This document shows, piece by piece, positions 1 through 64,000 of a DNA stretch of 64,000 nt. The first letter of the stretch is position 1; the number at the start of each line of letters is the position of its first letter. The notes under the pieces are model-generated. The model was not told the origin of the DNA. It did not search any database and worked only from the letters and a program-made list of their open reading frames with translations. Position numbers and translations under genes: made by a program. Source of the stretch: an uncultured Gemmatimonadales bacterium. Its GTDB lineage: Bacteria > Gemmatimonadota > Gemmatimonadetes > Gemmatimonadales > GWC2-71-9. Location of the stretch: assembly GCA_963844035.1 (NCBI GenBank), contig CAWJMT010000004.1, forward strand, positions 192,001 to 256,000, written 5' to 3'.

Positions 1-308
1 TTGTTGACCGCTCCGATGCGCGCCGTGTACTGCTCCAGCGCCTCGTTCTTGGGTGTGTTGGGGGTAGGGTCCCGCCGCGCCCAGAAGCGCCGCAGGTATT
101 CCCGCTTTTCGGGCTCGGTCAGGCTCGGGTAGGTCCCCTGCTCGTCTTCAAACATGAGATAGACGACCGGCCCGTACAGGCTATCGAGCTGGATCTCCGA
201 CGCGGTCTCGAAGCGATCGCGCGCGCGCGCGGCGTTCGCCTGCGCCCAAGCGGCAGGCGCGGCAACGACCAGGGTCAAGAAAGCGAGGGTAAGGCGACGG
301 ACAATCAC
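1..308 (-). CDS. GWxTD domain-containing protein (runs off window start)
   Basis: Manual translation from GTG 308: MIVRRLTLAFLTLVVAAPAAWAQ...LDSLYGPVVYL...EKREYLRRFWARRDPTPNTPKNE. Signal peptide plus FWxxRDPxPxTxxNE motif, closely similar to the 1558..2931 C-terminal domain. Confidence 0.8.
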   Translation of the reverse strand, partial: MIVRRLTLAFLTLVVAAPAAWAQANAARARDRFETASEIQLDSLYGPVVYLMFEDEQGTYPSLTEPEKREYLRRFWARRDPTPNTPKNEALEQYTARIGAVN

Positions 309-374
309 CAGCTAGAGACCCCAGGCAAGGAGGGAGGTTCCCAAAACACGCCGCGCCCGCTGCAGGAACACTGA

Positions 375-399
375 GCCCCGGAGCAGGTTCCTCCGGGGC
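375..399 (-). terminator. GC-rich hairpin downstream of the lipoprotein gene
   Basis: GCCCCGGAG-N7-CTCCGGGGC inverted repeat in the intergenic space; no clear U-tract. Confidence 0.4.
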
Positions 400-427
400 C
401 AGGGCTCAACGCGGCCTCCCGCCGGAA

Positions 428-1524
428 TCAGGGCCGCGAGATCGTCGTTATGTAGTTCTTTGAGGTCGCACCAGCGTAGTTTTCGATCACGAAATAGTGC
501 GTTCCCGCCGTGTACTTATGGTTCGCGGTCGCCTGCGGCTTGGCGCCGGTCGCGCCGCCGCCGCCGTCTTCGAAACACGCTGCTCCAAAGTTGGCGAGGG
601 TGCTGTCGGAGCAGGCATAGATGTCGATGTCGGCAGCGGTGGGCAGCGTCCCTTCCCAGTCCGTGGTGAACTTGTACGTCGCGGTGTCCGCCAGCGTGAA
701 CTTATACATCATGCATGGGCCGCTCGACCCAAATGCAAGCACGCCCTCCGGGCACACGGCCACATTGGCCGGCCCGGCCGTGGAGACCATGATCGCGCTC
801 TTCCCCGCCGCGGGCAGCAGCGTCGTGATGTCCGGAGCGGTCTGCCACGACGCGTCGCCTGCCCACCGGTTACCCGTTTGGGTCACCGACACACTGGAGG
901 GCAATGTCGACCTCGAGCCCCGGAATGAACGTCGTCACGACTCCCGCGATCGTCAGGGCACCGGGATCGGAGAATGGCGTGAGGACCTTGATGGAATCCG
1001 CGTTCACAAAGACGATGGTGCCCGGCACGTCCCCCCCGAAGGTGACGGTGACGCTGTGCCGGGTCGAACTTGAGCAGCGGGGTTGCGGAAATCTTCAGGG
1101 TGTCACCGCCCGCCGGGGTCGCACTGGACAGCGCGCCGTTGAACACGACCGGCACCACGTTCACGGTGACCGTACCCGTGAGTCCGCTGCCCGTCACCGT
1201 CAGCGTCGTCTGCCCCGGGGTCACCCCGGTGGCGATGAACGCTTGCGTAGCCCCATCCGGGAAATGCCGCGCCGTGTCCACTTCCACCGTGGCGACGGCG
1301 CTGTTGCCGGAGGTCGCGGTGATCGTGACGGGCACCGGGTTCAGCTGGTCGTCACGGGCCACGACCACGACCGCCACGGTCGCCGCCGGGTCGAGGAAGG
1401 CCACCGTCGGCGTGATCGAGAGAATAGTCGGTCCCGTCCGGAGCTCACTCGTCGGATCACTCGCGCACGCCAGGGTCGCCAACGCGAACGCCGCGCAGAC
1501 TGCTCGCTTGTGCTGTCGCCTCAT
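428..1524 (-). CDS. Lipoprotein with Ig-like/beta-sandwich domains (frameshifted)
   Basis: MRRQHKRAVCAAFALATLA-C lipobox, RBS GGAG, Big_2-like segment (ATSGNSAVATV...GQTTLTVTG). ORFs 883..1557 and 428..904 join through indels near 1060 and 905. Confidence 0.7.
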
Positions 1525-1557
1525 GGTCGCTCTCCACGCCGTTGTGGTGATCCGCAT

Positions 1558-2931
1558 CTAGAAGGTCGATATGTCATGGACCGCGTCGGAACTCAACGTG
1601 CGAGCCCAATCCCCCGGGGTGCGTTCCAACCGGTCGTTGGAATAGATCAGCGAGTAGTGCCCCAAACGGGTCCGGTCGAGGAACACGAACTTGAGACTGC
1701 GTTCCCGCGTGTATTTCCAGGCCTCCCACGGGAAATCCGCCGCGCTCTGCGGCATCCGGCGGACGTCGTCGGGCTCGCCGTAGCGGATCAAGACCCGCCC
1801 CCGATCGGTCCGCCATCCCGGCACCTCCGCCCCGCCCCCTTCGCGGAACCGCCGGTCGGCCTGTTTGATCCGTTCGTAGAACCCGACCTGGGTCTCGTTC
1901 TCCGGTGTCCCCGGGCTCGGGTCGCGGCGGCGCCAGAATTCGCGCAGGAACCTCAACTTGCCTGGCACCGTGAGCCCCGGGTACACCTGCATCTCATTCC
2001 CCTCCGCAATGTAGACGAGCGGGGCGAATAGCGAATCGAGGCGCGCCTCTGTCGCGTCGCTGAACATGTCAGGCGGCGGCCCTTCGCCCGAAGTTGCTGC
2101 GGCGACGAGCCGCCCGGTTTCGAACCCGGTCATGCGGAACGTGGCCAGCCGTGTCACCGTGTCCCCGCCCGCACCGATCGCGAGCCCCAGCGAGTACGTC
2201 CCGGGCGGCAATCCTGACAGGTCGATCGAGGCGGCGATCCGGCCGCCGCCCGCGCTGACAGCCGAACCGGTAGCGGGCGTCGCCACGACCAGGCGGCCAT
2301 CGGCCCCGATCACGCGTAACAGCCAGGGCACGGTTCCCGCGCTGTCGCGGTACACCTCGCAGTAGTACCACAGCACGGCCCGGTCGGGCGTGAGGGCCAG
2401 GTCGGGCGCACTCGCGATGAACAGGTTGCCCTTGCGCACCTCTGCCGGGCCCGCGGTTGTGTCCGCCCCGTTCGCGGGCCGGATCCCGTAGGCCAGCAAC
2501 AGATCCGACGCTCCCGGCCGCCCGCCGAAGCCCGTGACCGGCAGGTCCACCGTGTCCCGCGCGCCCGAGGCTGAATCCTCCACGGCGATCTGCACGTCGT
2601 ACCGCCCCGGCGCGACGGCGAAGGCGAACGGCTCGACGCTTTCCGCACCCGGCGTCCCGGTTTCCTGCAGCGGCACACGCCGGGTCCACGCATCGCGCAC
2701 CAGGGTCGTCCCGCGTTCATCGGTAACGCGCAACTCGATCCGGTACGCGGCGAACCCGCCGAGACCGCGCGTCACGCTGTTCAACATCCGGTGCGGCACT
2801 CGTACGAAGCCGTTGACCAGCGTCCGGTCGCCCCGGAAGAACCGGGTGACTTCACCCACCACTCGGGCCTGTGGTGCCGGCTGTTGCGGCGAGCCGGCCA
2901 GGACGGCGCTCAACAGCATCCAGAAGAGCAA
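1558..2931 (-). CDS. GWxTD domain-containing protein
   Basis: Signal peptide; FWRRRDPSPGTPENE and GWRTDRGRVLIRYGEPD motifs. Confidence 0.9.
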   Translation of the reverse strand: MLFWMLLSAVLAGSPQQPAPQARVVGEVTRFFRGDRTLVNGFVRVPHRMLNSVTRGLGGFAAYRIELRVTDERGTTLVRDAWTRRVPLQETGTPGAESVEPFAFAVAPGRYDVQIAVEDSASGARDTVDLPVTGFGGRPGASDLLLAYGIRPANGADTTAGPAEVRKGNLFIASAPDLALTPDRAVLWYYCEVYRDSAGTVPWLLRVIGADGRLVVATPATGSAVSAGGGRIAASIDLSGLPPGTYSLGLAIGAGGDTVTRLATFRMTGFETGRLVAAATSGEGPPPDMFSDATEARLDSLFAPLVYIAEGNEMQVYPGLTVPGKLRFLREFWRRRDPSPGTPENETQVGFYERIKQADRRFREGGGAEVPGWRTDRGRVLIRYGEPDDVRRMPQSAADFPWEAWKYTRERSLKFVFLDRTRLGHYSLIYSNDRLERTPGDWARTLSSDAVHDISTF

Positions 2932-2937
2932 GCGACC

Positions 2938-4062
2938 CTACCAGTTCACCGTGAAGCTCAGAAAGTTGGTGTTTCCCAACGGACCCATGTTGCGCCAGGC
3001 GTAGTCGAACCCCAGGCCAAATCCGCCGCGCTGGTACCCCACGCCGAAGCCGAACGCGATGCCCTGCTGGTTCTCCTTGCTGCTCAACGCCGTGGCGAAC
3101 CCGGCTTCTGTGCCGGGATCGATGTTGTTGGCCGGCTGGTAGGTCCAGCTCCCTCGTCCGGCCACCAGGAACCCCGACTTGCCGATATCCGACAACGCGA
3201 ACTCCCCGCCGACCTCGAACCCGGCCTTGTTGTTGTTAGGCTGGTTGAACTCCGACAGCAGGGTGAAGCGCGTCTGCTCGGTGGACACCGCGTCGACCGC
3301 CAGCGCGACCCGGAACAGCACCGGCAACCCGAAGTCCTTCACCTTGTACTCGGCCGGCTGCGGCTCCTGTGGCACGTCCTCCTGTCCGGGCACCGGATCC
3401 CGCGTCACGCCCACGGCAAGCGGCGGCCCGTTGTACCTCAGAGTCGTGCCGAGGTTTTGAATCACGAACGAGGCGCGGATTGGCCGGCCGGCGGTCGTGG
3501 CGTGAAAGCTCGTGCCGAAGTCCAACGCGAAGGCGGTGGCTTTCACGTCGCCGAGCTTGTCGGAGATGAACTTCGTCGTCGCCCCCACCGAGAACCGATC
3601 GCTGAAATTCTGCGCGTAGGTCGCGCCGACGAACGTTTGCGCGACGCCGTAGGTGCCGCCGGTGCCGTCCGGCTGCTCGACGGTGTATACGGGCTGGTCT
3701 GAGAACCCGAAGTTACCGAGCTGGATGCCGAAGGCGCGCGCCCCACCCGACACCGGAAACGCCAGGCCGGCCCAGGTATAGCGGGTGTTGTCGACATAGT
3801 TGTACGTGGACACCATCGCCCCGGAGTGGTCGAGCTGGGCGGTCCCCGCCGGGTTGTAGTACATGGCGCTGATATCCGTGACCAGCGCTGCGTACGCTCC
3901 CCCCAGGGCGGTGCCACGCGCGCTGGCTCCGAGCAGCAGGAACTCAGCCGACGTCGTACCGTACGCCGTGTTGTCGATCGGGACGCTGACCTGCCCGGCC
4001 AGCCTCCCGGCCAACGGCAGCGCCGCGAGGGCGATGGAGCAGATTCGCAAAATACGCGTCAT
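2938..4062 (-). CDS. PorV/PorQ-family outer-membrane beta-barrel
   Basis: Signal peptide; FLLLGASARGTALGGAY..D..AMYYNPAG N-terminal signature of the PorV/FadL-like family; terminal aromatic residue (FTVNW). Confidence 0.85.
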   Translation of the reverse strand: MTRILRICSIALAALPLAGRLAGQVSVPIDNTAYGTTSAEFLLLGASARGTALGGAYAALVTDISAMYYNPAGTAQLDHSGAMVSTYNYVDNTRYTWAGLAFPVSGGARAFGIQLGNFGFSDQPVYTVEQPDGTGGTYGVAQTFVGATYAQNFSDRFSVGATTKFISDKLGDVKATAFALDFGTSFHATTAGRPIRASFVIQNLGTTLRYNGPPLAVGVTRDPVPGQEDVPQEPQPAEYKVKDFGLPVLFRVALAVDAVSTEQTRFTLLSEFNQPNNNKAGFEVGGEFALSDIGKSGFLVAGRGSWTYQPANNIDPGTEAGFATALSSKENQQGIAFGFGVGYQRGGFGLGFDYAWRNMGPLGNTNFLSFTVNW

Positions 4063-4083
4063 GGGAACGCTCCCTCTCCAGCG

Positions 4084-7000
4084 CTATTGCGCGAAGTTGA
4101 CGATGGTGAACCGGCCGATTTTCTTCTTCCCGTCGGGCGTCTCGACGTGATAGAAGTACACTCCCGACGCCACGAACTGGTTGTTGCGGTTGCGCAGGTC
4201 CCACTGCAGCTCGGCTCCGCCCGTCACGTCGTTCGCCGTCAGCATCTGCACGAGTATGCCGGACAATGAATAGATCCGGATGATGCACTGGCTCGGCAGG
4301 TTCACGAATCTCAATATCTTGCTGCTGGTGGTCTGCTCGAAGGCGTTGGTGACGTAGTATGGGTCGGGTACGGTATGGATCGTGGCCAGCGCCGAGTCGG
4401 ACGTGACCGCGGCATCGACCGTCGTGCTGGTAAAGCTGGCCCGGACGGTGAGCCCCGGCACGGCAGGCGGCCGGACCTCGCCAGGCTCGAACTTGTAGCT
4501 GCCGACCGTCCCCGTGATGTTGCCGGCGTAGAACCGCGCGTTCCACACGGTGGACGACGGCAGGGTCGCGAGCTGCATCAGGAACCAGTGGCCGTTCAAG
4601 TAGAAGATGAACCCGTTCCCTGTTGGCGCAGTCGCCCCCAACACCGCCGCATTGGCGTAGGTGGCCGACTGGAACACGACGGGCTCGAGCTTCGCGTGGT
4701 TCATCAGTGGCGCCGATACGGTGCACCCCGGGAAACCGCCCAGAAATGCGGGCGCCGGATCAACACACAAGATGTCGGTCCACGTCAGCGTCCCGGTGTT
4801 CTGGTCGGGGGTGCTCGCCGCGGCGAGCCCGGTGAACGACGAATCGTTCAGAAACCCCCAGGACGCGCGGATATTCGACTTGAACGGCACCTTCACATGG
4901 TGCGTCACATCTACCACCGAGTCCACCGTTCCTGCCGTCGCTCCCCAGTAGACCTTGAAGTCTGCGGCTCGGACCACACCGGCGGTGATCCCCTCCATCT
5001 GGCGCATCGGCTGGCTGTTCACCGTGCTGTAGCTCGACGGGTGGAAGATCCCGACGCCTGCAATGGCCCCCGCGTTGCGGGCCAGGTTGGGCTGGACGCA
5101 AGCGGCCGCCACCGGTGAACAGACCAACCCGTTGGGGTCCGCCGTGTTCTCGTTCGCGGCGCCCGCCCACCACCGCGGGCCGTTGAAATCCGAGAGTTCG
5201 GGATCACTATTGATGCTGGCGCGGCCGTACGAGGTGACACGGTAATTGCCCGTCGACCTGAGCGTGAGCCTGCGGCAGCAGCGCGTACGTCGTGTCGCCT
5301 CCGTACGTGCCGGAGAGCGCCTGATCGAATTTGATGGGAGGAAGCAGCTGGCTCGCCGAGTTGGTCGCGGAGAACTGATCCCCCGCGATTGGAATGGCAT
5401 AGGAAACCGTCGGGAAGGGACCGAGCGCCCGTACGTAATACGTAGCGGGGGTGCCACCAAAAACGTCGCCGGGGCCAACCGAGTCGATGATGAGGCGGAG
5501 GCTGTCAGCCTTCACGACCGCGGGGATGAACGCCGGGAATCCAAGCCCGATCCCGTTCGTGGGCGGCATCGGACCGGAGAAGATTCCGGTCGCGTCGAGC
5601 GACGGAAGCGCCGCTTGCGGATTCAGGACGCTGCCGTCGCCGCCCACCAGGGCGAGCGTCAACTGGCCCTGGTCGACCTGCGCTGAGTTCTTGCGGGGCA
5701 CGACCGTTTGCGCCGGCAATTTGCCTTCCAGGGATGCCGCACCAACACCAGTCGATTTGACCGAGTTCACGTCGAACGCAGACACTGTGTAGTAATACGT
5801 GAATCCATTCTTGACACCGTGGTCCACGAAGGCGAACGGGATGCCCGTGTCGGTCAGCGGCTTGCAGGTCTTCTTGATCGCGCAGGTTGTCGCGGTGGAG
5901 CTTCCGGTGACGGCAGTGTCGGCCTGGATCACGAGAATGTCGTTGGTCACGAGCCGGACACGCCCCCCGGGGGGGATCTGCACGAAGGGACTCACCAGCT
6001 GGGACGTGTCCGACACGGTGAACGGATACGCGGTGTCGAACGTCTTCGGGACCTGCAAGGTGTCGTCGACGGCGGGTCGATCGGCGGGCAGCCGGTCTGC
6101 ACACCCAACTCGGGCGCGCAGTTGGGATGCGAGACCGCTCCCGTCCAGTCGATAAACGTGGTGCCGGTCCTGTCGAACTGGGCGACCAGCTCGAGGTCCT
6201 GCGACGTCCGGCCGCGGTAGATGCGGTATCCCTCGACGTCGAACTGCCGGTAGTTCGGGTCGTACAGCGCCGGGTTGAGAGGATCAAAGGTACTCGCGAC
6301 AGCGAAGTACGGGTCGCCTGTCAGTTCAGTCGCCGATGCCTTCCACACGACGGTGACCTCGTTGTCCCCCGGAATCAGGAAGAACGGCGGCGCGTCGGGT
6401 GGGAACGGGAGCAGGAACTTCGCGTCGAATACGGCTTGCGCCACGAGACCCTTCCCGAGCAGCGAGCGCGGCACGACCGCGATCTCGTTCTGCGAGATCT
6501 TGCCGTCCGTCGGCGCGGTGTCGGCGAACGACAGCGCGCCAAAGATGCTGTCCAGCGGCGTGAGCGTCGCGAGTCCCGCCGCAAGCGATTCCGGCTGCGC
6601 GGCGTCGGGACCGGCCGGCGGATAGATGAACGTGGGCCCGCGGGCCGCGATCGCCGGGTGGTCCACCGGCGCCGCGCCGATGTAGGCGACCGCGATCGTC
6701 TGCGACTCTCCCGGCTTCAGCGTGAACGGCCCCGACGACTGGAAGAACCGTACATCGTCGTGCGCCGTGGCGATGTAGCAGACGTGGTAGTCCTTCGGCA
6801 GTTGTCCCGGCGCCTTGTGGGTGTAGGTGCAGGGCGCGTCTCCCAACGCGGTGTTGAGCGTGCCGGACAGGTAGCGGTACAGCTGCGCCGCGTTGCCGGC
6901 GTCGCCGAACGCACCGGCGTTCACCGTGGCGCTGTACAGCACCAGCCCGATCTCCCCGAGCCCGGGATTGGACGGGTTCTTGAGCGGGCTCTTCAGGTAT

Positions 7001-7992
7001 TTCACGCCCACCTCACCCGACGTGGGCGCGAACGGCGGAGCGAAGATCGTGCTGGGGTAGACGAAAGTAGACGCGAACCAGTTGCTCTTGAACGCGATTC
7101 CCATGTTGAAGGGAAGGAATACTGTGGTGAAGTTGGACTTCGCGTCGCTGGCCTCGACGTCCGCGTCCATCGCGAACGCGAAATACCCATCGGTGATCGT
7201 GTAGCCGGTGTCCGGGATCGACACGGCGAACGCGGGGTCGTTTGCCGCCTTGAACCGGGCGCCCAGGATGGCGAGCGAGTCGGCGTCGGGTCGCCCGGCG
7301 TACACGCTCGCCTTGCTGGCCGTGATGTTGGTGACGGTGAAAATCCAGTAGGTGATGTCTTCATTGCCGCTCGGGAAATTCCACGCCAGCCCCCGCTGGT
7401 CCACCAACACGCCGAGCGGATGCGGGCGGCCGGCGTTCTTGGTCGGGTTCCCGTCCCAGTAGCGGGCCCAGGCATCTGCCTGGGACGCCGCCTTGGTGCC
7501 GATCAGCACGGGGGCGTAGAGCGACGTATCGTTCGGGACGTAGGCGTCGCGCGGCCAGTTGCCGAGATCGCTGGCGTCGTTGGATTGCCAAATGAGCGAC
7601 AGTTGTTCGCCGTTCTCGTGGGAGCCGCTCGGGTCCTCGAAGAACGCGGCGGTGGTGTCGCCGGCCCAGGCGAACCCGCTGGCCGGGTCGACGACGCCCG
7701 CGATCTGGACGCCCGACCCGAAGACATATTGGTCGGGTGTCCCGCCCGGCCAGAAGCCGCCGCCCACCGTCGTGGAGCCGTTCGGGTCTACGCACACGTG
7801 CCCGGTGGCATCAAGTCCGCAGTCCCAGCGGTTGACGTTCATCCGCCCGAGGAAGCCGGCGAACAGCGCGTAGGCCCGCCGTCGCGCCGCGCCCGGGACC
7901 GGCACGCCCGTCGCGGCGGGGGCCGTCACGATCACTCCCAGCGCAACCAGCAGCGCGCACCGCAGTCCGTGCGTCAACCAAGCTTTGGACAT
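4084..7992 (-). CDS. Large secreted protein (~1300 aa) with T9SS-like C-terminal sorting domain (frameshifted)
   Basis: Three ORFs (5992..8028, 5207..6058, 4084..5478) join into one product. Signal peptide at 7992; FnIII-like VEGYRIYR and YYYTVSAFD segments; C-terminus VPDPY...FVNLP..CIIRIYSLSG...WDLRN...VASGVYFYHV...KFTIV-like. Confidence 0.75.
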
Positions 7993-8027
7993 GACCCCAC
8001 TCCTCCGTGAAAAAGAGCGCCGCGTCA

Positions 8028-11000
8028 TCAGAACGACAGCTCCGCCCCGATGCGGATCCTCCGGCCCGGCCCGTAGAACCGGCTTTCCGCATTCTGCAGG
8101 TTGTAGTACGCGGTGAAGGCCGCCGTGTATTCGGTGGGCGTGAACTTCCCGTCTCCGTCGCCGAAGCGTGCTTCGGCCCGCTCGAGCAGCACGCAGTCCA
8201 CCGGGCCGCTGCCGAAGTTGCCGCTGTTGCTGCCCTGCCAGTTGTTGCAGCCGCCGACGCCGAGCGACGTGAAATCCACCGTGTTATCCGGCTTGAGGAT
8301 GCCGGCGCCGTTCGCCTCGTTGATCAGGATCCCTACTTGCTCGTCAACGACCTTCTTACGGAATGTCCCGTAGTTGATGCCACCGGTCTCGAGGAACGCA
8401 TTGACGACGTTCTTGAAATTGATGATGTTGGTCCCCTCAGCGAACAGGGTCCAATCGCTCCGGCCCACCTTCAACCCCTTGGTGATCCGCAGGTCCAGGT
8501 TCTTGAACCACGGCAGCGTCGAGGTGTTCAGCTCGCCGTTCGGTACCAAAAACTGGCACGAAAGCCCGCACCGGCTGTCCAGGGTGTAGCCCTGATCCTG
8601 CGCCACCAGCAACGTGTACGGCAGACCGCTGACCACGCGGAATGTCGCGAAGGCCCCCAGGTTCCGCAGCACGCCGCCGAGTAAGCTGCCCTTCATCCAG
8701 TCGTCGGGGAACTGCAGTGAGGCGGACCCGCTGATGTTGTGCGTGCGGTTGTCATCCGTCGCCTGGATCGCCTGCGCCGGGTCGCTCGTCTGCCCGGTGA
8801 ACGCATTGATCGACCGTCCCGCCAGCGTGGTGTAGCTGAACGGGTCGGAGCCGGTGTTCTTCGCCACCTGGAAGGTGTAGGAGACCGCGCCGCGGAACAG
8901 GTTCGAGAAGCGGCGGTCGAGCCGGACGTCGATGCCCCGCACGTTCCCGAAGTCCGCGTTGGTCGCCGCGCGCCAATCGCCGTTCTCGTAGGTACCCGGC
9001 ACAGACGAGGGTGACAGCGGGTCCGGCAGGTGTACCAGTCGCACGCTCATGTCCGACAGCTTGTCCTTGTTGTAGGCCGCCACGTCCAGCACCATGTCTC
9101 GGCTGAACGCGTGCCGGACCGCGAACTCGAAGATGATGGTCTTGCCGAAGTTCAGATCCCGGCCGTAGGTCTGATTGCGGTTGGTCACGCTCAAGTCGGT
9201 GTTGAGCCCGCGGAACATCAGGTCGAAGTCCGGCACCTGCACCTGGTGGGCGTAGGAAAGCCGGAAGTTCGTGTTCTCGGTGACCGGAAACGATACCTGG
9301 ACCCGTGGACTCCAGGCCGAGTGGACCGGCGCCGGTATGAACTTCGCCGTGGGATTGTAGGGATCGAACGGCGTGGGGTCCACCGGAATTCCCGACGCTC
9401 CCTCCTCCGTGATCGGAGGCATGGACGAGATGCGCCCGGGAGTGTAGGGGAAGCTCGCCCGCGTGTCGTAGCGGTCGTACCGCAAGCCACCGACGATGAC
9501 CACGTCGCCCAAATCCAGCCGGTCTTCCAGGTACCCCCCCCAGCGTACGGGCTTTTCGTGGTACGCGTTGAGCCCGAACGACGAGTTCATGCCGTTGGTC
9601 GCGTTATAGCGCGCCGTGTCGAAGAAGTGGAATTCGCCGCCCAGCTTGACCCGGTTGAACCGGTCCGCTTGCCAATCGAAGTTGGCGCGTCCCTCCATGC
9701 GCGACTCGAGCGACATGTCGAGGGCGTTGTCCAACCCGCTGGTCCACAACGACAACCGATTGCTTTGCGACACGCCGTACGGGTTCATCCGGTAGGGCTG
9801 CACGGAGTTCATGTCATTGTTGTTCAAGTACGGCACGTCGTCCTGGCACGCCCCTTCGCCCGCCGCGACACACTGAATCTGGCGGTCGTCCAGGAACCGC
9901 ACGTCCGTATAGGTCGAATCCTTGATGCGGACGGTATGGGTGGTGTTGAAGTCCACCACGTAGTCGAACGGATGAAGGATGAAGCCGCCAAAGGGGTCGC
10001 GCGACGAGGCCTCCGATTCGCGCGTCAGGGGAGCCGCGATCCGGCGGTCCTTTTGATAGGACAGGTTCACGTCCAGCGCCATCGCCCGCTCGGTGGACCG
10101 TGCGAGGTTCTGCGTCCAGTTCAGGATCGTGGCGTAGCTCGTGGCGCTCGTCCCGGTGTAATTCGCCGGGTTGTAGAGGCTGCTGGCCGCACCGCTCACG
10201 ATGACCTGGCCCAACCCCAGGTTCCGATTCATCTCGTTGCTCGCGAGCCCGAGGAGACTGATGCGCGACCCCGATCCGTAGGTGTATTGCAGCTTGGCGG
10301 TGGCCGTGTTGGCGCCCCAGGCTGAGATCGGCGTTCGCAGCCCTTGGCAGTCGTAGCCGTAGTTGTCGCGGATTTGCGTCGCGGTCGCACTGGTCGCCGC
10401 TCCCGGAGCGGCGCCGTACTCGCCGCAGGTGCCGTTGTACTGCACGAAGCGCGGGACTACAATGGCGGCCGTATCGGTGAGCGCTTCTCCCCAGGTCCCG
10501 GGCTGGTGCACCACCGTATCGACGCCGCTCATGATCCAGATCGGCCGATCGTTCTGCGTGCCGGCCGGGATGTCCATCGGCACATTCACCTGCCCGGTCC
10601 CGCCCAGGTCCGTGGTCGTCATCGACGCCTTCTGTCCCTGCATCGTGCCGGCGACGAAGAACGTCAACCGGCCGATGATCGGTCCACCAAAACTCGCCTC
10701 GAGGCGGTTGAAGCCGACGGCGTCCCACATGCCGACGTCGTCCGTCTGGTAGGACAAGGCCCCCTGAAACTTGGATCCGCCGGCTCTGGTCGTGTAGGCG
10801 AGCACGCCCGACTGGGCGTCGCCAAACGCCGCAGACAGCGCGCCGGTCGTGACCGATGCCTCTTCCACCGCGTTCGTACCGACCGTGAGCGGGCTGGAGC
10901 CGCGCTGCGTGTTGCGGACCAGCACGCCGTCCACGTACACCGCCGCCTCGCCCGGGCGACCGCCGCGCACCGACACGCCCTTGGTCTTGTCGCTCTCCAC

Positions 11001-11504
11001 GACGCCGGGTTGGAGGCTCAGAACTTTGCGGAGGTCATCGACGGGGAGGTTTTGCAGATCGGCGGAGGTGATGGTCGTCTTGGAGGTCACCTGGTCGCGC
11101 GGGACAATCGGGTTGGCGGCAGCCTCGACAGTCACCGCGCCGATCGCCACGGCGGATGCCGTGAGCTTGATGTTGGTGGTCAGCGTCTGACCGCCCAGCA
11201 CGCGAATGCCCGTCACCTCGGATGCGGTGTACCCGATAAACTTCGCCCGGACAGTGTAGACACCGGCCGGGACGTTGTTCATGAAGTAGTAGCCGCGTTC
11301 GCTCGTCAGGGATCCGAATGCTGTCCCGACGAGCGTGACTTGCACGCTCCCGATGGGCGCCCCCGACTGATCGGTGACGGTGCCCTCGATCTTCCCTGTG
11401 GCCTCTTGAGCAGCGAGCGCGGTGATGGCGCACCCGAGCACCACCGCCGACGCGACGCCGATCGCGGATAGGCGCGCGAAAGCGCGACGCACACGATGCG
11501 TCAT
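8028..11504 (-). CDS. TonB-dependent receptor with N-terminal carboxypeptidase-regulatory-like domain
   Basis: ATG 11504 with GGAGG RBS; GKIEGTVTD N-domain; plug motif VRGGRPGE..VYVDG; SPRVQVSFP; C-terminal GRRIRIGAELSF. Confidence 0.9.
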   Translation of the reverse strand: MTHRVRRAFARLSAIGVASAVVLGCAITALAAQEATGKIEGTVTDQSGAPIGSVQVTLVGTAFGSLTSERGYYFMNNVPAGVYTVRAKFIGYTASEVTGIRVLGGQTLTTNIKLTASAVAIGAVTVEAAANPIVPRDQVTSKTTITSADLQNLPVDDLRKVLSLQPGVVESDKTKGVSVRGGRPGEAAVYVDGVLVRNTQRGSSPLTVGTNAVEEASVTTGALSAAFGDAQSGVLAYTTRAGGSKFQGALSYQTDDVGMWDAVGFNRLEASFGGPIIGRLTFFVAGTMQGQKASMTTTDLGGTGQVNVPMDIPAGTQNDRPIWIMSGVDTVVHQPGTWGEALTDTAAIVVPRFVQYNGTCGEYGAAPGAATSATATQIRDNYGYDCQGLRTPISAWGANTATAKLQYTYGSGSRISLLGLASNEMNRNLGLGQVIVSGAASSLYNPANYTGTSATSYATILNWTQNLARSTERAMALDVNLSYQKDRRIAAPLTRESEASSRDPFGGFILHPFDYVVDFNTTHTVRIKDSTYTDVRFLDDRQIQCVAAGEGACQDDVPYLNNNDMNSVQPYRMNPYGVSQSNRLSLWTSGLDNALDMSLESRMEGRANFDWQADRFNRVKLGGEFHFFDTARYNATNGMNSSFGLNAYHEKPVRWGGYLEDRLDLGDVVIVGGLRYDRYDTRASFPYTPGRISSMPPITEEGASGIPVDPTPFDPYNPTAKFIPAPVHSAWSPRVQVSFPVTENTNFRLSYAHQVQVPDFDLMFRGLNTDLSVTNRNQTYGRDLNFGKTIIFEFAVRHAFSRDMVLDVAAYNKDKLSDMSVRLVHLPDPLSPSSVPGTYENGDWRAATNADFGNVRGIDVRLDRRFSNLFRGAVSYTFQVAKNTGSDPFSYTTLAGRSINAFTGQTSDPAQAIQATDDNRTHNISGSASLQFPDDWMKGSLLGGVLRNLGAFATFRVVSGLPYTLLVAQDQGYTLDSRCGLSCQFLVPNGELNTSTLPWFKNLDLRITKGLKVGRSDWTLFAEGTNIINFKNVVNAFLETGGINYGTFRKKVVDEQVGILINEANGAGILKPDNTVDFTSLGVGGCNNWQGSNSGNFGSGPVDCVLLERAEARFGDGDGKFTPTEYTAAFTAYYNLQNAESRFYGPGRRIRIGAELSF

Positions 11505-11745
11505 GGGTCTACCCTCCGAATACGTGAAAGCGCTTGGACGACCGACCAACCATTGACGCAACGACGGCACGGCGCTCCTCCATCTAGACGGCCCAGATCG
11601 GAGTGCTAACGGCGGACGGCCCCAAATTCGGGCACCGCACTTTTGCGAAGATGACACCCGTTTGGGGGGTCCGCAAGACCCCATGTTGGGTTGGGACTTT
11701 AGGTCAATCCGGCGCGAAAAACTCTGAGACTTTCAGGGCGCCCCT

Positions 11746-11761
11746 AGCAAGACGGGTGCCT
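11746..11761 (-). promoter_or_regulatory. Candidate sigma-54 promoter for the TonB operon
   Basis: Minus strand reads AGGCAC-CCGTC-TTGCT, matching the -24/-12 GGCAC-N5-TTGC consensus. Confidence 0.5.
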
Positions 11762-11857
11762 CCCTGATTCCGCAACCCGCGAGCGCGAGCAGGACTCGGC
11801 GTGGGACTATAGGATCGTGATGTGTGTCGTGGCGGAGTGTCGCGGCAACACGCTCGA

Positions 11858-13070
11858 TCAGACGAGGAAGAGCTCCTGTTGCGGGGCCGGTGGCGTCACC
11901 TCGGGTCCGGTCTCGCCGAGATAAACGTTCATCTCGCTGCGCATCCCGAACCTGCCGGGAAGGTATATCCCGGGCTCCACCGAGAACCCCACCCCCGGGA
12001 TCAACGTGCGCGTGTCGGCGGTCTCGAAGTTGTCGAGGTGCGGCCCGGACCCGTGCAGGTCCCGGTCGATCGAATGCCCGGTGCGATGCACGAAGATACT
12101 GACCGTAGCCCGCATCGCGAATCACCCCCCGGGCGACGTCGTCCAGATCCGCCCCGCTGACCCCGAGATCCCCGTCCTTGACCCCGCCCTTGCCGTAGCG
12201 CCCGCGCAACACGGCGACCACGGCGTCGCGCGCACGCTGGACGGCGCTCCATACCCGGAGCACCTCGGCATCGGGGGCGCGCCCGGCGAACGCCATCCAC
12301 GTCTGGTCGGCGAACACGCTCCCCTTGGCCGGCCCCGCCCATAGATCGAGCAGCAGGATCTGGCCCATCTCCAGCCGCAAGTCCGCCCCCGCGAGCGGCT
12401 CGTAGTGCGGCAGCGCGGAGTTGCGCTGGAACGCGACGACCGGAGGATGGTCGGTGACGAGCCCGGCCCGCGCGATGGCGTCGAGTACGCGGCGCTGCAC
12501 CGTCGTCTCGCGGACCTCGGCGCCACGGGCTGTTTCCGCCCCGGCCCACCGCAGCGCCTCGCCCGCGATCTCCGCCAGCGCGCCGGCGGCGCGGCGGTGT
12601 CCCGTCAGCTCCTCGGGGCTCCACCGCGCCGCGAACCGCGTCACCAGCCGGCCGGACGAGACGACGCGCGCCCCGAGCGATTCCAGCAGCTCGATGACGC
12701 CGTGGGGCACGCGATCGAGATACGGCACGGCGTCGGCGGGGGAGACTTCCATCGCGAGGGTCTTGCCCGCGACGAGCGATCGCACCTCGGCGTGCAGCTC
12801 GCGCCAGGTGGAGTAGGGCCGGATGTCCCCGGGGAATCCCGCGAGCGCGTGCTCCTCGATCCGATGCGCCACGGCGACCGGCCGCCCGGTGCGGGGCAGG
12901 AACACGAACAGGCGCCGCGTCCCCATTCCCACGCCGGCGTCGCCGAGCACCCGCCCGACGACGGGATTGACTCCCCGAAAGTCGAACAGCATCCAGGCGT
13001 CGGCGCCCATGTCGCCGAGCGAGGCGGCGAGCGCTTTGAGATCGAGACCGTCGAGGGGCTTCGCCGTCAT
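11858..13070 (-). CDS. M24 family (Xaa-Pro) metallo-aminopeptidase (frameshifted near 12100)
   Basis: LLLDLW..ADQTW, HRTGHSI, SVEPGIY and RSE metal-ligand motifs split over two frames. Confidence 0.85.
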
Positions 13071-13672
13071 TGGTGGCGGGGATCGGGTGAGGCGGCTCGC
13101 CACTCGCAGCGAACCGCACCGGACGCACGACACGACGCATGCACCATGGTTCCCTCGAACCCCATCAGCAGGCGGAGCAGCTCGGAGAACGCGGAGGCGT
13201 ACAGGGTGCACGCGGCTCCGTCCGGCGTCGCGTTGACCGCAAAGTTTTCTCGGATCGCCGCGACGGGGACATGTCCTTCGCGGCGCAGCTCGATTCCCAG
13301 CACCGCCCGGGCGGCTCGTCGGGCGGCGCCAAACCCGAGCAGGCGGGGCGCAAGGCGCGCGGCGAGGCGCGAGGTGATGAACAGCCGTTTCACCGCGCGG
13401 CGCGCGACGCGCCGGCCCGCGTCGGCGAACACCAGATCGGCGTCCGGGCGGCGTCCTACCAGGCGCAGCAACGCTTCGACGTGCGCCCGTTCAACACGGG
13501 CGTCGCGCCGCACCAGCGCCTCGTACTGCGCCAGTTGCAGGGTAACAGTCGCGGACAGGCCCAGGCGTTTGCTCAGCAACTCGTCGGCAAACTCGGTCAG
13601 CCCGTCTTCGACCGGCGTGTCGAGGTTGCGAACGGCTTCCAGGACGGCCAGCGGCACGATGCTATGGACCAC
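13067..13672 (-). CDS. Hypothetical protein with V4R-like C-terminus
   Basis: AC..Y...F..L....HASCRASGAVRCEW resembles the V4R cysteine pattern; stop overlaps the peptidase start. Confidence 0.6.
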   Translation of the reverse strand: MVHSIVPLAVLEAVRNLDTPVEDGLTEFADELLSKRLGLSATVTLQLAQYEALVRRDARVERAHVEALLRLVGRRPDADLVFADAGRRVARRAVKRLFITSRLAARLAPRLLGFGAARRAARAVLGIELRREGHVPVAAIRENFAVNATPDGAACTLYASAFSELLRLLMGFEGTMVHASCRASGAVRCEWRAASPDPRHQ

Positions 13673-13699
13673 GGAGCGCGAAACCTAGCACCCCGTTGC

Positions 13700-13725
13700 G
13701 GAACTCGGGAGGCCAAGTCCAAGTT
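13700..13725 (+). promoter_or_regulatory. Candidate autoregulatory ECF promoter (SigR/SigH type)
   Basis: GGAAC-N18-GTT ending 10 nt before the sigma-factor ATG. Confidence 0.55.
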
Positions 13726-13735
13726 TCGACACCCT

Positions 13736-14323
13736 ATGACCACCCCGCCGCAAAGTCCTCCGCCGGTTGATGAAAAGCGCGCCGGCTTTGAGCGGGAGGC
13801 CTTGGTCCATCTCGACGCCTTGTACCGCGTCGCGCTGCGCCTCACCGGTAACCCCGCCGACGCAGACGACCTCGTTCAGGAAACCATGCTCAAGGCGTAC
13901 CGCGCCTGGCACCAGTACCAGCCGGGGACCAACGCCAAGGGGTGGCTCCTCACGATCCTGCGGCACGCCTTCATTAATGAATACCGCCGCCGCACCCGGC
14001 ACCCCGAAACGGTGGACCTGGACGCCATCGAGCCCTTTGCCGTGCTCGATGACGAACGCCAGGACGACGACCCGCAGGGACAGTTCTTCGACCAGATCGT
14101 GGACGACGAGGTCCTGCGGGCGATCGACGCTCTCCCGGAACAATTCCGTGAAGCGGTGGTGTTGAGCGACGTAGAAGGAATGAGCTACGAGGAGGTCGCG
14201 AACATCCTCGGCGTCCCGATCGGGACGGTCAAGTCCCGCCTGTTCCGGGGTAGAAAGCTGCTCCAAGCGAAGCTCTACGAGTACGCCGTCAGCATGGGCT
14301 ACATCAAGGGAAACCGTACATGA
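13736..14323 (+). CDS. ECF RNA polymerase sigma factor (SigR/SigH-like)
   Basis: ADDLVQETMLKAYRAW...GTNAKGWL (region 2) and SYEEVANILGVPIGTVKSRLFRGR (region 4). Confidence 0.95.
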   Translation: MTTPPQSPPPVDEKRAGFEREALVHLDALYRVALRLTGNPADADDLVQETMLKAYRAWHQYQPGTNAKGWLLTILRHAFINEYRRRTRHPETVDLDAIEPFAVLDDERQDDDPQGQFFDQIVDDEVLRAIDALPEQFREAVVLSDVEGMSYEEVANILGVPIGTVKSRLFRGRKLLQAKLYEYAVSMGYIKGNRT

Positions 14324-14544
14324 ACTGTCGCGAAGCACTGGACCACGTGTACGAATTCCTCGACAAGGAGCTCACGCCCGACATCGAGCGGGAAGTGCGT
14401 GAGCATCTCCAAGCCTGTAAACCGTGCGGGCACCACTTCAATGCCGAAGAGGCGTTCCTCAAGTTCCTCCAAGCCCGCTGCCGTACCGGCTCCGCCCCCC
14501 CTGACTTGAAGCGTCGCATCCTGAACGATCTGTTTGGCGAGTGA
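14320..14544 (+). CDS. Zinc-binding anti-sigma factor (zf-HC2, RsrA/RshA-like)
   Basis: MNC...HLQACKPC HxxxCxxC motif; soluble; coupled to the sigma gene. Confidence 0.9.
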   Translation: MNCREALDHVYEFLDKELTPDIEREVREHLQACKPCGHHFNAEEAFLKFLQARCRTGSAPPDLKRRILNDLFGE

Positions 14545-15224
14545 GATGGTTGACCCCTGACGGCTGGGTGGCAGCCCTCGGCGTGGGTGTCGGGGTGACC
14601 TGGGGCCTGGGATGGCGGGGAGCAACACTGCTTCTCGCTTTTTTCATTTCGGGGAGCCTGTGGACACGGATCGCCACTGGGCGCGGCGAACCCCGCAGCG
14701 CGCGGCAGGTGATCGCCAACGGCGGCGCCGCGGCGCTCGCTGCCCTGCTCGGCTCCTGGCCCGCCGCGGCCGGCGCCCTCGCCGCCGCCGCCGCCGACAC
14801 GTGGGCCACGGAAATCGGCTCGTTTTCTCCGATCCCGCCCCGTCGCATCACCGACTGGACCCCGGTGACCCGCGGCACGTCGGGGGGTATCACCGCGCTG
14901 GGCACGGCGGGCGGCGTCGCCGGAGCACTCACGATTGCCGCGCTCGCACACGTCATTCCGCCCCCCGGTACAGCATCGGGTATCATGGCGGTCGCCGCTG
15001 CCGGAATCGGTGGCATGCTGTTCGATTCCCTGCTCGGGGCCACCGGACAAGGCGTGTATGAATGCCCGGGATGCGCCGCGCGCACGGAGCGCGCCGGCAC
15101 GGTCTGCCACGAGCCTGTGCGGCTGATTCGAGGATGGCGGTGGCTCGACAACGACGCGGTCAACCTGGCGGCAACCGTGATGGGCGCCGGAGCCGGCCTG
15201 CTCGGCGCTCACCTGGCTTCCTAG
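14541..15224 (+). CDS. DUF92 (TMEM19-like) membrane protein
   Basis: RSARQVIANG, ADTWATEIG, GTSGGIT, DSLLGA and NDAVN motifs. Confidence 0.9.
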   Translation: MRWLTPDGWVAALGVGVGVTWGLGWRGATLLLAFFISGSLWTRIATGRGEPRSARQVIANGGAAALAALLGSWPAAAGALAAAAADTWATEIGSFSPIPPRRITDWTPVTRGTSGGITALGTAGGVAGALTIAALAHVIPPPGTASGIMAVAAAGIGGMLFDSLLGATGQGVYECPGCAARTERAGTVCHEPVRLIRGWRWLDNDAVNLAATVMGAGAGLLGAHLAS

Positions 15225-15252
15225 CCGCTCTCACGATGCGTATGGGTTCCGC

Positions 15253-16479
15253 ATGACGCAGTGGGACGCGGTGATCGTGGGCGCCGGCCCAGCCGGGGCA
15301 GCCACCGCATGTCACCTCGCGGGCGCCGGCGCCCGCGTGCTCGTGATCGACCGTACCTCCTTCCCGCGCCACAAACCCTGCTCGGAGTACCTGAGCCCGG
15401 AAGCGACCCGCTTGCTCGAGCGGCTGGGCAGCGACGTGTTGGGGGCGGTCGAGCGTGCCGCCCCGGCCAGGCTCTACGGAATGAAGGTGATCGCGCCGAA
15501 TGGCGGCGAGATGTGCGGGCGGTTCGCGGCCGACCATGGCTACCCGAGTCCCCGGCCGTACAGCTTCGCGCTTCCCCGGATCACGTTTGACTTGATTCTC
15601 CGCCAGGCGGCGGAACGCGCCGGAGCGGTCGTGTGGGAGGACGCCGCCGTCGAGGAGCTGCACAGCGAACGCGGCGCGATCGACGGAGTGCGGGTCCGCA
15701 CCCGGGGCGGCAAGCGCGACGTCGTCGATGCGCGTGTGGTGGTCGCGGCCGATGGGCTGCATTCACTCGTGGCGCGTCGCCTCCGGCTGGCCCGCCGCTC
15801 CGCTCCCACCCGCATCGCGTTCACCGCCCACGTGGCCGACGTCGCCGGCCTGGACGGCATGGGCGAGCTGCATGTGGGTGACTGCGGCTACGTCGGCATG
15901 GGCCCGATCGGCGCCGACGTGACCACCGTTGCACTCGTCCTGCCGCTCGCGGACCTGCGCCGCCACCCACGCGATGTGCGCGCCAACTTCTTCGCCGAGC
16001 TGGAGCGGTTCCCGGGACTGCGCGGACGGTTCGATCCGCGGCGGCAGGTGCGGGAGGTACTGGTGACGGGCCCGTTCGCACGCTGGTCCCGCCGCTCGGT
16101 GGCGGACGCGGGTGGGGCGCTGCTGGTCGGCGACGCCGCTGACTTCTTCGATCCGTTCACGGGCCAGGGGATCTACAGTGCGTTGCGCGGCGCGGAGCTG
16201 GCCGCGAGTGTCCTGGTCCCCGCGCTCCAAAGCAACGCCCCGTTGACCCGTGCGGTGCTCGCGCCGTACGGAGCGGCCCGCCGGGCGGCCTTCGGCGGCA
16301 AGTGGGTGCTGGAGCGACTGATCTGCCTCGGCGTGGGATGGCCGGCGCTCACCAATCGTGTCGTCTCCCGGCTGGCGCGCCGGCCCCACCTCGCGGATCT
16401 TGTGGTGGGCGCGACGGGGAATTTTGTCCCCGCAGGGCGCGTCCTATCCCCCGGTGTCCTAGCCCAACTGCTCTGGTAA
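15253..16479 (+). CDS. FAD-dependent oxidoreductase (geranylgeranyl-reductase family)
   Basis: GAGPAG Rossmann motif, FPRHKPC, ADG, GDAA..DPFTGQGI. Confidence 0.9.
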   Translation: MTQWDAVIVGAGPAGAATACHLAGAGARVLVIDRTSFPRHKPCSEYLSPEATRLLERLGSDVLGAVERAAPARLYGMKVIAPNGGEMCGRFAADHGYPSPRPYSFALPRITFDLILRQAAERAGAVVWEDAAVEELHSERGAIDGVRVRTRGGKRDVVDARVVVAADGLHSLVARRLRLARRSAPTRIAFTAHVADVAGLDGMGELHVGDCGYVGMGPIGADVTTVALVLPLADLRRHPRDVRANFFAELERFPGLRGRFDPRRQVREVLVTGPFARWSRRSVADAGGALLVGDAADFFDPFTGQGIYSALRGAELAASVLVPALQSNAPLTRAVLAPYGAARRAAFGGKWVLERLICLGVGWPALTNRVVSRLARRPHLADLVVGATGNFVPAGRVLSPGVLAQLLW

Positions 16480-16482
16480 CCC

Positions 16483-16965
16483 ATGCACGGCGTTGAGTCC
16501 CCGCAATTCCGCCAGCTGCTCGGCCGGTTTGCCACCGGCGTCACCGTCCTCACCACCCAGGCCCCGGATGGCCGCCCGATCGGCATGACCGCGAGCTCTG
16601 TCGCGTCTGTCTCACTCGTGCCGCCGCTGCTCCTGGTGTCGGTCAGCCACGAGCACGACATGCACGCCGCGCTGCTGTCGGCCCAGCACTTCGCCCTCAA
16701 CGTGCTCGCCGCCGATCAAGAGGAGGTCGCGCGCCGCTTCGCCATCGATCACCCCGACCGCTTCAGCGGCATTGGGTATCGGCTCAGCAAGCACGGCGTC
16801 GCTATTCTCGACGGCGTCCTGGCGAGCATCGAGTGCGAGAAGCACGCGGAGGTCCCGGGGGGCGATCACACGGTGGTGTTCGGCCTGGTCGTCGGCGGCG
16901 ATGTCAGCGATCGCAGCCCGCTGCTGTACTATCGCGGCGGCTACGCCAGCATGCACGGCGCATGA
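16483..16965 (+). CDS. Flavin reductase (HpaC/RutF family)
   Basis: FATGVTV, GMTASS..SVS..PP, GDH and PLLYYRGGY motifs. Confidence 0.92.
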   Translation: MHGVESPQFRQLLGRFATGVTVLTTQAPDGRPIGMTASSVASVSLVPPLLLVSVSHEHDMHAALLSAQHFALNVLAADQEEVARRFAIDHPDRFSGIGYRLSKHGVAILDGVLASIECEKHAEVPGGDHTVVFGLVVGGDVSDRSPLLYYRGGYASMHGA

Positions 16966-17681
16966 TCGGCACCGAGCTGCTGGATGACCCGCAGGCCGAT
17001 CCGGCCGCGGTGCGACAAGAGCTGCGCGAAATCGCCCGGCTCAACACCCTGTTCGGCGGCACGCGCGCGGTCGTGGGCGCGCTCGAGCCGATCTTCCGAA
17101 AGGCGGCGTCGGGCAACGGGCAACGGGCAACGGGTACTTGGACGTTGCTGGATGTTGGCACGGGCCTCGGCGACATCCCGCGGGCAGCCGCGGCCGCGGC
17201 CCGGCGGCACGGCATCACGCTCCGCCTGGTGGGCGTGGAGCTCAATCGCGCCGCCGCGGCCGCGGCGGGCGATGTCGAGAGCCGCGATCCGCTGGCGTTG
17301 GTGCTCGCCGACGGGGGCGCGCTTCCGCTCCGCCCCCGCTCGGTGGATATCGTGATCGCGAGCCAGGTGCTCCATCACCTTCCCAGTGAGGTCGCGGTGC
17401 GGTGGATCGCGGCCTTTGGTGCGTTGGCGCGGCGAGCCGTCGTGCTCGCCGACCTGCGGCGTTCACGGCTCGCGATGGCGGCGCTCTGGCTCGCGTCGTA
17501 TCCGCTCGGGTTCAGCGACTTCACGCGGCGTGATGGTGTTCTGTCGTTACGGCGTGGCTACACGCGCGGCGAGTTCAACGAGTTGCTGCGCGCCGCGGGT
17601 GTGCCTGCCGTCGCTCGCTACCGACCCGGGTTTCGAGTAGTGGCCGCGTGGCAACCATCAGACCTGACACCTGACACCTGA
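16962..17681 (+). CDS. SAM-dependent methyltransferase
   Basis: ELLDDP N-terminus, LDVGTGLGD motif I, LHH, DLRR, DGVLS. Confidence 0.85.
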   Translation: MIGTELLDDPQADPAAVRQELREIARLNTLFGGTRAVVGALEPIFRKAASGNGQRATGTWTLLDVGTGLGDIPRAAAAAARRHGITLRLVGVELNRAAAAAAGDVESRDPLALVLADGGALPLRPRSVDIVIASQVLHHLPSEVAVRWIAAFGALARRAVVLADLRRSRLAMAALWLASYPLGFSDFTRRDGVLSLRRGYTRGEFNELLRAAGVPAVARYRPGFRVVAAWQPSDLTPDT

Positions 17682-17685
17682 CACC

Positions 17686-18149
17686 TTGCTCGTCGTAGAC
17701 CGAATCTCTATCCGTGCGCCGATCGCCCGCGTGTTCAGCGCAGCTCGCGATGTGGAGCAATGGCCGCGCATCCTGGCGCACTACCGCTGGGTCCGGGTGC
17801 TCGAGCGGCGGACCGCCACCGAGGCGGTCGTCGAAATGGCGGCGTGGCGGCCCTTCGGGCCGGTCGGATATCCCACCTGGTGGGTGTCGCACATGACCGT
17901 CGATCGCGTCGACGCGAGAGGTCCACTACCGGCACATCCGGGGTATTACGCGCGGCATGGACGTGGTCTGGAGCATGGTCCCGGGCGGCAGGCGGGGTCG
18001 ACGTGGCGGTCGAGCACCGCTGGTCCGGCCCCGCATGGCCGCTGGTGGGCGGCGTGATCGCGCGCGCGGTGATCGGGCCGGTATTCATTCACGGAATTGC
18101 GTCCCGCACGCTCTCGGGGCTAAAACGGTACACGGAGGAGGCGGTGTGA
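17686..18149 (+). CDS. SRPBCC/polyketide cyclase-aromatase family protein (frameshifted)
   Basis: I.API..VF..ARDVEQWP.IL.HY N-terminus, then Y.HI.G..RGMDVVW and IA.RTL..LK in other frames. Confidence 0.75.
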
Positions 18150-19387
18150 TGGAAAGGCGGCGCGTAGTCATCACCGGGGTCGGGGCGGTGACGCCGATCG
18201 GCACTGCGGCAGCCGGGATGTGGGACGGGCTGACGGCACGCCGTTCGGCGGTCCGGGAGATCACCCGCTTCGACCCCACGCCGTACAAGAGCCGGATCGC
18301 GGCCGAGATCCCCGACTTTCGGCCGCAGGATCATCTCGATGCGAAGCGCTCGAAGCGGCTGGACCGGTTCTCACTCCTGGCGGTCACGAGCGCGCAACTG
18401 GCTCTCGACGATGCCGGGATTCGTCCGGAGCGTGAGGACACGGACCGGGTGGGGGTCATGATGGGATCGGCACTGGGCGGCGTCGCGCTGGCCGAGTCCC
18501 AGGTGCCCGATTTCGTTCAACACGGTCCCCGCGGACTCAACCCTGCCCTCGCCCTCGGTGTTTTCCCGGGTGCGGCGAGCTGCAACATCGCGATCGAATT
18601 CGGGGTCACCGGCCCCAACATGACCAACGCGATGAGCTGCGCGTCCGGCACGATCGCCGTCGGTGAAGGGTTCCGCACCATCCGGGACGGGCGCGCCGAC
18701 GTGATGCTGGCGGGCGGCGCCGAGGCGCCGCTCGCGCCGATGACCTTTGCGGCGTTCAGCATCATCCGCGCGATGAGCACCCGCAACGACGACCCCGCGC
18801 GGGCGTCGCGGCCGTTCGACGAGGCGCGCGACGGATTCGTCATGGGCGAGGGCGCGGCGGTGCTGGTGCTGGAAGAGCGCGGCCGCGCGCTCGCGCGCGG
18901 CGCCAAGATCTACGCCGAGCTCATCGGCTACGCTTTCACCAACGACGCGTACCACATGGCGGCGCCCCGCCCCGACGGACGCCAGGCGGCGCGGGCGATG
19001 CGCGAGGCGCTCGCGGACGGCGACGTGGCTCCGGCGGAAGTCGGGTACGTCAACGCGCACGGGTCCTCCACGCCGCTGAACGACAGCACCGAGACGGGCG
19101 CCATCAAGCAAGTGTTCGGGGATCACGCCTATCGCCTGATGGTGAGCGGCACCAAGGGCTACTACGGCCACGCGCTCGGCGCGAGCGGTGCGATCGAAGC
19201 AGCGATCTGCGCGCTCGCCATGGATCGCCGCTGGCTCCCGCCCACCATCAATCTCGAGCACGCCGATCCTGCGTGCGACCTCGACTGCATGCCGCACGAC
19301 GGACGCGCCGCCGCCCCCGAGATCGTGCTCTCCAACTCGTTCGGGTTCGGCGGGATCAACGCATCGCTGGTGTTGCGGCGGGGCTAG
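18149..19387 (+). CDS. fabF: Beta-ketoacyl-ACP synthase II-like ketosynthase
   Basis: RRVVITGVG start; Cys-His-His triad (MSCASG, NAHGSST, GHALGA); SNSFGFGG. Confidence 0.88.
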   Translation: MERRRVVITGVGAVTPIGTAAAGMWDGLTARRSAVREITRFDPTPYKSRIAAEIPDFRPQDHLDAKRSKRLDRFSLLAVTSAQLALDDAGIRPEREDTDRVGVMMGSALGGVALAESQVPDFVQHGPRGLNPALALGVFPGAASCNIAIEFGVTGPNMTNAMSCASGTIAVGEGFRTIRDGRADVMLAGGAEAPLAPMTFAAFSIIRAMSTRNDDPARASRPFDEARDGFVMGEGAAVLVLEERGRALARGAKIYAELIGYAFTNDAYHMAAPRPDGRQAARAMREALADGDVAPAEVGYVNAHGSSTPLNDSTETGAIKQVFGDHAYRLMVSGTKGYYGHALGASGAIEAAICALAMDRRWLPPTINLEHADPACDLDCMPHDGRAAAPEIVLSNSFGFGGINASLVLRRG

Positions 19388-19433
19388 CGGCGCCCGTAGA
19401 TTGGCGCCGTTCTCTCACTAGGAGGTCGTCGCC

Positions 19434-20108
19434 ATGGCCAAGCTCGTGCGGCCGCTCACGGCTGAATTGATCGGCACGCTGCTGCTTGTCTTCCTGGGTG
19501 CCGGCAGCGTAGTGATGAATGCCGCGACTTCCGGGGGCCTTGGGGCAGTCGGTATTGCGCTGGCTCACGGCGTCGCGATGGCCATCATCGTTTCCGCGAC
19601 GATGAACATCTCCGGCGGACACATCAACCCGGCCGTTACGTTCGCTCTGTGGGTCGCCGGAAAGATTGACGCGAGGACCGCGGGCGCCTACGTGGCAGCG
19701 CAGCTGGTAGGCGCCCTGCTCGGCGCCCTGCTCATCCGGGCGCTCTTCCCCAGCGGCACCGTGCAAGTAACCCTTGGCGGCACCCCTCAGCTCGGGCTCA
19801 GCATCACTCTGATCCAGGGAATCTGGATCGAGTGCGCGTTGACATTCTTCCTGGTCAGCGCCGTCTTCGGGACCGTGGTGTCGCCCGACGCGCCTAAGAT
19901 CGGGGGCTTCGGCATCGGCCTGGCGATCTCGGTGGACGCTCTGGTCGGAGGCAGCCTGACTGGCGCGATGATGAATCCTGCGCGCGCGTTCGGTCCGGCG
20001 CTCCTGGCTGGTGAGATGCACGGTCAGGCGGTGTACTGGATCGGGCCGCTGCTTGGGGCCGCGCTGGCGGCGGCGTTGTGGCGGTGGGTGTTGTTACCTA
20101 GACCGTAG
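19434..20108 (+). CDS. Aquaporin (MIP family)
   Basis: Two NPA motifs (SGGHINPAVT, MNPARAFGP); hydrophobic helices. Confidence 0.95.
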   Translation: MAKLVRPLTAELIGTLLLVFLGAGSVVMNAATSGGLGAVGIALAHGVAMAIIVSATMNISGGHINPAVTFALWVAGKIDARTAGAYVAAQLVGALLGALLIRALFPSGTVQVTLGGTPQLGLSITLIQGIWIECALTFFLVSAVFGTVVSPDAPKIGGFGIGLAISVDALVGGSLTGAMMNPARAFGPALLAGEMHGQAVYWIGPLLGAALAAALWRWVLLPRP

Positions 20109-20119
20109 CCGGCATGTAC

Positions 20120-20147
20120 GTGGGGGCACGGCATGTCGTGCCCCTAC
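20120..20147. repeat. REP-like palindrome between convergent genes
   Basis: Minus strand reads GTAGGGGCACGACATGCCGTGCCCCCAC, a GTAG-capped imperfect palindrome. Confidence 0.6.
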
Positions 20148-20160
20148 CGAAATGCCCGCC

Positions 20161-21132
20161 TTACAACAATTCCGCAGCGGTGGGCGCGAAATAACTGAGC
20201 ACGATGTCCGCACCCGCGCGACGGATCGCGTACAGCGATTCCCACATCGCCCGTGCTTCGTCCAGCATCCCCCGCTCCGCCGCGGCCTTGATCATCGCGT
20301 ACTCGCCGCTCACCTGATATGCGGCGAGCGGGAGATCGAACTCCTGCTTGGCCCGCCGGATCAGATCGAGGCACGGCATCGCCGGCTTGACCATCACGAT
20401 ATCCGCCCCTTCCTCCACGTCGAGCCGGATCTCCCGCATCGCCTCGTCGGCATTGGTCCCCTGCATCTGATACGTTTGCCGGTCGCCGAACTGGGGCGTG
20501 GAGCCCGCGGCCTCACGGAATGGGCCGTAGAACGCGGAGGCCATCTTGGCCGCATATGACATGATGGGCACCCGCGAATGGCCCGCGGCATCGAGCGCTT
20601 TGCGGATTCCCGCTACGCGTCCGTCCATCATGTCGCTCGGGGCCACGATGTCCACGCCGGCGCGCGCCTGCACGACGGCCACTTTGCCGAGCAGGTAGAC
20701 GCTCGAGTCGTTGTCGACGTCCCCGTCCGAGATGACGCCGCAATGGCCGTGATCGGTGTACTCACACAGGCAGACATCGCCGATCACCAGCAGCTTCGGC
20801 ACCGCCCGTTTCACCGCGCGGATCGCCTGCTGCACGATTCCCTGCTCGTCGTACGCCTCGGAGCCGGTGCCGTCCTTGGCATCGGGAAGTCCGAACAGGA
20901 TGACGCCGCCTAACCCCAGGCGCGCCGCCCGCTCGGCGTCCTTCACCAGCTCGTCCACGGATGTTTGAAACACCCCGGGCAAGGCGGAGACTTCATTGCG
21001 CACGCCGTCGCCATGGCGCACGAATAGCGGCCACACGAGCTGTGAGGGGACGAGGTGCGTCTCCTGCACCAGCCGCCGCAGCTCCGGCGTGCGGCGCAGC
21101 CGGCGCAGCCGGCGGATAGGGAAGGAACTCAT
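20161..21132 (-). CDS. hemB: Porphobilinogen synthase
   Basis: [39 protein letters not shown]. Confidence 0.97.
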
Positions 21133-22061
21133 CGCGCGAGTAACTCTAGTGCGCCCTGCGCTCGGAGCAAGTCCGCGACCGCGACGCCCGTCGCATCCGG
21201 GTTCTCGGAGTCGAACTCGGCGGATGCCGTGATCTGAATCGAGCCATCGGTTGCCGTTACGCGACCGTAGAGCCGACCCCGCCCCCTTCCCCCGTCCCCC
21301 TTCCCCGCCTCTACATATGCCGCGACCGGCGCCTGGCACCCGCCTCCCAGGGCCGCAAGCACGCGGCGCTCCGCTGCGGCGTGGCTCGCGGTGTCCCGGT
21401 GATTGAGCGGCTGGAGCGCGGCCAGCGCGCGCGAATCCCCAACGCGGATTTCGATCCCGAGCGCACCCTGGCCGGGCGCCGGCATCACTTCGAAGGGGTC
21501 GAGGCGTACGGCAATCGCCTCGGAGAGGCCGAGCCGCTCGAGGCCGGCGCATGCGAGCAAGGCGGCGTCGAGGTCGGAGCCTTCCTTCACTTTCCGCACC
21601 CGTGTCGGCACGTTGCCGCGCAGCGACACGACCTCGAGGTCGTTCCGGAGATAGCGCACCTGCGCCACACGCCGCAGGCTCGACGTGCCCACCCGCGCGC
21701 CGGGAGCGAGCTGCGCGATGGATGTCACGTTGCCGTCGCGCGCCACCAGCACGTCGCGGGAATCGGCACGCTCCGGAACGGCGCCAAGCATCAAACCCGG
21801 CGCAAAAGTGGTGGGCAGGTCCTTCAGGGAGTGGACGGCGATATCGACCCGGCCGTCCAGCAGCGCGTCCTCGATGGCCTTCGTGAAGAACCCAGTCCCT
21901 TCGAGCTCCTGGAGGGGACGGCCGACGTCAGCGTCGCCCTGGGTGGTGATGATGACCACTTCGGTCTGGACGGCGTGACGGGCGAGGCGCTCGCGGACCC
22001 ACTCCGTCTGCCAGCGAGCCAGATCGCTCCCCCGCGTGCCGATCCTGAGGGCGCCGCTCAC
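21129..22061 (-). CDS. hemC: Hydroxymethylbilane synthase
   Basis: [34 protein letters not shown]. Confidence 0.97.
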
Positions 22062-22843
22062 GCACCCGCCGGCGGTGTGAAGTGGCTCGCCAGGGCCTGC
22101 AGCAGCCCGGCAGTGGTGTGCTCCACGGCTTCGATGGCGACCGGCAGACCGTACTCGCGCGCCGTAGCGCCGGTGATGGGTCCGATCACTGCAGCCCGGT
22201 AACGATCACTCCTCGCCGCCTCGGCGCCGACACTCTGCACGAAGGAATGCACCGTTGACGACGAGGTGAACGTGATCGCATCGATCCGTCCCGCCAGAAT
22301 CTCCCGTGCGAGGGCCGCGCCGTCCTCGAGCGCCGGCACGGTGCGGTACACGGGGATCACGTCCACCTGCGCCCCCGCCTTCCGCAGCCCCTCGGCCAGG
22401 GTGTCGCGGGCGATTTCCGCCTGAGGGATCAGCACGCGGGCACCGTGCAGGTCACCCTGCGACGCGACCGCCTCGACCAACGATTCCGCCACGTACCCCT
22501 CGGGGAGAAGATCCACGTGCACGCCGCGCGCCGTGAGCGCCTGGCCCGTTGCCGGACCGATGGCCGCGACGCGCGCCGTCGCAAAACTGCCCGCCGGCGG
22601 CATCTGGTCGAAGACGACGGCGACCGCGTTCTGGCTGGTGAAAACGACCCACCGGTACTGCTCGATGCGGGCGAGCGCGGTGCGCAGCGGCTCGAGGTCC
22701 GCCACCGGTTCGATGCGAATGGCAGGGGCCGTGACGACCACCGCGCCCAGCGCCGCGAGACCCTGCACCAGCTCCCCCGCCTGCTCGCGCGCGCGGGTGA
22801 TGACGATTCGCCGTCCCGCGAGCGGCTGCGACGCGTGCGTCAT
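22058..22843 (-). CDS. hemD: Uroporphyrinogen-III synthase
   Basis: ITRAREQA, VFTSQNAV, AIGPAT, FTSSSTV, IGPIT. Confidence 0.93.
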   Translation of the reverse strand: MTHASQPLAGRRIVITRAREQAGELVQGLAALGAVVVTAPAIRIEPVADLEPLRTALARIEQYRWVVFTSQNAVAVVFDQMPPAGSFATARVAAIGPATGQALTARGVHVDLLPEGYVAESLVEAVASQGDLHGARVLIPQAEIARDTLAEGLRKAGAQVDVIPVYRTVPALEDGAALAREILAGRIDAITFTSSSTVHSFVQSVGAEAARSDRYRAAVIGPITGATAREYGLPVAIEAVEHTTAGLLQALASHFTPPAGA

Positions 22844-22884
22844 GGCTGGTTGCAATTTCACCGTCCCAAAACCCATTATCAACC

Positions 22885-23465
22885 ATGCTCCGATCCATTC
22901 GCACCGTGCTGGCCCGTTTTGCCCTCGCGTCGTGCGGCGGCCTGCCAGCGACACGCCCCACGCCGGGCCGCCCGCTGGCTGCAGCTAGGCTGCTGGCTGT
23001 CGCCCGTGTTTGCCGAGCCGTTCCCCGCGCTGGTGCACCTGTATCGCGCCCTGGAAGATCGCCTGGCAGCGCTGGCCGTCGCGCAAACCGCCGTCAGCCG
23101 CTTCTCCGGGAACCCCGACGCGTGGATGCTGCTGGGCGAGGCCAGTCAGATGGCGTTTCGCCAGCGTGAGGCGCTCATTGCTTACGAGCAGGCAATCGCG
23201 ATCGAAGAGCGGCCCGACGCATGCATGGCCGCTGGGGAGCTGTATCTGCGCGCCGGCGAAGCCCAGCCACGCCGCCGCCCGGTTCGCCCGCGCGTACGCC
23301 GCGGGGGGCGGCGCCGCGGCGCTGCGGGCCAACGCCGGCGCCCTGTTCCAGGCCGGCGACCTGCGGGCAGCGGACGAAGCGCTCAGCCTGTGGGCGACGC
23401 AGGTCCCGGACGGTTTGGAGCGATTGGCTGGTGAGCGCGCCGAGCTGCGCGGCCGCGGCGCGTAG
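22885..23465 (+). CDS. TPR-like protein (frameshifted)
   Basis: Helical TPR-like repeats (PDAWMLLGEA, ALIAYEQAI) across ORFs 22445..23434 and 23010..23465. Confidence 0.55.
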
Positions 23466-23469
23466 CGCC

Positions 23470-23571
23470 TCAGCGGTTCCGCGACCGGCCGTAGAGGTTG
23501 AACGCGTACCCGACCAAGATGGCGGCCGCCACGATGTAGGCGGCCACCATGTAACCCTCGTTGTGAGGCAT
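23470..23571 (-). CDS. ccmD: CcmD-like small membrane peptide (33 aa)
   Basis: MPHNEGYMVAAYIVAAAILVGYAFNLYGRSRNR: Y-x-x-A-A-Y hydrophobic helix with basic tail, directly after ccmC. Confidence 0.7.
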   Translation of the reverse strand: MPHNEGYMVAAYIVAAAILVGYAFNLYGRSRNR

Positions 23572-23574
23572 CCG

Positions 23575-24240
23575 TCAGGCCTCTCCCAACGCGTCCTGCT
23601 CGGTTGCAACCCCGTACACCTGCATCACGAACCCGATGTACAACACCGTGAACACGACGAATGATGCCAGGAGCGTGATGAGCATCTCCTCGGGCAACGA
23701 CGGTGCGCTGGGCTTCAGCACCACCGGCTGGGGATGCAACGTGCGAAACAGGTACACGCTGAGATGAATGAAGGGAAGCAGCACGAGACCGCAAATCCCC
23801 AGCACCGCGGAGTACCGCGCGCGCAAGGACGTCTCGAGCACCGCGCCCCGCAACAGCAGATAGCCGACGAACAAGAAGAAGAGAAATAAGGTGAGCGTGA
23901 GGCGCGCGTCCCAGGTCCACCACGTGCCCCAGATCGGCTTCGCCCAGATCGGACCGGTGGTCAGCATCACCAGCGAAAACGCGGTGCCCACTTCGGCGGA
24001 AGCGGCGGCGAAGCGGTCGTAGCGGTAGTCGCGCATCAGGAGGAACAGGATGCTCGCGATGCCTACCAGCCCCATCGCCAGCATCGCGGACCATGCCGCG
24101 GGGACGTGCACGTAGAAGATCTTCTGGGCGGGCCCTTGGCTGCTCTCGAGCGGGGTGAACGCCAACGCGCGCACGTACACCCCGGCGAGCAGCACCAGCC
24201 CTACGAGGGTCACCCACCGGCCGCGCTGCGCTGTCGTCAT
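23575..24240 (-). CDS. ccmC: Heme exporter / cytochrome c maturation permease C
   Basis: YVHVP, WAKPIWGTWWTWDARLT (WWD motif), TLHP. Confidence 0.95.
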   Translation of the reverse strand: MTTAQRGRWVTLVGLVLLAGVYVRALAFTPLESSQGPAQKIFYVHVPAAWSAMLAMGLVGIASILFLLMRDYRYDRFAAASAEVGTAFSLVMLTTGPIWAKPIWGTWWTWDARLTLTLFLFFLFVGYLLLRGAVLETSLRARYSAVLGICGLVLLPFIHLSVYLFRTLHPQPVVLKPSAPSLPEEMLITLLASFVVFTVLYIGFVMQVYGVATEQDALGEA

Positions 24241-24917
24241 TCGTTCACCGTCGCGGGAAACAGCATCGTCGCAAGCGCCAGGAACACAATGTCGTACGCG
24301 GCGAGCAACCTAAGCCAGCCCGCCACCTCGCTCAAGGGGCGCGCCGCGAGCAGAGCGGCGGTCACCTGCACCGCCCCCACCAGGGGCGGGATCAAGAACG
24401 GCAGCAGCAGCACCGGCAGCATCAGCTCGGCGAACCGGGTGCGGATCACCATCGCGCTGAACAGCGTGCCCACGGCCACGAACCCCACGGTCGCGAGCGC
24501 GATCACGCCGGCCAGCGGTCCGAGAATGCTCCAGACCGAAACGTCGAAGAAGAGCACGAACAACGGCAGCCCAACGCACTCCACCACGCCCACGAACACG
24601 CAGTTCGCGACGAATTTTGCCAGGTACAGACTCCCGCGGCTGATCGGCGTGGCGAGCAGGGCGTCGAGCGCGTCGTTTTCGAGCTCGAGCTGAAACGCAC
24701 GGTTGAGCCCCAGCATCGCGGCGAACGTGAATGTGACCCAGAGAATGCTGGGCGCGAGGTCGATGGTCGGCACCGAGGTGGGGTCGCGCCCGAAGTTGAA
24801 CACCGTCAGCACCAGGGCCGTGAACACGACCGCCGAGAGGAATGCGGTTCGCGTACGGAACTCGAGGACGAGGTCCTTGCGTGCGATCACCCAGGCGTGC
24901 CGCAGCAGGTCACTCAT
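24237..24917 (-). CDS. ccmB: Heme exporter protein B
   Basis: KDL.LE.R, E.EN..LD.L, LLP.L.P motifs; lies between ccmA and ccmC. Confidence 0.92.
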   Translation of the reverse strand: MSDLLRHAWVIARKDLVLEFRTRTAFLSAVVFTALVLTVFNFGRDPTSVPTIDLAPSILWVTFTFAAMLGLNRAFQLELENDALDALLATPISRGSLYLAKFVANCVFVGVVECVGLPLFVLFFDVSVWSILGPLAGVIALATVGFVAVGTLFSAMVIRTRFAELMLPVLLLPFLIPPLVGAVQVTAALLAARPLSEVAGWLRLLAAYDIVFLALATMLFPATVNE

Positions 24918-25612
24918 TGCCCACCGCCTGGCGATACGCCGCCGCGATTTCACCCGCGCCGCGCGTGCCGCGCGGCGCAAAGTGCACGAACCGGCCCCGT
25001 GCCTGGAACGCCACGTCGGTCGCGAGCTCTACGCCTTCGTCCACGTTGTGCGTCGCGAGGACGACGATGCGGCCCGCCCCGGTCAGCTCGGCCAGCAAGG
25101 CGCGCGAACTGTCCGGCGGCGGCGAGGTCGAGCCCCGTGAACGGCTCGTCCAGGAGCAGGACGCGGGGGTCGTGCATCAGGGCGCGCGCGATCGTCACCC
25201 GCTGCGTCAGGCCGCGCGACAGCACGCGGACCGGCACGTCGGCCCGGTCGGCGACCCCGAGGCGCCGCAGCAGCTGATCCGCGCGGTCCGCGCGCTGCCC
25301 GGCCGGCACGTCGTACAGCGCCGCCCAGAACAGCAGGTTCTCCCGGACGGTCAGGTGGCCGTACAGATGCGATTGATGCCCGATCCACCCCACCGCGCGC
25401 TTGCCCCCCTCGACCTCCGCGCGCCCCTCCAGGGGCCGGATCAACCCGGCGAGCACACGCAGCAGCGTCGTCTTCCCGGACCCGTTCGGACCGAACAGCA
25501 CGAGCGTCTGCCCTGCGGACAGGCTGAAGGAGATGCCGTCGAGGGCCCGCACGGGCCCGAAGGTGTGCCGCAGTCCTTCAGCGCGCAGCATCGATGCGTG
25601 CGGCGAGGTCAT
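24910..25612 (-). CDS. ccmA: Heme ABC exporter ATP-binding protein (frameshift near 25100)
   Basis: Walker A GPNGSGKT, LSRG signature, LLDEPFTGLD; C-terminus (ATH) in another frame. Confidence 0.88.
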
Positions 25613-25946
25613 CCATGGCGAAAGGCTTGACCAGATATCCGCTGTGCCCGAGGTCGAGCACGCCCATGAGCGGTTCCATGCTGACGTAGGCAGTCGTCAC
25701 AACCACCGGGAGATCGGGGTGAGTGACGCGGATTTTCTGGAGTAGCGCGACACCGTCGGTATCGGGCAGCCGCATGTCGAGCACCAGCACGTCGGGATTG
25801 AATGTCTGGAGCTGTGACAGCGCTTCGCTGCCGCTGCCGGCAAACGCCATTTCGTAGGTGGTCGCGAAACAGCGGACGTAGGTTGACCGGATCGCGGGTT
25901 CGTCTTCGACAAACAGAACCCTGCGCCGTGCCGTCACGCGCTCCAT
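25578..25946 (-). CDS. Single-domain response regulator
   Basis: VEDE, LDMRLP, T, KPF receiver motifs. Confidence 0.9.
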   Translation of the reverse strand: MERVTARRRVLFVEDEPAIRSTYVRCFATTYEMAFAGSGSEALSQLQTFNPDVLVLDMRLPDTDGVALLQKIRVTHPDLPVVVTTAYVSMEPLMGVLDLGHSGYLVKPFAMDDLAARIDAAR

Positions 25947-26027
25947 GGGGGCGCAATATACGCCGGACTCGGGCGTCCGGCGCAACGCTTCATGAGAGGC
26001 GACGCGCCGCCATGGCGGCGACGCGTG

Positions 26028-26354
26028 CTACAGCGCGCTCTCCAGCTCGAAGAGGTCATCGAGTTTCGTCAGCACCAGCAGGAACCGCAGCTCCTCGTTG
26101 GCTCCACGCAGACGCACGCTGAGGCGCCGCTCGGCCGCTTTGCGCTGGATCAGCATCAGTGCCCCAAGACCCGCCGAGTCCACCGCGCGCGTGCCCGACA
26201 GATCGATCACCAGACGGCCTGCGCCCTCCGGCAACTGATCCACCAGCTCGCCCGCCGCGCGCCGAAACGCAGTCCGTGAATCGAGACCGAGTTCCGCTGG
26301 CGCTGCCAGGACTTTCTCCGTCGGGTGAGGCGTCATCGCCATAAGCTCCTCCAC
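26028..26354 (-). CDS. STAS domain anti-sigma-factor antagonist
   Basis: IDLSG..AVDSAGLG phosphoserine motif. Confidence 0.88.
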   Translation of the reverse strand: MEELMAMTPHPTEKVLAAPAELGLDSRTAFRRAAGELVDQLPEGAGRLVIDLSGTRAVDSAGLGALMLIQRKAAERRLSVRLRGANEELRFLLVLTKLDDLFELESAL

Positions 26355-26388
26355 AACACCATCTCCACTGAGAGTTGCCGCCTCCCAG

Positions 26389-26404
26389 TGCGACTCCGGT
26401 GCCA
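26389..26404 (-). promoter_or_regulatory. Candidate sigma-54 promoter for the STAS gene
   Basis: Minus strand reads TGGCAC-CGGAG-TCGCA. Confidence 0.4.
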
Positions 26405-26554
26405 GCCAGCTAACCTGCGTCGAGTCAATCAGTTGTCAAAGCGACGTGAGCCCCCTCACCAGCTCCCTTTGCCGCAGAGCGAGCGCCCGCACGCAGTTTG
26501 CAAGGTGCGGCACCGTGCTTGACCATCACCTCAGAGGCGTGCATACGTACACCC

Positions 26555-28496
<1,942 letters not shown>

Positions 28497-28500
<4 letters not shown>

Positions 28501-28935
28501 GGGATCCGCGCGCTACGGCCGGCTCGCAGCTCGAGCAGCGCCAGCGCGGTGATGGCCGTGATGAGGACCGCCGAGCCCGACGCACCAGCGGCAAATGGCG
28601 TGGATCACGAACAGCTCGAGCGCGGTGAGGTAGAGCGTGAAGGCGAACCCCAGGCGACGCCAGGACCGCGACCGCGATGTCGAGCCCGCGGCGCGGCACG
28701 CGGGCTGGCTGCACCGCCACGAGGCTCAGCGCCGAACAAGACGGCGTACCCCGCCACCCCGTAGAGCGCTACCGGAAGGCCCAGGAAGTCGGAGTACGCG
28801 GCTGGCCTGGACGGTGTCGCACCCGCCCGTGCCGCATTGCAGCACCCCGATCACGCCGAGCTTGTGCAGCCAGAGGTACAGCGAAACGAATACGCCGGCC
28901 AGCGCCAGAACCGCGATCGCCTGGCGGCGGCGCAC
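28497..28935 (-). CDS. Vitamin K epoxide reductase family (DsbB-alternative) protein (frameshifted)
   Basis: [10 protein letters not shown] loop cysteines and [13 protein letters not shown] active-site CxxC read across frames. Confidence 0.8.
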
Positions 28936-29595
28936 TAGTGCTTGCGGGCTTTGATCATGCTGTCCACCACGGCTTTGAAGACGTCCGACGTGGGGAAGCC
29001 GTTGAACTTGCCGCCGTTAAAATAGAACTTGGGTGTGGCGTCCACTCCCAGCCGCGATGCCTTCCTGAAGGCTCTCCGCGATGCGGGCGGCATATCGCTT
29101 GCTGTCCATACACGCGTCGTAGCGCTCGGTGTCGAGCCCGACCGTCTTGGCGAACTCGCGAAACTTCCCGCTCGGATTCCTGCTCTGTGACCACTGGCTC
29201 TGATTGAAAAACAGCTGATCATGCATGTCCCAGAACTTCCCCTGCTCGCCTGCGCACTCTGCGGCGAGCGCCGCGATTTTCGAGTGCTGGTGGCTCTCCA
29301 GCGGGAATGGGCGGAACCGCAGCTGGACCTTGCCGGTGTTGATGAGCTGCGCGCGCACTTCAGGCATCTGGACGGTCACAAACGAGGCGCAGTAGGGGCA
29401 CTGGAAGTCCGAGTACACGGTGATGTGAACCGGCGCCGAGTCGCTGCCCAGCGTGTACCCCTTGAACCCGCTGGCCGCCACCGGTGCCGGGCCGGAGGAC
29501 ACCGGCGACTCCGCCGGCTTGTGCTGGGCTGAATACACCAGCCACGCCGCGCCGCCGACGCCGACCACTGCCAGCAAGACGTAGAAGCCCTTCAT
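28935..29595 (-). CDS. DsbA-family thioredoxin protein (frameshift near 29050)
   Basis: N-terminal anchor, SDFQCPYC, FPL..H, and GV.ATP cis-Pro loop in the second frame. Confidence 0.88.
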
Positions 29596-29915
29596 GCCGA
29601 TCCTCCTCGCCAGGGTTGCGCGTCGTCGTCCCCGTCACCAGTGCCGAAATCCAGGTCGCGCGCCCGCCGCTCCGCCTCCTCGACGATCCGCCGGCGTTCC
29701 GCGACTTCGGGCGTGTCGTACGTGAGTCGCACCTCGTAGTGGAACAGCTCGCTGCGCGCGTCGCCGAGCAGCGTCTGCAGCTCGGGAGCCGCATCGAGCA
29801 ACTGGCCGGTCCGGTCGAGGTCCTGGATACGCCGGGCCAGCGCCTGGAGCAGCGCCACGAGGTGCTGCGCGCGCTCGGGGCCGTACACTTGATCTTGATC
29901 GCGATCGTCGATCAT
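29592..29915 (-). CDS. Conserved hypothetical protein
   Basis: 107-aa helical ORF coupled to dsbA, preceded by a strong promoter. Confidence 0.65.
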   Translation of the reverse strand: MIDDRDQDQVYGPERAQHLVALLQALARRIQDLDRTGQLLDAAPELQTLLGDARSELFHYEVRLTYDTPEVAERRRIVEEAERRARDLDFGTGDGDDDAQPWRGGSA

Positions 29916-29958
29916 GTTACCGCCCTTCGGTGAACCGCGTTCAGCCAGCCGTCATGTG

Positions 29959-29967
29959 ATTATAGCA
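29959..29967 (-). promoter_or_regulatory. Extended -10 promoter for the hyp-dsbA-vkor operon
   Basis: Minus strand reads TGCTATAAT (TGnTATAAT). Confidence 0.6.
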
Positions 29968-29987
29968 CGGTTCGGCAACCTCAGGCC

Positions 29988-30016
29988 TTGGAAAAGCCTA
30001 CTGGCGTGAGTACATT
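29988..30016 (+). promoter_or_regulatory. Sigma-70 promoter for the 30069 gene
   Basis: TTGGAA-N17-TACATT. Confidence 0.5.
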
Positions 30017-30068
30017 GTGGCGCTCGTTCACCCGCATACCGATCTGAATCGCGAGGAGATGCCTCTGC

Positions 30069-30338
30069 ATGGGTAAAAAGCGTCCGGAAGCCCGCAGGCC
30101 GACCAACCCCACCGCCTTCGAACAAGCGCGCGACGAACTGTTCTCCCATATCCTGCGGTGCGGGGTCCTCGAAGCGGCACTTGAGCATCAGAACGAGTGG
30201 TTCGACGATACGATCTCCTATCTGCAGGATCGCTACCCGGACCTGGACGACGAGCAGGTAACCGAGCTTCGGGTGCTGGGCGAGCGTTATTGCCGGCCGG
30301 TGGTGGCCCGTACGATGCCTGTGGGCGCGGCGAGCTGA
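30069..30338 (+). CDS. Hypothetical protein (89 aa)
   Basis: RBS GAGGAG, protein-like composition, promoter upstream and hairpin downstream. Confidence 0.7.
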   Translation: MGKKRPEARRPTNPTAFEQARDELFSHILRCGVLEAALEHQNEWFDDTISYLQDRYPDLDDEQVTELRVLGERYCRPVVARTMPVGAAS

Positions 30339-30370
30339 TCGACGGGCCGCAGGTCGGAACGGAGACGGAC

Positions 30371-30400
30371 AGGGCGCTCGAGCGAGCGCCCTTCGTGTTT
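30371..30400 (+). terminator. Intrinsic terminator candidate
   Basis: AGGGCGCTCG-AG-CGAGCGCCCT followed by TCGTGTTT. Confidence 0.55.
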
Positions 30401-30865
30401 CTGAGTGCGACGGGCTGGTGAGAGCCGCCAGCACAGGCCTGCCGCCAGATGCACCCCTCCCTCGACCCCCGCCTCCACGAACCAGCCCCGAGCTCGCCCT
30501 GGCTTCCCCTCCACGCCAAGCATCACGGCCAGGTAACCCGCGCTGCGCGCTCCCTCCGCCCCGGCGTACGTCACGCCGACGCCGCCGTAGGGGCGCACCG
30601 CGACCCCCACCGCCATCGAGCACGAACTGCACTGCGGCGGTGGCCCGCACCGCGGGCGCCCCTCCGGCCTCCCCGACGGCGACGCTGAGCGCTTCGCGGC
30701 GGCCACCGGGATGCCGCCGTGCGACACCCAGGTCCGCCCCCCAAAAGTCCTGGTCGCGACCACGCCGCGGGCGCCGCCCCGCAGCTCCGTCACCGTGACG
30801 CGCTGGGCGGCCGCGCCGCACGGGGCTGTGGCGGCGGCTGAGCGCCAACGCCCAACGGGTGAGCG
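30400..30865 (-). CDS. Possible small outer-membrane beta-barrel protein (multiply frameshifted, boundaries uncertain)
   Basis: VRPYGGVGVTY...WFVEAGVEGGVHLAAGLCWR beta-strand pattern. Confidence 0.3.
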
Positions 30866-30867
30866 CG

Positions 30868-31278
30868 TCAGCGCAGCGTGACGTCGTAGGTGACGGGAAT
30901 GTCGGGGGCGAGTGATGCCACGACCGAGCAGTACTTGTCGAGCGACAGATCGATGGCGCGCCGCGCCTTGGCCTCGTCGGCACCCGCGCCCGCGATGGTG
31001 AAGTGCATGCGCACCGCGGTGAAGCGCCGGGGTTGTTCGTCGCGCCGGGTGCCCTGTACGGCCACCTCGAGAGACTCGAGCGCGACGCGCTGTTTGACAA
31101 GAATCGACACCACGTCGGCGGCCGTGCAGGTGGCGGCGGCGAGCAGCAACAGCTCGACCGGCGACGTGGCGGCCTTGCTGTCGCCGTCCACCACGATCGC
31201 CGGCCGGCCGGGGGCGCCGCCTTCGAACACCATTTTCTCGCGCCACCGCACCTGAATGTCGGACCCGCCCGCCGCCAT
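30868..31278 (-). CDS. OsmC/YhfA family protein
   Basis: SPVELLL.A.ATC and KYCSV two-cysteine motifs. Confidence 0.92.
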   Translation of the reverse strand: MAAGGSDIQVRWREKMVFEGGAPGRPAIVVDGDSKAATSPVELLLLAAATCTAADVVSILVKQRVALESLEVAVQGTRRDEQPRRFTAVRMHFTIAGAGADEAKARRAIDLSLDKYCSVVASLAPDIPVTYDVTLR

Positions 31279-31280
31279 CG

Positions 31281-31823
31281 TCAGTTCCCCCGCCGTGTGG
31301 TCAGGCCCAGGTACACGCGGTTCCGATGGAACGCGTCCAGCGCGTGATACTCGATGAGCCAGTTGAACGTCGAGCGATAGCGCACTTCGATTCCGAGCAC
31401 CGTGTTGACCCACACCCCGGGACAGCCGGGGTCTGCGCTGCACTCCTTGTGCCCGGCGACGCCGACACCGCCGCCGAGGTACGGGATCACGACCTCGTTG
31501 TCTCCGGCGAGACGGTACACCGCTTCAAAACTTCCTACGTACGAGTCGCTGGTACCGAGGAATCCGATTTCTGCCGACGGCCTGAGGCGCAGGCGATTGA
31601 CGAACAGATTCCCGACGTCCAGTGCGATCCCGAACACGGCTTCTCCATCCCCCGCGAAGTCGGCCCCGCCGCGGACGCCGAACCCCAGCAGTCCGATCCG
31701 CGTGCCGCCCCGCACCTGGCGCTGCACCGGCGGTGGGGGGAATTCCTGTGCGGACAGCGGGACCGTCAGAGTCACGCCGGCCACCAGCAACATGCCGACG
31801 GCGCCGAGCCGCCACGGTTTCAC
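31281..31823 (-). CDS. Outer-membrane beta-barrel domain protein
   Basis: Signal peptide; PYLGGGVG and alternating beta-strand pattern. Confidence 0.7.
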   Translation of the reverse strand: MKPWRLGAVGMLLVAGVTLTVPLSAQEFPPPPVQRQVRGGTRIGLLGFGVRGGADFAGDGEAVFGIALDVGNLFVNRLRLRPSAEIGFLGTSDSYVGSFEAVYRLAGDNEVVIPYLGGGVGVAGHKECSADPGCPGVWVNTVLGIEVRYRSTFNWLIEYHALDAFHRNRVYLGLTTRRGN

Positions 31824-31858
31824 TTGCTCCCCCCTTCCAGGACACGTACTTTCACGCC

Positions 31859-32317
31859 GTGGACCTCAATCTGCTCAAGCATGCGGCCATCTTCAAAGAC
31901 CTCGACGAAGGTGAGCTGGCTCGAGTGTCCGAGGTATGCCGCGAGCAGCGGTTCTCCCTGGGACAGCACATCTTCAAAGAGGGCGAGGCCGGCAACCGCC
32001 TCTTCATTATTGCGTCTGGGGAAGTACGGATCTCCCGGACGATCCCGGGCTCCGGTGAGGAGGCGCTCGCGGTGCTCAAGCCCGGCGCCTGCTTCGGCGA
32101 GATGTCCATTTTCGACCGCTCGGAGCGCTCCACCGACGCGATCGCCAACACCGCCTGCATCCTGACCACCATCTCCCGCTCCGATTTCGAGCTGCTCCTC
32201 GACTTCAATCGCGACATCGCGTACAAGATCCTCTGGTGCGTCGTGCGGCTGCTCTCCGCCCGGTTGCGGGTGACGAACGACAACCTGCGATCGTTCCTCG
32301 CGATGTCCATGTTCTAG
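31859..32317 (+). CDS. Cyclic-nucleotide-binding domain protein
   Basis: IFKEGE, FGEMS..D...RS cNMP-binding motif; no HTH. Confidence 0.9.
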   Translation: MDLNLLKHAAIFKDLDEGELARVSEVCREQRFSLGQHIFKEGEAGNRLFIIASGEVRISRTIPGSGEEALAVLKPGACFGEMSIFDRSERSTDAIANTACILTTISRSDFELLLDFNRDIAYKILWCVVRLLSARLRVTNDNLRSFLAMSMF

Positions 32318-32323
32318 GATGGA

Positions 32324-32717
32324 GTGCCCATGAACGGGTTGGCCCCGTATGCCGCGTTCATCATGCGTCTCGCCGTCGGGGGCGTCTTCCTGACCCACGG
32401 GATCGCCAAGTTCCACGACCGGCCTCCCCGCGGTCGCGGGATCCCTGCACGGGATGCATGTCCCGTTCGCGTCGCTCTTCGCGCTCGTGATCACCGCGGT
32501 CGAGACGCTGGGCGCGGCCTGCGTCCTGCTCGGGATCTTCACACGGTTCTGGGCGGCGTGCATGGCGGTCGAGATGATAGTCGCTGTGGCGGCGGTGAAG
32601 TTCCCGCAGAGGGGCAACATCGAGCTCGAAGCGCTGCTGCTGGCGGGCGCCGTCGCGCTGGTCGCCCTGGGGGACGGACCGCTCAGCATCGCGATCGGTT
32701 TGAAGCGCCGCGGCTAG
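32324..32717 (+). CDS. DoxX family membrane protein (frameshift near 32420)
   Basis: RLAVGGVFLTHGIAK then E..G...LLG.FTR in a second frame. Confidence 0.85.
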
Positions 32718-32728
32718 GCGGCGCGGGA

Positions 32729-33848
32729 TCAGTTCAGGATGCGCAGCAGCCCGGCCTCGGCGCTTCCCTTGATGAAGCTTTCCGGATCGGTGGCGGGGAT
32801 CGCGATCCCCGTTTGCCGCCGCCCGCGGCGCGCGCTGGCGGCCATGTAGTCCTCGAGTGAGCCGTCGGCCCACTCGGCAGCGTCGTCTTTCATCTGCCAC
32901 ACGATTTCTTCCCACGTGCCGACATACGTCACGCCGGTCGGTGTGCTCACCCGGTGGATCTCTCCCGCCCCGGAGCGCGTGCGCATCCCTTTGAGCTCGG
33001 TGAGCAGCGTGCCGAACAGCTCGAGCTGGCGGGGATCGCGAACCTGGCCGTCGGGCCCTGTGGCCTCGATTTCCGCCAGCATCAGCTCGTCCGGGTCGTC
33101 GACGGCGGCCAGATCTTCGAGACGCCGGTGCCACGGGACCAGCTCGGGGTCATTCTCCGCCAGGCGGTAGACCGTCTTTTTCAGCTCGATCAGGCGCCAG
33201 ATCGCCAGTCCGTCGAAGTGGTCGTCCGGCTCGGTACGCTCCAGGTGGAACAGCGCCGCCTCGTACTCCCCACGGTCGTAGAGCAGGTTGGCCAGATAGA
33301 CGCGTGACTCCCCGTGACTCGCATCGAGCTCGAGCGCCTTGCGCAGTGAAGCGAGCGCCCCCGGCTCGTCCCCCAGCCGGTGCGCCGCGTATCCCACGCA
33401 GGCGGCCCCGTCCGCCGACTCCGGGTGCGCGGCGGCGGCCACCTCGAAGAAACGGCGCGCGTGGTCGAGCACCCCTTCCCGGAACAATGCCCGTCCCACC
33501 TGAAGCATCAGATCGTGATCGTCGTGGAATCCCAGCTCCAGGATGCGGTCGAAACAACCCACCGCCGCGGTGCGCTCGCCGAGCTTGAGCAGCACCTCGC
33601 CGTAGACCGGCGATCACATCTTCGTGGTCAGGGTCGAGTCCGAGCGCGTCGCCGAATGCCCTGCGCGCCCACGCGTATTCCTCGCGGGCGAGGCGCGCGT
33701 ATCCCATGCCGACGTGGAGCTCGATGGCGTTCGGGTAGAGCGCCAGTCCCTCCCGCAGTGCCTCGATCGCTTCGTCGTAGCGTGCTTCGTTGTAAAGCTG
33801 ATGTGCTCGTTCGTCGTATTCGTCGGAACTGAGGAACGGGTCCGACAT
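32729..33848 (-). CDS. Tetratricopeptide repeat protein (frameshift near 33605)
   Basis: Multiple TPR helices across ORFs 33150..33848 and 32729..33595. Confidence 0.85.
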
Positions 33849-33933
33849 CGAACGGCCTCCCGGGAAGGTTGTGCTATCATACGAAACGGCGAGCGGTTAC
33901 ACAAGCGATGACCGGTTGCTATGTTGTTCGCTC

Positions 33934-35166
33934 ATGACCACCACGCTCGTCGCGCTCGCCGACGGCTCCGTGACATCCCCACGCGGCTTCACCGCCGCCG
34001 CCGCGTCGGCCGGCCTCAAGGCCGACGGCGCGCTCGACGTTGCACTGCTCGTCAGCGCGACGAGCTGTGCCACCGCCGGCGTCTTCACTCGAAACGCCGT
34101 GCGGGCGGCGCCCGTCACGTACGACGCCGACTTGCTGACCGAACGGCCCGGACGGATCCGGGCCGTCGCGATGAACGCGCGCGTCGCCAACGCGTGCACC
34201 GGCGCACCGGGGCTCGAAGCCGCGCGCGCCATGGCGCAGGCGGCGGAGCAGGCGGCCGCGTTGCCGCCGCGCACCGCCCTGGTGCTCTCCACCGGAGTCA
34301 TCGGCGTGCCGCTCCCGGTCGCACAGGTGACCGACGGGCTGCGCCAGGCCGCCGGCCGGCTCTCGGCAACCGGGGGCATCGACGCAGCCCGCGCGATCAT
34401 GACCACCGACACGCGGGTGAAGCACTGCGCCGTCCGCCTCGACACGCCCCACGGTCCGATCATCGTCGGCGGGATCGCCAAGGGCGCCGGCATGATCCAC
34501 CCCGACCTTGCGACGCTGCTCGCGGTGTTGACCACCGATGCGGTCGCCGAACCCGCGGCGCTGGCGCCGCTGTTCCATCGCGTGGTCGACCGGACGTTCA
34601 ATGCGATTTCGGTGGACGGCGACACCAGCACGAACGACACCGTGTTGCTGCTCGCCGGCGGCGCGTCGGGCGTGGACCCGGCGCGCGACGGCGCCCTCTG
34701 GGTCCAGTTCGAGGAAGCGGTCCTGCTCGTGGCACGGACGCTGGCGCTGGCGATCGTGGCCGACGGGGAGGGTGCGACCAAGATGCTGGAAATCCAGATC
34801 GTGGGAGCGGCCAGCGAGCGGGCGGCGCGCGAGGTCGGGCGGGCGATCGCGCGCTCGGCGCTGGTCAAAACGGCGATCTTTGGCGCCGATCCCAACTGGG
34901 GGCGGGTGCTCGCCGCGGCCGGCGCCGCCGGGGTCCCGCTGGCGGCGGATCGCCTGAGCCTCCAGGCAGCTGGGAACGGTGAATGGATCACCCTCGCCAC
35001 CGGCGGCGCCACCGCCCACCCGGATCCCGTCCAAGCCCGCGCCGTGTTCGAGCAAAAAGCCATCCGCCTCCGACTCGACCTTGGCGTCGGTCGAGCGGAG
35101 GCGGTGGTGTGGACCTGCGACTTGACCCCGGACTACATCAGGATCAACGCCGACTATACGTCGTAG
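33934..35166 (+). CDS. argJ: Bifunctional ornithine acetyltransferase / N-acetylglutamate synthase
   Basis: STGVIG, IMTTD, KGAGMIHPDLAT, DGDTSTND, DGEGATK, INADY.S. Confidence 0.97.
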   Translation: MTTTLVALADGSVTSPRGFTAAAASAGLKADGALDVALLVSATSCATAGVFTRNAVRAAPVTYDADLLTERPGRIRAVAMNARVANACTGAPGLEAARAMAQAAEQAAALPPRTALVLSTGVIGVPLPVAQVTDGLRQAAGRLSATGGIDAARAIMTTDTRVKHCAVRLDTPHGPIIVGGIAKGAGMIHPDLATLLAVLTTDAVAEPAALAPLFHRVVDRTFNAISVDGDTSTNDTVLLLAGGASGVDPARDGALWVQFEEAVLLVARTLALAIVADGEGATKMLEIQIVGAASERAAREVGRAIARSALVKTAIFGADPNWGRVLAAAGAAGVPLAADRLSLQAAGNGEWITLATGGATAHPDPVQARAVFEQKAIRLRLDLGVGRAEAVVWTCDLTPDYIRINADYTS

Positions 35167-35168
35167 CC

Positions 35169-35369
35169 CTACTTGCCGCTGTCATGCGGTGCAGCCTTGG
35201 GCGCCGCCGGTTTGGCGGTCTTCTCGGGGTGCGAGCTTTTCTTGTTCGAGTGCTTCTTGGTCTTCGCCGAGTCGGGGTGCTGCGTAATAACCGTGGTGTG
35301 TGACGGCTCGGCTGCCACGAGCGCCGGAACAGCGACCAGGGCAGCGACCAGCATGATGCGATAGAGCAT
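35169..35369 (-). CDS. Small secreted Lys/His-rich protein
   Basis: Signal peptide followed by a low-complexity basic tail; RBS GGAGG. Confidence 0.65.
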   Translation of the reverse strand: MLYRIMLVAALVAVPALVAAEPSHTTVITQHPDSAKTKKHSNKKSSHPEKTAKPAAPKAAPHDSGK

Positions 35370-35456
35370 GGTGTGGTACCTCCCGAGGAAATTGTGAATG
35401 GGAGACCCGAATTAGCTCGCCGCCGTCACGCTCGGTCCCGCGTTGGAACACGCGAC

Positions 35457-36122
35457 CTACGGTTTGTGCGCGCTCACCGGGGGCCGTCGCGCACCCTCGA
35501 CCGCTGACTGCGCGGGCGGCGGCGGTGCCGGCACATTCGGCAGCTCCGCCCGCACCCGCGCCAGCGCCTCCGTGTGGGTGCGCCCCCGCTGCAGCTCCTG
35601 GATGGCAGCACCCGATACATCGAGCAGCCGCAAGCCGTGCACACCCTCCCCGACCGCCCCGAGGATCAGGTCCGCCGCGGAGTCCGGGGTGAATCCGTGG
35701 GCTACCAGATCGGCGAGCGCGTGGAACGCGGAGCTCCGCGGCTGGCCCGGGAGGGCGGAGACCACGCGCTCGACCATGGCGGGTGTCAGCCCGCGCTTGA
35801 GCGCCCACGTCACGGCGGTCACTTCGACGGTCGTGACCGGCGGGGCGTCGCCGGCCCGGACCAGCAGGGCGCGCGCGCTGCGCAGTTGCTCGATGTCGAG
35901 CGCCACCGCCTTGGCGATCAAGTCGGCCGGGATTTGCTTCGTGCCTCCCTCGATCGCCTTCTGAATGAGCGGCTCCGTTGGAAGACTCTCCGCGGCGGCA
36001 ACTCCGATAGCCGAGTCGAGGAAGGGGATGCTCGCCGCCGGCACGCGCCCTTCGAGGCGTGACCGGACGGACTGCCCCATGAGGGGCGACGCAACGCAGA
36101 GCAGCACCAGCGCCAGCCTCAT
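35457..36122 (-). CDS. Secreted hypothetical protein
   Basis: MRLALVLLCVASPLMG signal peptide; start overlaps the stop of the CBM48 gene. Confidence 0.7.
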   Translation of the reverse strand: MRLALVLLCVASPLMGQSVRSRLEGRVPAASIPFLDSAIGVAAAESLPTEPLIQKAIEGGTKQIPADLIAKAVALDIEQLRSARALLVRAGDAPPVTTVEVTAVTWALKRGLTPAMVERVVSALPGQPRSSAFHALADLVAHGFTPDSAADLILGAVGEGVHGLRLLDVSGAAIQELQRGRTHTEALARVRAELPNVPAPPPPAQSAVEGARRPPVSAHKP

Positions 36123-36724
36123 TGCGAGAGCGGCCGTACGATCAACAGGGAGTTCTGACGGCCAAAACCATCCGCGACGAATCGCCCGGCGAGTGGATCG
36201 ACCACCCATCGTTCGCCATCGACCACGAACATGTACTCGTGGGTCCCTTCCGGGAGGACGACCGCCGCGCGCCACACGCCGTCGTGGTCCCGGTCTTCGA
36301 GCGGGAGTGAGGCGGGGCCCCAATCGTTGAACGAGCCCACAACGTGCACCGACCGGGCGCCGGGGAACCGCCCGACAAATTGGGCGACCCCTTCCGCGTC
36401 GCCGAGGTGGAGGCCCGACTCGGTGGTGGGCAGAACGGCAAGCAACAGGATGGCCGCGACGAGACCCAGGCTCCACACCGGCCGCATCCGAAGCACCACC
36501 GCGTGGGGCCTGACCGCCCAGCGCAGCAGCCGCTGGCCCGCGGACGTTGCGGGGCGCTGGATCGCGGCCATCACGCGCTGCTCGACGCTTCCCGCCACGC
36601 GCGTGGCGAGTAGCTCCGCCGCCCGGCCCAGCTGGTCGGCGTCGTGGCGATGCTCCGCGGCCAGCATGGCCGGCGGAATTTCGCCGTCCAACACCTTGTG
36701 GATCGTCGGATCGATCGGATTCAC
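36119..36724 (-). CDS. Putative anti-sigma factor with C-terminal CBM48 (glycogen-binding) domain
   Basis: N-terminal LDGE anti-sigma-like helix, one TM segment, then ARSVHVVGSFNDW...GVW...HEYMFVVDG.W..DP. Confidence 0.8.
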   Translation of the reverse strand: MNPIDPTIHKVLDGEIPPAMLAAEHRHDADQLGRAAELLATRVAGSVEQRVMAAIQRPATSAGQRLLRWAVRPHAVVLRMRPVWSLGLVAAILLLAVLPTTESGLHLGDAEGVAQFVGRFPGARSVHVVGSFNDWGPASLPLEDRDHDGVWRAAVVLPEGTHEYMFVVDGERWVVDPLAGRFVADGFGRQNSLLIVRPLSQ

Positions 36725-37269
36725 TCGTACTCCTTCAGCGCTTCGAGCAGCGCTTCGCGCGCGCGATGCACGCGCATCTTGAGCGTGGGGATCCGCTCCC
36801 CGGTCGCCGCAGCCATTTCTTCGTAACTCAGTCCCTCGACGTGTTTGAGGAGGAACGCTTCGCGTTTCTCCGGTGACAGCGTCATCAGCGCCCGCTCGAC
36901 CAGGGCCAGCTCCTCCGCCCGCTCGAGCGCCGCCTCGGTGTCCGCCGGGTCCGCCACCGGTGGCGCGTCATCGAGCGGTATGTCGCCCGTCGGCCGCAGC
37001 GCCAAGTGACTCTTGCACCGGTTCGCCACGATCCGGTAGAGCCACGTTCTGAGGCGCGCGGGATCACGGCAGCTGGCAAGGTGGCGATAGGCCCGGACGA
37101 GACCCTCCGCGACGGCATCCTCCGCGGCGTCCTGGCTGCCGAGCATCCGCGTGGCGTAGCGCAACAAGCCCGGCTCGTAGCGGCGAATCAGCAGGCCGAA
37201 CGCCTCCTGCTCACCGCTCAGAACCCTCGCCACGATCTCGGCGTCCGACGGCCCTTCACTTACGTCCAT
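36721..37269 (-). CDS. ECF RNA polymerase sigma factor
   Basis: AEDAV, WLYRIVAN, LSYEEMA, KMRVHRAR. Confidence 0.93.
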   Translation of the reverse strand: MDVSEGPSDAEIVARVLSGEQEAFGLLIRRYEPGLLRYATRMLGSQDAAEDAVAEGLVRAYRHLASCRDPARLRTWLYRIVANRCKSHLALRPTGDIPLDDAPPVADPADTEAALERAEELALVERALMTLSPEKREAFLLKHVEGLSYEEMAAATGERIPTLKMRVHRAREALLEALKEYE

Positions 37270-37382
37270 GAGACCTGCATCGGGAGCAAGGCGTCACGCT
37301 ACATCCCCGTCGCGGTACCGCGCCAGGGCGGGCGCCTCATGCGCGCACAGGTCCGCGCGTTGCCGGGGGGAACAGTGGGACC

Positions 37383-38910
37383 TTAGGGAAGGGGCAAGAC
37401 CGATTGCGCCACGGCGAGGTAGCTCGAGGCCCGGATCTCATCCCCGGCTCGCATCCCCGCGAACGCTTCCAGGGTGGCTTCGGCCCGGCGACGATACGCG
37501 GGCTCCCCTGTCGCGTCGGCGAGCTGGAGCAGCATGCGCGCCGCCCACGCGTTCGCGCCCGGGAGCAGGTCGTCCCAGATCGGCTTGAGCCGGTCGGCGA
37601 GTGCCGGCGCCGCCACAGCGGTTTGCGGCGTGTCGAAGTAGCCGCCCGTAGGGTCGGCGAAATCGCGCGCGAGAATCATGGCCAGGTCTTCGGCCACCGC
37701 GAGGTAGCGCACCGACCCCGTCGCCCCGTACGCGGCGAGGGAGGCGCTGGCAACATGCACCTGATCCTGGAGCAGTGCCCCGGCCGCGCCGTCCCCGCCG
37801 ACCACGTGCCGCACGCCCCGTCCGCGCACGTACGCATGCCGGAGCAGCGTGTCGAGCGCGCCGAGAGCGTGCGCCGGCGCCACCGAGTCGTCTACCGCGA
37901 GCGACGCCTCGAGCACCGCCTCGATCACGTACGCTTCGCGGTCGGCGAACACGGGTTGGTCCTTGGCACGGCCCACCTTCGGCTCGAGCGAGTGCAGCAT
38001 GCGGCGCGCCGCGTCGCGATAGCGCGGCTCCCCGGCGAACACCCAGCCGACGGCCAGATTCCGCAGCATCCCCGCGCGGGCCACGCCCTGCGGCTCGTGG
38101 CGCTCACTCGTGGCGGCGACCGCCGCGCCCGAATCCGCAAGGAAGTCGAGCACGCCGCGCGCTACCGCCAGGCCGCTCGTGTCCCCTCCGCGCGCGGCCG
38201 CGGCAAACAGCAGCACAGCCGCGGGGCTGTCCAGTAGCCCGCTGAGCGACGCGCGCCCCGCCAGGGCCTCCGCCAGGGCGACGCGTACCCGCTCAATTCC
38301 CGCCCCGACCGCGCGCGGCTGCGAGCACTCCGTGCGCCCCGACCTCACCCTGGTACGCCAACTGTTGCACCAGGGCCGCCTGGCGCACGACGAAGAGCCG
38401 GTTCTGCGCGAAGCTCCGAGCCACCTCGGGGAGGATCTGCTTGATGCCGCGGCCGGTGAGGGGATCGTCCGCAGGAAAGTAGGTACCGCCAAAGAACGCC
38501 AAACCCTCCGGCGTGAGAAACACCGTGAGGGGGTAGCCGCGCAAACCCGTCAGCAGAGTTACCGCGTTCTGGTAGCGGCGGGCGATCTCGGGGTGCTCGT
38601 CGCGATCGAGGCGAACCGGCACGAAGAGCGAATCGATCACCGCGGCGAGCGTGGCGTTGGCAAAGGTCTCGCGATCCATCGCGGCGCACCAGCGGCAATC
38701 CTCGGCGGCGATATACAGCAGAATGGGTCGATCCAGGCGGGCCGCCAATGAGAAGACTTCCCGGCCCCACGCCTGCCAGCTCACCGGCTCGCGCGCCGCG
38801 CGGGCCAGGTAGCGGGTGTTCGACTGCGCCATCTGGTTTGTGAGCTTACCGCGCTCGGCCACGCAGGCGAGCGCACATGGCAGCAGCGCGAGAACGGCTA
38901 GCGGGCGCAT
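37383..38910 (-). CDS. Thioredoxin-domain (DUF255/YyaL-like) protein, probably a lipoprotein (frameshift near 38300)
   Basis: PVSWQAWG, CRWC, DRDEHPEI, G.PLTVFLTP...FFGGTYFP; alpha-barrel C-terminus (FADPTGGYFDT). Confidence 0.8.
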
Positions 38911-39011
38911 GGTAGCGGAGGTTCACATACCCGAGCGATCGACAGCCCGTTCCGTCTCGCGTTCATTTCTGCTCTTGGTCCTTGGGGCGCCCAAGTAGTA
39001 CTTTCCCCCCC

Positions 39012-39257
39012 ATGAGCGAATCTCCCCTGATTATCACCGTGAAGCCGAACGGCCCCCTGGTCGTCCAGGGCATAGTCCCGGTCATGACCCTCGACGGCCG
39101 GGATCTGCCGGTCCCCCCCCGAAAGGACGGTCGGCCGGCGGAAGTCGTTGTCCTGTGCCGATGTGGAGGGTCTGCCATCAAGCCGTTTTGTGACGGAACT
39201 CACAAACGGAACGGGTTTTCCGACGCCCCTGCCGTTGACCCGGCTCCCACAGGCTGA
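39012..39257 (+). CDS. CDGSH iron-sulfur domain protein
   Basis: LCRCGGSAIKPFCDGTH. Confidence 0.92.
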   Translation: MSESPLIITVKPNGPLVVQGIVPVMTLDGRDLPVPPRKDGRPAEVVVLCRCGGSAIKPFCDGTHKRNGFSDAPAVDPAPTG

Positions 39258-39365
39258 GCACGGCGTATTATGTTGTGACCGTCTTTGGGGGGGGCGGTTA
39301 CCGCGGAGCGAGGCAACCCCCGACTCGCCCTGCCCCCTGCCCCCTGCCCCTAACGGAGGAGTGAT

Positions 39366-39542
39366 ATGGCGAAGGCTGGAAAGACTCCGATGGCTGCGGA
39401 TGAGGGCTATTGCGTCAAATGCAAGGCAAAGCGCACCGTCTCGAATGGGCAGGTCGTGAAGATGGCGAACGGCCGGCCAGCACTGAAGGGCGTATGCCCC
39501 GTGTGCGGCACCGGCATGTTTAAGATCCTGCCGCCGAAGTAA
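39366..39542 (+). CDS. DUF5679-like small zinc-ribbon protein (58 aa)
   Basis: Manual translation: ...YCVKCKAKR...MANGRPALKGVCPVCGTGMFKI; RBS GGAGGAG. Confidence 0.8.
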   Translation: MAKAGKTPMAADEGYCVKCKAKRTVSNGQVVKMANGRPALKGVCPVCGTGMFKILPPK

Positions 39543-39564
39543 GGCTCCGACCCAACTGCGTCGT

Positions 39565-39598
39565 CGAAGCCCCCGGCCGTTTCGCGCCGGGGGCTTCG
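39565..39598. terminator. Bidirectional terminator hairpin
   Basis: CGAAGCCCCCGGC...GCCGGGGGCTTCG between convergent genes. Confidence 0.7.
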
Positions 39599-40181
39599 TC
39601 ATTTCACCCGGCGGCTCCCATCTCCCTGATAGGCATAGCGGAACGTCAGGCACGCGGTGCCCCCATCCTTGCAGTAGTAGGCGAGGAGCTCGAGCTTGGC
39701 GTACTTGCCCTGCGGCGTGCGCAGCCCATAGACGTGATGCTTGGACATCAGCAGATGGCTGAGCATGCTGTACTCATACCACTTCCCCACGGCGGGATTG
39801 GTCGAGTCCCCTACCACGGGGTTGGGTACGTAGCCCAGCCTCCGGAAGCTCGACTACCGAGTCGAAGGGCACCATGCCCAGATCGACCATGCCCCCGCCC
39901 GGTCCGGTAATCACGTGAAACCGCCGAAAGGCAACGTCCCAGGGTCCGAGTCTCACGACGGCGGACCGCTCGAAGTCGAAGTGGCGCCACCGATCGGTCG
40001 CGGCCGCGTCGAGCGTGTACGTAGCCGGGCCCACCAGCGTGTCGCCCACGACGACCTCGGTGGCGGACGCTCAGCGTGTAGGGCGGCAGCTCGGGCTTCA
40101 CGAACGAGCCGATGATGAGGGCGCCGACCAGGAGCAGGAACGCCGCCGCCATCGCGAGAACCAGGATCGGGGGGCGCCGGC

Positions 40182-40185
<4 letters not shown>
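39599..40185 (-). CDS. HmuY-family protein (frameshifted)
   Basis: W.HFDF, WDVAFRRF, WYEY...HLL and YGLRT..GKYAKL..L.YY motifs across three ORFs. Confidence 0.75.
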
Positions 40186-41810
<1,625 letters not shown>

Positions 41811-41875
41811 ACGCGTGCAATCTTAATCGTTCCAGGCCGCCGGCGTACGGTACGGAACCCGACATTGTTCAGGGA

Positions 41876-42355
41876 GTGATGACCATCGACCCCAAGACCC
41901 GCATCGGGCATGTGCACCTCACCGTGTCCGACCTCGAGCGCGCGCTGGTGTTCTATCGCGATGCACTCGGGTTCGAGGTAACCTCGCGCTACGGACCGGA
42001 CGCTGTATTCCTCTCGGCGGGCGGCTATCACCACCACATCGGCCTGAACACCTGGGCCGGCCGCGGTGCCCCTCAACCGGCCCGAGGAACGACGGGCCTG
42101 TATCACTTCGCGGTCCTCTATCCGGACCGGGGCGCGCTCGCGCGCGCGGTGCGCCGCGCGCTGGACCATGGGGTGCGGCTGGAGGGCGCTGCCGATCACG
42201 GCGTGAGCGAAGCGGTGTACCTCAGGGATCCCGACGGAAATGGCGTGGAGTTGTATCGCGACCGTCCCGACCGCGAGTGGCCGCGTGCGCCCGATGGCAG
42301 CCTCACCATGCACACGCTCCCACTCGATCTGCAGGCGCTGCTGTCGGAGGTGTAG
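41876..42355 (+). CDS. VOC family protein (CatE-like)
   Basis: IGHVHL, GGYHHHIGLNTW, DHGVSEAVYLRDPDGNGVELY. Confidence 0.92.
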   Translation: MMTIDPKTRIGHVHLTVSDLERALVFYRDALGFEVTSRYGPDAVFLSAGGYHHHIGLNTWAGRGAPQPARGTTGLYHFAVLYPDRGALARAVRRALDHGVRLEGAADHGVSEAVYLRDPDGNGVELYRDRPDREWPRAPDGSLTMHTLPLDLQALLSEV

Positions 42356-42369
42356 ACGGGACCGGGGCC

Positions 42370-43527
42370 TCAGGCGGGGGCGCCGGACGGCGGCTGCCGT
42401 CCGGATGGGCCCTCTGGTGAGCGCTGGGCGGGGATCGGCAGCGTGACGGTAACGGTGGTGCCCACGTCCACGACCGATTCCACGTTAATCGTCCCGCCGA
42501 ACATGTTCTGCACCACATCCTGCACCAGCGTCAGCCCCATCCCGGCGCCCTCGCCGAAGCCCTTCGTGGTGAATCCGGACTCGAACAGCCGCTCGAGGCT
42601 CATCGCCGATATTCCGTGGCCTTCGTCCCGCACGGTGAGTCGCAGCGACAGACCCGCGCGCTCCAGACCGACGCGCACGCCCCCCGGGCGGCCGGCTGAC
42701 GCGTCGGCGGCGTTCCGGATCAGGTTCACCAGCGCGTCGTACAGCGCATTCGGATCGCCCAACAGAAACAGGGGCTCGAGCGCGCCGTCGAGCACGAGCG
42801 ACACGCGATCTTTGAGCACGCGCCCTTCGAGCGTGCAGCAGGACTGTACGACGCGGGTGGCGTCGAACCGCTCCCAGCGGGCGAGCGCGCCGCGCGCTCG
42901 ATCCCTCACCGCGCGCAGGAACTGCATGCCACGGTCGAGGTCTTCCAGCACGTCACCCAGATCGTCCAGCAGCTCAACGCGCCGGCCGACACCCACGTCG
43001 CTGAAGCCGGCAATCGCCTCCATCATGAGCTGCAGCGTCGCGCGCACGGTCGTGAGGCGATTGCCCAGCTCGTGCGCGATGATGCCGGGGAGATTCGTCA
43101 GGTCGCGCAGCGGGTTGACGCCGGCGGGGACCGGCGCCCCGGTCGTGTGCGAGTCGACCAGGCCGACGCACAAGGCGGCGAGCTCGAGGGTCAGGCGCTC
43201 CGGACCCCGCCGCTCGTGCCCACCCGGAGGCGGGGCGGGAGGGCGAACCCGCACGGGCGCGATCACCCAGGCATCGGCACCGTCGGCGCGGCAGCCCACC
43301 CAGCGGCTCCCCTGGAAGATCGGGACGTTCCAGCGCCGCAAGGCGGTGCGTACCTCGTGCGAGCTCACCGGCAGCGCCGGGGAGGTCCCCCACGAGAGGC
43401 GCGGCTCAAGCTCCGCCCGGGCGGACACTTCCCACAACGTCACAGCCCGGCCGCCGAGCGCTACGCTCGCCTGGCGGAGGATCTCCTGTCTGCCCTGGTC
43501 AACAGTTTGCTGTCCGGTCACGCGCAC
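42370..43527 (-). CDS. Sensor histidine kinase (HisKA + HATPase)
   Basis: H-box AHELGN, N-box NLIRNA, DEGHG, FTTK..G.GMGL. Confidence 0.88.
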   Translation of the reverse strand: MRVTGQQTVDQGRQEILRQASVALGGRAVTLWEVSARAELEPRLSWGTSPALPVSSHEVRTALRRWNVPIFQGSRWVGCRADGADAWVIAPVRVRPPAPPPGGHERRGPERLTLELAALCVGLVDSHTTGAPVPAGVNPLRDLTNLPGIIAHELGNRLTTVRATLQLMMEAIAGFSDVGVGRRVELLDDLGDVLEDLDRGMQFLRAVRDRARGALARWERFDATRVVQSCCTLEGRVLKDRVSLVLDGALEPLFLLGDPNALYDALVNLIRNAADASAGRPGGVRVGLERAGLSLRLTVRDEGHGISAMSLERLFESGFTTKGFGEGAGMGLTLVQDVVQNMFGGTINVESVVDVGTTVTVTLPIPAQRSPEGPSGRQPPSGAPA

Positions 43528-43814
43528 TCCGGTCGGTGCGACAGTCCCGCCCGTGGGCCGCGTGCACGTCGTCCGTGGCCTGTGACCATCTATCCCGATT
43601 GTCAGGGGGCGCGCCTACATATTGGGGGATTCCAGGTGGGCGTCAAGCAACGGGTTGCGCCGCGACCACGCCGGCGCAGTGCGCGTTGACACATTCTCGG
43701 GGTACGTCTAGGTTCGGGGACCGAAGCTCAAACCGGCACGCGGGACGGCCCAGCGTGACCGTGCAGGCGAGGCCCGTGATCGGCGCGGGCCCTTTTTTGC
43801 TACCGGGAGGCACC

Positions 43815-44498
43815 ATGGGATCGCGCGACGTCGACGTCCGCGCTGCCTCGCGCCGGATGATCACTACCAGCGAGCGCGAGCTCCAGCGCATCGTACTCGA
43901 CATGCACGATGGGCCGGTGCAGGACATTTTCGCCGCCCTGTCGCAGCTGCAGGTGCTGGAGCGCGCGCTCGTGGCCGATCCTGAGTCGCACGAGCGGGCA
44001 CAGCAGGCCGTCGGCTTGCTGGAGCGGGCGCTCGCGGAGATCCGCAACTTTATCGGCGCCTTCCGGCCCCCGGGGTTCGAGCGACGGCCGCTCGAGGCCA
44101 TCATCGAAGGCCTGACGGTTCAGCACGAGACGCTCACGGACCAGACCGTGGAGCTCACGGTGCCGGAGGAGCTCTTTGACTGTGCCCTGTCGACCAAGAT
44201 CGCGATCTACCGGATCCTCCAGGAGGCGCTGGCGAACGGGCACCGCCACAGCGGAGCACCGCGCCAGCGCGTCAAGGTGGCGCAATACGGTCAGACCATC
44301 ACGCTCGTCGTGTCGGACGATGGGCGGGGGTTCGATCCCAAACGGGTACTGGCGCTCGAAGCGGATGTCGGGGTGGAAGGCGGGCATTTCGGCTTGCGGG
44401 GCATCCAGGATCGCGTCGCGATGCTGGGTGGAACGTTTGCGATCGAGAGCGCTCCAGGCGAGGGCACCGCGCTGACCGTTACGTTGCCAGCCGAGTGA
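43815..44498 (+). CDS. HisKA_3 histidine kinase without sensor domain
   Basis: RBS GGAGG; ERE.QRI..DMHDGPVQ, QEALAN..RH, DDGRGF, HFGL. Confidence 0.85.
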   Translation: MGSRDVDVRAASRRMITTSERELQRIVLDMHDGPVQDIFAALSQLQVLERALVADPESHERAQQAVGLLERALAEIRNFIGAFRPPGFERRPLEAIIEGLTVQHETLTDQTVELTVPEELFDCALSTKIAIYRILQEALANGHRHSGAPRQRVKVAQYGQTITLVVSDDGRGFDPKRVLALEADVGVEGGHFGLRGIQDRVAMLGGTFAIESAPGEGTALTVTLPAE

Positions 44499-45118
44499 CC
44501 TCGGTTCGCATGATCCGTGTGCTGCTCGCGGACGATCACGCGATCGTCCTCGAGGGCCTGCGCGCCCTGCTCGATGGCGAGCCGGGCCTGAAGGTCGTGG
44601 CAGCGACAACGGACGGCGCGGAAGTGGTCAAGCTGGTCGAGCAGCACAAACCCGACGTGGTGGTGCTCGACTTGGAGTTGGCCGGCATGAAGGGCACTGC
44701 GGTGCTCGCGGCGCTACGCGAGCGGCCCGACCCTCCCAAGGTCCTCGTGCTCACGGCGTACAACGACGGGGACGCGCTTCGCTCGGCGCTCGACGCCGGC
44801 GCCGACGGCCTGGCGCTCAAGACCGAATCGCCACAGCAAACCCTCACGGCCATCCGTCAGGTCTACAGTGGACAGCTCGTCTTCCCGCAGGCCGCCCGGC
44901 GGTGGATCGAAGGTCGCGGGGCCGGCGCGCCGGGGGAATTGACTCCGCGCGAACGCGAAGTCTGGGCGCTGATGGCGGCAGGGTTGAGCAATCCGCAGAT
45001 CGCCGAGCGGCTGGGGCTCTCGGAAAACACCGTCAAGTTCCACGTGCAGCATCTCTTCTCGAAACTCGGCGTGAAGAACCGCACCGAGGCGGCACTCAGG
45101 TTCGCGCGCGGCCGGTAG
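44495..45118 (+). CDS. NarL/LuxR-family response regulator
   Basis: ADDH receiver plus LTPRERE...GLSN..IA...TVK.H HTH. Confidence 0.95.
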   Translation: MTSVRMIRVLLADDHAIVLEGLRALLDGEPGLKVVAATTDGAEVVKLVEQHKPDVVVLDLELAGMKGTAVLAALRERPDPPKVLVLTAYNDGDALRSALDAGADGLALKTESPQQTLTAIRQVYSGQLVFPQAARRWIEGRGAGAPGELTPREREVWALMAAGLSNPQIAERLGLSENTVKFHVQHLFSKLGVKNRTEAALRFARGR

Positions 45119-45779
45119 CTGAGTAGATCAGGGTGGCCCAGCACCACCGGCTGCCCCGTTTTTCCACGCGAATCGACCCTTCCGCGGCCAGCGTTTCCAC
45201 CAGCGGGAAGTGCGCCAGGATCCCCTCGGTGAGCGGGTACCACTGCTCCTCCACCAATTCCACGGTCGCGAACCGGGCGCGGGCCGCGTCGAGCACCGCT
45301 GCCTCGCGCGACAGCGTGAGCACCGGGAAAATGAACCGACCCCCCGGGGTCAGGTAGTCCGGCGCTTGGGCGAGCACGTCGAGAATCCACCGCGTGCCGT
45401 CGCGGCCGGCGTCGCTCGGTACCCCCTCCGGGTACCAACCCGAAACGCTCGCCAACGGCTCCGCCACCCCCGCCACGTCGTCGACGATCAGGTCGAAAGA
45501 CGCTCCGGACCACGGCTCAAACAAACTCCCCCGGCGGCAGTCCACCTGCACGGCGTGACGGGACGCGTTCTGGCCGGCGAGGCGGACGGCCGATGCGCTC
45601 AGGTCGGATGCGCATACCTTCGCGCCCGGGAGGCCCTTGGCCAGGACCACCGCGACGATGCCGCAGCCGCAGCCCAGATCGAGCACGGAGCGGGGGTGGT
45701 GCGCGAGGGCGCGCCGGGCCGCTCGCAGCAACAGCACGGTGGTGGACGTAGGATAGAAGACGTCCGGGGCGGTGGCCAC
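45096..45779 (-). CDS. Class I SAM-dependent methyltransferase (HemK-like)
   Basis: VF.P..TT, LDLGCGCG, SDLS, GSLFEP; start uncertain. Confidence 0.8.
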   Translation of the reverse strand: MATAPDVFYPTSTTVLLLRAARRALAHHPRSVLDLGCGCGIVAVVLAKGLPGAKVCASDLSASAVRLAGQNASRHAVQVDCRRGSLFEPWSGASFDLIVDDVAGVAEPLASVSGWYPEGVPSDAGRDGTRWILDVLAQAPDYLTPGGRFIFPVLTLSREAAVLDAARARFATVELVEEQWYPLTEGILAHFPLVETLAAEGSIRVEKRGSRWCWATLIYSATGRART

Positions 45780-46221
45780 GCTGACGGCCTCGTGTGTCCC
45801 CGAGCTTCTTGTCGCGGTATGTGAATTCGCGCGACGACGCCGGCGGTCATGAGCCTCCGGACCACCGGCGTGAGGCGCCGGCATCGAGAGCGCCCGGTGC
45901 GCTACAGCCTGCAGTGGTGTGGCGGAATAGGCGCAGGTTTGGTTTCATCCCATTTCAGTCGCCGGATCGATCGGATGGCGTGAACCTGCCACGCGACGTC
46001 GTTGCCTGCGCAGCAGCGTGGGAATCTACGCCAAGCAATTCACAATTGCTGCACCCGGCCGGTCGCGCACCTCAGCGGGGTGCACGGATGTGCAACTTGA
46101 CAGGTTCCCCTGGCGGCCATACCGTCTCTCGGCTTTTTGCAGGCGCGACCGGACCACTCTCCGGACCGAGCGTTTTGCCGCTCTTCGCTTCTCTCGTCGT
46201 CGCCCTAGGAGGCTCAAGCGT

Positions 46222-46685
46222 ATGAACATGTTGCTGGCGTTGGCCCTTAGTGTCGGAGTACTGGTCGCGGTGTTTTACAAGGTCGCGTTCATGCTGAGCA
46301 TGTTGTGGTACGTCGGCCTGATCGGTTGGGCCTGCTTCATGGCCGCCGGTGGGAAACTGAACGGCTTGAAAAAAGCAGCCGTGGCGGGCTCGGAGGCATG
46401 TTCTGGGTGGCGGTCGCCGAAATGACCTCGCTCATGAGCGGCCAGATGCAGATGGAGTGGCTCTTCCTCGCCATTGCGGCATTCATGATCGTCCTCCAGT
46501 CGAGATTGTCCTGGTTCTCGTTCATACCGGCCGGCCTGGCCGGGGCAGCGGTCATCGCGGCGGGTGGGCCCGTGGGAATTTTCGACGCGGTCACCAATTT
46601 CAGACTCGGCGTGGTGTTCGTGCTCGGGACCATCATCGGGTTTATCGCCGAGTTGGCGACGGGGATGCTGGCGAAGAAGGCGTAA
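46222..46685 (+). CDS. DUF1097-like membrane protein (frameshift near 46390)
   Basis: RBS AGGAGG; W..FIGWACF.A.GG-like motif and FSFIP in two frames. Confidence 0.7.
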
Positions 46686-46870
46686 CCGACCGGGCGCTGG
46701 GCGCCGCGGGGTCACCGCGCGCCCAGACCCTAGGTCCATCTCGACGAAGCAACTCCCACCTCGATCCAGCAGGCGTCGCCGCCTGAGCGATCACTCCCGA
46801 GCGACGGGTGTAGGTTGTAGGGAACCCCAGGATTCATGAATCTCCGAGTTACGGCTTGCAAGGAGCCACG

Positions 46871-48032
46871 ATGGCCGTAGTCGCCGCCGCTCGCGTGGGC
46901 GCCGAGCCACACCCCGCACCAGCTCCCTACTACCTCGTCGCCAGCGCCTTCGCCGCGTTCAGCGTCGTGGTGGGCGTGGTCTGGGACATTTCCTGGCACC
47001 GCTCGATCGGCCGGGACACGTTCTGGACGCCCGCCCACATGGCCATCTACCTGGGAGGCGTCGTCGCCGGCGCATCGTGCGGCTGGCTCGTGCTGCGTAC
47101 GACGTTTGCGCCGGCGCCGGGAGAAGACGCGACCGGCGTGCGCTTCTGGGGGTTCCGCGGGCCGCTGGGTGCGTGGGTGTGCATCTGGGGCGCGATCGCG
47201 ATGATCACGTCCGCTCCGCTCGACAACTGGTGGCACAACGCGTACGGCCTCGACGTTCAGGTGCTGTCACCCCCGCACACGGTGCTCGCCCTCGGGATAT
47301 TCGGAATCCAGTTCGGCGCGCTGCTCCTCGCGCTGGCGGAGCAGAATCGCAACGCACGTGAGCCGGGGCGTTCATACGGCGTGCTGGTCGCCTGCCTCGC
47401 GGGGGTGGTCATCCAGAACGCCTCGATCCTCGGGCTCGAGCAAATCGGTTTCGCGAATGCCGCCCACAGGTCGCTCTACTACAAGGTCGGCGCTGCTGTA
47501 TTTACGACCGCGCTCGTCGCGGCCGGACGAGCCGCGCGGATCCGCTGGGCGGCGACCACGGCGGCAGCGGCATACATGGCGATTTCGCTCATCATGATCT
47601 GGATCCTGCAGCTCTTCCCCGCCACCCCGATGCTCGCACCGGTGTTCAACCCGATCTCGCACATGGTCTCGCCCCCGTTCCCGCTGCTGCTCGTGATCCC
47701 CGCGATGGCGATCGACTTGCTGTTCGAGCATGCGCGGCAAGGTCGGCGACTGGTGGCTGGCCGTTCTCACCGGTTTCGGGTTCCTGGCGGCGTTCGTCGT
47801 CACACAGTGGTTCTTCGCCGACTTCCTGCTCTCGGAACACGCGCGGAACTTCTTTTTCGGCGTGGACCAGTGGGACTATTCCAGCCACCTCGGGCCATGG
47901 CGCTACCGGTTCTGGCGGGTCGACGCTGATCCCGCCACGCCCCGTGGCTTCGCCTGGGCGGCGTTGATCGCGGTCCTGGCGGCGCGCGTGGGGCTGTGGT
48001 GCGGAACGTGGATGGCCAGGATCAAACGATGA
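46871..48032 (+). CDS. Polytopic membrane protein with PmoC/AmoC-like copper motifs (frameshift near 47730)
   Basis: RBS AGGAG; DISWHRSIGRDTFWTPAH and DNWWHNAYGLDVQVLSPPH; about ten hydrophobic segments. Confidence 0.8.
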
Positions 48033-49548
48033 GGCCTCGCGGCCGCCAGCTGCTCCTCGTCGTGGCGGTCGTGCTGTTCAGCTCGGCCCACGTGGGCAGC
48101 CCCGATACGTATTTCGAGGGCACCGCAGGACCCTACCCGGTACGGGTCATCATACGCAGTCCGGGAGTGGTGCCCGGGCTGGCGCAGATCAGCGTGCGAC
48201 TGCTGGGGCGGGGCCCGGTCCGCCGCGTCCTCGTGCTCCCGGTCTTCTGGGACCCCAAGACCGCAGCGCCGCCGCCGCCTGATGTCGCGAAACCCGTTCC
48301 CGGAGACTCCTCGCTCTACAGCGCATCGCTGTGGCTGATGCGCGAAGGAGCCTACAGCGTGGAGGTGACCGTCGAAGGGGCGCAGGGGTCGGGCAGCACC
48401 CTGGTTCCCCTGACGGCGGTCGCGACCCAGCGGCTCGAGCTGCGAGCTCCGCTCGGCGCGCTGCTGGTTGGCCTCGGCGCCCTGCTGTTCGCGGGCGCGG
48501 TCACCCTGATCGCGGCGGCCGCGCGCGAAAGCACGCTCGACCCGGGCACTACGCCCACAGGCAAGGACAGGCGTCGCGCGCGCTTCGCGGCAGCGGGGGG
48601 CACGGTGCTGTTGGCGCTCGCCCTGCTGGGTGGAAAGGCCTGGTGGAACGCGGTGGATGCGGAGCACCGCAGCGGGTTGTTTCGCCCGATGCATGCGACC
48701 GCCACGCTCCGCACCGGTGGCGAGAATCCGGGCCTCTGGCTCGCCATCGACGATCCCGCCTGGCTTGATCCCCGACGCCAGCAGGCACCCCTCATCCCGG
48801 ACCACGGTCACCTGATGCATCTCTTCCTGGTGCGGGACTCGGGGCTGGCGGCGTTCGCCCACCTGCATCCGTTGCCCCGCGGCGTCGCTCTGTTCGCGAC
48901 CGCGCCGCCACCGCTCCCGGCAGGCCGGTACCGTGTCTATGCGGACATCGTCCACGAGAGTGGGTTCACGCAAACGCTGGTCAGCACGGTGGAACTCCCG
49001 GCGCCGAGCACGTGGCGTGCGGCGGACCCGGATGATTCGTGGATCGTCCTGGGGACGGGGGACGGGGGACGGGGGACGGGTACTGACGCGCGGCCCTAGC
49101 CGACGGATCGACGATGACCTGGCGGCGCGGTGCGGGCCCAATCGTCGTGAACCAGGATGCGCAGCTCGCATTCGCCGTCTCGACCCCAAACGGCGCACCC
49201 GCGACGCTCGAGCCGTACATGGGAATGGCCGGACATCTCGTGCTCACGCGGGACGACGGGGCGGTCTTCGTGCACCTCCATCCCGCGGGCACGATCTCGC
49301 TCGCGGCACAGGAGACCTTCGAGTTGCGCCAGCCCGGTGACACGATCCCCGGGGCGCTCGCGAAGCGACTGACGGAGCGCGAGCACGGTGACGCGATGCA
49401 CCGGGCCATGCCCCCCTCCCCCGGCGTGGTCTCGTTTCCGTACGCATTTCCGCAACCCGGCAACTATCGGATGTGGGTGCAGGTCAAGCGCGGCGGCAGG
49501 ATCCTGACAGGCGTGTTCGACGTGGTGGTGCAGAAGACGGGGAGCTGA
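48029..49548 (+). CDS. Exported membrane-anchored His-rich metal-binding protein (frameshift near 49080)
   Basis: Signal peptide ending SSA|HVGSPD, two TM helices, duplicated domain with DHGHLMH/AHLHP and MGMAGH/VHLHP. Confidence 0.8.
49051..49078 (+). repeat. Heptamer tandem repeat (GGGGACG)x4
   Basis: Direct reading; coincides with the frame break in the CDS. Confidence 0.85.
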
Positions 49549-49555
49549 CCAGGCG

Positions 49556-50090
49556 CTACCGAATGATAGTAGGGCGCCGGATGACGCAGGCCGCCCTCGG
49601 GCGTCCTGATCGCCAGGTCGAGCGAATCGGCGTCCCACACGACGATCGTCACGAGGTCGCTCCCCGGCCGCGAACGTCCTGAGGTCCAATCCGGAGAGCG
49701 CCCGCTCTTTGATGGCGCGGCCTTCGAAACCGAGACGATACGGGTGCGTGTGCCACACCCCGATGACACCTGGGACCTGGCTGCAATCCCCGGTTGACCG
49801 AGTTTTCCCGACGCCTCACACCGGCCGCCGGCGCGAGGTGGCGCACCCGGAGCGTGTCACCGGCATGTCGCCGGTCAGGCAGCCGAGGTACGCGCGAGTC
49901 GGCCTGACCGGCGTTCAACCGTGACGTCGAGCTCCACGTCGCGTCGTTCCAGTTGAGGTTGCTCTGTCGACCAGATGGCGGACATCGAGTCCCAAATCGC
50001 GCTGGGGAGCAGGACGACGGTGACCGGCCGCGCCGGTTCCTGCGCGGCCGCCGCGCTCCACACCAGGAGCAGGGCTGCCGCCGCCCTCAT
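49556..50090 (-). CDS. Secreted protein with JAB/MPN-like motif (multiply frameshifted, end uncertain)
   Basis: Signal peptide MRAAAALLLVWSAAAAQ; YLGCLTG, VIGVWHTHP...LSGLD, LVTIVV in shifting frames. Confidence 0.4.
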
Positions 50091-50590
50091 CGCCGCAGCC
50101 GCGCATACGTGCCCATCACCTGGGCCGTGGCGAGCACGTCGGCTGCCCATGGCCTGCTCGACCTCCCCCTTGGACGCGCCGGGCTTGAGCCCGAGCGGCG
50201 CGGCGAGCGCGTACAGCTTGAAGAAGTAGCGGTGCGCCGGCCCGGGGGCGGGCAGGGGCCGCCATAGCCGAGTTTGCGGAAGTCGTTCTTCCCCTGCACC
50301 GCGCCGCCGAGCTCCCGCGGCGCTTCCACCTTGGAAACGTTCTCCGGGATACCGTCGAGCGATGCGGGCACGTCGTAGAGCACCCAGTGAACCCACGTGC
50401 GCCCGGGGGCGTCAGGATCGTCAGCGATCAGCACGAGCGCGCCGGCGTCAGCGGGCACGCCCTTCCAGCTGAGCGGTGGAGAATGGTCGGCGCCGTCGCA
50501 CGTGTAGACCACGGGGATCGGCGCGCCCTCCTTGAAGGCGGTGCTCGTCAGCGAGAGCCCCACGCGTCCCTCCCGGGTTGCGGCGAGCAA
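50087..50590 (-). CDS. YbhB/YbcL family (PEBP/RKIP-like) protein (frameshifted; start uncertain)
   Basis: SP.LSW, DDPDAP..TWVHW, YGGPCPP, HRYFFKLYAL. Confidence 0.88.
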   Translation of the reverse strand: MLAATREGRVGLSLTSTAFKEGAPIPVVYTCDGADHSPPLSWKGVPADAGALVLIADDPDAPGRTWVHWVLYDVPASLDGIPENVSKVEAPRELGGAVQGKNDFRKLGYGGPCPPPGRRTATSSSCTRSPRRSGSSPARPRGRSSRPWAADVLATAQVMGTYARLRR

Positions 50591-50661
50591 AAAAATAACC
50601 AGGCGACGCGCGGAGAGACGGTGGGATGCGCCCGCACACGGTTCGTTGTAGTCTTGACCCC

Positions 50662-51577
50662 ATGAACGATCGGCAGCATCCGGCGATCTACAAGATCGGG
50701 TTGGTCCAGATGGCGATGTCCCCCGATCCGGAGCAGAACCTCCGCACGGCCGTGGCCCGCGTGGGAGAAGCCGGCGCGGCGGGTGCGCGCCTCGTTTGCC
50801 TCCCTGAATTATTCCGGTCGCAGTACTTCGCGCAGCGGGAGGACGCGGCGCTGTTCGATCTCGCCGAGCCCGTTCCCGGTCCCAGCACCGAGGCCCTGGG
50901 CCGCGCCGCGAAGCAAGCCGGCGTCGTCGTGATCGCCCCCGTGTTCGAGCGACGCGCGCCCGGGCTCTATCACAACAGCGCGGCCGTGATCGACGCCGAC
51001 GGCAGCCTCGTGGGCCTGTATCGCAAGATGCACATCCCCGACGACCCGGCCTACTACGAGAAGTTCTACTTCACGCCGGGCGATCTCGGGTTTCGCGTGT
51101 TCGACACCCGCGTCGGACGTATCGGCACGCTGGTCTGCTGGGATCAATGGTATCCCGAGGGCGCGCGCCTCACCGCGCTTCAGGGGGCTCACATCCTCCT
51201 CTATCCGACCGCCATCGGATGGCATCCTGCCGAGAAAGCGACTCACGGCGCCGCACAGCTCGACGCGTGGCGCACGATCCAGCGCAGCCACGCCATCGCC
51301 AACGGGGTGTACGTGGCGGCGGTAAACCGGGTGGGCCACGAGCGCCCGGCGACCGGGGCCGACGGGATTGAGTTCTGGGGCAATTCGTTTCTCGCCGATC
51401 CGTTCGGCAGCCGTGGTAGCGCAAGCGCCGGCGGATCGGGAGGCGGTCGTGGTGCACGAGGTGAATCTCGCGCGCATCGAGGAGGTCCGCCGCGGCTGGC
51501 CGTTCCTGCGGGACCGGCGGATCGATGCGTATGGCGGGATCGTGGAGCGGTTCCTCGATGCGAGACGCCTGCCGTGA
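50662..51577 (+). CDS. aguB: N-carbamoylputrescine amidase (carbon-nitrogen hydrolase; frameshift near 51410)
   Basis: PELF, YRKMHIPDDP.YYEKFYF, CWDQWYPE triad, WPFLRDRR; next to agmatine deiminase. Confidence 0.85.
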
Positions 51578-51595
51578 AACTGACGCTGACGTCTG

Positions 51596-52645
51596 ATGTC
51601 TGACGGCTTCGTCATGCCCGCCGAGTGGGAGCCGCACCACGCCACCTGGATCGGCTGGCCGCACAACGCGACCGACTGGCCGGGGAAGATCGCCGTGATC
51701 CCGTTCGTGTACGGCGAGATCGTACGGCGGCTCGCGCCCGGCGAGGTGGTCCGGATCCTCGTCAACTCCGCCCAACACGAAGGCCAGGCACGCCGCCTGC
51801 TGGCGCGTGTCGGCGTCGCGCTCGATCGGGTCGACTTTCTGCGGTTCCCCACCAACCGCGGCTGGACGCGCGACTTCGGGCCATGCTTCGTGCGGCGCGC
51901 GGGGCCGCCCGCCGAGCTCGCGATTGCGCGCTTCCGCTTCAACGGCTGGGCCAAGTACCGCAACTGGGCCAAGGACGACCGCATCCCCGAGCGCGCGGCG
52001 CGGCACCTCAAACTGCCCTTGCTCCGCGCCCGGGCCGGGGACCGCGACGTGGTGCTCGAGGGCGGGAGCATCGATGTGAACGGCCGCGGCACGTTGCTCA
52101 CCACCGAGGAGTGCCTGCTCGATCGCGCCGTCCAGGTCCGCAACCCCGGGCTCGGCCGCAAGGAGCTCGAGCAGGTACTGCATGCGTCGCTGGGCGTGAC
52201 CAACGTCCTCTGGCTTGGGGCCGGCATCGCTGGTGACGACACCCATGGACACGTGGACGATCTGTGCCGCTTTGTGGATCCGCACACCGTCGTCCTATGC
52301 CGTGAAGCCGATCCCAAGGACGCGAACTACCGGCCGCTCGAGGAAAACCGCGAGCGGCTCGAAGGGATGCATCTCCAGGATGGGACGAAGGTCGAAGTGG
52401 TTTCCATCCCCATGCCCGCCCCGGTGTACTTCGAGGGTCAACGACTGCCGGCGAGCTATGCGAATTTCTACATCGGCAACGCGGCCGTGTTGGTGCCGAC
52501 CTTCAACGACCCCAACGACCGTGTGGCACTCGGGATTCTCGCTGAGTTGTTCACCGATCGGCCAGTGATCGGCATCCATGCCGTTGATCTGGTGTGGGGA
52601 CTCGGCACGATTCACTGCCTCACGCAGCAGGAGCCGGAACTCTAG
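51596..52645 (+). CDS. aguA: Agmatine deiminase family protein
   Basis: MPAEWE, WTRDFGP, EGGSI, DDTHGHVD, G.IHC.TQQ. Confidence 0.92.
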   Translation: MSDGFVMPAEWEPHHATWIGWPHNATDWPGKIAVIPFVYGEIVRRLAPGEVVRILVNSAQHEGQARRLLARVGVALDRVDFLRFPTNRGWTRDFGPCFVRRAGPPAELAIARFRFNGWAKYRNWAKDDRIPERAARHLKLPLLRARAGDRDVVLEGGSIDVNGRGTLLTTEECLLDRAVQVRNPGLGRKELEQVLHASLGVTNVLWLGAGIAGDDTHGHVDDLCRFVDPHTVVLCREADPKDANYRPLEENRERLEGMHLQDGTKVEVVSIPMPAPVYFEGQRLPASYANFYIGNAAVLVPTFNDPNDRVALGILAELFTDRPVIGIHAVDLVWGLGTIHCLTQQEPEL

Positions 52646-53109
52646 GCGACGGCCGTCGGTGGCAACTCGACGATCTCCAGCCAGTAGCGGCCCAGCACGT
52701 TCATGGCTTCCACGAACCCCGCGAACGTAACCGGCTTCGTAATGAAGGAGTTCACGCCCAGCTGGTAGCTTCGGACGATGTCCTCGTCGAGCCGTGACGT
52801 GGAGAGCACGACGACCGGAATGTCGTGCAGGGTCTTGTCTCCCTTGATCACCTTCAGGGCCTCGCGCCCATCCATCTTCGGCATGTTGAGATCGAGCAGG
52901 ATCAATCCGGGGCGCGGGGCTTTGCCCGTCTCGCCCGCGTACTCGCCGCGCTGGTAGAGGTAGTCGAGCAACTGTTCGCCGTCCTCGACGAATTGCACGT
53001 TGTTCGATATGTGTGCGTCGTCGAGAGCGCGCTGCGTGAGCAGCCGGTCGTCCTCATCGTCGTCGCAGATGAGAATCGTGATCGGGATCGTGTTCTTCGT
53101 TTGCATCAT
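52642..53109 (-). CDS. Single-domain response regulator (Rcp1-like)
   Basis: DDDEDD, LLDLNMPKMDG, SY.LG.NSFITKP. Confidence 0.93.
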   Translation of the reverse strand: MMQTKNTIPITILICDDDEDDRLLTQRALDDAHISNNVQFVEDGEQLLDYLYQRGEYAGETGKAPRPGLILLDLNMPKMDGREALKVIKGDKTLHDIPVVVLSTSRLDEDIVRSYQLGVNSFITKPVTFAGFVEAMNVLGRYWLEIVELPPTAVA

Positions 53110-54276
53110 GCCAGATACCTTGTGGCCGCCTGCGTGACCGGCAGCGTGACTGTGAACGTCGCACCGTTGCCGACGGTGCTGGTCGCGGCGATCGTGCCGC
53201 CGTGCCGCTCGACGATCCTTCGGCAAAGCGCCAGACCAATGCCCGAGCCTTCATACTGCGCCCGGCCGTGGAGTCGCACGAACATTCCAAAGATCTTTCC
53301 CGCGTGCTTCTCGTCGAACCCGATCCCGTTGTCCGTCACGGTGATCGCACGGTACTGGGCGTCGGGGCTCGAACAGCTGAGCCGGACGACCAGCGGCGTG
53401 TCCTTCCGGCGGTACTTGAGCGAATTGCCGAGCAGGTTCTGCAGCAGCTGGCGCATCTGGAGCGGATCGGCAGCGATCACCGGCAGCGCCCCAACCTCCA
53501 CGCGGCCGCCCGACTCCGCGATGGCCGTCTCGAGGTCGGCGATAACCTCTCGGGCAATTCGGGCAAGGTCTGTGGAGACGAACGGCTGGACTCGAGTGCT
53601 CACCTGCGAATACAGGAGCAGGTCGCTGATCAGGGTTCGCATGCGGGCGGCTGCGCTGAGCATGCGTGCGAGGTACTCCTTAGCATTGCCTTCGAGCGCC
53701 GGCCCCGCGGACGTGCTCAGCAGGTCCCCGAACGACAGGATCTTGCGCAGGGGTTCCTGCAGATCATGCGACGCGACAGACGCGAACTCGTCCAGCGCCG
53801 CGTTCGAGCGCTGCAGCTCGCGGTGCTGCTCCGCCAGGCGCCATTCCGTGAGGCGGCGTTCCGTGACGTCTTCAATCGCCAGCAGGATGATACGCGGAAC
53901 GTTCGGTCCTTGGGACACGAGCCGGGCGTTGAGCAGCATGATCTTGCGGCCGATACCGGGAAACTCGTGAATCGACGTCGAAATCGTTCAGGTGCGGTTC
54001 CACCGCGAGCTTGTCGCGCAGCAGCTCGCGGAGGGGCGCAATGTCCCATTGGCCGTCGCCGAGCGTGAAGAGGACCTCGCCGATCGTGTCCTGGGGCTCC
54101 ACGCGAAAGGTGCGAAAGAACGCGCGATTCGCCTGGGTGACGCGAAATTCGGCGTCCAGGACGATGAGGGGCTCCCGGACCGTGTCGATGATATCGAGCA
54201 GCAGGCGCTGGGCGGCGGGCACATCGCGCGCCGCCGCGTCGGAGTAGGTCGGTGTTAAGGTCTCGATGTCCGGCAC
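53106..54276 (-). CDS. PAS-domain sensor histidine kinase (frameshift near 53965)
   Basis: PAS (REPL.VLD...ANRAF), SHDLQEPLR H-box, DNGIG, GSGIGL. Confidence 0.88.
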
Positions 54277-54444
54277 AGCCGTCCCCCTCGATCAGCCCGG
54301 GACGTAGGGTACCGTAACCAGAGGACGGGAGCCATCGCCCATTGGAGTTAATCGTGCTCAACCACCTGCAGCCTCAGGGCTTATGCCCCGATACGATCAC
54401 CGGGACCCGGAACGATCCACGTCCTCACGCTGCAGGCCGGGGCA

Positions 54445-56066
54445 CTAGGCAGTACGCGCTGTTATCCACTCCCGCGCCGCGTCGATCTCGCCTTCGGTCA
54501 CCCCATGACCGCCGGGCTCCCAGTGGAGCGTGACGGCGGCCCCCGCCTGGCGGAGCAACTCCGCGAGCCGCTCCGCTTGCGCGACGGGAACCATCGGGTC
54601 TGTACGCCCTGCCCCGATGAACACGGCGGTGCCCGCGAGCCCGGGCAGCGGATCCGGCTCGAACGGCACCATAGGACTCAAGAGCACCGCGCGGCGCAGT
54701 AGCCCGGGGCGCCGCAGCAGTAGACTCGCGGCGATGTTCGCGCCGTTCGAGAACCCCACCGCTACAATGCCGTCGCGATCGAGCGTGTACGTCTTGGCGG
54801 CGCCCGCGATGAACTCCGCCAGCTCCTCGGTGCGGCGCGCCAGATCCTCCTGGTCGAACACGCCCTCGGCGATGCGCCGGAAGAACCGCGGCGCGCCACG
54901 CTCGAGCACCTTGCCGCGGGGGCTCAATAGCCCGGCCCCCGGGAGCAGCGCCCGCCCCAGCGGGATGAGGTCTTCCTCGTCGCCGCCAGTCCCGTGCAAG
55001 AGCAGCAGGGTGGTCCGGCCCGCACGCTCGGCCCTCGCGGTGGGTGGGAGGTAGCGATGGATGAACCCGAGCGCATCAGCGCTCACGTCCTCGGGGCCCG
55101 TCGCGCTGTTCAGGAGCGCGGCGGCGGATTCGGGAGCGGGAAGGTGAATCGACGGCAGGATGGCCTCGATCTCCGGGCGGTGCGCCTCGTACTGGGGCGG
55201 CAGCATCAGCCGCTCCCCCAAGCGCTCGACCGGCTCGTCGATTGCGAAGCCGGGCGGGTCGGTCGCGACCTCGAACAACACGCCCCCTGGCTCCCGGAAA
55301 TAGACGGAGTGGAAGTACTGCCGGTCGATCACGGGCGTAGGGCTCATGCCCGCCTTCACGACCTGCTCCCGCACAGCGAGCTGCCCGGCGTCATCAGCCA
55401 CGCGCCAGGCCACGTGGTGCACCGTCCCCGCCCCGCCCGCGCCGCGCACAAAGCCGCCGACGGAGCGCACGTCCACGATCGTTCCCGGCCCGCCATCGCC
55501 GACCGCAAAGCGGCGGGTGGTGCCGTCTTCGCTCACCTGGCGGAAACCGAGCGTATCTACCAGGACCTGTTCCGTGTCGGTCGCCTCGCTCGACCCACAG
55601 GGTCACACCGTGAAACCCGTGGATCGCGTGCTCACGCGCAATGCCGGCGTGCGTCGCCCCAGGCGGACCTGGCTTCGGCGCCGGAATGGCCCACGATCTC
55701 GAGCATCGACCCGTCAGGGTCTGCGAAGGAGATGACCTGCTTGGTCGGCCCCTGGTACTTGATCCCATGGCGCAGCAACCGCTCGACCCAGAATCCCAGC
55801 GCGCGCGGGAGCACGGCGAACGATGTGACGGCGACCTGCCCCGTCCCGTGGCGCCCGCGCCGGGCGCCGGGCCACGGAAAGAAGGTCATGATGCTGCCTG
55901 GGTGGCCGACGTCGTCGCCGAAGTAGAAGTGGTAGGTCTCGGGATCGTCGAAGTTCACCGTGCGCTTGACGAGGCGTAGGCCGAGTACGCCCACGTAGAA
56001 ATCGAGGTTGCGCTGCGGGTCGCTCGCGATCGCGGTGACGTGATGGATGCCGAGGACGCTGGTCAC
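54445..56066 (-). CDS. Ring-cleaving dioxygenase (MhqO/PcpA-like) fused to alpha/beta hydrolase (MhqD-like); frameshifted near 55560-55660
   Basis: GIHHVTAI..KRTVNFDDP..YHFYF; HHVAW; YF.SVYFREPGG.LFE; then LLHGTGG, GFSNG, GHG. Confidence 0.85.
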
Positions 56067-56071
56067 GGGCG

Positions 56072-57348
56072 CTACGGTGTCGCTTCAGCTCCCGCGTGGC
56101 GCCCGCCGCGCCACGCGGCATACGTCCAGATGAGCCCTCCCACGAGCACCGCGACCGGGATGATCAAGACCGCCTCAGTGAGGGACGTCCGGTCCGAGAG
56201 GATCCCCAGTAAGGCAGGCGAGGGCACGTCGCCGAGCGCGTGAATCGCGAAGATGCTCGCGGCGATGGCGGTGGCGCGCATCTCGGGGGAGACGAGGTTG
56301 ATGATGGCGGAGTTGATCGGGCCCGTGGTAGCGAACAACAGCAGCTCGGCTGCGACGATACCACCCCAATATGCCAACGGATCGGGCGAGCTGAGCGCGA
56401 CCAGGGCGCAGGGTGCGGCCAGGAGCGTCACCACGCCCGACACCCAGAGGTACGACTGCTTGGTGAATCGCAGCAGATAGTCACCTACCCAGCCGCCCAC
56501 AAACGTCCCGACGAACCCGGTCCCGACGAGGATCGAGACCGAACCACGTGGTCGCCGCACCTTCGGGGATGCCCCGCACCCGGATGAGGAACTTCGGCAT
56601 GAACGCGGCCATGCCGCCCAGCGCGAACGTGTAGGCGGCGTACCCGAGCACGGTCAGGAGGTATGGACGATTGCGGCGCAGCACCGCGTAGGCCGTGCGC
56701 ACGCCAGCCCAGGCGGTGGAGGCGAGCGGCGCTACGGCAGGCCGGGGATCGTTGACGCCGCGCGGCGGGTCGTACAGCCGCAGCGCCAGGAATGCGAGCA
56801 CGATACCTGGGAGCCCCGCCACGAAGAACGCGTTCCGCCACCCGAAGTGGACGTCGATCTGGCCGCTGACGATGTAGCCCAGGGCCGACCCGATCGGGAT
56901 CGCCGCGAAGAATATCGAGAAGATTCGCCCGCGATGCGACCGCGGGTAGTAGTCGGAGATCAGCGTCGGCGCGATGGTCCCGTAGGCCGCTTCGCCGATG
57001 CCGACGGCGGCACGCGCCACGAGCAGGCTCGCGAAGCTCCACGCGATTCCGCCCGCCACCGTGGCGAGGCTCCAGAGCAACACGCCGAGCGCAATGAGCC
57101 GCGGACGCGATCGCGTGTCGCCCAGCGCCCCGAAGATCGGCGCCGCGACCATGTAGACGATGATGAAACCGCTGATCAGCAGGCCGAACTGGGTGTCGCT
57201 GATCCCGAGCGACGAGTGCCGGAGGCTCTCGCTCAGACGCCGCGGGCACGTAGCGATCCAGGTAGTTGAGCAGGTTGATCGCCGTGAGGATCACGAGACC
57301 ACGGCGCGCGAGGCGCCCGGAATCGGTCACGACGGCGGGCCCGCTCAT
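56072..57348 (-). CDS. Spinster-family MFS transporter (frameshifted)
   Basis: LNYLDR, RA.VGIGEAAY..IAPTLISDYYP, HALGD.PSP. Confidence 0.88.
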
Positions 57349-57370
57349 CGAGCGATAGGGGAGGTCCCGG

Positions 57371-59577
57371 CTACAGGTTCTTTTGCAGCCACTCGGTGAG
57401 CAACCCGAAGACGTTTTCGCTCGTGTTGCCGCCGGAGATGGAATGGGTCTTGTTCGGGTAGATGCGCAGATCGAACTGCTTGTTGGCGCGCTCCAGGCGC
57501 TGCACCATCTGGATGGTGTTCTGGAAGTGCACGTTGTCGTCCCCCGTGCCGTGGACCAGCAACAGACGGCCCTTCAAGCTGTCGGCGTACGCCATCGAGG
57601 AGCCTTCGTCGTAGCCATCGGGATTCTCCGCCGGCGTCAGCATGTAGCGCTCGGTGTAGATCGTGTCGTACAGGCGCCAGTCGGCGACCGGGGCGACCGC
57701 GATCGCCGCCCTGAACACGCCGCCCCCCACGAACAGGGTGCGCGACGCGACGTACCCGCCGTAGCTCCAGCCCCACAGTCCGATGCGAGCCGGATCGACG
57801 TAGGGAAGTGCGCCGAAGTAGCGCGCCGCGGCGATCTGGTCCGCGGATTCGAAGCGACCGAGATGGAGGTACACCTGGCGCTTGAAGCGCGCGCCGCGCC
57901 CGCCCGTGCCCCGGTTGTCGACGCTCGCGACCAGGTAGCCGTCGCGCGCCAGCTTCTGGAACCACAGGTAGTACGCCCCGCCCCACGCGTCCAGCACGGT
58001 TTGGGATCCCGGCCCTCCGTACGCCCACATGAGCAGCGGGTAGCGCTTCGCGGGATCGAAGTTCCGCGGCTTGATCACCGACGCGTTCAACACGGTCCCG
58101 TCCGACAGACGAATCTTCGTGAACTCCGGGGGTGCCAGGCCGAGCGCGGCAACCTTCGCCAGCGCCGCGCGGTTGTCGGCGAGGGTCCGCACGACGCTGC
58201 CATCCGCGCGGCGCAGCACCTGCACCGGCGGCACACCCGCCCGCGAGTAGGTGTCCAGGTACCACCGGCAGGTGAGATCGAGCTCGATGTTGTGGGTTCC
58301 CGAATCGGTCGAGATCCGCGTGAGGCCCCGGCCGTCGAGCCCGATCCGGAGAAACGGACGGGTGAGCGGACCGTCGATCGTGCTGCTGAAGTACAGGGTC
58401 CGCGCTTTCTCATCCACGCCGTGCACGGTCGTGACATCCCAGTCGCCGGGGGTCACGCGGCGGACCAGCGCTCCGGCGCGCGTATAGAGGTAGACGTGCG
58501 AGTACCCGTCGCGATCGCTTTCGAACAGGAACTGCTTGCCGCCGTCGATCCAGAGCGGCCGATGTCCGTACTCCACCCACGCCGAATCGGTGTCGGTCAT
58601 GATGACGCGTGACGGAGCCGGTCTTCGCGTCGGCCAGGATCAGGTCCAGGCGGTTCTGATGGCGGTTGAGCCGGGTGAGCCAGACCTCGGCCGGCGCGTC
58701 GGCGAAATCCATCGCCGGCACGTAGATGTCGGTTTCGGCGCCGAGGTCGATCCAGGTCGTGCGGCCGGTTGCGAGCTCCACCACGCCGATCTGCACCTTG
58801 GAGTTCGGCGTCCCCGTCTTGGGATACCGCACCGGCATGAGCACCGGGTAGAGCGAGTCGGCATTGAGCAGGAAGAACGGCCGCACCGCCGTCTGGTCTA
58901 ACCGCCAGAACGCGATCCGCTGGCCATCCGGACTCCAGCGAAAGGCGTCGCGCAGGTCGAGCTCCTCCTCGTACGCCCAGTCGGTCGTGCCGTTGATGAT
59001 GTTCTCGTCCCCATCGGTCGTGAGTGCGGTCTCCGCGCCCGTGGCGAGGTCGGTCACGAATACGTTGTTGTCACGCACGAAGCCGACCTGTCGCCCGTCC
59101 GGGGACAGCTTCGCGAACATCTGGTAGCCGGGCTTGGTGCTGATGGGCAGGAGGCGCTTGGCGGTGAAATCCCAGACGAAGAAGGTGCCCTTGGTGCGCT
59201 GCCGCCAGACGCGCGCCGAATTGGTGAAGATGAGAAGCTTCGTGGCGTCCTTCGAGAACTGGTAACTCTCGACGTCGATCGCGTCCCGTCCGCCCGCGGG
59301 AACGAGGTCCTCCCCGCGCACCAGGAGCGTGCGGCCGCCGCTCGCCGCATCGACCCGGTACAGGTTGGTCTGTCCGGCGCTGTCGTCGAGGACGGTGTAC
59401 GCCGAGCCGTCCCGCATCCACTGGATGTCGACGAGATCGTTCGCAAACTCCCGTGAGGCGAAAATCGAGCGGACCGATAGCTCCGGCGCCTGGCCCGCGA
59501 GCGGCGACGCCAGCTGCACCAGCAAACCAAAGACGAGGCCGCGTACCGGCCGTCGGCGACTCGGCGCGAAGGTCATG
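57371..59577 (-). CDS. S9B dipeptidyl-peptidase IV (frameshift near 58610)
   Basis: DWAYEEE, YPKTG, GWSYGG nucleophile motif, DDNVH, H triad. Confidence 0.92.
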
Positions 59578-59653
59578 AGAACCACCAATCAACAAGGATA
59601 TGGGAACGCCAAACTTAGCCGCCCAACGGGCGCGCGAGCGAGTCCTGGTGCCC

Positions 59654-59683
59654 TTGACGGGCTTCGAAACGGGCGGGTATATT
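59654..59683 (+). promoter_or_regulatory. Sigma-70 promoter of the gltB leader
   Basis: TTGACG-N18-TATATT. Confidence 0.65.
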
Positions 59684-59723
59684 TATCCCGCACAATGCAT
59701 AATCATACGTTCTAACTAATACC

Positions 59724-59825
59724 GTGAGGCTGGGGCTCAACGTCGCTGTGCATACACCACAGGTTGCTGATACGTCGACTCCGAAGCCGGACATTTCCCC
59801 CAGTGGGAGCGACCGGGTGGTGTAG
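59724..59825 (+). CDS. Candidate gltB leader peptide (33 aa)
   Basis: GTG...TAG ORF (MRLGLNVAVHTPQVADTSTPKPDISPSGSDRVV) whose 3' end overlaps the antiterminator arm. Confidence 0.5.
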   Translation: MRLGLNVAVHTPQVADTSTPKPDISPSGSDRVV

Positions 59826-59847
59826 CACGCAGTCAAGGTAAATCCCC

Positions 59848-59878
59848 GGCCCGCTCCCAACGGAGCGGGTCTTTTTTT
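59848..59878 (+). terminator. Attenuator terminator upstream of gltB
   Basis: GGCCCGCTCC-CAAC-GGAGCGGGTC followed by T7, ending 27 nt before the gltB ATG. Confidence 0.85.
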
Positions 59879-59905
59879 GTTTCGCGCGGACTGTAAGGAG
59901 CGGGC

Positions 59906-62900
59906 ATGAGCGAGGTGGACGAACCGCAAGGACTCTACGCCCCCGGCGACGAGCACGACGCCTGCGGTGTCGGTTTCGTCGTCCACACCAAGGGGGAGAA
60001 GTCCCACGACATCGTCGTGAAGGCGCTGCAGGTTCTCATCAACCTGGAGCATCGGGGAGCATGCGGCTGTGAGGCGAACACCGGCGACGGCGCGGGCATT
60101 CTCGTCCAAGTCCCGGATGGCTTCCTGCGCGCGGTGCTCCCGTTCGAGCTGCCGCCGCTCGGCCAGTACGGCGCGGGCCTCGTGTTCCTGCCGCACGACG
60201 CGCGCAGCCGCAACACCGTCAAGGCGCTCCTCGAGAAGATCGCCGCCGAGGAAGGTCAGCAGGTGCTCGGCTGGCGGGCCGTTCCGACCGACGACCGGCT
60301 GGTTGGCGACAGCGCCAGGGCGGCGGAGCCGATGTTCGAGCAGGTCTTCATCGCGGCGGGCCCGTCTCTCCGCACCGCCGGATCGCGCGCCAGCTTCGAG
60401 CGGAAGCTCTACGTCATCCGCAAGCGGGTCGAGCACGCCGTCGACGCGCTGGAGATGAACGCGCTCTCGCGGCGCTCGTTCTACATCGTCAGCCTGTCGT
60501 CGAACACGCTGATCTACAAGGGCATGCTCCAGGCCAAGCAGCTGAGCCCCATGTTCCCGGACCTGGCCGACCCGCGCGTGACGTCCGCGCTCGCACTGGT
60601 CCACCAGCGGTTCAGCACCAACACGTTCCCGTCGTGGCCCCTGGCGCATCCCTATCGGCTGATCGCCCACAACGGCGAGATCAACACGCTCCGCGGCAAC
60701 ATCAACTGGATGCGGGCGCGCGAGAGTCTGCTCCAGAGCGACGTCCTCGGCGACGACCTGAAGAAGCTGCTGCCGATCATCCGCGAGGGGAACAGCGACA
60801 CGGCCACGTTCGACAACGTGCTCGAGCTGCTCGTGATGTCGGGGCGGTCGCTCCCGCACGCGCTGCTGATGATGATTCCCGAGCCGTGGAGCGGGAACCC
60901 CGCCATGAGCCCCGAGCGGCGTGCCTTTTACGAGTACCACTCGGCGCTGATGGAGCCGTGGGACGGGCCGGCGTCGATTGCGTTCAGCGACGGCACGGTC
61001 ATTGGCGCGGTGCTCGACCGGAACGGGCTCCGTCCGTCGCGCTACTACGTGACGAAGAACGATCTCGTGATCATGGCCTCGGAGGCCGGCGTGCTCGACG
61101 TGCCGCCCGAGGAGATCCTGGTCAAGGGGCGGCTCAGCCCGGGCAAGATCTTCCTCGTCGACACGGCGCAGGGACGCATCGTCGACGATGAGGAGATCAA
61201 GGGGACGCTCGCGGCCGAGCATCCGTACGGTGAGTGGCTGAAGACTCAGATGGTCGACATCGACGACTTCCCACCCGCGCGGGCAGAGCGGCCGGAGCAC
61301 GCGACCGTATTCAGCCGGCAGCAGGCCTTCGGGTACACCCAGGAGGATCTGCGTCTGATCATTGGGGCGATGGCGCTGACCGGCGAGGAGCCGATCGGCT
61401 CGATGGGGACCGACTCGGCCCTGGCCGTGCTGTCCGACAGGCCTCGGGTGCTGTACGACTACTTCAAGCAGATTTTCGCGCAGGTGACCAACCCCCCGCT
61501 CGACGCGATCCGGGAAGAGCTGGTCACGTCGATGGGGTCGACGATCGGGCCGGAGCGGAATCTGCTCAAGGCCGAGCCGGAGTCGTGCCGGCAGATCCAC
61601 ATCAAGTACCCGATCATCCACAACGAGGAGGTCGCGAAGCTGCGGCATCTGCCGCCGGACGTGCCGTTCCGCTCGACGACGCTCTCGATGCTATTCGACC
61701 CGTCGGGCGACGGCCCCGGCCTCGAGCAGGCGATGGCGGAGCTCTGCCGCCGGGCGAGTGAGGCAGTCGCCGCCGGGTTCGACATTCTCATCCTGTCCGA
61801 CCGCGGCGTGGGTCCGCGCCTCGCGCCCATCCCGAGCCTGCTGGCGACGGCCGGCGTGCACCACCACCTCGTGCGCGAGGGGACGCGGACGAAGTGCGGG
61901 CTCGTCATCGAGTCGGGCGATGCGCGCGAGGTGCACCACGTCTCGCTGCTGCTCGGCTACGGGGCGGGCGTGGTCAACCCGTACGTGGCGTTCGAGACGA
62001 TCGACGACATGATCCGGCAGGGCATGTTGCCGGGCATCGACCACGAGAAGGCGGTTCAGCACTACATCAAGGCGCTCAACAAGGGCGTTCTCAAGGTGAT
62101 GTCGAAGATGGGGATCTCGACGCTGCAGAGCTACTGCGGCGCGCAGATCTTTGAAGCGATCGGGCTCCACCAGGGGTTGATCGACCAGTACTTCACGCAC
62201 ACGACGTCACGCGTGGGCGGCGTGAAGATCGACGTCATCGCCGAGGAGGCGCGGCGCCGGCACGAGCGGGCGTTCGGCGGTCAGCCGCCTCGGCCGGCGG
62301 AGCTCGAGCCGGGCGGCGAGTACCAGTGGCGCCGGGACGGGGAGTATCACCTCTTCAACCCCGAGACCGTGTTCAAGCTGCAGCACGCGACCCGGTCGGG
62401 GCAGTACGACATCTTCAAGCAGTACACGCAGGCCGTGAACGTGCAGACCGAGCATCGGGCCACGTTGCGGGGGCTGTTCCGGCTGAAGCCGGCCGGGCCG
62501 GCCATCCCGATCGACGACGTCGAGCCGGTCGAGACGATCGTCAAGCGTTTCGCGACCGGTGCGATGTCGTACGGGTCGATTAGCGCCGAAGCGCACGAGA
62601 CGCTCGCCATCGCGATGAACCGCCTGGGCGGCAAGTCGAACACCGGCGAGGGCGGCGAGGACGCCGAGCGGTATGTGCCGCTCCCGAACGGCGATTCCAA
62701 ACGCAGCGCGATCAAGCAGGTGGCATCGGGGCGTTTCGGCGTCACGAGCGAGTACCTCGTCAACGCCGACGAGCTGCAGATCAAGATGGCGCAGGGAGCC
62801 AAGCCCGGCGAAGGCGGGCAGCTGCCCGGGCACAAGGTGTATCCGTGGATCGCGAAAACACGGCACTCCACGCCCGGCGTGGGCCTCATCTCGCCGCCGC

Positions 62901-64000
62901 CGCACCACGACATCTACTCGATCGAGGACCTGGCACAGCTGATCTTTGACCTGAAGAACTCGAACCCGACGGCACGGATCGCCGTCAAGCTCGTGTCGGA
63001 GGGGGGCGTCGGAACCGTGGCGGCGGGTGTGGCCAAGGCGCACGCGGACGTGGTGCTCATTTCCGGCCACGACGGCGGCACGGGGGCGTCCCCGCAGACG
63101 AGCTTGAAACACGCCGGGCTCCCCTGGGAGCTCGGCCTGGCCGAGACGCAGCAGGTGCTCGTGCTCAACAAGCTGCGGGATCGGATCACCGTCCAGGTCG
63201 ACGGCCAGATGAAGACCGGTCGAGACGTGGTGATTGGCGCGCTCCTCGGAGCCGAGGAGTACGGGTTCGCCACGGCGCCGCTGGTCGTCATGGGCTGCAT
63301 CATGATGCGCGTGTGCCACCTGAACACCTGCCCGGTGGGCATCGCGACGCAGGATCCCGAGCTGCGCCGGAAGTTCACCGGGAAACCCGAGTTCGTCGAG
63401 AACTTCTTCCGCTTCATCGCCCAAGAAGTGCGCGAGCTTATGGCGCAGCTCGGCTTCCGCACCATCGACGAGATGATCGGCAGGGCCGACTGTCTCGACA
63501 TCGAACGGGCCGTGGGGCACTGGAAAGCCAAGGGCCTGGCGCTCGAGCCGCTCCTGTACCAGCCGGACCAGCCGGCGTCGGTGGCGCGCCGCAAAGTGGT
63601 CGAGCAGGACCATGGTCTCGCGGGCCAGCTCGACCTCGAGCTGATTCGCGCGGCGGCCCCTGCGCTCGAGCACCGGTCACCCGTCGAGCTGAATGCCCGC
63701 ATTCGCAACTCCGACCGCACCGTCGGCACGAGGCTGGGCTACGAGCTCACGAAGCGCTACGGCGGAGCCGGGCTCCCCGACGACACGATCCGGATCACGT
63801 TCACCGGGTCGGCCGGCCAGAGCTTCGGGGCGTTCATCCCGCGCGGGATGACGCTCACCCTGGTCGGTGACGCCAACGATGGTCTCGGCAAGGGGCTGTC
63901 GGGCGGGAAGGTCGTCGTATATCCGCCCGCGCGCTCGACGTTCAAGGCGGAGGAGAACATCATCGTTGGCAACGTCGCGTTCTACGGCGCGACGGGCGGC
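59906..64000 (+). CDS. gltB: Glutamate synthase large subunit (runs off window end)
   Basis: [18 protein letters not shown] (catalytic Cys), [37 protein letters not shown]; start and end are in the same frame. Confidence 0.97.

Follow-up and report, generated by a model that had tools for sequence, protein, structure and literature searches.

We describe a gene pair in a 64,000-nucleotide stretch of DNA from an uncultured Gemmatimonadales bacterium (hereafter, "the window" refers to this whole stretch), which encodes a membrane protein (CA) followed by a protein predicted to be His-first (B). As judged from sequence profiles and structural models, CA is a PmoC-PmoA fusion whose halves are homologous to PmoC and PmoA, respectively. 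We put the chance that the B/CA pair forms a two-protein membrane complex that handles copper at about one in two. Under this reading, B would be cleaved to a His-first periplasmic subunit and would dock on its PmoC-PmoA-like partner through its first transmembrane helix (TM1) and domain 1; its His and Met sites would catch copper, which would then be passed to the two Asp-His-His sites of the partner. The role would be copper homeostasis (buffering, trans-membrane hand-over or copper redox change) and not the oxidation of methane or ammonia. We infer this role from the comparisons below, along with the cleavage of B, the identity of the metal and the direction in which it moves. The pair is CuMMO-like in layout and probably also in metal use, and it is not a member of the CuMMO family by B-subunit and family-model tests.

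How pMMO and AMO arose, and how CuB and CuC/CuD share the work, is still debated. The family described here, found in 67 of 301 sampled genomes of the phylum, retains the ligands of CuC/CuD together with the A fold but has a different fold for B; it thereby offers a natural separation of the parts. A single-gene form occurs in culturable Streptomyces and Mycolicibacterium, and the pair occurs in a cultured Bacteroidota strain, making tractable hosts available. As a device for handling copper the pair would be new to description; as an oxygenase it would stand for unknown soil chemistry. Within the mainly open literature that it covered, our search found no description of the B/CA family, and the searches made found no described close relatives of pMMO/AMO outside the CuMMO family.

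Reading frames and layout of the gene pair

All features discussed here lie on the + strand of the window. CA (46871-48032) is a polytopic membrane protein of about 385 residues with a PmoC-like N-half and a PmoA-fold C-half, and the ATG of B at 48029 overlaps its TGA in an ATGA (48029-48032). Among 77 related loci, an NTGA overlap of this kind is present in 37, and the genes are adjacent without overlap in another 37.

The preliminary description had taken 48029-49548 as a single gene frame, which has to be corrected: the frame opened at 48029 closes at a TAG (49097-49099), and a different frame (49093-49548) encodes the MGMAGH domain. The break falls in a linker (49051-49099) with four GGGGGAC-type heptads (49051-49077), after which come the frameshift and the TAG. 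CA is broken too, near 47733, as is the DUF1097 gene that precedes it, near 46388. In public runs, contigs of close relatives carry one more base at 46388 (three of four runs) and one base fewer at 47733 (two of four runs); for 48999-49099, a relative contig has 100 letters versus 99 here (one contig of depth 4.7, in one of four runs). Because these single-base differences each restore a frame, assembly errors are the likely cause of the breaks, and the frameshift in gene B of this assembly is probably one of them.

Alternatively, in this genome alone the operon could be a pseudogene, or the heptad repeat could make it phase-variable, independently of how the family behaves in other genomes. 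We consider this improbable. B and CA are indeed both frameshifted here, and the break in B sits beside a G-rich heptad repeat; however, the third adjoining gene shows the same kind of break, several further genes of the window look split in the list of open reading frames, and the frames are restored by the single-base differences in relatives' contigs. Moreover, a relative with the same repeat register (P0004) is in frame, and the genes are intact in all three same-genus genomes. Intact B relatives are single proteins of about 500 residues; a search with B gave 3092 matches among 7996 scored candidates, the best at 81% identity. Since the breaks are likely assembly errors, we carried out the analysis on intact relatives, mainly on a Gemmatimonadales locus (L001) whose B is 66% identical to P0001 and whose partner is 75% identical to that of the window.

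B begins with a predicted Sec signal peptide (48029-48088), comprising a basic N-region, a hydrophobic core and a terminal S-S-A (...LFSSA), and the predicted +1 residue of the mature protein is His21 (48089-48091). A His stands directly after a signal-peptidase-type site in 80/80 genome loci. Of the 79 loci that were parsed, 78 have Ala or Gly at -1 (locus L078, which reads HVNS, was inspected by eye and is not among the 79), as well as in 119/119 database relatives that retain the motif, with 2 of 121 truncated. This conservation argues that B is cleaved just before the His.

The mature protein opens with domain 1 (48089-48421), a predicted Ig-like, CrdA/CopC-like beta-sandwich with invariant W82 and M84, which is predicted to cap the second ligand loop of the partner. 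It is followed by a TM hairpin (48452-48652; helices at 48452-48532 and approximately 48578-48652), whose Arg-rich loop is likely cytoplasmic and which forms the main predicted interface with CA. Domain 2 (48692-49000) carries the motif DHGHLMH...AHLHP, with His codons at 48803, 48809, 48818, 48860 and 48866. Domain 3 (49093-49548, with the stop at 49546-49548) carries YMGMAGH...VHLHP, with Met codons at 49219 and 49225 and His codons at 49234, 49273 and 49279, along with a variable His/Met-rich loop. In the structural model of B from an intact relative (pLDDT 93.9, pTM 0.90), some 110 residues of all-beta structure are followed by a pair of TM helices and two more beta domains, and hhalign relates domain 2 to domain 3 (probability 81, E 1.2e-5). 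In an alignment of 78 mature B sequences (loci L021 and L078 were left out), H1, M84, H239, H244, H258, H260, M376, M378, H381, H394 and H396 are invariant (78/78), which goes beyond chance. Apart from H1, no His of domain 1 is conserved in this alignment; the sole other His is present in 44/78.

From the letters and translations alone, the preliminary description had already read the ATGA overlap with the upstream gene, a signal-like N-terminus ending in SSA with a His at codon 48089, a beta-rich domain of about 115 residues, a TM hairpin at roughly 48450-48645 and two related C-terminal domains with DHGHLMH...AHLHP and MGMAGH...VHLHP. These elements are all recovered here, and the His, whose conservation the description had named among its tests, is kept in every one of the 80 loci.

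Relationship of the two proteins to PmoC, PmoA and PmoB

CA contains two sets of putative metal ligands in its N-half. The first, D-x3-H-x12-H (46985-47038; D 46985, H 46997, H 47036), is accompanied by an R-D-x-F-x-T-P motif and aligns to the CuC ligands of PmoC; the second, D-x3-H-x13-H (47222-47278; D 47222, H 47234, H 47276), has the CuD spacing of PmoC with Asp in place of Asn. A single alignment of the N-half to PmoC brings D35/H39/H52 onto CuC and D114/H118/H132 onto CuD (probability 75 for the whole protein and 87 for the half), CuC being defined by Asp and two His and CuD by Asn and two His (PMC13058606, PMC11725843). Cross comparisons scored below 2, and none of 20 block shuffles reached the CA scores. 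All six ligand positions are invariant in 72/72 CA sequences, with Asp for Asn at the second site in all 72, and the second-sphere R-D-x-F-x-T-P motif is invariant or nearly so. The second CA repeat taken alone gives no significant match to PmoC (probability 0.7), and the structural match of CA to PmoC is middling (Z 6.5).

The model of CA from an intact relative (pTM 0.91) shows two halves. For the C-half, the best ten rows of the fold search are all pMMO/AMO A subunits (Z 12.0-12.8; rmsd 3.6-4.8 with 174-214 aligned, about 190 residues), and the next unrelated match scores 8.7. Profile comparison with PmoA agrees (hhalign probability 74; 0/20 shuffles as high), and Foldseek gives a probability of up to 0.99 against PmoA/AmoA, but with E > 0.1. 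Other fold matches of the C-half are an ECF S component (5edl, Z 9.4, rmsd 3.9, 164 aligned) and cytochrome b561 (Z 11.3, rmsd 3.4, 159 aligned). The PmoA motif GDWDFW-x-DWKD is absent from the CA family consensus; it is invariant in 27 PmoA sequences, which were chosen by that very motif.

CA is the only match to the AmoC profile in this genome, and it lies below the cut-off; Pfam and NCBIfam subunit models detect AmoC weakly in 2 of 72 members (best E 0.012) and none above the cut-off, and an AmoC match above the cut-off occurs neither in this genome nor in any of five other carrier genomes (0/5). Such weak AmoC matches in Pfam do not count as evidence by themselves, as the two in genome G301 (E 3e-5 and 0.012) are unrelated membrane proteins without the ligands. 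PDB sequence searches returned no match for CA, Pfam and NCBIfam contain no family for either B or CA, and the ESM Atlas yielded unnamed clusters only.

The two ligand sites can also be compared with each other. Repeat-versus-repeat probability is 98 in actinobacterial relatives, 95-97 across families, 35 in the two-gene family and 0.15 within PmoC. One motif thus occurs twice, and a tandem duplication may have given rise to CuC and CuD. With a PmoC-like and a PmoA-fold half in one chain, the pair reproduces the order C-A-B. The preliminary description had called the partner PmoC-like, which fits the N-half; it had missed the PmoA-fold C-half, which belongs to the same chain.

B, on the other hand, shows no detectable kinship to its counterpart. 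Against 13 PmoB/AmoB sequences drawn from metagenome operons, a profile of B reaches a probability of 1.3 as a whole and at most 6.4 by single domain. The best fold match of domain 1 is the H. pylori protein CrdA (9ll2; Z 10.4, rmsd 2.6, 103 aligned), which is also the top PDB sequence-profile match of B (E 0.0084). Further matches are CopC (5icu; Z 7.8, rmsd 3.3, 95 aligned), a middling score, and HftA/Tp34/P19 (Z 7.7-7.9); values of Z < 8 are common for Ig folds. The fold matches listed for B, with the 481-residue model searched whole, are Ig-like sandwiches, and the soluble domains of B are predicted to be Ig-like. PmoB, LPMO and CREST-type hydrolases do not appear among the matches listed for B or CA, an absence that does not by itself exclude them. 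Four two-domain proteins of plasmid metal islands are matched by the profiles of domains 2 and 3 (E 5e-13 to 4e-28), three of which lie in copA/copZ clusters (one HMA-domain fused) and the fourth near a multicopper oxidase. At E up to 1, 46 plasmid records contain such unnamed two-domain relatives, from Actinomycetota, Cyanobacteriota, Bacillota and haloarchaea, and no Pfam family covers domains 2-3.

Since B lacks a PmoB profile match and its domains are predicted to be Ig-like, its likeness to PmoB is one of topology only; the Ig-like, CrdA-type fold and the copA/copZ-linked relatives make it, by these profile and model comparisons, an analogue of PmoB built from copper-handling-associated parts and not a homologue. 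The PmoB-like architecture proposed in the preliminary description therefore survives in part: His1, the soluble domain and the two TM helices stand, and a shared fold or homology does not (profile 1.3, Ig-like domains). Its own doubt about homology was well placed, as was its remark that the HxH motifs are C-terminal, unlike those of PmoB, for they lie in domains 2-3 and domain 1 has none. That B is nevertheless a true, highly diverged PmoB, and the operon a bona fide CuMMO, strikes us as very improbable. The topology is the same (His1, soluble domain, two TM helices and soluble C-terminal part, as outlined for AmoB/PmoB in PMC13058606), but a profile match of 1.3% (at most 6.4% by domain), matches to Ig-like folds, a first domain without HxH and three soluble domains instead of two all count against it.

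Distribution, predicted complex and genomic context

From 600 candidate stretches in GTDB genomes, 523 encode a relative; the best 80 of these, which we kept as loci, come mostly from Gemmatimonadota and Acidobacteriota. CA is present within the locus in 78/80, one of the two exceptions being near a contig end and the other having an inserted cassette. In the sample of 301 genomes of the phylum, B is found in 67, CA in 70 and both in 66. The sole B-only genome has its locus at a contig edge, and the four CA-only cases are truncated, stop-containing or without the ligand half. B also occurs in 7 of 151 genomes of the phylum of G301, including G301 itself and an unpublished genome (G329), and the cultured Bacteroidota strain that carries the pair is Chondrinema litorale (OQ292_RS32125/32130). 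No relative was found in viral contigs.

A 1:1 complex prediction scored an ipSAE of 0.83, compared to 0.00 for the best of three controls. Of 157 solved complexes 116 reach this mark, as do 2 of 215 mismatched pairs; because our own alignments were used, these counts hold only as a rough calibration. At least 95% of the contacts are shared between runs, with a partner pLDDT of at least 84. In the predicted complex, TM1 of B packs on helix 3 of CA, and domain 1 (W82 and M84 included) covers the second ligand loop of CA, residues 118-125; His1 is not among the interface residues listed. B has no detectable PmoB likeness, which makes it less likely that the score stems from pMMO structures already learned by the predictor. 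The prediction supports binding between B and CA. The preliminary description had proposed a two-subunit CuMMO-like or copper-acquisition complex and had pointed to gene co-occurrence and a predicted interface as ways to check it; the proposal gains from both (CA in 66 of the 67 genomes with B; ipSAE 0.83 versus 0.00), as well as from the His at +1 after a signal-peptidase-type site.

Searches of plasmids also brought up single-chain actinobacterial relatives, such as WP_024126299.1, and 479 such proteins passed among 7992 candidates. Among 121 fusions of suitable length, 116 have both ligand sets, followed by a basic-hydrophobic segment that ends in A-x-A and then by His-Asp-Pro-Gly-Gln-Gly, with the His in 115/116, Ala at -1 in 114/115 and Ala at -3 in 109/115. 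The domain and TM helix that come next match domain 1 and TM1 of B in register (probability 66, E 5.6e-5; no block shuffle of 20 reached the score). The fusion thus looks like a C-A-B polyprotein in which an internal signal-peptidase site would free the His terminus, and it shows that the actinobacterial branch can do without domains 2-3. Six plasmid records contain the fusion; five neighbourhoods were covered, the sixth protein being 100% identical. Within 10 kb, four of the five contain genes for CopA, CopZ, CsoR, a multicopper oxidase or a cupredoxin, and the fifth has only a CopY-family regulator and a YHS protein. A Rubrobacter plasmid carries the partner alone, in split form. One long CA-B fusion (a single protein among 7994 candidates) was dismissed as an artefact, its middle being apparently out of frame.

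The surroundings of the two-gene form are different. Across the 80 two-gene loci (930 kb) and the window, probes for CopA, CopZ, multicopper oxidase, CsoR, Csp, CueR and CopY gave 0 matches. Neighbours are lineage-specific, and 68 upstream regions share no dyad or palindrome beyond kin groups. A GMC oxidoreductase cassette lies between the two genes in 2/80 loci and a TlpA/CcdA-like pair upstream in about 8/80; the neighbours of the 80 loci show no recurring downstream oxidation pathway, and no ECF T component or ATPase recurs in the operon. CopD is overall unrelated to the pair (41/66 carriers versus 156/234 non-carriers). In the bacterium's own family it is found in 8/31 carriers versus 50/94 non-carriers, a tally in which kin are not independent and which includes an unpublished genome (G157). 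With CopD overall alike in frequency in carriers and non-carriers, these figures give no clear sign that CopD replaces the pair.

Function and comparison with known systems

The case for copper handling draws on the CrdA/CopC-like domain 1, on domains 2-3, whose homologues are encoded next to copA/copZ, and on the fusion relatives, which reside on plasmids with copper genes at four of five loci. It is weakened by the complete lack of copper-gene matches in the 80 two-gene loci, and by the fact that the copper-island evidence comes from distant relatives on plasmids, which are themselves rich in such islands. Asp-His-His sets are not copper-specific, and the sites might instead bind Zn, Fe, Mn or Ni, with the complex acting as a membrane hydrolase or transporter for that metal. 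The Asp for Asn at the second site (72/72), the resemblance of the C-half to cytochrome b561 (Z 11.3) and that of domain 1 to iron/copper P19-type proteins would suit such a role. However, copper is favoured by the His-first termini, by Met pairs that never vary and by relatives lying next to copA/copZ, and the four His of CA would, judging from the model, lie near one membrane face, unlike the heme ligands of b561; we regard another metal as unlikely.

A stronger competitor to copper homeostasis is catalysis. Both ligand sets kept by CA are active-site ligands of pMMO/AMO (PMC11725843, PMC13058606), and since CA retains the A fold as well, catalysis suits it as well as transfer does. The pair would then be a divergent copper membrane oxygenase or oxidase with a quinol-fed CuC/CuD-type site in CA, B would load and shield copper as PmoB does, and the substrate would be small or lipid-soluble. 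The register of the ligand sets with PmoC (probability 75-87), the invariant or nearly invariant R-D-x-F-x-T-P motif, the PmoA fold (Z 12.0-12.8), the gene order C-A-B and the predicted capping of residues 118-125 by B are all consistent with this, as are the GMC oxidoreductase cassettes (2/80 loci) and the TlpA/CcdA-like pairs (about 8). But B is no PmoB homologue, the GDWDFW motif is missing, the structural match to PmoC is merely middling, no downstream oxidation pathway recurs among the neighbours, and the fused relatives sit in copper-resistance islands. We therefore see an oxygenase as possible, with the odds somewhat against it. Bolder, and with the odds likewise against it, is the notion of a second, independently completed CuMMO architecture, in which C and A are fused, PmoB is replaced by an unrelated, convergent Ig-fold, His-first, two-helix protein, and the Actinobacteria make a single polyprotein cut by signal peptidase. 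Because its two copper sites can still be recognised as tandem repeats, the family may, on this view, be the nearest to the ancestral pMMO/AMO scaffold, and it might serve abundant soil bacteria to oxidise a substrate that has gone unrecognised. Copper handling remains our preferred reading.

In the CuMMO family, genes follow the order xmoCAB (PMC6215863), and the locus has the same sequence of a C-like half, an A-like half and then the B gene. CA shares with PmoC/AmoC (PF04896) and PmoA/AmoA both ligand sets in register and the PmoA fold; it differs in being one chain, in having only four helices in its PmoC-like part, in Asp for Asn, in lacking GDWDFW and in falling below Pfam cut-offs. Its two sites are recognisable repeats of each other, whereas those of PmoC are not. 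B has in common with PmoB/AmoB (Pfam Monooxygenase_B) a signal peptide, His at +1, a soluble domain, a TM hairpin and a soluble C-terminal part, as well as a gene position after C and A and, by prediction, docking on the C-like subunit. PmoB/AmoB, in contrast, is built of two cupredoxin domains with HxH in the first, while B has three domains, predicted to be Ig-like, without HxH in the first.

Among copper proteins, CrdA (9ll2) and CopC (5icu) share with domain 1 an Ig-like sandwich of about 100 residues, and CopC too has a copper-binding His as its first residue. Where CrdA carries its Met-rich copper motif (PMC9182242), domain 1 shows a Pro-rich loop. B lacks the second His of CopC, a Pfam CopC match and a CopD neighbour, and is membrane-tethered; nor does domain 1 have the second conserved His needed for an LPMO His brace formed within a single domain. 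ECF S components share the fold of the CA C-half (Z 9.4), but the operon is without a recurring T component or ECF ATPase. The two-domain proteins beside copA/copZ (ABM10420.1 of Paenarthrobacter pTC1; WP_010993968.1 of Nostoc pCC7120beta) have the tandem domains of B, with the shared motifs H-L-x-x-x-R...H-x-H-P and Y-L/M-G-x-x-G-H...H-x-H-P; unlike B, they come without domain 1, the TM hairpin and a CA partner.

Partner-like proteins without metal sites

In two of the sampled genomes, G112 and G149, we observe proteins that resemble the PmoC/PmoA-like partner of B, the predicted His-first, membrane-anchored protein, and that keep the PmoA-like half (locus L334, 4544-5644, and locus L335, 4847-6334). 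All of the C-half ligand motifs, the two Asp-His-His sets aligned to the CuC/CuD ligands of PmoC, are missing from both proteins, and a search of the same two genomes for B found none. In these partner-like proteins, loss of the metal sites is accompanied by loss of B.

Rearrangements of the pair and the sequence of the window

In two loci (L005, 1261-5977, and L014, 1-3784), the partner gene is separated from B by a four-gene cassette encoding a small Tat-like protein, a GMC oxidoreductase, an unnamed protein and a C92 peptidase. The cassette is coupled to the partner gene via an ATGA overlap; it may supply electrons to the pair, or it may be an insertion without further meaning. In a single genome (L006, 187-2778), one open frame of 863 aa spans partner and B, without the final residues of the partner and most of the N-region of the B signal peptide, and is either a true in-frame fusion or a misassembly.

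Within the window, the B linker contains four G-rich heptad repeats (49051-49077), and many unrelated contigs match the window solely at this stretch. Upstream of the pair lies a DUF1097 membrane protein gene (46222-46685), split near 46388; among the 80 loci, just about 4-5 have it as a neighbour. According to the ORF list, several genes across 50087-59588, which we take to be YbhB-like, sensor kinase, ring-cleavage dioxygenase-like, MFS and dipeptidyl peptidase-like genes, each appear as two ORFs in differing frames, which suggests that the assembly is rich in indels.

Copper-gene and redoxin neighbours

A widespread family of two-domain His-motif proteins, spanning four phyla, adjoins copA/copZ (e.g., L328, 4500-5495; L329, 5344-6222; L330, 4557-5318; L332, 1770-2708). 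Pfam holds no model for this family, which seems to merit separate study.

A TlpA-like redoxin gene lies within eight loci of the two-gene relatives (L032, L033, L043, L049, L052, L057, L064 and L079), accompanied in some of them by a CcdA/DsbD-like gene. The same TlpA-like and CcdA/DsbD-like pair is also found close to the actinobacterial single-chain C-A-B-like fusion on the M. chubuense plasmid.
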